Source of the DNA: Acaryochloris marina MBIC11017
Lineage (GTDB): Bacteria > Cyanobacteriota > Cyanobacteriia > Thermosynechococcales > Thermosynechococcaceae
Direction: 5' to 3'
DNA: 32,000 nt
Assembly: GCF_000018105.1 (NCBI RefSeq)
Contig: NC_009925.1
Location: forward strand, 4,620,001-4,652,000
A program made the translations under genes and the position numbers. The stretch's first letter is position 1. Each line of letters starts with the position of its first letter. Under the pieces are notes generated by a model that was not told the origin of the DNA, did not search any database, and saw nothing but the letters and a program-made list of their open reading frames with translations. Positions 1 through 32,000 of this stretch are shown here, one piece after another.

Positions 1-33
1 CATAAGGTTATTTCGATTACGGAGTCAAACGAC

Positions 34-186
34 ATGAGTACACAAAATCCAATTTGGGGCTTCACCGATTTTGCAGAGACTTTTGGTGGTCGTCTAGCAA
101 TGATGGGATTCTTCCTGGCCCTTGTAACTGAAGTCATGACTGGTCAAGGAATTGTCGGTCAAGTTGCCGCTTTACTACATTTCTAA
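34..186 (+). CDS. hli: High-light-inducible protein (HLIP/Scp, one-helix CAB family), 50 aa; below the ORF-track length cutoff
   Basis: ATG at 34, TAA at 184-186. Hand translation is MSTQNPIWGFTDFAETFGGRLAMMGFFLALVTEVMTGQGIVGQVAALLHF. It has one hydrophobic helix with the CAB-type AExxxGRxAMxGF motif. A hairpin plus T-tract follows. Confidence 0.8.
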   Translation: MSTQNPIWGFTDFAETFGGRLAMMGFFLALVTEVMTGQGIVGQVAALLHF

Positions 187-252
187 ATTAAAGCTGGGGT
201 AGCTTGCGAAACATATAGCTACCCTCAATATTCTCTTCTTCCTTGTCTTTTA

Positions 253-279
253 GCCCCAGCTTCTCGCTGGGGTCTTTTA
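253..279 (+). terminator. Rho-independent terminator after hli
   Basis: Stem CCCCAGC (254-260) pairs with GCTGGGG (266-272), loop TTCTC, followed by TCTTTTA. Confidence 0.5.
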
Positions 280-307
280 TATCCACTAATTCCAAGTTTC
301 CGTAGAC

Positions 308-1264
308 ATGAAAAATTCATCTGTGAGCAAAGATTCTATTACGACCTATCTGCGAGAGATCGGCCGCTTCCCTCTGTTGAATCATGAAGAGGAAATTATC
401 TTTGGTAAGCAGGTGCAACGGTTTGTAGCTTTGCAAGATCTCAAGCAAGATCTGCAAGAGCACCTAGATCGGGAACCGACCCAGGCCGAATGGGCAGATA
501 AAGCTGAGATATCGGTCTCACAACTACAGAAAGAGCTGAAGTTAGGCCATAAAGCCAATCGCAAAATGGTGGAATCCAATTTGCGTCTAGTGGTCTCGAT
601 TGCCAAGAAGTACAACAAAGCGAAAGTTGAATTTTTGGATTTGATTCAAGAAGGCACGATTGGCTTGCAACGGGGTGTCGAAAAGTTTGACCCGATGAAA
701 GGCTATCGCTTTTCTACCTATGCCTACTGGTGGATTCGTCAAGCCATGACCCGTGCGATCGCAGAACAAGAACGAACCATTCGCTTACCGATTCACATCA
801 ATGAAAAACTTAGTAAGCTGCGCAAGGTCAGACGCCAGCTGTCGCAAAAGCTCCATCGCGACCCCACTGTGCAAGAGCTAGCGGTAGAGATGGACCTTGC
901 TCCTAAAAAGATTGAAGACTATCTCAACTACGCTCGTCGCTCGATCTCGTTAGATATTCAGATTGGTGATCAGCAAAATACAGAGCTATGGGAGTTACTC
1001 GAAGATCCCAATGAATCGCCCGACACCTATGTCACGGCCTCTTCTCTGCGATCTGATTTAGCCAAGCTGCTTCAAGATCTCAGCCCGCAACAGCGAGAAG
1101 TGATTACTTTACGATACGGCCTGATTGATCAAAATCCCTTGACCTTAGCGAAGGTGGGTGAGCGTCTGAACGTTAGCCGGGAGTGGGTCCGCCGGGTAGA
1201 GCGGGAAGCCTTTAAGATTTTGCGATCGCAAAAAGTGATGCTGCAAGAATATATGGCGATTTAG
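308..1264 (+). CDS. Group-2 (RpoD-like) sigma-70 factor, 318 aa
   Basis: Region 1.2 YLREIGRFPLLNHEEEIIFGK; region 2 NLRLVVSIAKKY...DLIQEGTIGLQRGVEKFDPMKGYRFSTYAYWWIRQAMTRAI; region 3 RTIRLPIHINEKL; region 4 LTLAKVGERLNVSREWVRRVEREA. The short N-terminus fits a non-essential group-2 sigma. The paralogue (SigB-E) cannot be assigned by eye. Confidence 0.9.
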   Translation: MKNSSVSKDSITTYLREIGRFPLLNHEEEIIFGKQVQRFVALQDLKQDLQEHLDREPTQAEWADKAEISVSQLQKELKLGHKANRKMVESNLRLVVSIAKKYNKAKVEFLDLIQEGTIGLQRGVEKFDPMKGYRFSTYAYWWIRQAMTRAIAEQERTIRLPIHINEKLSKLRKVRRQLSQKLHRDPTVQELAVEMDLAPKKIEDYLNYARRSISLDIQIGDQQNTELWELLEDPNESPDTYVTASSLRSDLAKLLQDLSPQQREVITLRYGLIDQNPLTLAKVGERLNVSREWVRRVEREAFKILRSQKVMLQEYMAI

Positions 1265-1328
1265 CTACGAGAATGCGGCCCGCCTCCCACCATTAGTTAC
1301 TTTCAATTGTGTAGGGGTTGATTCCCTG

Positions 1329-1396
1329 CTGCTTGCAGCGAAGAAATGGGATACGGTTTGGTAGCAAATCGTATTTCATACCCCGTCTGCTTGCAG
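1329..1396. repeat. Two copies of the imperfect palindrome CTGCTTGCAG, 58 nt apart, in the sigma-factor 3' region
   Basis: CTGCTTGCAG at 1329-1338 and 1387-1396. The second copy sits inside a hairpin ATACCCC...GGGGTAT. Function unknown. Confidence 0.4.
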
Positions 1397-1718
1397 TGGG
1401 GTATTTGATTCATGCCGGGGGCTAGGTTACTCCAGCTCATCTTTATTCAGTTCACAATACTGTTACATTAACTGTGTTCTATGTAAAAGCTTTACAAAAG
1501 TAGACTATAAAAATACTTAAATCACCACATCAGTACATCTTATTAAACTATTTATGATGCTGATTATCAGGAAAATATAGATAAAAGTGGCTATTTATTT
1601 GCTTAAAAGCTCAAATAAAGTTCTTTTTGATGACTTGAATTCATCTTAATTAAATTTGAACTATTTTTTAGCTAAATAAGCTTTGACTCAGAGACCCTAC
1701 AGAAAGTCAAGTTAAATC

Positions 1719-1747
1719 TTGACATTTTGTAACACTTTGATTAATAT
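1719..1747 (+). promoter_or_regulatory. Near-consensus sigma-70 promoter for the pgr5-like gene
   Basis: TTGACA (1719-1724), 17-nt spacer, TAATAT (1742-1747). GGAG at 1771-1774 lies 6 nt before the ATG at 1781. It sits at the end of a ~330-bp AT-rich tract. Confidence 0.45.
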
Positions 1748-1780
1748 AGTTAACATAGCGTTACATTTACGGAGTCTGTT

Positions 1781-1978
1781 ATGTTTGCACCTATCGTTGT
1801 TCTTACTCGCACTGCTGTTGGTACCCCCCGATTCACCAAACTCAGAGGCAAAGCGATCGCTCTGCATTCAAAAGCCATTACCAACTTCTGCAATCAAGTC
1901 GGTATTGAACGGACTCAGCGCCAAAATTGGATTCGTCTTGCCCGCGATAACGGCAAGCGCTTAGGTCTCCTTGCCTAA
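1781..1978 (+). CDS. pgr5: PGR5 (proton gradient regulation 5) homologue, 65 aa, Ssr2016-like
   Basis: MFAPIVVLTR..RF..LRGKAIALHS.AITNFCN.VG....QRQN.IRLA..NGKRLGLLA is collinear with the conserved core of plant PGR5 (LFAPLVVVTRNLVGKKRFNQLRGKAIALHSQVITEFC...QRQGLIRLAKKNGERLGFLA), as I recall it. Confidence 0.85.
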   Translation: MFAPIVVLTRTAVGTPRFTKLRGKAIALHSKAITNFCNQVGIERTQRQNWIRLARDNGKRLGLLA

Positions 1979-2120
1979 GCTGACTCAATCCCTCCCCACC
2001 CGAAACATTGATATATTGCTTGTCCTAGTTGAATCTTTTCCAAAATCGATAGGATGAAGACAATTGCTTTCAAGCCTTAGAGATTTAATCTCCGCCTTAC
2101 TCCCCTGACGACTCTCAACC

Positions 2121-2372
2121 ATGAACTATTCTGCTCAAACCAAGCTAATTCGTTACTTGCGGGAAGAGCTGCTGATCCCGTCTGATGCGATCGCACTTGC
2201 GATCCGCCAGCAACATAATCTTTCGAGTCAACTTCCCATTATTCTTTGGCAGTTCGGCTTTATCACCATTCAGCAGCTAGACCAAGTGTTTGAATGGCTA
2301 GAACAGACTAGAGTCTTTGAATGGGGTGGGAGCTTCTCCGGCCACCTGAACCAGCAATGTATCAAGCATTAG
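2121..2372 (+). CDS. Small conserved cyanobacterial protein, probably DUF2949 family, 83 aa
   Basis: ATG start, ends 10 nt before ftsH. The pattern [22 protein letters not shown]...[24 protein letters not shown] resembles DUF2949 as I remember it. The family call is tentative. Confidence 0.55.
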
Positions 2373-2382
2373 GGAACGAACC

Positions 2383-4278
2383 ATGCCGATCAAAGATAAG
2401 CCTCAACGTCCCCGTCCAAACGTCGTTACAAGTCTACTGCTATTTTTACCAGCCATCTTGTTAATTGCGAATTTGGCTCTCCCCTTTGTCATGGGACCTA
2501 GAGTGCCCCGGGTACCTTACAGCTTCTTTATTGAACAAGTTCGTGACGAGCAGGTTGCCCGAGTTTCCGTGGGCCAAAAATTGATTCGCTACCAGCTTAA
2601 AGATGACACGGCTGAAGAGTCAAAAATCTTAGAAACTACCCCAATATTCGACCTAGAGCTGCCCAAGCTTCTGGAATCCAAAGGCGTCGAATTCGCTGCC
2701 ACCCCACCCCCCAGCAACCGCTGGTTCACCACCTTACTGAGTTGGGTTATTCCCCCCGTCATCTTCGTCGCCATCTTCCAATTCTTTAGTCGAGGTGGCA
2801 TCGGTGGTGGTGGTCCCCAAGGAGCCCTCTCCGTCACCAAAAACAAAGCCAAAGTCTACGTCGAAGGCGATGACAACAAAGTCACCTTTGATGACGTCGC
2901 AGGCGTTGAAGAATCCAAAACCGAACTTGAAGAAATCGTCGAATTCCTCAAATCTCCCCAACGCTTCACCGAAATTGGAGCCAAGATTCCCAAAGGTGTC
3001 CTTCTTGTAGGCCCTCCCGGAACTGGTAAAACCTTAATGGCCAAAGCCGTTGCTGGCGAAGCAGGCGTTCCCTTCTTCAGTATCTCTGGTTCAGAATTTG
3101 TGGAACTGTTTGTCGGTACCGGTGCTGCTCGAGTCCGTGACCTGTTCGAACAAGCTAAAAAGAAAGCTCCTTGCATCATCTTTATTGACGAACTTGATGC
3201 CATCGGTAAATCTCGAGCAGGTGGAAATGGCTTCGTTGGTGGTAATGACGAACGCGAGCAAACCCTCAATCAGCTGCTCACCGAAATGGATGGCTTTGGA
3301 GCCGGAGATGCCACCGTTATCGTCCTAGCTGCTACCAACCGTCCTGAAACCTTAGACCCCGCCCTTCTGCGTCCCGGTCGCTTTGACCGCCAAGTCCTCG
3401 TCGACCGTCCCGACCTCAGCGGTCGTCTGGCCATCCTGGAAATCTACGCCAAGAAAGTCAAACTGGGTGACAACGTCGACCTTAAAGCCATGGCTACCCG
3501 TACCCCAGGCTTTGCTGGAGCAGACCTCGCTAACTTAGTGAATGAAGCCGCCCTACTTGCTGCTCGTCGAGACAGCAAGGTCGTTGAGACTCAAGACTTT
3601 GCCGAAGCCATTGAGCGCGTCGTTGCTGGACTAGAGAAAAAGAGCCGTGTCCTCAACGACAAAGAGAAGAAGATTGTCGCTTATCACGAAGTTGGTCATG
3701 CCCTCGTTGGCGCCAAGATGTCTGGAACTGACCAAGTCGAGAAGATATCTATCGTTCCCCGCGGCATGGCAGCCCTAGGCTACACCCTCCAGGTGCCGAC
3801 AGAAGATCGGTTCTTATTGAATGAGTCAGAACTCAAAGGTCAAATTGCCACACTCTTAGGTGGACGAGCTGCAGAAGAAGTCATCTTTGGCAGCATCACT
3901 ACCGGAGCCTCCAATGACTTACAGCGAGCCACGGACTTAGCCGAGCAAATGGTCACCTCCTATGGCATGAGTGAAGTGTTAGGGCCCCTGGCTTATGACA
4001 AAGGTCAGCAGAATAACTTCCTCGGTGGCGGTATGAATGCGAGACGAATGGTGAGTGATGAAACGGCTAAGGCCATTGATAAGGAAGTCAAGGGCATTGT
4101 CGAAACCGCTCATCAGGAAGCTCTGAGTATTCTCAAGGAGAATAAGGAACTGTTGGAGACCATCTCTGAGCAGCTACTGGAGTCAGAGGTGATTGAAGGC
4201 GAAGGTCTGCGACAGATGCTGGCTAAGGTTCATCCTGAATCCCATGTCCAGGCTACTGAAGAGCCCGTCACGCTCTAG
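2383..4278 (+). CDS. ftsH: ATP-dependent zinc metalloprotease FtsH, 631 aa
   Basis: Two N-terminal TM segments; Walker A GPPGTGKT; Walker B IIFIDELD; SRH region [20 protein letters not shown]; zinc motif HEVGHAL. The N-terminal [11 protein letters not shown] segment resembles the FtsH4-type paralogue (from memory only). Confidence 0.95.
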
Positions 4279-4297
4279 CCCTGGTTGAAATCCCTAA

Positions 4298-4337
4298 GCA
4301 AAAGCCCTCCACTGAAAATGTGGAGGGCTTTTGCTTT
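4298..4337. terminator. Shared hairpin terminator between the convergent ftsH and coiled-coil/TPR genes
   Basis: Perfect 14-bp stem: GCAAAAGCCCTCCA (4298-4311) pairs with TGGAGGGCTTTTGC (4321-4334). The loop is 9 nt, and TTT follows on the + strand. Confidence 0.6.
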
Positions 4338-4347
4338 AGATGGATTA

Positions 4348-6897
4348 TTAGCGGTTGACCAGTTCACGGAACCATTCATCCTCACGGAAATCAACGAATT
4401 GAGGATCACTACGGGCTTGTTCTCGGAAGCTGGGATTCAGTTTAATAGCCCGCTCGAGATTTTCTAAGCTTAAGGCTGTCTCCCCTTGGAGGACATAGCA
4501 GACTGCCTTGCCATAGTAGGCATTGGGGTAATCTGCATTTATTTCTAAGGCTTTATTCAAGCTGATCAGGGCTTCGCGATCCCGTTCTAGCTTGATCAGA
4601 GCATAGCCTCGATGACTCCAGGCTTTGTAGGCCTCGGGCTTATGAGTCACGGTATGTTCAAAGGACTCAAACGCATCTTCGTGGCGTTCGAGGACTTGTA
4701 AGGCTAACCCCCGGTTTAGCCAGGCTGCAGCATCCTCAGCCTCATGTTGAACCACATGATCAAATGAGGCAAAGGCGTCTTCATGGCGTTGGAGGGTGCC
4801 CATCACGAATCCACGATTCATCCAGGCATTGCGATGGTTCGGTTCAATCTCAATCACACGGTCATAGGCAGCAAGGGCTTCATCCCAGCGCTGAAGGCGC
4901 TCCAGCAGAGTGCCACAGTCCATCCAGTTTTGTGTCTCTTCTGGCTGCAGTTTTGTTGCTTCTTTGAAAGCCCCGAGCGCACCTTCATATCGCTGTAAAT
5001 CTTTCAGAACTTGGCCTCGGCGCTGCCACAGCTGGGGGTCTTCAGGGGTTAGCTCAATCGCCTTATCTAGGGAGCCAACAGCCTCTTCAAACAGCTTTAG
5101 CCCTCTCTGTGCTTCGGCCCGCTGACACCATAGTTGAGGGTCATCGGCTTTTAACTCCAGGGCTTGATTATAGGCAGAGAGGGCCTGACGGAAATTGCTG
5201 TCTGCGAGGTGCTCATCTCCTTGACGGATATAGTCCGCAACATCCAGGAACAAATCAGGATGATTAGCCTGTAATCGCTCTAAAGGTCCCAATGCCGTCT
5301 GCAATTTCTGATCGATTTCTGCTACGGCATCTCCGGCGATCTGGGCTGGGGATAGGGCTGCGAGCTGTTGGAGAATCTGATCTTTGCGAGCTTGGGCATT
5401 TGTTGTAATGGCCGCCAGATCTTGTTCTGTTTTCGCTTCTATGGCCTGTAGGGACTGCTGGGTTTGATCTTGGGACCCTTGTAAATTCGTTTTTAGATCC
5501 GCTAACTGATTGGACACCTGTAAGGTCAGGGCTTCGAGATCTTGGACTGCTTGTTCTTGGGTGGTTTGAACCTCTGTCTTTAGATCTGCCAGCAGAGTCG
5601 AGGCATTGTCAGTCAGAGCCTGAACATCGGCTAGGGCATTGGTCTTTTCAGTCTCCAACTGAGTTCTGTAGTTGAACAGCTGAGTCGAGAATTCAGACTC
5701 TTGTACCTGAAGCCGTTGCAAGGTCTCACTGGCCTGGGTTTGAAAGGTCTCTTGGGCTTCAGTGAGCTGACGCGTAATCTCAGTGCCGACCTGTTTGAGG
5801 CGTACCAGGAAGGACTCTTTCTTTTCGTTCGCCTTCACCTGCAGCTGGCCTTCAATCTCCTCTAACTGGGGGGTGAAATCACTTTCTAGCTGTTTGAGGT
5901 TTTGTAAAATCAGTTCCCACTGTTTACGAGCTTCTTGCTGGAGGTCAGACAGTTGGGTGACATATTCGGCTTTAGAAGTGGCAAGATAGCCAATTAAGGT
6001 TTCTTTCTCCGTTTGGGCAACGGCTTGTAGAGCCGACATTTGCGGCCCAAAATCATTGCTCATCTTTTCAACCCGCGTCAGGATCTTGTCTCGTTCCTGC
6101 TCGCTTTTATCCAGAAGTTGGGACAATTGGGTTTTGAAATCCGTCTCAGACTGCTTCAGGCGGTTTAGAAATTCTGTTTTTTGCGATTGAGCATCCACCT
6201 CAACTGTAAACAGCTGGGGTTCAATCTCTTCGCCGAGGCGTTTGAGATGGGCCAGAATCGTTTCTTGTTCGGTTCTCAGTTCCGTATCTAAAGTGGCAAA
6301 TTTAGTGGTTGAATCAGATTCAAAAGTTGCGATCGCAGCTTCCGTATCCGTCAAGGACCCTTCGATTTTATTGAGGATCTGCTGTTGCTTGGTGGAAAAT
6401 TCCGCCAGCATATCTGACAACCGCTGGCGCTTACTGGTTAAGTCTTGATGAAACTGCTCCGACTCTTGATGTAAATCGGCATCCAGATCTTCTGCCTTTT
6501 GCAGAATCACTTCTACGGCATCCGCCGCATCCGCCAGATGTCCTTTTAAATCTCGCATCTCCCGCAGGTGCTTTTGCACCACCTCCGCGACTTCATGAAC
6601 GACGGCGCGGCGAAGCAAAATCAAGCTGGCAATGGCCGTGGCTAGGATCAATCCCAGCACCACCAAAAACCAGTTAAATAAGGTGGTGGTTTGATTGACG
6701 GCTTGAGTCGCCTCCGCCTGGGCTTGTTTTTGGCCTTCCCGTTCTTTACGCAGCTCTTGCAGGAGCCGCTCAATCTCTTGCGGATCTGTACTAGGGGCAG
6801 TGGGTGATGAAGAAGTCTGGGCCAGGGCAGGACTCAAGAGCAACGTCGAGAGAACAACGCTAAACCAAATCGATGTGCTGAGAGTTTTGGATTTCAT
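4348..6897 (-). CDS. Membrane-anchored coiled-coil protein with 29-residue repeats and a C-terminal TPR array, 849 aa
   Basis: ATG with GAGGAAG upstream. Signal-peptide-like N-terminus ending ALAQ. TM helix at about aa 72-95, followed by RR. A long Q/E/L/T-rich helical region follows. About 8 TPR units occupy the last ~300 aa (e.g. AWMNRGFVMGTLQRHEDAFASFDHVVQHEAEDA). Confidence 0.8.
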   Translation of the reverse strand: MKSKTLSTSIWFSVVLSTLLLSPALAQTSSSPTAPSTDPQEIERLLQELRKEREGQKQAQAEATQAVNQTTTLFNWFLVVLGLILATAIASLILLRRAVVHEVAEVVQKHLREMRDLKGHLADAADAVEVILQKAEDLDADLHQESEQFHQDLTSKRQRLSDMLAEFSTKQQQILNKIEGSLTDTEAAIATFESDSTTKFATLDTELRTEQETILAHLKRLGEEIEPQLFTVEVDAQSQKTEFLNRLKQSETDFKTQLSQLLDKSEQERDKILTRVEKMSNDFGPQMSALQAVAQTEKETLIGYLATSKAEYVTQLSDLQQEARKQWELILQNLKQLESDFTPQLEEIEGQLQVKANEKKESFLVRLKQVGTEITRQLTEAQETFQTQASETLQRLQVQESEFSTQLFNYRTQLETEKTNALADVQALTDNASTLLADLKTEVQTTQEQAVQDLEALTLQVSNQLADLKTNLQGSQDQTQQSLQAIEAKTEQDLAAITTNAQARKDQILQQLAALSPAQIAGDAVAEIDQKLQTALGPLERLQANHPDLFLDVADYIRQGDEHLADSNFRQALSAYNQALELKADDPQLWCQRAEAQRGLKLFEEAVGSLDKAIELTPEDPQLWQRRGQVLKDLQRYEGALGAFKEATKLQPEETQNWMDCGTLLERLQRWDEALAAYDRVIEIEPNHRNAWMNRGFVMGTLQRHEDAFASFDHVVQHEAEDAAAWLNRGLALQVLERHEDAFESFEHTVTHKPEAYKAWSHRGYALIKLERDREALISLNKALEINADYPNAYYGKAVCYVLQGETALSLENLERAIKLNPSFREQARSDPQFVDFREDEWFRELVNR
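5368..6339 (-). repeat. Eleven degenerate ~29-residue (87-nt) tandem repeat units inside the coiled-coil gene
   Basis: Unit starts are at residues 187, 216, 245, 274, 303, 332, 365, 394, 423, 452 and 484. Recurring core is xRLKQxExxFxxQL...(I/L)L, e.g. NRLKQSETDFKTQL, QNLKQLESDFTPQL, QRLQVQESEFSTQL. Confidence 0.7.
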
Positions 6898-7257
6898 CAG
6901 ATCTTCCTCACCTGGGTGGGGTTTGCGATCACCTTCATATATAAGGTAATCAAAATTGAGACGGGTGCTTGCTGTGTACCTAACATAGTAAGGGCCTAAG
7001 GAGCAAGTTCCTCTGCCCCTTCGATTCCCGTAAGCGCATGAATATCTTGAGAGTTAGCGGTGCATCATGGATCATGGGAGTGAACTCAATCTAGTCTTGG
7101 CAACCTGTCATTTTATTCTTTAACTCGGATAAAATTTGCCATAAAATAACACAGTGGCTAGACTTGGGCTTTACCGTTCATATCAGACTCAACGTCAACC
7201 TCAACTAGACTTCGAGTGTATCGTCTTTCTCAATAGCAGCCCGCACTGCTCAATTTA

Positions 7258-8928
7258 ATGGATAGCGCCAGCAAATCTGTACTGCTCCTACAGCCCCTAA
7301 AGTTCCAGGCTCAGGTATGGACAACCGCCCTACAATCCCAACAAATCGAAGTCATTGAAGAGCCTGTCGGCATCAGTTTCTCGCAACTCGCAGGTCAGCG
7401 CGATGCCATTGAACGGGCCAATATTGGACTGCTGCTAGTGGATCTAGGGGCTCAACACCTGAACGCCTTTGATATCTGTCGGTGGTATCACGACAATTAC
7501 CCCGACCTCAAGCTGATTCTGACCGCAGGATTACGAAAAAAGGTTCTATCCACGGAGCGACGCTTAGCCCTGGAACAAGGTGCGGAAGACTTATTCCCTG
7601 GATTTCAACAAGATAATATTTTACCTGCGGCTATTGGTCGGGTGAGGCGGATCCTGGAGATCTTGAGATATCACCCCTTAGAAGAACAAAATCTGATCGA
7701 TGATCTGATGGCCTTCTATCGCCACGGTGCCGTTCCCGCCCACAAATTACCGACCCCCACGGAAATGGCGTTTTCGACCTCTCGCCAGAGCTGCCCCATC
7801 GACTTCGAAGAAAACCCGCAAACTACTATCATCCTGCCAGAGCGGGCCTATTCGGTGCAGCGGTTGTCGAGTCCAGACGAGTCCTCCACGCCCGTTTCAC
7901 CCCCATCCGCCCCCAAACCCAAGCTCAGCAAGTTCTATCTCAAAGCGTCTTTAGTTGCCTTGCTCCTGCTGATTGCAGGCTTCTGGGGATGGTTGCGGTC
8001 GCCTCATCAATTCCAGATCAGCCCCATTCAGGGGGCTGCTAATTTGGCACTCACCCCTACGTTTTCAGAAGTCCCTGATGTTCCAGAAGGGCTGTATAAC
8101 TATGGCGGTAGCGCCACTTGGGCGTTGATCCGTCCTCGGGTCGAAGATGCGATCGCAGAGGTTTATCCCAACCTGCAGTTGCGCTATGTAGAAACCGTCC
8201 AGGGCACACCCGGCTCGGGTCAAGGCATCAAAATGCTCCTAGACGGCAAAATTGACTTTACCCAATCCACCCGCCCCCTCAAGGATGAAGAATATGAGAT
8301 CGCAACCCAAAGAGGGTTCAAAGTCACCCAGCATGCCATTGGCCTGGATGGTATCGCGGTCGTCGTTCATCCTTCCCTGAACGTACCAGGCCTAACCGTT
8401 GCCCAACTGCGACAAATCTATTTAGGCAATATCAATAACTGGAATCAGCTAGGGGGACCGGATCGAGATATTATTCCTTTTTCGCGCCAATCTGGGGATT
8501 CTGGCACCGCAGATTATTTCCAAGAATATGTGCTCCAAAATGAACCCTTTAGTTCAACCGTTGTTCCCATCTACTCCACCACAGATGCCCTGCGCCAACT
8601 CAATGGCGCTACTGGGGGAATTTATTATGCCTCTGCTGCAGAAGTGCTCTACCAATGTATTGGCAAACCCATTCCCTTAGGACTCAGTCAAGATAAACTC
8701 ATCCCTCCTCAACAAGGCAAGCCCACCCAGAATTGTCCCCCTACCCGGAATCAGCCGAATTTGGAGGCATTCCGCGATGGCAGCTACCCTATCACCCGAT
8801 CGCTTTACGTCATTGTCAAAGAAAATAAAGATCGGGAGCAGTTGATTGGGGAAGCCTATACGGACATGATGTTGAGCGAGCAGGGCCAGCAACTCATTGA
8901 AAAAGCAGGTTTTGTCAGAATCGAATAA
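7258..8928 (+). CDS. Degenerate receiver-like domain - TM helix - PstS-family (PBP_like_2) periplasmic binding domain, 556 aa
   Basis: The N-terminal ~140 aa has a CheY-like pattern (VLLLQP...LLLVDL...LILTAG...GAEDLFPG). QP replaces the acidic DD pair and there is no conserved Lys. TM is LVALLLLIAGFWGWL. The C-terminus has the PstS-like block GGSATWALIRP...GSGQGIKMLLDGKIDFTQSTRPLKDEE...IGLDGIAVVVHPSL...LTVAQLRQIYLGNINNWNQLGG. Confidence 0.75.
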   Translation: MDSASKSVLLLQPLKFQAQVWTTALQSQQIEVIEEPVGISFSQLAGQRDAIERANIGLLLVDLGAQHLNAFDICRWYHDNYPDLKLILTAGLRKKVLSTERRLALEQGAEDLFPGFQQDNILPAAIGRVRRILEILRYHPLEEQNLIDDLMAFYRHGAVPAHKLPTPTEMAFSTSRQSCPIDFEENPQTTIILPERAYSVQRLSSPDESSTPVSPPSAPKPKLSKFYLKASLVALLLLIAGFWGWLRSPHQFQISPIQGAANLALTPTFSEVPDVPEGLYNYGGSATWALIRPRVEDAIAEVYPNLQLRYVETVQGTPGSGQGIKMLLDGKIDFTQSTRPLKDEEYEIATQRGFKVTQHAIGLDGIAVVVHPSLNVPGLTVAQLRQIYLGNINNWNQLGGPDRDIIPFSRQSGDSGTADYFQEYVLQNEPFSSTVVPIYSTTDALRQLNGATGGIYYASAAEVLYQCIGKPIPLGLSQDKLIPPQQGKPTQNCPPTRNQPNLEAFRDGSYPITRSLYVIVKENKDREQLIGEAYTDMMLSEQGQQLIEKAGFVRIE

Positions 8929-8956
8929 CCTGCCGGGCCTTGAGCAACCGCAACGT

Positions 8957-9322
8957 TTAGATATCATCAACATCCCGGTGGACCGTCTCTGGTGAAAAGG
9001 CGGGTAAGCAAACTGCAATATACTCTGCACCATCCGGCGTGCCATACCGAATCCATTCCCCCGGTTCTGTAACGATAGCTTGCCCTGCCTGCACGTCCAA
9101 AACACCCCCCTCATACTCAACTCGCAATAGTCCTTGCAGGACAACGGTCATTTCTTGGAATTCGGGCTTTTGTCCAGGTTCTTGCCAGCCTGCAGGCGAT
9201 ACCATGCGGGCAACGCTGATATGGTCATGCTTGGAATTGACCCGTCCAAAAAATTCTTCAATCCGTTTGGGTTTATTCCCTGCAGCAGTGATAATCGTCG
9301 GCTGGGCAATCAAAGTGGGCAT
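8957..9322 (-). CDS. Cupin-domain protein, 121 aa (start moved to an internal ATG)
   Basis: The ATG at 9322 is preceded by AAGGAG and lies 12 nt after the upstream GNAT stop. Cupin-like beta pattern: WQEPGQKPEFQEMTVVLQGLLRVEYEGGVLDVQAGQAIVTEPGEWIRYG. The longer track ORF (to 9442) would overlap the GNAT gene. Confidence 0.7.
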   Translation of the reverse strand: MPTLIAQPTIITAAGNKPKRIEEFFGRVNSKHDHISVARMVSPAGWQEPGQKPEFQEMTVVLQGLLRVEYEGGVLDVQAGQAIVTEPGEWIRYGTPDGAEYIAVCLPAFSPETVHRDVDDI

Positions 9323-9333
9323 AACAGTCTCCT

Positions 9334-9753
9334 TTAGAGCTTGAGGGAAAAATGATAGCTGTTGATTTGCAGGCCCTCCCGCTGGTAAAACCGATGGGCG
9401 TCCACACGCTGCAAACCAGAATCTAAATGCAACTGAGCACAATCCTGCTGACGAGCATACTGAACAAGCCAGTCTAATAGTTGGTGTCCGTAATGTTGCG
9501 ATCGCATCTGGGCATCGGTGATCAAATCATCAACATACAAAAATCGTCCCCAAGATAGGCTTTCGCTAATTCGAAATCCAGCAACAGAACAGACACACTC
9601 TGAATTGGATGCATAGGCCAATTGGTACCTGGACTGCATCTGGCTTTGGACTTGAGTAACAAAGTCGTGGAGTGTTAGGTGCGCTCTTAACTGCACCATC
9701 ACTGGGTAACAGGCTCGAATCTGATCATCCGTTGTTGCAATCTGAATAGCCAC
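9334..9753 (-). CDS. GNAT-family N-acetyltransferase, 139 aa (GTG start)
   Basis: Acetyl-CoA-binding-type motif LYVDDLITDAQMRSQHYGHQLLDWLVQYA and C-terminal AHRFYQREGL. Confidence 0.75.
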   Translation of the reverse strand: MAIQIATTDDQIRACYPVMVQLRAHLTLHDFVTQVQSQMQSRYQLAYASNSECVCSVAGFRISESLSWGRFLYVDDLITDAQMRSQHYGHQLLDWLVQYARQQDCAQLHLDSGLQRVDAHRFYQREGLQINSYHFSLKL

Positions 9754-9860
9754 GGTTAATTTTTGACACTATCTACAGCATTCAGCAGGGTATCTATTTT
9801 CAAGATAGAACCAAACATTAGGTTCACAACCGGAGAAATTCGCCCATAGCTCAAGCGGCA

Positions 9861-10388
9861 CTAAACAACTTTTGCATAGACCACTTGATCGACAAACTGC
9901 CCCTCTTTGTACACCCCTTTACGGAAATATCCTTCTTGTTCAAACCCATTCTTTGCCAACGCTCGGATAGAACCGAGGTTGGTGCTAAACACCTTGGCAT
10001 AGATTCTGACTAAGTTGAGTTCTCCTAAGCCATAGTCACTAATCCCTGCAATCGCTGCTGTGGCGATACCTTGCCCCCAAAAAGGCTGACTAACCCAGTA
10101 ACTTAATACTCCGGAATAGCGACGAATATCATCATGGATTTGCAGACTTATGGAACCGATGGCTTCTTGGTCAGTGGCAATTGCCAAATACAGTCCATCA
10201 GCTCTGTGAAGAGCTTGAATAATCCATCGTTCTGCATCCTGGTGCGTACAGGGACAAGGGAACTCATCCCGCATGTTCCGCCAGATCTCTAGATTTTCAG
10301 CATATTTCTGAAATGATTCTGTATCTTGGATGGCCCACGGTCGTAATCTGAGTCCAGGTATTGGCAGGGGTAGAGACAAAGTGTTCAT
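9861..10388 (-). CDS. GNAT-family acetyltransferase, RimJ/RimL-like, about 175 aa
   Basis: LRLRPWAIQDTESFQKY..., WVSQPFWGQGIATAAIAGISDYG, N.GSIRALAKNGFEQEG. The ATG at 10388 is preferred over the TTG at 10394. Confidence 0.75.
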   Translation of the reverse strand: MNTLSLPLPIPGLRLRPWAIQDTESFQKYAENLEIWRNMRDEFPCPCTHQDAERWIIQALHRADGLYLAIATDQEAIGSISLQIHDDIRRYSGVLSYWVSQPFWGQGIATAAIAGISDYGLGELNLVRIYAKVFSTNLGSIRALAKNGFEQEGYFRKGVYKEGQFVDQVVYAKVV

Positions 10389-10409
10389 GACCAAGATGGG
10401 ATCAAGAAT

Positions 10410-10751
10410 TTAAGGGGTTGGACTAATCAAGGTCATCAGTGTCGCCGTTGACTCTGTTCTGGCACGGTTTTGTGTGCCAGCTTTAACCACCAAACAATCA
10501 TTTTGGACCAGGTTAAAACTGCCATTCTGCGTGTCAATGGCAACAGAGTCAGAGAGGACGACAAACATTTCATCTGTATCTGTGTGGGTGTGCCAATTTG
10601 CGATCGCACCTCGCATCACTCGAATTTCGACCTGATTGCCATTAAAGTTATCGACCCATTCGCTGGCCCAAGTGGACGTACCACCGGAAAGTTTTTGGAC
10701 AATCTCTAATAAATTAGCCAATATTTCACCCTCTCGTTGGCTTGGCATCAT
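10410..10751 (-). CDS. Small cupin-like protein, 113 aa
   Basis: The pattern WHTHTDTDEMFVVLSDSVAIDTQNGSFNLVQNDCLVVKAGTQ is a cupin motif-1/motif-2-like arrangement. Tandem ATG ATG start. Confidence 0.6.
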   Translation of the reverse strand: MMPSQREGEILANLLEIVQKLSGGTSTWASEWVDNFNGNQVEIRVMRGAIANWHTHTDTDEMFVVLSDSVAIDTQNGSFNLVQNDCLVVKAGTQNRARTESTATLMTLISPTP

Positions 10752-10963
10752 CTATGGCCACGATAACAATGATTTTTCCTTCATTGGCAACTTAAAAAAT
10801 GATTGAGCACTCCTACCCCTAATGTAGAGGTTGGGCCAATTTTGAATCGATGCTGATGGGAATGTTCGATAATTGAAGAGCGCTTGCCCATCAGCGGTCA
10901 ACCCAGCCCATCCAGGTTTAGTTATACCTAAGAAATTATGAGTATTCGAGTAAGCAAGCCCTG

Positions 10964-11623
10964 ATGTCTTTAATCGATCCAACACAAACCTCCATTTCAG
11001 ATCTGCGCCGTGATTATCGACAGCAGGCCCTTTTAGAAACAGAGGTCAATGCCAATCCCATCCTTCAATTTCAGTCTTGGTTTGAGCAAGCGGTCCAAGC
11101 AGAATTACCCGAACCAAATGCCATGACCTTAGCGACTGTCTCTGCAGACAGTCAGCCCTCTGCCCGCATGGTGTTATTGAAAGGGTTCGATCAGCAGGGA
11201 TTCATTTTTTATACCAATTATCTCAGTCGAAAAGGGCAAGATTTAGCCCAAAGACCTTGGGCTGCCTTAGTATTTTGGTGGGCAGAATTGGAACGTCAGG
11301 TCCGAATTGAAGGGAAAGTGGTGAAGGTCAGTGACTCAGAAACGAAGGCCTATTTTGAGAGTCGGCCTCGGGGCAGTCAACTTGGGGCATGGGCATCAGA
11401 CCAAAGCCAAGTGATTGGTGATCGCGATATTCTAGACCAGCGCCTGCAAGCACTGGAACAAAAATATCAGAATCAACCGATTCCCCGGCCTCCCCATTGG
11501 GGGGGCTATCGGGTCACCCCTCATCTGATCGAATTTTGGCAAGGGCGTACTAGCCGTCTCCATGACCGTCTCTGTTATCGATATTCGGATCAGGAGTGGA
11601 TCCTTGAGCGATTATCTCCCTAA
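10964..11623 (+). CDS. pdxH: Pyridoxamine 5'-phosphate oxidase
   Basis: DLRRDY, NAMTLATV...PSARMVLLKGFDQQGFIFYTNYLSRKG, ERQVRIEG, YFESRPRGSQLGAWAS.QS, RPPHWGGYRV.P..IEFWQGR.SRLHDR. Confidence 0.95.
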   Translation: MSLIDPTQTSISDLRRDYRQQALLETEVNANPILQFQSWFEQAVQAELPEPNAMTLATVSADSQPSARMVLLKGFDQQGFIFYTNYLSRKGQDLAQRPWAALVFWWAELERQVRIEGKVVKVSDSETKAYFESRPRGSQLGAWASDQSQVIGDRDILDQRLQALEQKYQNQPIPRPPHWGGYRVTPHLIEFWQGRTSRLHDRLCYRYSDQEWILERLSP

Positions 11624-11636
11624 AGTTGAATAGCCT

Positions 11637-12920
11637 ATGACACTCATCCAAGTTTGGGGATGCTTACTCATTTTCGTTCTATGTCCCTTATTGGGGGGCA
11701 TACCGGCATCAGAATGGTTGATTCAACGCCTGCCTGCGCGTTCAAGAATATCCTGGCGCTATGGAGCGACGTTCTTAGAGGTGGGGATAGAGGCCAGTAA
11801 AGGGATCGCCAGTGTTTGCTTAGCTCGATATTACTTTCCTCGCGATCCGACCTGGTGGCTCATTGCCCTTATTGCCTTGGTCTTTGGGCAGTTTTGGCTT
11901 CGGAAATCAAAACAACTACTAGGTATCGTTGCTGGGGGCATGGTGTATAGCTGGCAGATTGCATTTTTGCTGCTGCTCATCGGAGGCATCAGTATTACCC
12001 TGCTGCGAGAACGTCGCATTGGGCGATTGGGACTGTTGGTCTTATTCCCTCTACTGGTCGGTCTATACACCCAACAAAGCTCGCAGATTATGGCAGCTAT
12101 GGGCCTGAGTTTTGTAATAGCTTGGGTCGATGAGCAAGTGCCCCAGCCACCGGCTTCCATGGGGAGCAGCCCTAGTGAGTTAATGACCCTAGACCCAGCT
12201 AATGACGCCCATTTATTTGGTTTCTTTCAACGCGATCGCAACATTCGTACCCTAGACCATTCCCTCAAAGTTGACCAAGTTGGGCCGTTGGCAGTAGCCC
12301 TCAGCCAGCTCAAAGCCGATGGCTATAATATTCCCCCAGGTTGGGTGCTCCCCCCAGGCGACGATGCGGCTCCCCTTATTCAACTTCTCAACCCTAGTGC
12401 GGGCCAACCCCTCATGATTCGGTCTAGTGTCATTGGGGCTGATCCAGTTGGCCCTCCCCCCGAACCCGTTTTTCAAATCACCTCTCGTCGAGCTTTAGCT
12501 CAGGTCATTCGAGCTTGCCGCTCAGCCTATAGCGCGACGCATTCCTCGCCTCATTCTCAAGATCAGGGGGTTGCCGTTATGGTTCAAGTCCAAGTTAAGG
12601 GTCAATATAGTGGCTTAGTCAGGAGTCGAGACCTCCCTAATAGCGATCCTGACACCATGATCATTATCGGGGGTCCAGGTCCAACGCCGACTGAAGCCCT
12701 GATGCATCCTCAAATGCAACAGATTCGAGTGTCTGATTTAAAAGAAGCTCATTCCCAGGCTCTGCAACCACCTCAATCGCTTCCCTCAGAGTTAGTACAA
12801 AAGATAACTACGATGGCCCGATTCTTGGAGGCTCATTATCATGGCATTCCCCAACAAATTGAGTGGAGTGATGATGGAGATACCCTTTGGATATTAGCCG
12901 TGAGCGCCATCCAAGAATAA
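11637..12920 (+). CDS. Fusion protein: degenerate PlsY-like membrane domain + PEP/pyruvate-dikinase N-terminal (PPDK_N, ATP-grasp-like) domain, 427 aa
   Basis: The N-terminal ~170 aa has 5-6 TM helices collinear with PlsY (LLGGIPASEWLIQRL, YGATF, WWLIALIALVFGQFW), but the SGSGNxGATN and HxxP motifs are substituted. The C-terminus has VGPLAVALSQLKADGYNIPPGWVL, PLMIRSS, VAVMVQVQVKGQYSGLVRSRD and PQQIEWS..GDTLWIL, typical of PPDK_N. It starts 13 nt after pdxH. Confidence 0.6.
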   Translation: MTLIQVWGCLLIFVLCPLLGGIPASEWLIQRLPARSRISWRYGATFLEVGIEASKGIASVCLARYYFPRDPTWWLIALIALVFGQFWLRKSKQLLGIVAGGMVYSWQIAFLLLLIGGISITLLRERRIGRLGLLVLFPLLVGLYTQQSSQIMAAMGLSFVIAWVDEQVPQPPASMGSSPSELMTLDPANDAHLFGFFQRDRNIRTLDHSLKVDQVGPLAVALSQLKADGYNIPPGWVLPPGDDAAPLIQLLNPSAGQPLMIRSSVIGADPVGPPPEPVFQITSRRALAQVIRACRSAYSATHSSPHSQDQGVAVMVQVQVKGQYSGLVRSRDLPNSDPDTMIIIGGPGPTPTEALMHPQMQQIRVSDLKEAHSQALQPPQSLPSELVQKITTMARFLEAHYHGIPQQIEWSDDGDTLWILAVSAIQE

Positions 12921-12982
12921 TCTTGCCTACAATACAAAAGGTATAAATCCTGGCCCGCGTCGCAAGCACCCTATTGAACCTT

Positions 12983-13408
12983 ATGAACGAACATCAATCT
13001 GTTGAGCACCCTACTCGCGGGTTACTAGCCTTGCTCGTCGTCTGCATTGTGACTTCGATTTTGCACTATGCCGATAATGTTCTGTTCTTTGATCAATACC
13101 CTGAACCGACCTGGTTTAATCCTTCCCTAGTAGATTTTCTCTGGTTTGTGATGACCCCTATTGGTATCGCAGGCTATATCTGCTGGAAGCAAGAGCGTCG
13201 ATCCCTGGCATTAGGATTGCTATATCTCTATGTTGCCATGGGTCAGTTAACCCTAGGGCACTATGTCTATGCCCCCATCTGGGATCTAACCTGGAAAATG
13301 AATAGTCTAATTCTCTTGGAATCTTTGACCGCACTGATCTTTGGAGCCTATGTCGGCTGGTTACAAGTCCGCACAGCACCTACATTACCCCCCACCCATT
13401 CAAAATAA
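12983..13408 (+). CDS. Hypothetical integral membrane protein (about 4 TM), 141 aa
   Basis: ATG at 12983; the track ORF begins at a TTG at 12974. Four hydrophobic segments. No recognisable family. Confidence 0.5.
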   Translation: MNEHQSVEHPTRGLLALLVVCIVTSILHYADNVLFFDQYPEPTWFNPSLVDFLWFVMTPIGIAGYICWKQERRSLALGLLYLYVAMGQLTLGHYVYAPIWDLTWKMNSLILLESLTALIFGAYVGWLQVRTAPTLPPTHSK

Positions 13409-13451
13409 AGCTCGCACCCACCAAGATTTAGTCAACGGAGGCCAGGTATCT

Positions 13452-14633
13452 ATGCAGTATCGTCGATTTGGCAGGACAGAACTGCAAATACCTGTCTTTT
13501 CCTGTGGCGGAATGCGATATCAGCATTCTTGGAAGGATGAACCTGGCTGGAAAGTTCCCAAAGCAAGCCAAGACAACCTGGACGCCACGATTCGTCGATC
13601 GATTGAGCTAGGGATTAACCATATTGAAACAGCCAGAGGTTATGGCACTTCAGAACTGCAGCTGGGAAGAATCCTGCCTACTTTTCCTCGCCATCAGTTA
13701 ATCATTCAAACCAAGGTCGCTCCCAAAGAAAATGCCAAGGAATTTCGCAAGACGTTTGAGCAATCGTTGCGCAATCTAAACCTCGATTATGTCGACTTAC
13801 TGGGGATTCATGGCATTAATACCCCCGAACTACTGGAATTTACCCTTCGCCCGGGTGGATGTCTCGATATAGCTCGCCAACTTCAGGAACAAGGCAAAGT
13901 CAAGTTTGTGGGTTTCTCTACCCACGGTCCAACTGATTTGATTGTGGAAACCATTCAGACGGATCAGTTCGATTACGTCAATTTGCATTGGTATTACATC
14001 AACCAGTTCAATTGGCCCGCTATTGAAGCCGCAACCCACCATGATGTCGGGGTCTTTATTATCAGTCCGTCGGATAAGGGGGGCATGTTGTATAAACCTT
14101 CACCAAAGTTAGTGGAGCTATGCCAACCCCTCAGCCCCATGGTTTTTAACGATTTATTCTGCCTAAGTCACCCTCTAGTCCATACCCTCAGTTTGGGGGC
14201 CGCTCGACCCAGTGATTTTGATGAGCACCTGAAAACATTAGAGTTACTTGATCAAGCAGAGACTTTACTACCGTCGATTTTAGAGCGACTGCAAGCAGCA
14301 GCGATCGCAACCTTAGGCGAAGATTGGGTCAACACTTGGCATCAAGGCTTGCCAACCCATGAGCAAACTCCCGGCAATATCAATATCCCTATCATTCTGT
14401 GGTTACGCAATTTAGCCCTAGCCTATGACATGCAGGAATATGCCAAGATGCGCTACAACCTGCTAGGACAAGCCAGTCACTGGTTCCCCGGCCAAAAAGC
14501 CACCCATCTGTCTGATTTTGATTTGAGTGAGTGCTTACAGACTAGCCCTCATGCTGACAAGATACCTGCCCTCCTGTCACAAACACACTCACAGTTAGGT
14601 GGGCAGTCTATACAAAGATTATCTCAAAGCTAA
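13452..14633 (+). CDS. Aldo/keto reductase family oxidoreductase, 393 aa
   Basis: The ATG at 13452 is preceded by GGAGG. MQYRRFGRTELQIPVFSCGGMRY, INHIETARGYGTSE, YVDLLGIHGIN, KFVGFSTHG, FIISPSDKGG. The upstream extension in the track (from 13341) overlaps the previous gene and is rejected. Confidence 0.85.
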   Translation: MQYRRFGRTELQIPVFSCGGMRYQHSWKDEPGWKVPKASQDNLDATIRRSIELGINHIETARGYGTSELQLGRILPTFPRHQLIIQTKVAPKENAKEFRKTFEQSLRNLNLDYVDLLGIHGINTPELLEFTLRPGGCLDIARQLQEQGKVKFVGFSTHGPTDLIVETIQTDQFDYVNLHWYYINQFNWPAIEAATHHDVGVFIISPSDKGGMLYKPSPKLVELCQPLSPMVFNDLFCLSHPLVHTLSLGAARPSDFDEHLKTLELLDQAETLLPSILERLQAAAIATLGEDWVNTWHQGLPTHEQTPGNINIPIILWLRNLALAYDMQEYAKMRYNLLGQASHWFPGQKATHLSDFDLSECLQTSPHADKIPALLSQTHSQLGGQSIQRLSQS

Positions 14634-15381
14634 TTGAATGATGGTTTTCAGCTTCTTGTGACACAAGGGGAATGGCTTATTTCAAACCATTGCTTCTGCC
14701 TAAAGGTAGTAAAACGATGACGCCTGTCTTGCGCTAGTCACCCTTCTTGGTCCAATAGAGTGAAAGATAGAACGTTGAGAGGAAGAAGTAAATTTTTAAT
14801 CAAAATTGTTGTAAACTTAAACTTTCTTTGTAAAGAAGTTTTGTTTTTGTCTGCTAGAACATCAAAAAAATGACTTCTAATCATCTCATACTCGTTACTT
14901 AAAAATGAAAACCCTTAACTTTTTCTCTAGGTGAGTGAATAATTTGTGAAAAACCACTAGGGGTAAAAAAATCCAGACTACAGTTTCCTTGTGAATTAAA
15001 TTATTTATTGTTCAGAGCAAATCAGATGTTTGAAGTTGTACTTCATTAGATGTATGACTCAGCTGTTCTGTTCCACGGGATAATTTGAAACGCAAAAGAC
15101 GAACGACATGTTGTGTTGTAACGTTAGTTATTAAATTCAAGCTGCCGAATCTAAGTGGTTTAGGCAAGTTAATCTAACAGCAAAAAACGTAAGAAAAGCA
15201 CCGACAGGGGGATGTTCTTAGTGAACAGTTGGTGCTTTAAGGCATTGGATAAATTTCAGTGCAGTTTTTGTTGATTTTAATGCTAACTCTATTGCAAAAT
15301 CTGTTTGTTTGGACTTATCTCTTGGGCGAGCTTTCATCACCAAAGCCCATTGCTACTAAACACTTTCAGCGGTAACTACTC

Positions 15382-15777
15382 ATGAAATTCCAAAAAATCG
15401 CACCACTTGCGGTCCTAATCTCCCTTGGCGCTGCTGCATTACCTGCGGCAGCAGGTGAGTCCTATGTTGAAAATAGCTATAGACTCAAAAGTACTTTTAA
15501 CGGCCATTCCACAACGAATGTGAATGTCCATGAAACTTATAACGCCAATACTTGGGCTGATTCTTCCGCTGTTAAGACTGAGTGGGGATCCACAACTGTC
15601 ACTGAAGCCAAGGATGGGCGCACGTTCCACGAAACAGAATCCTTTGATATTGTCACAGAAAGTTCTGCCCGAGAAGATGGCCGGTTGTCCAGAACAGTTG
15701 ATGTGAGTACTACAGAAAGCTATGATTTTTCTGGCTTTGATAAGGATCACAGAGTCACCAGTGGTTTCTCGTTCTAA
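15382..15777 (+). CDS. Secreted protein A1 of a duplicated two-gene cassette, 131 aa, unknown family
   Basis: ATG start. Sec-type signal peptide MKFQKIAPLAVLISLGAAALPAAAG. The T/S/N/E-rich mature part has recurring (H/T)E(T/S)-aromatic motifs (VHETY, FHETESF, TTESYDF). The C-terminus is ESYDF...TSGFSF, ending in Phe. Confidence 0.65.
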   Translation: MKFQKIAPLAVLISLGAAALPAAAGESYVENSYRLKSTFNGHSTTNVNVHETYNANTWADSSAVKTEWGSTTVTEAKDGRTFHETESFDIVTESSAREDGRLSRTVDVSTTESYDFSGFDKDHRVTSGFSF

Positions 15778-15797
15778 CTGAATTTAGTTAGTTCCTT

Positions 15798-15828
15798 GGG
15801 GCAACACATCGTTGCCCCTCTGTTATTC
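15798..15828 (+). terminator. Intercistronic stem-loop (possible partial terminator/processing site) between A1 and B1
   Basis: Perfect 8-bp stem: GGGGCAAC (15798-15805) pairs with GTTGCCCC (15811-15818). The loop is ACATC, followed by TCTGTTATTC. AGGAG for B1 follows. Confidence 0.4.
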
Positions 15829-15842
15829 AGGAGAAAACACTC

Positions 15843-16568
15843 ATGCACACTCGTCTAATACTTTGTGCATCAGTTGTGAGTTTGTGCGCAATTTCTTCCC
15901 AGTCTGCGCTTGCCCAAACCACCACAAACAATATCGATGCACCTAATAATGCAACTTCAACAGCTAATCCGGCGGTAGATTTGAACCAGCAAGGTTCATT
16001 AGTCAATACTCAAGTCAATACCCATCCATTAGGACGCAGCATTGTCGGTCGAGGGGTCGCAGATTGCACGAGTAATGGCATTGCTGTTTCTGCTTTTGGA
16101 AACGGGATTGGGCCTTTTGACACAGGTACGCTGGGCGGTTCGTTTACCTATACCCATTCTTTTGGGATGGCAACCTGTAACGAATATGCTCAAACTCAAC
16201 TTTCCAAATCAAAACTGGAAAACTGCTTGTTGCTCATTAGCAACTATTCCAAGATGGTCAAAGCTGGCGTCAAAGTCAGTTACCAAGCATTAAAAGCTAT
16301 TGGTGGTGTTGATTGTCCACCTGTAGTTGTTCAAAGTGCAGTGGCCCCAGCAAATGGTCCCCTAGGTCGTAATGCTGTTCCTCCGCATCAAAACCAATCC
16401 CAACCTGTTGTGAGTCAACAGAACCAGTTACAGCGCCAGCAGCAACAGATTACGCCGAATCGCCATCAGGTTCAGCAGCGGCAAAATATACCTCAACATC
16501 AACAAAAACCTCATCACTCAATTCCATCAACTCCAGTGGCTTCTTCGCAACCAGCACCTGCATATTAA
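15843..16568 (+). CDS. Secreted 4-Cys protein B1 of the cassette, with a Q/P-rich C-terminal tail, 241 aa, unknown family
   Basis: ATG with AGGAG upstream. Signal peptide ends SALA-QTT. The conserved ~98-aa core has four Cys (DCT, TCN, NCL, DCP) and is shared with B2. The tail is QNQSQPVVSQQNQLQRQQQQITPNRHQVQQRQNIPQHQQKPHH. Confidence 0.7.
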   Translation: MHTRLILCASVVSLCAISSQSALAQTTTNNIDAPNNATSTANPAVDLNQQGSLVNTQVNTHPLGRSIVGRGVADCTSNGIAVSAFGNGIGPFDTGTLGGSFTYTHSFGMATCNEYAQTQLSKSKLENCLLLISNYSKMVKAGVKVSYQALKAIGGVDCPPVVVQSAVAPANGPLGRNAVPPHQNQSQPVVSQQNQLQRQQQQITPNRHQVQQRQNIPQHQQKPHHSIPSTPVASSQPAPAY

Positions 16569-16704
16569 AGATAGCAGCGGTGATTATTTTGCAATTGTCA
16601 ATACTCTCATTGATGATGTAGCAAGCTAGCGATTGTTGCTGAATTTTGTATGTAAAAAATGTGAGCCCATTGACTGTTTGGCGTCAAGTCACAAAAGCAA
16701 TATG

Positions 16705-16730
16705 AACAACAAATTTTATGTTTTGTTGTT
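16705..16730 (+). other. AT-rich perfect 9-bp hairpin in the spacer upstream of A2
   Basis: AACAACAAA (16705-16713) pairs with TTTGTTGTT (16722-16730), with an 8-nt loop. Confidence 0.4.
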
Positions 16731-16821
16731 ATGGAGTTTGAGCTGATGTTTAAGAACTATCTAAGCAATTATCTGTGTGACTTAGAGAGATTTTGTTGGA
16801 CGAATTGATAATTTTGAAATC

Positions 16822-17211
16822 GTGAAGTACTTATTGACCACTGGATTTCTGGTTTTCGCTGGAGTTGTGGCTAAGCCAGCTGTGGCCCAGAATGCTACAG
16901 CAACCACTGTGACAACGTTTGTGGTGTCACCCACTGGACATACCGTTATTGAACGCAATATTCATGACTCCGTCCAATCTCATCAAAATTCTGTCTCTCT
17001 AACCACGGATAGCCAGAGCGGTTCTTCCCAAACCTCGAATACGGAAGGGGGGAGGACGACACAAACGACTTATAACTATGGCAGTACTGCAACGAGTATT
17101 GCTGTAGAGAATATTGACATAACGCGAGAAGTAGAAGTTGAATTTCGTGAAGAATATGACTTTAACGAAGTCTTGATTATCAATAATTCCACGACAGGCT
17201 ACAGCTTTTAA
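16822..17211 (+). CDS. Secreted protein A2 (paralogue-like partner of A1), 129 aa, GTG start
   Basis: Signal peptide KYLLTTGFLVFAGVVAKPAVA-QN. T/S/N/Q-rich mature part. The C-terminus EEYDF...TTGYSF matches ESYDF...TSGFSF of A1. Confidence 0.6.
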   Translation: MKYLLTTGFLVFAGVVAKPAVAQNATATTVTTFVVSPTGHTVIERNIHDSVQSHQNSVSLTTDSQSGSSQTSNTEGGRTTQTTYNYGSTATSIAVENIDITREVEVEFREEYDFNEVLIINNSTTGYSF

Positions 17212-17290
17212 CCTTATTTTTTTCAAATCAGTGCAAGTTCCAGCATCACTCTTAAGACGAATAGCCTCTGGTCCGAGGCAGGGAATAGTG

Positions 17291-17791
17291 ATGCTTCTGA
17301 TCGCTGCACAGATGGTGGTCATCCCGCTGCAAAGCATCGCGCAAACAACAAATTCGATTGATGCTGGCAATACAGCTGAGACAGATACTAGTCCAGAGCT
17401 AGAGCTGATTCAAGGGGGTGTCTTAACCAATTCACGACCGAGGCAGCGCCCCCTCGGTAAAGCAATTGTTGGCAAAAGTCTAAGTGACTGTACGACGAGT
17501 GGTTTAGCAGTGTCAGTCTTTGGAACTGGGATTGGCCCTTTTGATGATGGCTCAATCGGCGGCTCTTTTACTTATACTCAATCAGCAGGCATGGAAGCTT
17601 GTAAACGGCATGCACGTTCCCAGTTAACCCGCATCAAACTAGAAACATGTTTGCTGTTGATTAGTAACTATTCAAAAATGAAGAAGGCAGGCATTAAGGT
17701 GAGTTACCAAGCCTTACAAAAAGCGTCGGGCGTGGAGTGTCCTAACTTGACTCTAGAGCAGATTGCACCAGGTGCAGTCATTAACAATTAG
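17291..17791 (+). CDS. Secreted 4-Cys protein B2 (paralogue of B1, no Q-rich tail), about 166 aa
   Basis: The ATG at 17291 gives the signal peptide MLLIAAQMVVIPLQSIA-QTTNSIDAGN, parallel to B1 ALA-QTTTNNIDAPN. The track ORF starts at a GTG at 17231. Hand alignment of the 98-aa core gives 64/98 identical residues, with all four Cys conserved. Confidence 0.7.
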   Translation: MLLIAAQMVVIPLQSIAQTTNSIDAGNTAETDTSPELELIQGGVLTNSRPRQRPLGKAIVGKSLSDCTTSGLAVSVFGTGIGPFDDGSIGGSFTYTQSAGMEACKRHARSQLTRIKLETCLLLISNYSKMKKAGIKVSYQALQKASGVECPNLTLEQIAPGAVINN

Positions 17792-17811
17792 CAGAATCCA
17801 CGCCTTTCAGC

Positions 17812-18234
17812 TTATTCAGCAGAGACTTTAACCGATAGGATTTTGTCCCCCTGACGAATGGCATTCACTACATCCATATCTTGGGTTTGCCCGAAAGTCG
17901 TATGCACGCCATCCAAATGAGGTTGAGGGGCATGGCAAATAAAGAATTGGCTGCCGCCTGTATCCCGACCTGCATGGGCCATGGATAGAGTTCCAGCTTG
18001 GTGTTTGTTGTTATTAATTTCGCACTTAATGGTGTAGCCAGGGCCACCCGTTCCTGTTCCTTTTGGGCAACCCCCTTGGATCATAAAATTAGGAATGACA
18101 CGATGAAAAGATAAGCCGTCATAAAACCCTTTATTGGCTAAGTCAACGAAATTTTTGACGGTGTTAGGGGCGTCCTGATCAAATAAATCAAGATTAATCG
18201 TACCTTTGTCTGTTTCCATTATGGCTTTGGTCAT
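17812..18234 (-). CDS. Cyclophilin-type peptidyl-prolyl cis-trans isomerase, 140 aa
   Basis: [57 protein letters not shown]. The ATG at 18234 is preferred over the upstream non-conserved extension. Confidence 0.9.
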
Positions 18235-18335
18235 GGTAATCCTAACTTTTTGATATTGTCTGCAACTTTGGCATCCTATCTTGGGACCAAGGGGATTGCA
18301 ATTCAATTTTTACGTTAATCCCTTTTTCATTACTC

Positions 18336-19073
18336 ATGCACACCCATCCACTCTGGCGGACAAAACTTCGACAGTTTCGGGGCTTCCTCAAACGACGGCG
18401 TCGCTGCTTGGGTATTGTTCTATTGCTGAATGGTGGCTTGTGGGGAATACCTGCCCTCTATATGGTGATTCGAACACCACCCACACCAAAGGTCAGTCTA
18501 CCGAACATAAATCAATTGCGACAGTCAAAATACGACCTTTACGTCGTCAATTGGGGGTTTCATACTGCTATTCTCATTGAGCAACCTCAGGGATGGAAGC
18601 TCGGCCCTCCCAACGCTCCGACTTCCCGTTATGTTGAGTATGGTTGGGGAGATAAGCAGTTTTTTATGATGTCTGATACCTCGCTCTTGACGACGCTTGC
18701 TGCTGGTATTTTTCCAACGGATTCTGTCATGTATCTGAGAGGTCGAGATACGCTACTTGAGGCCCAAAACTATGCACGGCAACTGTATTACCGACAAATC
18801 TCTGCCCAACAACTTTATGATTTGATTACGACGCTAGAGCAAAGCTTCCGACGTCAAGCGGGGGAACGGAGTATGCCCTATCCGCCAGTTTCTAATTTTA
18901 AGGGGCAGTTTTATCCAGGTCGTGAGTATTATGTGATTTGGTCTGATTGTAATGCCTGGACCATTCGCCATCTTCAAGAGATTGAGGTTGCCCACTCCTT
19001 GGTACCCGTGATCTTTGCAGAGCAAGTAGGCCCGAGTTTACAAGGCTTTCAACTGATTCGAGGGACGCATTAA
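18336..19073 (+). CDS. Conserved hypothetical protein, probably TIGR02117/DUF2459 family, 245 aa
   Basis: N-terminal TM segment. YVVNWGFHTAILIE and YVEYGWGDKQFFM resemble the DUF2459 signature as I recall it. Confidence 0.5.
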   Translation: MHTHPLWRTKLRQFRGFLKRRRRCLGIVLLLNGGLWGIPALYMVIRTPPTPKVSLPNINQLRQSKYDLYVVNWGFHTAILIEQPQGWKLGPPNAPTSRYVEYGWGDKQFFMMSDTSLLTTLAAGIFPTDSVMYLRGRDTLLEAQNYARQLYYRQISAQQLYDLITTLEQSFRRQAGERSMPYPPVSNFKGQFYPGREYYVIWSDCNAWTIRHLQEIEVAHSLVPVIFAEQVGPSLQGFQLIRGTH

Positions 19074-19180
19074 TTCAGCCCCTGTCCCTACCCCCCAATT
19101 ATATAAGGAGCTGCCCTTTGAAATTGTTCAGGCAGGACACCCATGGCCCACAATAATATTCAAAATTACATTCTTAAAAT

Positions 19181-19726
19181 ATGGATCAACAGTTAAAAGC
19201 TGTTAGTAAGTTTCTCAGCTATATTCTTCGACATCGACCTGAGGCGATTAGTTTAGAACTGAATGCAGGTGGCTGGGCAGCTATTTCTGAATTAATTCAA
19301 TGCGCTAGCAAGCATGACCATTTCTTATCTGAAGAAATTATCAAAGAAGTAGTTGTTTCTAATGACAAGAAGCGGTTTAAATTAAGTGAAGATGGCCAAT
19401 ATATTCGAGCTAACCAAGGACATTCCATTCGGGTTGACTTGGATTTATTGCCTTTGACACCTCCTGATGTTTTATTCCATGGAACAGCCACACGGTTTTT
19501 AGCGTCTATCATGGCGAAGGGCCTACTCCCTTCAGGACGTCAACATGTCCATCTTTCAGCGTCATACGAAACTGCGATCGCAGTGGGCAGACGGCATGGC
19601 AAACCCACGGTATTGGAAATTAATGCCCAAAAAATGCAAGGTGACGGCTATCTGTTTTATCGTTCTGAAAATGGTGTTTGGCTCACCGATCATGTGCCTG
19701 CTCAGTATTTCGTAGAAGTAGAATAA
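19181..19726 (+). CDS. kptA: RNA 2'-phosphotransferase, Tpt1/KptA family, 181 aa
   Basis: SKFLSYILRHRPE, GGWAAISELI, RF.L..DGQYIRANQGHS, LFHGT, GRQHVHLS, HGKP.VLEI. These cover the Arg-His-Arg-Arg catalytic-tetrad context of Tpt1 enzymes. Confidence 0.85.
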   Translation: MDQQLKAVSKFLSYILRHRPEAISLELNAGGWAAISELIQCASKHDHFLSEEIIKEVVVSNDKKRFKLSEDGQYIRANQGHSIRVDLDLLPLTPPDVLFHGTATRFLASIMAKGLLPSGRQHVHLSASYETAIAVGRRHGKPTVLEINAQKMQGDGYLFYRSENGVWLTDHVPAQYFVEVE

Positions 19727-19908
19727 AATTAGCTCAATCTATAACCCCTAGGCTCTATTGCGACAGACAAATAAAAACCATACAATAGAGATGTTTGATA
19801 ATAAAAAGTGAAAGGGAATAATTGGCTTAATACTGACACCGATTACCCTTTCAAATCTACATTTTATTCAATATTCAGGCTGTCCCCCTAACCTCATCAT
19901 TAATTGCT

Positions 19909-20055
19909 ATGAATTTCAAGACTCTATTGATATCGTTTAGCCTAGTCTTGATGAGCGGTTTCAGTGTCTCTGCTTACAGGAGCAACGTCCATTCAGAGAT
20001 TGAAACTCCCCCACAGCAAACGAATCCTGACTGTAAGTATCCTCCCTGCGACTAA
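19909..20055 (+). CDS. Candidate 48-aa secreted peptide with a C-terminal Cys-x4-Cys loop (not in the ORF track)
   Basis: ATG at 19909, TAA at 20053-20055. Translation is MNFKTLLISFSLVLMSGFSVSAYRSNVHSEIETPPQQTNPDCKYPPCD, with a clear signal-peptide-like N-terminus. There is no obvious SD sequence. Confidence 0.3.
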   Translation: MNFKTLLISFSLVLMSGFSVSAYRSNVHSEIETPPQQTNPDCKYPPCD

Positions 20056-20083
20056 TTAGGGGCACTGACAAATTATCCGGCCT

Positions 20084-20311
20084 TTAGTTAATCATTCTGT
20101 TCAATTCAATTAGCCACCCATAGTATTCCTCTCCTTTTTGGCTGCGGGGAAGATCAACTTGTGTGCAGATGAGAGTGACAAGTTCTTGCACTCGGGGGCG
20201 ATCTGTTACGGAAATAATGGACCAATCAGGGTCTTGGGCGAACGCTTCGGTCAAAGACACAGACATATGTTTAGACTCAGACACTGAATGGTAATCGGAT
20301 TCATGCCCCAA
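20084..20311 (-). CDS. Hypothetical 60-75 aa protein (TTG start at 20311 or ATG at 20266)
   Basis: Supported only by the open frame. No recognisable motif. It lies just downstream of a terminator-like hairpin, so it would need its own promoter. Confidence 0.25.
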   Translation of the reverse strand: MGHESDYHSVSESKHMSVSLTEAFAQDPDWSIISVTDRPRVQELVTLICTQVDLPRSQKGEEYYGWLIELNRMIN

Positions 20312-20321
20312 GAATGCCGAT

Positions 20322-20361
20322 GAAAAAACGCTCAGTGGTTAGAGGAAATCTAACTACTGAG
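20322..20361 (-). terminator. Rho-independent terminator after the Arg-rich protein gene
   Basis: The minus-strand RNA reads CUCAGUAGUUA-GAUUUCCUC-UAACCACUGAG, an 11-position stem with one mismatch, followed by CGUUUUUU. It lies about 55 nt after the stop at 20414. Confidence 0.45.
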
Positions 20362-20413
20362 CAATATTTACACGGGTTTATTGGGGTACTAGGATACTTT
20401 CAAGAGATAAGGC

Positions 20414-20899
20414 TTAATCATCATCATCTCTGCCACGATTCAGCCAGCGATCAAGCTTGTCTTGGAAATCACCTCGTCGATCTCCTTTGCGCCAATTTTC
20501 ATTTTCGTAGTCCCGGTCGCGACGACGAGAGCGCCAATAATCTTCCTCTCTACGACGACGACGATTTTCCCAACGGCGACGTCTCTCTAATCGACGGCGG
20601 CGTTCCTTCCAGCGACGTTCTCGCTCTTTTTCCCATTTACGACGATCTTCCCATCGTTGCCGACGCCAACGATAATCGCGATCGGACTCATATCTATCAC
20701 GGCAATAGAGACGACCATATCGACGCCAACAGTAGCGCTTTTGACGTCGAAATCGATCTCTGCGTGCAATGAGTGAAGAGGCTTGCTCTTCTTGGACTTG
20801 TTGTGTGTTCTCTTGGCTTAGGATTACTGCTTGGACGGGGGAAATAAATGCCGTCGCACCCATTAGGGCGGCAGCCAACATCACGGCGGATTTAGCCAT
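20414..20899 (-). CDS. Signal-peptide protein with an extremely Arg/Trp/Glu/Asp-rich mature region, 161 aa
   Basis: ATG start. Signal peptide MAKSAVMLAAALMGATAFISPVQA. The last 117 residues contain 45 Arg and 9 Trp by hand count, e.g. RWKERRRRLERRRRWENRRRRREEDYW. There is a Cys pair, RYCWRRYGRLYCR. The opposite-strand ORF 20314-20772 is its shadow. Confidence 0.6.
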   Translation of the reverse strand: MAKSAVMLAAALMGATAFISPVQAVILSQENTQQVQEEQASSLIARRDRFRRQKRYCWRRYGRLYCRDRYESDRDYRWRRQRWEDRRKWEKERERRWKERRRRLERRRRWENRRRRREEDYWRSRRRDRDYENENWRKGDRRGDFQDKLDRWLNRGRDDDD

Positions 20900-21020
20900 T
20901 GCTTTATTACTCAGCTTTATCGGTTACTCTCAAGTGTTAGATTAGTCTCAAAGCCTAGGCATGTCAGTCTAATGGCAGCCAAAATCGAAGCATAAATAAA
21001 TAGAAACTCGTTAACCTGGA

Positions 21021-21050
21021 AGTGGAAAAAAGTAGAAACAAGTGGAATTC
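21021..21050 (+). repeat. Three direct repeats with exact 10-bp phasing upstream of the NTPase operon
   Basis: AGTGGAAAAA (21021-30), AGTAGAAACA (21031-40), AGTGGAATTC (21041-50), 89-118 nt upstream of the ATG at 21139. Confidence 0.5.
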
Positions 21051-21138
21051 AAGACCTTCCAAGCAATTGATAAAAACCAGAGATGAAAACCCTTCCCAAA
21101 GGATTCTCTACTGTGACTTGAGTGGGTCATTAAATTAG

Positions 21139-22536
21139 ATGAAACCTCACCAATGGGATGATTTTTTGAAGCATATTGCTCAAGAAGTAAACTTAACGGG
21201 CAAAGTCAAAAGTATTTTTCTGACTCGTTTCGCTTATGAGCATTGGCGCAAACCTGATAAAGAGGTTTGGCCCCTGGCGCAAGCAGCCAGTCATGAATCC
21301 TATAAAAAGCAAATGACGACGGTTTATTCTGCTTTTGCTAGTCACACAGATCATGGCTGTGCTGAACTCGATTTACTGAGTAAAGGGCCGGGAAAATTCA
21401 ATATTTTGCGGGACTGGTTACAGGATATACAGTATCCCAAATGGCTGCAAATGCGAGCAGCGGTCTTGCCTCAAGATTTACCCATCTTGAATTATCGAAC
21501 CCCCTTATCCGCAAACTCTCCGTTTTATATTGATAGACCTCCCACGGAAGCTGACTGTACTCAAGCCATTCAGCAATCTGGAGCCCTAGTTCGGATTAAG
21601 GCCCCTGCCCAAATGGGTAAAACTTCGTTGCTGCGCCAGCTTTTATTCCAGGCCCAGACTTTAGAATATCAGCCCATTTATCTGAATTTTCGCGAAGCTG
21701 AGACGTCTATTTTTACGACTTTAGATAAATTCCTACAATGGTTTTGTGCCAATATTTGTCGTGAATTAGGATTGCCCCCCAAACTTGATCAGTATTGGGC
21801 TGAAGACATATATGGCAGCTTAATGAGCTGCAAAACGTACTTTCAAACCTATTTGTTACCCAACGTTGATCTTGCCTTAGTCTTAGCCTTAGATAACGTC
21901 GATCGACTGTTTGAGTATCCTCATATTGCCCAAGACTTTTTACCCATGTTGCGTTCTTGGAATGAAGAGGCAAATACTCAGACCATCTGGCAGAAAATTC
22001 GCTTGGTGATTGCTCATTCCACTGAAATTTACATTGAGCTAGATGCGCATCAATCCCCCTTTAATGTGGGGTGGCCTATTAAACTCCTGGGTTTTACCCC
22101 TGAACAAATGCAGGATTTAGCCCGTCTGTATCATTTGGATAGCAAATTAGACGTTCAGTCTCCTGACATCTTTCAAGCCTTGAAGGCCCTAATCGGTGGT
22201 CACCCATACCTAGTCCATCTCACCTTTGATGCCCTACGCCGCCAGCAGCTTCAGCTTGATCACCTGTTACAACAAGCGCCTACCCAAAGTAGTATTTACA
22301 GCACCCATCTACGGGGACTGTGGAATACCTTACAGGGACAACCTCAGTTGGCCACCGCCATGTATCGAGTAGTGACCGAATCTCCTCAAGTCCGGTTGGA
22401 ACCGATTCAGGCCTATCAACTTGAGAGTATGGGGTTAGTCAGTCTCTCGGGAGATTATGTCCAGCCCAGTTGTGACCTCTATCGTCAGTACTTTGCCAAT
22501 ATGCCGTTGAATAATCATGAATTCGACAGCCTATAA
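21139..22536 (+). CDS. AAA-like (AAA_35-type) P-loop NTPase with a ~110-aa N-terminal helical domain, 465 aa
   Basis: YIDRPPTEADCTQAIQQSGALVRIKAPAQMGKTSLLRQL (Walker A-like); LVLALDNVDRLF (Walker B-like); GGHPYLVHL. This pattern matches the cyanobacterial 'AAA-like domain' proteins as I recall them. Confidence 0.8.
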   Translation: MKPHQWDDFLKHIAQEVNLTGKVKSIFLTRFAYEHWRKPDKEVWPLAQAASHESYKKQMTTVYSAFASHTDHGCAELDLLSKGPGKFNILRDWLQDIQYPKWLQMRAAVLPQDLPILNYRTPLSANSPFYIDRPPTEADCTQAIQQSGALVRIKAPAQMGKTSLLRQLLFQAQTLEYQPIYLNFREAETSIFTTLDKFLQWFCANICRELGLPPKLDQYWAEDIYGSLMSCKTYFQTYLLPNVDLALVLALDNVDRLFEYPHIAQDFLPMLRSWNEEANTQTIWQKIRLVIAHSTEIYIELDAHQSPFNVGWPIKLLGFTPEQMQDLARLYHLDSKLDVQSPDIFQALKALIGGHPYLVHLTFDALRRQQLQLDHLLQQAPTQSSIYSTHLRGLWNTLQGQPQLATAMYRVVTESPQVRLEPIQAYQLESMGLVSLSGDYVQPSCDLYRQYFANMPLNNHEFDSL

Positions 22537-25500
22537 AGTGGGCGGTAGTTTAGGCTACGACCACCCTTCTTACGTCACCCGCCAAGCCGATCATGACCTG
22601 TTAGCAGCCCTCAATCAGGGAGATTTCTGCTATGTCTTCAACAGTCGCCAAATGGGAAAGTCAAGCCTGAAAGTCCGGGCGATGCATCATCTAGCAGATC
22701 AGCATCACTCCTGTGTCTCTATGGATATGACCTTGCCAGGCAGCCAAGTGCAGGAACAACAGTGGTATGCCAGTCTGATGGTTCAACTCTGGCAGGGATT
22801 AGCTCTGACGGACCAGCTTAACCTTAAGCAATGGCTACAAGCCCAAGATTATTTATCCCCTGTACAGCAACTGAAGCACTTTATCGATGAAGTGTTATAT
22901 CAGCATGTTCCTGATCGTAAAATTTTTATCTTTATTGACGAAATCGATAAAATTCTCAGTCTTCCGTTTTCCGTCGATGATTTTTTTGCCTTAATCCGCT
23001 GGTTTTACAATCAACGGGCAGAGAATGCCAGTTATAACCGATTAACCTTTGCCCTATTTGGGGTTGCGACCCCTTCCGATCTGATTCAGGATAAAACCCA
23101 GACCCTGTTTAATATTGGCCATGCCATTGAACTGGCTGGCTTCACCCCTGAAGAAGCGAGACCGCTCCAGGGAGGATTGCAGCCTTATGTGTCCAATACC
23201 GAAGCGGCCTTACAAGCCATAGTGGCCTGGACAGGAGGACAACCTTTTTTATCGCAAAAGCTATGTCAATTGGTGATCCAGCAGCAGACTAATATCCCTG
23301 CGGGGCAAGAAGAAGCTAGCATTGCAGCATTGGTGCGATCGCACATCATCGATCATTGGTCTACCCAAGACGAGCCCGTCCATTTACGCACGATTCGAGA
23401 TCGACTCCAGCATCATCCGGCCCGCACGGGACAGCTCCTAGGGCTGTATCGTCAGATCCTAGACCAAGACTCCGTAATTGCTGATGGCAGTACAGCCCAC
23501 AGTGAACTCCAGCTATCAGGGTTAGTGGTCAATCGTCAGGGGCAACTCACCGTCTATAATCGCATCTATCGTCATATCTTTACCCCCGCCTGGATAGAAC
23601 AGGAACTGGCCGCCCTTCGCCCTTATGCTGAAATGATGCAGGCCTGGGAACGATCAGACCGCCAAGATACCTCACGCCTTCTACGGGGTCAGGCCTTACA
23701 AGATGCCTTGGACTGGTCCCAAGAGCAGCAGCTCAGCAACCAGGATTACCAATTCCTAGCAGCGAGTCAGGCGCTAGATAAGCAAATCGCCATTGATAAT
23801 GAGCGGAAAGCGAGAGACCTAGAGCGTCTGAGTACCCAACTTGATGCCGAAAAACAAGCCAAACAGACTCTAGCTGCTGCCTATGCGGATGCCAAACGGA
23901 AACTAAGACTAGGGACTGGCATTCTGACTTTGTCCTTAATCGGAGCCATTTCGACGTCTATTTGGGTCAACCATGCCTTGCAGCAGCAGCAAATCGCCCA
24001 AACCCAGTCCATTGAATGGGCTGGTAAAAGTGCACTCCAGCAATTTGACTTTGACCAGGTTTCGGCCCTGCTCACAGCCCTGGAAGCAGGGCAAAATCTC
24101 CGGCCTCTGGTGAGTCAACATCAGTCTTTACAGAACTATCCCACCACCACGCCCCTCATCGCCTTACAGGAGATTTTGCAGCATATTTGGGAGCGGAATC
24201 GGTTAGAAGGTCATGCTGCTACGGTCAATAGCATCAGCTTTAGTCCCGATGGCCAGTCAATGGCCACCGCCTCCCGGGATGGTACGGCCCGACTATGGAA
24301 CCTACAGGGCCAAACCCAAACAATTCTCACGGGGCACCAAGGTGATGTCTACAATATTGCCTTTAGTCCTGATGGCCAGCGCCTTGCCACCGCCTCTCAG
24401 GATCGAACCATTCGTCTGTGGACTCGGTCGGGGCAAACGGTACGGATCTTGCAGGGACATCAAGGCGATATCTATGACTTGAGCTGGAGCGGAGACGGTA
24501 ATTATATCGCCTCAGCCTCGAAGGATGGCACCGCTATTGTCTTCGATCGCCAAGGGAATCAACGGGTGCGATTTCAACAGCACCAAGACTCGATCTATGC
24601 CATTAGTATTAGTCCCGACAGCCAGAAGATTGCTACCACCTCTCGAGATGGGACCCTTCGTATCTGGACCCCTACGGGTAAGCAGCTCTTGGTGCTAAAA
24701 GGGCATCAAGGTGCAATCTATGATGTCAGCTTTAGCCCCGATGGTCAGCAACTTGTCACGGCGGGGGCAGATCAAACGGTACGATTGTGGAGCATCCAAG
24801 GCAACCCTATAAAAATCTTTAGAGGCCACCAGGGAGCGGTCTATGACGTCAGCTTTAGTGCAACGGGGCAGTGGCTAGCCTCTGCCTCCGGTGATAAAAC
24901 CATTCGATTATGGGATCAATCGGGGCAGGCGTTACAGGTTTTAAGGGGGCACCAAGGCGCGGTCTATAGCGCTCAGTTTAGTCCCCAAGGGAACCTTCTC
25001 GCGACCACCTCCAATGACGAAGATAGTGCTCATATCTGGCAGGTTCGGTCTGCTTGGCTGGCCCAACAACAGCGGCAACTTCAGGGTAGAATCTCCAGTT
25101 TGAGTTTCAGTATAGACAGCCCGGATCTGATCACCGCTTGGGAAAAAGGTTCTTTGTCCATCGGGAACCCTACTCAATCCACCTTCAAACGCCTAAACAG
25201 TCAAGTCAAGGCCGTTACGAGTCTAAGCTTCCAGGCACACCAACAGCTCCTGGTCGCAGCCACCAAGCAAGGTACCGTTCACCTCTACAAAAAAGACCAG
25301 AGCCTCCAAACCTTCCCAGCCCACAAAGATACCATCTACAATATCCAACTCAACCCTCAGAAGAATCTGATTGCAACCGCCTCCAGGGATGAAACCGTCA
25401 AACTATGGAATTACAAGGGAGAGCAGCAAGCCTTACTAAAAGGCCATACTGGGGCGGTTTATACCGTTCGCTTTAGTCCCGACGGGCAGCTTCTCATGAC

Positions 25501-26020
25501 CACATCTGAGGATGGTACGGCTCGCTTATGGACCCTAACCGGGAATTTGATAGCTCAACTGCCGGATCACCAAGGGGCGGTGTATGACGGTCGCTTTAGT
25601 CCTGATGGCCAGACCCTCGCGACTGCATCAGAAGATGGCCAAATTCGTCTGTGGACGCGTCAGGGTCAACAGATTTCTGCTTTTCGCAATTACCCCAGTT
25701 CCGTGTATCGCTTACGGTTTAGTCCCAATGGCCAACGCATCGCCACTGGCTCAACGGATGGCAATATCCAACTCTGGGACTTACAAGGCAACCTCCAAAT
25801 GGAATTTGATGGTCACGCTACAGTCATCCAAGATCTTAGCTTTGACCTCCAGGGCCAGCAATTAACGTCCGTTGCCAATGACGGATCCATTCAGACTTGG
25901 CAGCTGTCTGAGACCCCTCAAGCCCATTTAGATGCTTTACTTCAGCGAGGTTGCGATTGGCTAGCTGACTATTTAGACCGTCATCCTCAGGAACAGTTAT
26001 CTGTCTGCCAAGAGCCATAG
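22517..26020 (+). CDS. P-loop NTPase - coiled coil - hydrophobic helix - 14x WD40 repeat protein, 1167 aa
   Basis: YKVGGSLGYDHPSYVTRQADHDLL...FCYVFNSRQMGKSSL (Walker A); IFIFIDEIDKIL (Walker B); DDFFALIRWFYNQRA; TGGQPFLSQKLC. Hydrophobic helix LGTGILTLSLIGAISTSIWV. Then 14 units of GHQGxVYxxxFSPDGQxLATASxDxTxRLW type. The ATG overlaps the upstream gene by 20 nt. Confidence 0.9.
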   Translation: MNSTAYKVGGSLGYDHPSYVTRQADHDLLAALNQGDFCYVFNSRQMGKSSLKVRAMHHLADQHHSCVSMDMTLPGSQVQEQQWYASLMVQLWQGLALTDQLNLKQWLQAQDYLSPVQQLKHFIDEVLYQHVPDRKIFIFIDEIDKILSLPFSVDDFFALIRWFYNQRAENASYNRLTFALFGVATPSDLIQDKTQTLFNIGHAIELAGFTPEEARPLQGGLQPYVSNTEAALQAIVAWTGGQPFLSQKLCQLVIQQQTNIPAGQEEASIAALVRSHIIDHWSTQDEPVHLRTIRDRLQHHPARTGQLLGLYRQILDQDSVIADGSTAHSELQLSGLVVNRQGQLTVYNRIYRHIFTPAWIEQELAALRPYAEMMQAWERSDRQDTSRLLRGQALQDALDWSQEQQLSNQDYQFLAASQALDKQIAIDNERKARDLERLSTQLDAEKQAKQTLAAAYADAKRKLRLGTGILTLSLIGAISTSIWVNHALQQQQIAQTQSIEWAGKSALQQFDFDQVSALLTALEAGQNLRPLVSQHQSLQNYPTTTPLIALQEILQHIWERNRLEGHAATVNSISFSPDGQSMATASRDGTARLWNLQGQTQTILTGHQGDVYNIAFSPDGQRLATASQDRTIRLWTRSGQTVRILQGHQGDIYDLSWSGDGNYIASASKDGTAIVFDRQGNQRVRFQQHQDSIYAISISPDSQKIATTSRDGTLRIWTPTGKQLLVLKGHQGAIYDVSFSPDGQQLVTAGADQTVRLWSIQGNPIKIFRGHQGAVYDVSFSATGQWLASASGDKTIRLWDQSGQALQVLRGHQGAVYSAQFSPQGNLLATTSNDEDSAHIWQVRSAWLAQQQRQLQGRISSLSFSIDSPDLITAWEKGSLSIGNPTQSTFKRLNSQVKAVTSLSFQAHQQLLVAATKQGTVHLYKKDQSLQTFPAHKDTIYNIQLNPQKNLIATASRDETVKLWNYKGEQQALLKGHTGAVYTVRFSPDGQLLMTTSEDGTARLWTLTGNLIAQLPDHQGAVYDGRFSPDGQTLATASEDGQIRLWTRQGQQISAFRNYPSSVYRLRFSPNGQRIATGSTDGNIQLWDLQGNLQMEFDGHATVIQDLSFDLQGQQLTSVANDGSIQTWQLSETPQAHLDALLQRGCDWLADYLDRHPQEQLSVCQEP
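24209..25910 (+). repeat. Coding tandem repeats (~123-nt period) for 14 WD40 blades
   Basis: GGxCAxCAAGGxG...TTTAGTCCxGATGGxCAG recurs every ~41 codons. Blades 8-9 are degenerate. Confidence 0.8.
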
Positions 26021-26038
26021 CCTCTAAGCCATAGGCTA

Positions 26039-26605
26039 TTATGGTGCGGTTTTCTTAGGCGCTTTCTTGAAAAACATGGTGGGGGGTAAATCTTCTTCAG
26101 CTGGGGGCATCGTATTATTCATGCCAGATTGAGCAACATGTTCCTTGGTCAGAGTGGCGTGAGGATTGAAAGTATGGGGAAGGGTACTGCGAATATCGAT
26201 GCCTTCGACACTCACCTGGTTTAGCCCCGATGAAGACAAGGTTAGCAAACGATAGGACGCTTTAACATTCCCTAGCATGACAGCATCCCCCTCGATCAAA
26301 GTATGAGAGGTCGTCCGTTCACCATTAACGACGACACCATTGGTGCTCAGCTTACCCGTTGCATCTCCATCGACAATTCGGTAGCTATAACCAGAACTAT
26401 TAGTCCCGGGGATACGCAATAGCATGGCATGAAAACGGGATACTGCTTTGGACGCAGGCAACACAATGGAATTTTTTTTATCTCGCCCTAGAGAATAGGT
26501 GGGGGACTCTAACAATACACAGCGAATCCCCTCTTCTTCTTCAATCATCAACACATGACAATCTTGGGTAACCACTGTCGGCAGTGCTGGAGCTTGTACA
26601 TTCAT
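26039..26605 (-). CDS. FHA-domain protein, 188 aa
   Basis: YSLGRDKKNSIVLPASKAVSRFHAML...DGDATGKLSTNGVVVNGERT...LIEGDAVMLG shows the canonical G-R...S-R-x-H...S-x-N-G FHA pattern. Confidence 0.85.
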   Translation of the reverse strand: MNVQAPALPTVVTQDCHVLMIEEEEGIRCVLLESPTYSLGRDKKNSIVLPASKAVSRFHAMLLRIPGTNSSGYSYRIVDGDATGKLSTNGVVVNGERTTSHTLIEGDAVMLGNVKASYRLLTLSSSGLNQVSVEGIDIRSTLPHTFNPHATLTKEHVAQSGMNNTMPPAEEDLPPTMFFKKAPKKTAP

Positions 26606-26801
26606 AATGTCTGTTTTAGAAGAAGAACGGCGAATGGACGGCCATTATTGGCTTTAGTCTTAAGGTAAAAGCGCAATGCAGTCTGGTGCCACCGTAAAAA
26701 CTCGTAAGTTTGGGTCCTTACTACCTAAAAGGAGAAAATCCTCTGTAGATATCAATACTCTACGCAGGGCGAAATCGTCACCACCTGCGTTCTACACCAG
26801 T

Positions 26802-27326
26802 TTAGAGCCCGAGTATAAAACTATCCCGTCGATGGAAATCAGCCTCAGATCCTGGATGACATAACGCCCAGTAAGTCAGGGACTGCTCATGCGATTGAAT
26901 CACGGCACAAATCCCCACGCCTAAGGTCGGAGAAGCCACCATTATCTGGTTGAGATCAAAGGTTAAAGATAATGTGAGGGCGGTCTGCTGGTGATGGACA
27001 TGGAACGGCAGTTCTGTGATCCCCTCAACCTCCTGTAAGCCTTGGCGGTAAGCCTCCAGGTGAAAGACATTCCAATGTCCCGCAGGGGAGAGATTAAACT
27101 CCCAATAATGAGGTTGGTGAGGCTGCCCTAGAAAAAATTCCAGACAGGTCGCCTCCCACAAATCAAATTGGCGAGTCGGTAATGACGGCGAGGGAATCAT
27201 CACCTGATCTAAATGGCCAGAGACTGTGTATGCGATCGCAAGTTGATTCCCCTCTCGCTCTAAGGTACCGGTAATCGTGATATCGGGGTGGGGGTCGCCA
27301 AAGGGCTGCAGGGAAAAGGCAGTCAT
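26802..27326 (-). CDS. Conserved hypothetical protein, possibly a DOMON/CBM9-like beta-sandwich, 174 aa
   Basis: ATGA start/stop overlap with the upstream kinase gene. WEATCLEFFLGQP...YWEFNLSPAGHWNVF resembles the W..D.VE.F..P....Y.E..v.P.G pattern. The fold call is tentative. Confidence 0.55.
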   Translation of the reverse strand: MTAFSLQPFGDPHPDITITGTLEREGNQLAIAYTVSGHLDQVMIPSPSLPTRQFDLWEATCLEFFLGQPHQPHYWEFNLSPAGHWNVFHLEAYRQGLQEVEGITELPFHVHHQQTALTLSLTFDLNQIMVASPTLGVGICAVIQSHEQSLTYWALCHPGSEADFHRRDSFILGL

Positions 27327-28432
27327 CGCAAAGATTGGATCAGGGCTTGAATCGCTTCGGATTGGGTTTCGATACTCTCTGTCAGCTTGAACTGGACTAA
27401 AGCTCGGTTGAGATTATGGTCTGGATGGTTGACTTTGAAATAGACATTGCCCGCCAGGTAGTCCGTAAAAAAGCGTAGCCCCAGTTCAAAGGCAATCAGA
27501 CGAATCGCATCATAGAGGTAGTCATAATCATCTTCTGTGAGGAAGGACTGGGCCACCGCCAAATACCCTTGTAAAATCCGCTGGCACATTTTGAGGTCAA
27601 AGTGAACCATTTCCCACTGTTCCGTTTCTTCCCCCAAGGGGTTACAGCCTGACCGTAGACAGTCGCCAATATCGTAGTGAATGAGTCCAGGCTTGACCGT
27701 ATCAAGATCGATGACACTCACTGCTTGCTGAGTATCTGTATCCATCAAGATGTTGTTAATCTTAGGATCGCCATGCATCAGGCGAAGACGAAGTTTGCCC
27801 TCCGCTTTCGCCGTTTCAAGGATATTGGTATCTTGTTTGCGATCGCACACAAATTGCAGGCAATACTCCACTTCAGGCGTCAACTCAACCCGGGTATCCT
27901 GCACCTGCTCAAACTGCTGTAAATATTGAGGGGTAATATGAAATCCCTCTAGGGTATCCGCCAGCTGCTCCGCTGGTAGATCGCTAATTAGATGGTGAAA
28001 CATCCCCAAGGCATAGCCCACCTCTTCCGCCTGATCAGGAGTCGTGATTTCCTGAAGGGCGTGGGCCGTTTCCACAAAGCTCATGGCCCGCCAAAAGTCC
28101 CCATTCGGACTGACCCAATGATCTTGACGGTCGGAGGTCAGCAGGACTTGGGGCACTTCCCAACGGCGTTGGCATCCATCGGTTTGCAATCGCTGGCAGA
28201 CATGCTCCGAATAGGTGCGAATATTCCGCATCACCAATTGAGGTTGCTGAAATACCTGGGTATTAATGCGCTGCAGAATGAACCGTTGGTCCGTTACCGT
28301 ATCTAAGGTGACCAGAAACGTACTGTTGATATTGCCTTGACCAAATTCTTGGACATCAACAATGGTCCCGGCAGATTTGAATTGTTCGGCGACGAGCCAA
28401 GGGGACGAACCAGGGGGGAGAGGATCACTCAT
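27323..28432 (-). CDS. APH/choline-kinase-fold phosphotransferase (small-molecule kinase family), about 369 aa
   Basis: Brenner motif LMHGDPKINNIL and the metal-binding VIDLDTV...YDIGD. The ATG at 28432 (a TTG at 28444 is also possible) lies 12 nt after the Ser/Thr kinase stop. Confidence 0.8.
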   Translation of the reverse strand: MSDPLPPGSSPWLVAEQFKSAGTIVDVQEFGQGNINSTFLVTLDTVTDQRFILQRINTQVFQQPQLVMRNIRTYSEHVCQRLQTDGCQRRWEVPQVLLTSDRQDHWVSPNGDFWRAMSFVETAHALQEITTPDQAEEVGYALGMFHHLISDLPAEQLADTLEGFHITPQYLQQFEQVQDTRVELTPEVEYCLQFVCDRKQDTNILETAKAEGKLRLRLMHGDPKINNILMDTDTQQAVSVIDLDTVKPGLIHYDIGDCLRSGCNPLGEETEQWEMVHFDLKMCQRILQGYLAVAQSFLTEDDYDYLYDAIRLIAFELGLRFFTDYLAGNVYFKVNHPDHNLNRALVQFKLTESIETQSEAIQALIQSLR

Positions 28433-28444
28433 GGGGCTAAACAA

Positions 28445-29935
28445 TCAAAGGAACTGAGATAAAACACCATAAATCAGTCGAAACACGAGGCTCAGGGTCA
28501 TCAACACTAAACCAGACACCACCCCCAGCAACAGAATAGATTGAATCGGATTACCCCCCTGCAGCGCCGGCACAAAGAAGATAATCACCAAGGTCAGTCC
28601 GGCAATGATCACCAGATCAACCCGTTCAATCCATTGCTGCAATTGACAGTAGACCAAAACCGCCACTAGACCTAACCAAAAGCCACCGCTGATCAGAGTC
28701 GTGCCCAAAAAACTCGTCAGCGCTACCGCCAACAAGCCGCCTTCAAACCCCGTAAAAGCTGCTCCTCCTAACATTCGAACAATGGAAAAGGACGGCGGTG
28801 GCGATTTGACGCGAACAGGGGCCGGAGCGGCAGGATTGGCGGCCTGCGGGGGCGGCTTTTGCGGGGCAGGTGCTGAGGGGGCAGGTGCAGGAGCTGGTGG
28901 GGCCGGAGCTGGCGGAGATTGGGGGACAGGCTGACTATAGTTGAGGGGTTGGCCTAGATTAGAGTGGGGCTGACCCAAAGCAGCCAGAACTTCAGCGGCA
29001 GACTGAAAGCGTTTTTGGGGTGACGTTTCTAAGATTTGATCCAAAATCAGCGCTAGACGATCGCTGATCTGAACATAGGGTCGCCATTTCCACTGATTGT
29101 GAGACGTATCGAATAAGTCGTTGGGGGCTTTCCCCGTTAGCAAGACAATACAGGTGACGGCCAAGGCATATAAATCAGAGGAAGGGAACACCTGATTCCC
29201 GTGGGTTTGCTCTGGTGGCGCATAAAAGGGGGTGTAGATGCTGGTGGCCTTACTAGGAGTCGGCGCGGCCACATTCGCCACTTGCTTCACGGCCCCGAAA
29301 TCCAGGAGATACAGCAAGCCATTGCCCGTTTGGGTCATATTGGTGTGGGTATGGCGCATGATATTCGACGGCTTGATATCCCGATGAATTGAGCCATTCT
29401 CATGGACAAACTGCAGCACAGGTAAAAGCTCTTGCAGCAGTTCGAGGATTTCTTTTTCCTGGAACTGAGTTTTGTCCTCTAACTCTTCCTCCAATGTTTT
29501 GCCGTTGATAAATTCTTGGACTAGATAGAAAAAATCTTCAGCAGGTTGTGAGCCTCGACCAGAGACCGGTAATTCAAAGAAGGCAAATAGATCTGGAATT
29601 TGCGGATGACGACCCAACTTTTCTAAAACTTCGGCTTCCCGCTGAAATAAACTTTGGGCCATTTGCATCTGGCTTGGCCCTAATCCTGTGGGTTGAAACT
29701 GCTTCACCACACATTCTCGTAAGCCCGGCGTGTAGCGATCGCAAGCTAGATACGCAGCGCCAAATCCGCCTTTGGCCAGCAGTCGCGATGGTAAATACCG
29801 GCCGATCAGGATCAACGGCATACCACAGCTTAAGCAAAACTTTTGCTGTACGGTTTTGAGGGTTTGGGGATCATCCAGGTCAGCGAAATAGTTATTCGGA
29901 CGCTGACAATTTGGGCGGGTACAGTAAATCTCCAT
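28445..29935 (-). CDS. Membrane Ser/Thr protein kinase with an N-terminal 4-Cys zinc-ribbon prefix and a Pro/Ala-rich linker, 496 aa
   Basis: CTRPNC...CLSCG; GGFGAAYLA...VVKQF; HRDIKPSNIM; DFG; APPE. The linker is PAPAPPAPAPAPSAPAPQKPPP. About 4 C-terminal TM helices. Confidence 0.9.
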   Translation of the reverse strand: MEIYCTRPNCQRPNNYFADLDDPQTLKTVQQKFCLSCGMPLILIGRYLPSRLLAKGGFGAAYLACDRYTPGLRECVVKQFQPTGLGPSQMQMAQSLFQREAEVLEKLGRHPQIPDLFAFFELPVSGRGSQPAEDFFYLVQEFINGKTLEEELEDKTQFQEKEILELLQELLPVLQFVHENGSIHRDIKPSNIMRHTHTNMTQTGNGLLYLLDFGAVKQVANVAAPTPSKATSIYTPFYAPPEQTHGNQVFPSSDLYALAVTCIVLLTGKAPNDLFDTSHNQWKWRPYVQISDRLALILDQILETSPQKRFQSAAEVLAALGQPHSNLGQPLNYSQPVPQSPPAPAPPAPAPAPSAPAPQKPPPQAANPAAPAPVRVKSPPPSFSIVRMLGGAAFTGFEGGLLAVALTSFLGTTLISGGFWLGLVAVLVYCQLQQWIERVDLVIIAGLTLVIIFFVPALQGGNPIQSILLLGVVSGLVLMTLSLVFRLIYGVLSQFL

Positions 29936-29961
29936 TGAAGAGTTGCAGCTACTCGCAAAAA

Positions 29962-30951
29962 CTAGTTAGTGGCAGAGGTAACGAGTTCAGCATCGTCAGA
30001 TGAGTTGGCAATCCTTTTTAGATCTGAGGATAAGGTACTAAACTTGGGCAAAATCTCTGAGATAAAAATCTCCGCCGCTTTGGACCGATATCGATTGGGA
30101 TTGATAATCAGAGATAATATCCTCTTTATAGCAACGTTCTCAATTTTTACCCGCTTTAGACTACCCAGCTCCAGTTCTTTTTCAATGGCAGAGGTAGAGA
30201 CAAAAGCAGCGCCTAGCCCTGACTGGACGGCATTCTTAATGGCTTCAATGGAATTCAGTTCCATTTCAATTTTTAACAAACGAGGATCAATATTGCCCCG
30301 GGTCAGAATTTGATCAATCACCTTACGAATCGTGGACTGGGCATCTAGGGTGATAAAGCTAAGCTTGTACAGATCTTCTCGTTGAATCACTGCAGACTCA
30401 GCAAGAGGATGGGACTCTGGCAAAATCAAGGCCAGCTCATCTTCAGCATAGGCCGTCATCGTCAAAGATTCTTGCAGCTCCAACGGAACTTCGCCGCCAA
30501 TAATCGCTAAATCGACTTGCCCGTTGACAATACTCCAGCAAGTGCGGCGAGTGGAATGAACATGGAGCTGAACGGCTACATCTGGATAAGCTTGGCGGAA
30601 TAATCCGATAAGACGGGGCATTAGGTAGGTTCCCGTCGTCTGACTCGCTCCAATCACGAGGGTGCCCCCCTGCAGGTTCTGCAAATCTTCGATGGCCCGG
30701 CAGGTTTCCTGGCAGAGCGCTAAAATTTTATCGCCATAGTCCAACAAGAGATGACCTGCTTCAGTCAACTGGGCTCGTCGTCCCCCTCGATCAAAAAGAG
30801 GGACAGCTAGCTGGCGCTCTAAGTTTTGGACTTGAAGGCTAACGGCAGGTTGAGAAACATATAGGCTATCAGCGGCACGCTTAAAACTCCCCTCCGCAGC
30901 AATCGCTTTGAGAATGCGGAGTTGATCCAGCGTAAACGGAAGGTCAGACAT
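29962..30951 (-). CDS. rbcR: LysR-family transcriptional regulator, RbcR/Ycf30 type, 329 aa
   Basis: [45 protein letters not shown]...[15 protein letters not shown]...[30 protein letters not shown] closely follows the Synechocystis RbcR / plastid Ycf30 sequences as I remember them. Confidence 0.8.
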
Positions 30952-31218
30952 GGGGGATGACCTGCATGTAAGACAATAAAAATCGTCCAGTAATCAAGAT
31001 ATTCTAAGTTAACCGCAAAACGTAGCGGGTCGCACTGTTTGTTGATTCTTGCATACCCACCGAGCAGGGTTCAGATAACAAACCTCTGGCCCGGATAGCA
31101 AGATTAAAACCCCTGAAAACCTTTCTAAGACTACTCATGTTAGATATTTAGGGTTGGTGAAGCGCAATCTTTAAGTTTTGTTTCCTAACGGGTCACTCAA
31201 CCCTGCAAAAGCCTGGAA

Positions 31219-32000
31219 TTAGTCCCTAAACTTAAGGCTTAGATCCAACCAACTCGCTTGGGTAATCGTGGCGCTCGTAGAGATATAGTCCACGCCTGTT
31301 TCAGCAACAGCCCTAATGGTTTGCAAATTGATATTCCCCGACGCTTCAATTTTGACCGTGTTGGCACACTGAGATCGAATGAGTTTGACGGCAGATTGCA
31401 TCTGCTCAACCGCCATATTGTCGAGCATAATGATATCGGCCTGATGGTCTACGGCCTGCTGAACCTGCTCCAGGGTCTCTGTTTCCACTTCAATGGCCAG
31501 GGGAAACGGAATGTGCTGACGCACGCGACGAATAGCCTCACCGATACCCCCAGCAGCAAAAATATGGTTGTCCTTTATCATCACCGCATCATCCAAGCCC
31601 ATACGATGATTGACGGCCCCTCCGACCTGGGTGGCATATTTTTCTAAGATGCGTAAACCTGGGGTCGTTTTGCGGGTATCAACAAGCTGGGTGGGCAGAT
31701 CCGCAATTTTCTCGGCATAGGTGCGAGTGAGAGATGCGATGCCACTTAACGGCATGATCAGGTTAAGGGCAACACGCTCTCCCATCAGTAAAGCTCCCAT
31801 TGGCCCTTGGAGCTGAGCAACGACGGTTCCAGAGGGGCTGTTCTTTCCCTCTGGAACGAGAGGATTTATCGCTACCTGGGAGCTTAGGAGATGAAATACG
31901 CGCTGAAACAAAGGTAGACCGGCAACTACCCCCGACTGCTTTAAGCGAAGTTCAGCTTGCCCCCAATGGGCTTCTGATCCTTCAGGCCAGAGGGCTTGGG
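31219..32000 (-). CDS. nadC: Nicotinate-nucleotide pyrophosphorylase (quinolinate phosphoribosyltransferase), 5' end beyond the window
   Basis: LLMGERVALNL...SGIASLT, VDTRKTTPGLR.LEKYA...GGA.NHR.GLDDAVMIKDNH, IEVE...L.Q...A......DIIMLDN, IEASG.I. The reading frame stays open upstream of the track's TTG (31911) to the window edge. Confidence 0.9.
   Translation of the reverse strand, partial: QALWPEGSEAHWGQAELRLKQSGVVAGLPLFQRVFHLLSSQVAINPLVPEGKNSPSGTVVAQLQGPMGALLMGERVALNLIMPLSGIASLTRTYAEKIADLPTQLVDTRKTTPGLRILEKYATQVGGAVNHRMGLDDAVMIKDNHIFAAGGIGEAIRRVRQHIPFPLAIEVETETLEQVQQAVDHQADIIMLDNMAVEQMQSAVKLIRSQCANTVKIEASGNINLQTIRAVAETGVDYISTSATITQASWLDLSLKFRD

Follow-up and report, generated by a model that had tools for sequence, protein, structure and literature searches.

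An exported gene module of Acaryochloris marina that may combine a long β-hairpin protein with a disulfide-bonded partner related to cyanophage proteins

The stems of pore-forming toxins (the aerolysin/lysenin family, anthrax PA, CDTb/iota Ib) are long, S/T-rich antiparallel hairpins that occur solely as part of a homo-oligomeric β-barrel. In the FlgH L-ring and in phi29-like lower-collar tail tubes, too, the large barrel ring or tube is composed of long β-hairpins present in many copies, and these barrels are solvent-exposed or outer-membrane-associated. BAM-dependent outer-membrane proteins (OMPs) have a cleavable Sec signal peptide, an aromatic C-terminus and a lipid-facing hydrophobic belt of about 10 residues with aromatic girdles, and their barrels contain at least 8 strands per chain, or 4 per chain in the known trimeric barrels. 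The ββ-hairpin has been proposed as the ancestral unit of β-barrel proteins. Among gene pairs, spanins (lambda Rz/Rz1, T4 PseT.3/PseT.2, T1 gp11) are pairs of small exported envelope proteins that contain periplasmic cysteines and whose genes lie together, while curli (CsgA/CsgB) and other major/minor fibre operons encode an abundant β-rich subunit and then its partner. Cyanophages are listed as spanin-less (PMC6139136).

The genes described here, AM1_4602-AM1_4605 of Acaryochloris marina MBIC11017, lie in the order A1-B1-A2-B2 within the window, by which we mean the whole 32,000-nt stretch of DNA that was analysed (Table 1). All four are annotated as 'hypothetical' in GenBank, and their locus tags are absent from the searchable literature. 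The original prediction placed four exported open reading frames at this site, and all are present on the + strand with signal-peptide-like N-termini by inspection (positive n-region, hydrophobic core, AxA-type cleavage site). B2 shortens to 166 aa if started at the ATG at 17291, which is the GenBank start. Where dS is not saturated, dN/dS across the four genes is 0.04-0.22 (A1, 0.15; B1, 0.04-0.05; A2, 0.07-0.22; B2, 0.10), and because all are under purifying selection they are real genes. Their description as unrecognised families also stands: no match was found in Pfam, NCBIfam, PADLOC or PDB sequences, the PADLOC models giving nothing at E<=0.1 and A2 having a sub-threshold Pfam match to DUF2574 (E 0.13). 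We propose, tentatively and with a nearly even chance of being right, that AM1_4602-4605 encode an exported envelope module in which an assembly of A hairpins is joined by a disulfide-bonded B partner.

Table 1. Features of the A1-B1-A2-B2 locus in window coordinates
Feature	Position	Strand	Basis and remarks
AT-rich upstream non-coding region	14634..15296		GC about 0.37-0.39 (composition profile)
Conserved 5' leader of A1	15297..15381	+	Cross-locus identity
A1 (AM1_4602)	15382..15777	+	ORF, 131 aa; ~107 mature residues
GC-rich stem-loop and T-rich tract in the A1/B1 gap, intrinsic-terminator/attenuator-like	15798..15828	+	Scan
B1 (AM1_4603)	15843..16568	+	ORF, 241 aa
AT-rich spacer, B1 to A2	16569..16821		GC ~0.39 (composition)
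A2 (AM1_4604), hairpin-family paralogue of the A' type, which lies 3' of B in most related loci	16822..17211	+	ORF, 129 aa
B2 (AM1_4605)	17231..17791	+	ORF, 186 aa from GTG

A1 and A2 had been described as diverged proteins with common motifs, which agrees with their 25% identity (pairwise E 1e-7) in an alignment without internal gaps and with the retention of E(S/E)YDF and G(F/Y)SF in both. A2 matches the A-family HMM at E 6e-51. The β-structure suggested for A is reproduced in the AF2 model of A1, which is all-β and consists of a single 50-rung β-hairpin with strands at residues 26-77 and 80-130, a tip at K77-D78-G79 and a pLDDT of about 75 along the strands. This giant-hairpin architecture was absent from the original prediction. 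A2 keeps the G41-F116 and G69-aromatic88 pairs.

The input alignment for A1 was shallow (24 sequences), with a pTM of 0.29 and pLDDT values of 37 to 70 over the five models, and low-complexity T/S-rich sequences are prone to over-prediction. Such values would fit a prediction artefact, A being in truth a compact β-meander or sandwich with turns at NG(40-41), DG(78-79) and DG(99-100), or largely disordered, and the four genes encoding ordinary lineage-specific periplasmic proteins without any assembly; several NG/DG dipeptides do fall within the 'strands'. We consider this very improbable in view of the variation within the family. Among 55 A homologues, indels of 1-45 aa fall almost entirely at the tip: position 78-79 takes 1-45 residues, while there are no indels at NG40-41 or DG99-100. 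Covariation, measured as APC-corrected mutual information, peaks exactly on the anti-diagonal i+j=157 (rank 1/177, z 3.6), with 159, 155 and 153 as the next best long diagonals; the peak is long-range and not on the local hairpin diagonals. Gly stands opposite an aromatic residue at a frequency of 0.44 in register 157, against 0.32 in 155 and 0.04-0.22 in the other registers scanned, and G41 (100%) pairs with F/Y116 (95%) only in register 157. A is predicted, with this independent sequence support, to be one β-hairpin of about 50 rungs, and a lone two-stranded ribbon of that length should be stable only within an assembly.

In the family-wide profile one face of the hairpin is conserved and the other is variable. 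Charged and polar residues line both faces along the whole hairpin, the terminal third included, and since charges are numerous even on the conserved face, A is unlikely to pack in a simple hydrophobic manner. A run of outward hydrophobic positions or a lipid-facing belt was not found on either face in the same profile. The tip is polar (TEAKDGRT), and its inserts contain C-x4-6-C, as would suit an oxidising compartment.

Almost all of the 55 host A-family proteins end in G-[FY]-x-[FY]. The terminal Phe had been taken for a β-signal, and the alternative that corresponds to this idea makes A an integral outer-membrane β-barrel, built by BAM from single-hairpin subunits of two strands per chain, with B as a periplasmic plug or accessory. 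Such a barrel would explain the Sec-type signal peptides (by inspection), the C-terminal [FY]-x-[FY], the Gly-aromatic cross-strand pairs, which occur in OMP barrels, the presence of FlgH, an outer-membrane L-ring protein, among the fold matches, and the name 'OMP1 protein' given to a paralogous phage gene in some cyanophage records. It is nevertheless quite unlikely in our view. Runs of about 5 consecutive lipid-facing hydrophobic positions are missing from both faces, conserved or frequent charges occupy the two of them, strands of 50 residues are about 5 times a membrane span, and the positional equivalents in phages end in FSQ; the 'OMP1' label is itself a putative annotation, given to a family (phrog_564) of unknown function. 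A differs from BAM-dependent OMPs in lacking the belt and girdles and in its predicted 2 strands per chain, and with no hydrophobic belt and a final Gln in the phage equivalents the β-signal claim is weak.

Foldseek searches with the A model returned lysenin, anthrax PA, CDTb and iota pores and phi29-like tail tubes at E<=1e-3, in each of which a long hairpin is part of an oligomeric barrel or tube, and aerolysin and FlgH at weaker E-values. The matches to pore-toxin stems, which head the list (E 3e-5 to 1e-3), have TM-scores of 0.16-0.29, and because these are low, the likeness of the modelled A to the stems is one of shape and not of homology. Unlike the toxins, A is a hairpin alone, without a cap or receptor-binding domain, its tip is polar and indel-tolerant instead of hydrophobic and membrane-inserting, and it would be made within the envelope of the cell that produces it. 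For A we infer oligomerisation, as we do stoichiometry, location and function. The matches to FlgH and phi29-like proteins are weak (E 1e-2 to 1e-4). Those proteins, unlike A, have extra domains and are parts of large machines, and there are no flagellar or tail genes near the cassette.

Over 144 aa, B1 is 56% identical to B2 (E 1e-59), and the motifs GIGPFD, GGSFTYT, CLLLISNYSKM and KVSYQAL occur in both, as first proposed. A stretch of 84 nt of B2 DNA is still 75% identical to B1. Four cysteines (C75, C112, C128 and C158) are invariant in a 45-sequence B alignment. B1 runs from a conserved N-terminal N/T/Q-rich segment through a Gly-rich β-like region and a helical region, which holds three of the four invariant cysteines, to a Gln/Pro-rich tail that B2 lacks. 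Its AF2 model (pLDDT 48) is confident only for helices 109-154, and it has only 13 relatives among 1.84 billion representatives. The LILC of B1 is not conserved among B homologues, so there is no conserved lipobox.

Adjacency of A and B in other genomes, a check named beforehand, proved strongly conserved. In related cyanobacterial loci with enough flank the module opens with 1-3 A genes, which are followed by B and, after it, by an A2-like gene, all on one strand, and some genomes have second loci. The A2-like gene lies 3' of B even in loci with a single B. B2-type genes were seen only in Acaryochloridaceae loci, and in a neighbour-joining tree B2 is a long branch nested in the Acaryochloridaceae/Thermosynechococcaceae B clade. 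The locus had been read as a tandemly duplicated two-gene cassette, which does not agree with this pattern: because an A2-like gene follows a lone B and B2 is nested in the clade, the A1/A2 split is old and the B1/B2 split is later and lineage-specific. Judged from gene order and phylogeny, the ancestral module is nA-B-A', and B2 is a duplicate of B peculiar to Acaryochloridaceae, rather than one part of a copied two-gene cassette. In the same family, synteny with PPIase and DUF2459 is stable. The host distribution of the module is patchy and narrow, and a STAND NTPase adjoins the Altericista locus.

In most related loci the last A gene is separated from B by a terminator-like hairpin. Its consensus fold has 9 pairs, 3 of them with compensatory changes, and is followed by the GGAG Shine-Dalgarno of B. 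Because this conserved element separates A from B, the arrangement suggests that A is made in excess over B; similar differential expression is found in pilin operons. The earlier idea of a structural pair composed of a subunit and a disulfide-bonded partner is plausible. An attenuator-like element and an excess of A would also suit an extracellular or surface fibre or functional amyloid for adhesion or aggregation, made chiefly of A and nucleated or anchored by B, as in curli or pili. Such a fibre would accommodate the T/S/N-rich, all-β nature of A, the variable tip and face, the 1-3 A copies and second loci, and disulfides that fit an extracytoplasmic location. We find it distinctly improbable, since secretion channel, usher, chaperone and sortase-like genes are lacking in or beside any locus, there is no Pfam match to the curli, Fap, TasA or pilin families, A does not have the build of a repeat solenoid, and an adhesion fibre in hundreds of lytic cyanophages would be hard to explain. 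The locus does share with curli the order of a β-rich, putatively abundant subunit gene and then a partner gene. It differs from curli in having no CsgG/E/F-like or FapF-type export genes and no NCBIfam match, B differs from CsgB in being a Cys-containing mixed β/α protein, and the PapD-like chaperone and usher genes of chaperone-usher pili, whose pilins have an Ig-like fold, are missing from every locus, the sub-threshold DUF2574 match of A2 being the one hint in that direction.

A link from B to cyanophages, likewise absent from the original prediction, was obtained by hhalign on mature regions. B matched an intermediate group including S-CAM7 gp027 (99.5%, E 3.6e-22), this group matched P-SSP7 gp45/gp165 (98.5%, E 1.9e-15), and the direct comparison of B with P-SSP7 gp45/gp165 gave 88% (E 2.8e-6). 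The shared segments are N-x-Q-x-N ... G-x-G-I-x-C and the helical Cys region. Searched alone against the PHROG HMMs, B1 and B2 of the window were below reach. On these profile alignments, B is homologous to the cyanophage gp45/gp165 superfamily (PHROGs 1755/848, function unknown). B-like proteins occur in 341 cyanophage records (Synechococcus/Prochlorococcus phages) from both T7-like and T4-like lineages, and the superfamily is centred on cyanophages and mobile-element-like contigs.

As in the host, the phage B-like gene comes directly after the gene for a small exported T/S-rich protein, the pair being gp44/gp45 (PSSP7_044/045) in P-SSP7 and gp166/gp165 in T4-like cyanophages (PHROGs 650 and 848/1755). 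The A-position proteins resemble host A in having two nearly gap-free arms of ~48-50 residues each and one central indel site, and the extra paralogue-like gene of T4-like phages, the 'OMP1' gene, echoes the multiple A copies of the host. Without signal peptides, host A had no significant similarity to the gp44/gp166 type (phrog_650; hhalign E 0.83) or to the OMP1 type (hhalign E 0.24), while S-CAM7 gp026 matched host A weakly (hhalign E 0.0018; 29.7 bits with the A-HMM, signal peptide included). Unlike the host proteins, those in the phage A position have no terminal aromatic, and phage B has a shifted Cys pattern and no Gln/Pro tail. Phage, plasmid and IMG/VR collections contain no host-type A or B, and the function in the host may therefore not be the one in phages.

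In T7-like cyanophages the observed gene order puts the pair where T7 keeps its holin and spanin genes (17.5/18.5/18.7). In P-SSP7 it lies 3' of a 2-TM protein and 5' of terS. The 2-TM protein belongs to DUF6450/phrog_721, of unknown function, and is not an annotated holin. Unlike the phages, host loci have no DUF6450 2-TM gene near the cassettes. Like spanins, A and B are small, exported and encoded together, as a pair with cysteines; unlike spanins, they have no lipobox, N-terminal TM anchor or coiled coil, both have cleavable signal peptides, A is all-β, and no holin or endolysin gene is found in the window or the host loci.

A further possibility is a phage-derived envelope defence, for instance superinfection exclusion, in which exported A/B blocks genome entry or adsorption and an arms race drives variation at the tip and the exposed face. 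The centring of the B superfamily on phages and mobile-element-like contigs would be in keeping with it, as would the patchy distribution, copy-number variation, hypervariable tip and variable face, AT-rich flanks and the STAND NTPase gene in Altericista. We hold this to be highly doubtful, as there is no PADLOC match, purifying selection is strong, synteny in Acaryochloridaceae is stable, and presence in 341 records of two phage lineages looks like a core infection function and not like an exclusion accessory.

Under the envelope-module proposal that we favour, action would be on the outer membrane and/or the peptidoglycan, as outer layers of the cyanobacterial envelope, because the phage pair stands beside a 2-TM protein at the T7 holin/spanin position and B is homologous. 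The A proteins would be abundant protomers, each folded after signal-peptide removal as one antiparallel β-hairpin with ~50 residues per strand, whose conserved face is enriched for Gly/aromatic pairs, for small residues and for fixed charges, whose other face is variable and polar, and whose tip tolerates insertions. Neighbouring hairpins would pack laterally, with the conserved face and the strand edges as contacts, to give an oligomeric β-barrel, tube or rod whose length, estimated from that of the strands, would be roughly 12-15 nm, and A1-type and A'-type paralogues may co-assemble. B would be a disulfide-stabilised partner at lower amount that nucleates, caps or anchors the A assembly, and the Gln/Pro tail of B1 could act as a spacer or tether. 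In phages the pair would breach or remodel that envelope layer, and in Acaryochloris it would be a permanent part of the envelope, maintained by purifying selection. A bolder version, which we think unlikely, is that A/B-type pairs are a previously unrecognised envelope-perforating or bridging machine, in which giant β-hairpin protomers and the disulfide-bonded partner form a long β-barrel tube. The phage pair would then supply, in place of spanins, the step of outer-membrane disruption that has been missing, and the branch carried by Acaryochloris and its relatives would be a cellular or domesticated one. In this version A would also be the first natural protein of just one ββ-hairpin to build a barrel.

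If the hairpin prediction is true, a 50-rung single-hairpin protein with its register intact across cyanobacteria would be an unusual building block and a natural test case for the assembly of β-barrels or tubes from minimal units. The B homology would tie a small cyanobacterial family to a gene pair of Synechococcus and Prochlorococcus phages. For the outer-membrane passage of these ecologically dominant cyanophages, which have no identifiable spanins (PMC6139136), the pair would be a concrete and testable candidate. In Acaryochloris it would be a new envelope component with a bearing on surface properties, permeability and phage interactions. Even without the lysis link, the analysis gives architecture and context to the blank families PHROGs 848, 1755, 650 and 564 and Pfam DUF6450.

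AT-rich DNA had been noted ahead of each cassette, and GC is indeed low there, at 0.37-0.39 over 14501-15500 and 0.39 over 16501-17000; in the rest of the window it is mostly 0.44-0.54. The promoter of the cassette presumably sits in the upstream AT-rich region, which contains no + strand ORF of >=50 aa; promoter-like matches there were weak in the scan, and their count was not above that in shuffles. The B1-A2 spacer has a single weak promoter-like match (16783-16812) and is possibly an internal promoter. The window contains 15 HIP1 sites. The cassette was correctly said to have none, yet the site-free gap (14309-19573) measures 5.3 kb against ~4 kb for other gaps and is not significant. The leader of A1 has no Rfam match, and a 38-aa ORF overlapping it has a match in one related locus (L006) and none in another (L005), and is not conserved as coding. 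By hand count, the leader is ~96% identical between the window and these two loci while synonymous sites of A1 are near saturation (dS ~1.15), and its final 40 nt are still recognisable in a more distant locus (L003).

Each of the four genes of the cassette, A1, B1, A2 and B2, encodes a protein that on inspection has a signal-peptide-like N-terminus with an AxA-type site. Nei-Gojobori dN/dS values calculated with orthologues from three Acaryochloridaceae genomes range from 0.04 to 0.22 where dS is unsaturated, and therefore AM1_4602-4605 are real genes under constraint. Over 144 residues B1 is 56% identical to B2 (E 1e-59), and the comparison contains all of the motifs that the original prediction had quoted for the B cores. 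A1 and A2 are only 25% identical, yet they align end to end with zero internal gaps and have E(S/E)YDF and G(F/Y)SF in common, as had been claimed. The upstream stretches described as AT-rich have a GC content of 0.37-0.39.

Coordinates of the cassette genes, associated elements and features of related loci
Feature	Record	Coordinates	Strand	Remark
A1 5' leader	window	15297-15381		85 nt upstream of A1
A1 (AM1_4602)	window	15382-15777	+	annotated 'hypothetical'
GC-rich stem-loop, then T-rich tract	window	15798-15828		between A1 and B1
B1 (AM1_4603)	window	15843-16568	+	annotated 'hypothetical'
A2 (AM1_4604)	window	16822-17211	+	annotated 'hypothetical'
B2 (AM1_4605)	window	17231-17791	+	annotated 'hypothetical'; alternative start, ATG at 17291
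PPIase and DUF2459 genes	window	17812-19073		after B2
Third small exported protein	L002; L011; L012	9297-9614; 7435-7752; 5761-6078
A-family tip inserts with C-x4-6-C	L001; L016; L009	7243-7722; 5193-5654; 5418-5915
STAND-type NTPase	L001 (Altericista sp. CCNU0014)	9289-10782
2-TM protein directly upstream of phage pair	L030; L029	5657-5968; 3343-3582		Pfam DUF6450 (E 2e-32)
'OMP1'-gp166-gp165 trio	L031; L034; L036	3156-4711; 660-2343; 567-2250
Pilin-like protein and next gene	L028 (S-CAM7, NC_031927)	6257-6559; 6566-7129

The description of both families as unrecognised was borne out. For the four proteins, Pfam, NCBIfam and PADLOC returned nothing beyond noise below threshold (Flo11, DUF2574, CarO, MerP), and profiles of A and B together with the pair from cyanophage P-SSP7 had zero matches among PDB sequences. 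Zero matches were likewise returned by an Rfam scan of the window, a metagenome scan with the A1-type alignment, IMG/VR scans with the host A and B profiles, and tblastn searches of phage and plasmid records with the B core; the phage, plasmid and IMG/VR collections lack A and B of the host type. Literature searches on the locus tags, the Acaryochloris exoproteome, cyanophage lysis, OMP1 and gp165 found neither a functional study nor expression or proteomic data. Database entries for the two families exist solely as hypothetical proteins or function-less PHROGs.

Word-indexed searches recovered 43 relatives of B, 17 of A1 and 6 of A2, the named ones belonging to Acaryochloris, Acaryochloridaceae, Thermosynechococcaceae and Altericista. 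When a B-core profile was run exhaustively with HMMER against 1.84 billion representatives, only 13 proteins were obtained at E<=1e-3. Scanning one genome per GTDB species gave 17 loci, whose named records are all cyanobacterial, and A-like and B-like ORFs were located by HMMs in all loci. Wherever enough flank is available the genes lie on a single strand in the same order, B being preceded by one, two or three A genes and followed by an A2-like gene (nA-B-A'), so that the adjacency of A and B does extend to other genomes. Some genomes hold two loci. A second B, after A2, is restricted to Acaryochloridaceae loci, and in a neighbour-joining tree B2 forms a long branch within the Acaryochloridaceae/Thermosynechococcaceae B clade. 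At the DNA level the alignable stretch of B1 and B2 is only 84 nt, with 75% identity. The module order, the distribution of the second B and the tree position of B2 show that the cassette was not duplicated as an A-B unit, contrary to the tandem duplication first proposed. Rather, the split between A1 and A2 is old and part of the ancestral nA-B-A' module, and B2 is a later, lineage-specific duplicate of B.

Beyond B2 the window carries a minus-strand gene for a cyclophilin-type PPIase and one for a DUF2459 protein. The same pair follows B2 in Acaryochloridaceae SU_2_1, which indicates that the chromosomal position of the cassette is stable within Acaryochloridaceae. Downstream of their A2-like gene, Thermosynechococcaceae loci encode a further small exported protein (the third), 105 aa long, aromatic-rich and with the C-terminal sequence SYDFTIIKSFDY; it may be an extra member of the module and is absent from the window. 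A defence-like neighbour was seen in Altericista sp. CCNU0014 only, where the A-B-A' cassette has immediately downstream of it, on the other strand, a gene for an HTH-containing STAND-type NTPase (NACHT/NB-ARC).

Most related loci have an equivalent of the A1-B1 stem-loop, placed between B and the last of the A genes before it. The consensus fold comprises 9 pairs, of which 3 show compensatory changes, and the GGAG of B comes after it. Such a hairpin would serve as an attenuator or 3'-stabiliser, and A would thereby be more abundant than B. Upstream of A1, the 85 nt before the gene are ~96% identical (by our count) between the window and the orthologous regions of two related loci, L005 and L006, while A1 is almost saturated at synonymous sites (dS about 1.15), which indicates a conserved leader; the final 40 nt of it can still be recognised in the more distant SU_2_1 locus. 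The A1 ATG has no canonical Shine-Dalgarno sequence upstream and the leader has no Rfam match; it may be a regulatory RNA element. A 38-aa hydrophobic ORF upstream of A1 is unconserved as coding sequence. The HIP1 octamer GCGATCGC occurs 15 times in the window (e.g. at 755, 14301 and 19574) against 0.38 expected from shuffles, which is the usual cyanobacterial enrichment. The cassette segment does lack HIP1, as had been observed, but this is uninformative, given that the 5.3-kb stretch free of sites around the cassette is only slightly longer than other gaps of ~4 kb, and as a mark of foreign origin the absence is not significant.

AlphaFold2 modelled A as a single antiparallel β-hairpin with strands 26-77 and 80-130 and a turn at D78-G79. 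The pLDDT is ~75 along the strands and 70 overall; the low pTM is what an elongated shape would give. Because the underlying alignment held only 24 sequences, independent support was sought in 55 non-redundant A-family sequences collected from the loci. Every indel longer than one residue (the largest being ~45 residues) is located at the predicted tip, and single-residue indels within an arm occur in just 2 of the 55 sequences. When APC-corrected mutual information was averaged per anti-diagonal, the register of the model (i+j=157) ranked first of 177 (z 3.6) and contained the best covarying single pair, A55-L102; the next best long diagonals, 159, 155 and 153, have the same parity. The fraction of glycines opposite an aromatic residue is 0.44 at register 157, 0.32 at 155 and 0.04-0.22 at the others scanned, with cross-hairpin pairs such as G41 (100% conserved) with F/Y116 (95%), G69 with Y/F88, and G118 with F/Y39. 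These three lines of evidence make a compact meander with NG/DG dipeptides as turns unlikely, and they count against the notion that the giant hairpin is a prediction artefact, which we regard as highly improbable. Several long tip inserts contain C-x4-6-C, which suggests a loop at the hairpin tip closed by a disulfide.

One face of the hairpin is conserved and bears V/Y/L/F, many G/A/S and fixed charges (e.g. E98, E112, K65), while the opposite face is variable, polar and rich in T/S/N/K/H/D. On neither face did the A-family profile contain a lipid-type hydrophobic belt, and a true multi-chain outer-membrane barrel assembled by BAM, which would need one, is distinctly unlikely. Foldseek matched A in the PDB to long hairpins that occur solely inside oligomeric β-barrels or tubes: 17 matches at E<=1e-3 (lysenin, anthrax PA, CDTb and iota pores, phi29-like tail tubes), and aerolysin pores and the L-ring protein FlgH at weaker E-values. 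As TM-scores are low, we read these matches as similarity of predicted shape and not homology. In a viral library A matched lower-collar proteins of podoviruses, and marine phage proteins with no assigned name.

Mature B begins with a strongly conserved N-terminal segment (…NPxVxLxQQGSLVNTQVNTxPLGR…) and continues with a Gly-rich β-like region and a helical region, to which B1-type proteins add a Gln/Pro-rich tail. Three of its four invariant cysteines lie within or just after the helical region. The AlphaFold2 model of B is poor (mean pLDDT 48) and confident for helices 109-154 only. B1 was rejected as a lipoprotein, its LILC motif being unconserved.

The distant B relatives from the exhaustive search lie on contigs with phage- or plasmid-type genes, each with an A-like neighbour, and match the function-less families PHROGs 1755 and 848. 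By tblastn, B-like genes were found in Synechococcus myovirus S-CAM7 and Prochlorococcus podovirus P-RSP2, and from the latter in 341 cyanophage records, T7-like and T4-like. The protein encoded directly upstream of the B-like gene was found in 51 cyanopodovirus records, including P-SSP7, in which the order is tail fibres, gp42 (1 TM), gp43 (2 TM, DUF6450), gp44 (signal peptide, T-rich), gp45 (B-like), gp46 and terS. In T7 this position is that of the holin (17.5) and the spanins (18.5/18.7). The DUF6450 protein has a highly charged C-terminal tail and resembles holins in topology, though its annotation does not name it as one; a holin adjoining the host cassette was rejected, as no host locus contains a DUF6450-like ORF and the small hydrophobic ORF before A1 is not kept as coding sequence. 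In T4-like cyanophages a conserved trio, 'OMP1' (phrog_564), gp166 and gp165, lies divergently beside hsp20 of the phage. 'OMP1 protein' looks like a putative name given by annotation.

Comparison of alignments by hhalign, with signal peptides removed, gave a strong phage link for B. Host B matched an intermediate group including S-CAM7 gp027 (99.5%, E 3.6e-22), this group matched P-SSP7 gp45/gp165 (98.5%, E 1.9e-15), and the direct comparison of host B with gp45/gp165 gave 88% (E 2.8e-6). For A a phage link is not established. The phage A-position proteins (P-SSP7 gp44, T4-like gp166), 'OMP1' and S-CAM7 gp026 had been taken as homologues of host A from HMM and jackhmmer scores, and were withdrawn after hhalign gave E-values of 0.83 and 0.24 for host A against the phage upstream proteins; a weak similarity remains for gp026 (E 0.0018). 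The upstream proteins resemble host A in where they are encoded, in their export signal and composition, and in an architecture of two nearly gap-free arms of ~48-50 residues and a single central indel site. They end in FSQ and not in an aromatic residue, which, together with hairpin faces free of a hydrophobic belt, weakens the suggestion that the terminal Phe of A is a β-signal. That the cassette is an exclusion or defence module derived from phage we consider decidedly improbable.

The best-supported reading, which as a general statement we hold at a little under even confidence, is an exported module in which A assembles with B as its partner. For its assembly, location and function we infer that A would be the abundant protomer, using its conserved face and the edges of its strands to build an oligomeric β-barrel, tube or rod, and that B would be the scarcer disulfide-bonded partner that nucleates, caps or anchors the assembly. 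Action on the outer envelope layers is suggested because B is homologous to a protein in 341 cyanophage records and because of the T7-like placement of the phage pair. The Acaryochloris version would be a resident envelope structure, and the phage version is a candidate for the outer-membrane step of lysis. P-SSP7, Syn5, P60, S-PM2, P-SSM2/4, S-ShM2 and other cyanophages have been classed as 'spanin-less', and Prochlorococcus or Synechococcus is the host of 20 of the 91 phages in which no spanin could be identified (Kongari et al. 2018, PMC6139136). The specific idea that the phage pair substitutes for spanins is fairly unlikely in our estimate. A surface fibre or amyloid-like system is quite improbable, export machinery being absent nearby. 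None of the described systems compared matches the A/B module, which lacks at least one defining feature of each: outer-membrane proteins, β-pore-forming toxins, spanins, curli and chaperone-usher pili.

In S-CAM7 a block of small unannotated genes some 2 kb downstream of its A/B-like pair includes one whose product resembles type IV pilins (GFTLIELMVVVAIVG motif) and carries the annotation 'pilin', and the product of the next gene has a hydrophobic N-terminus and the look of a minor pilin.
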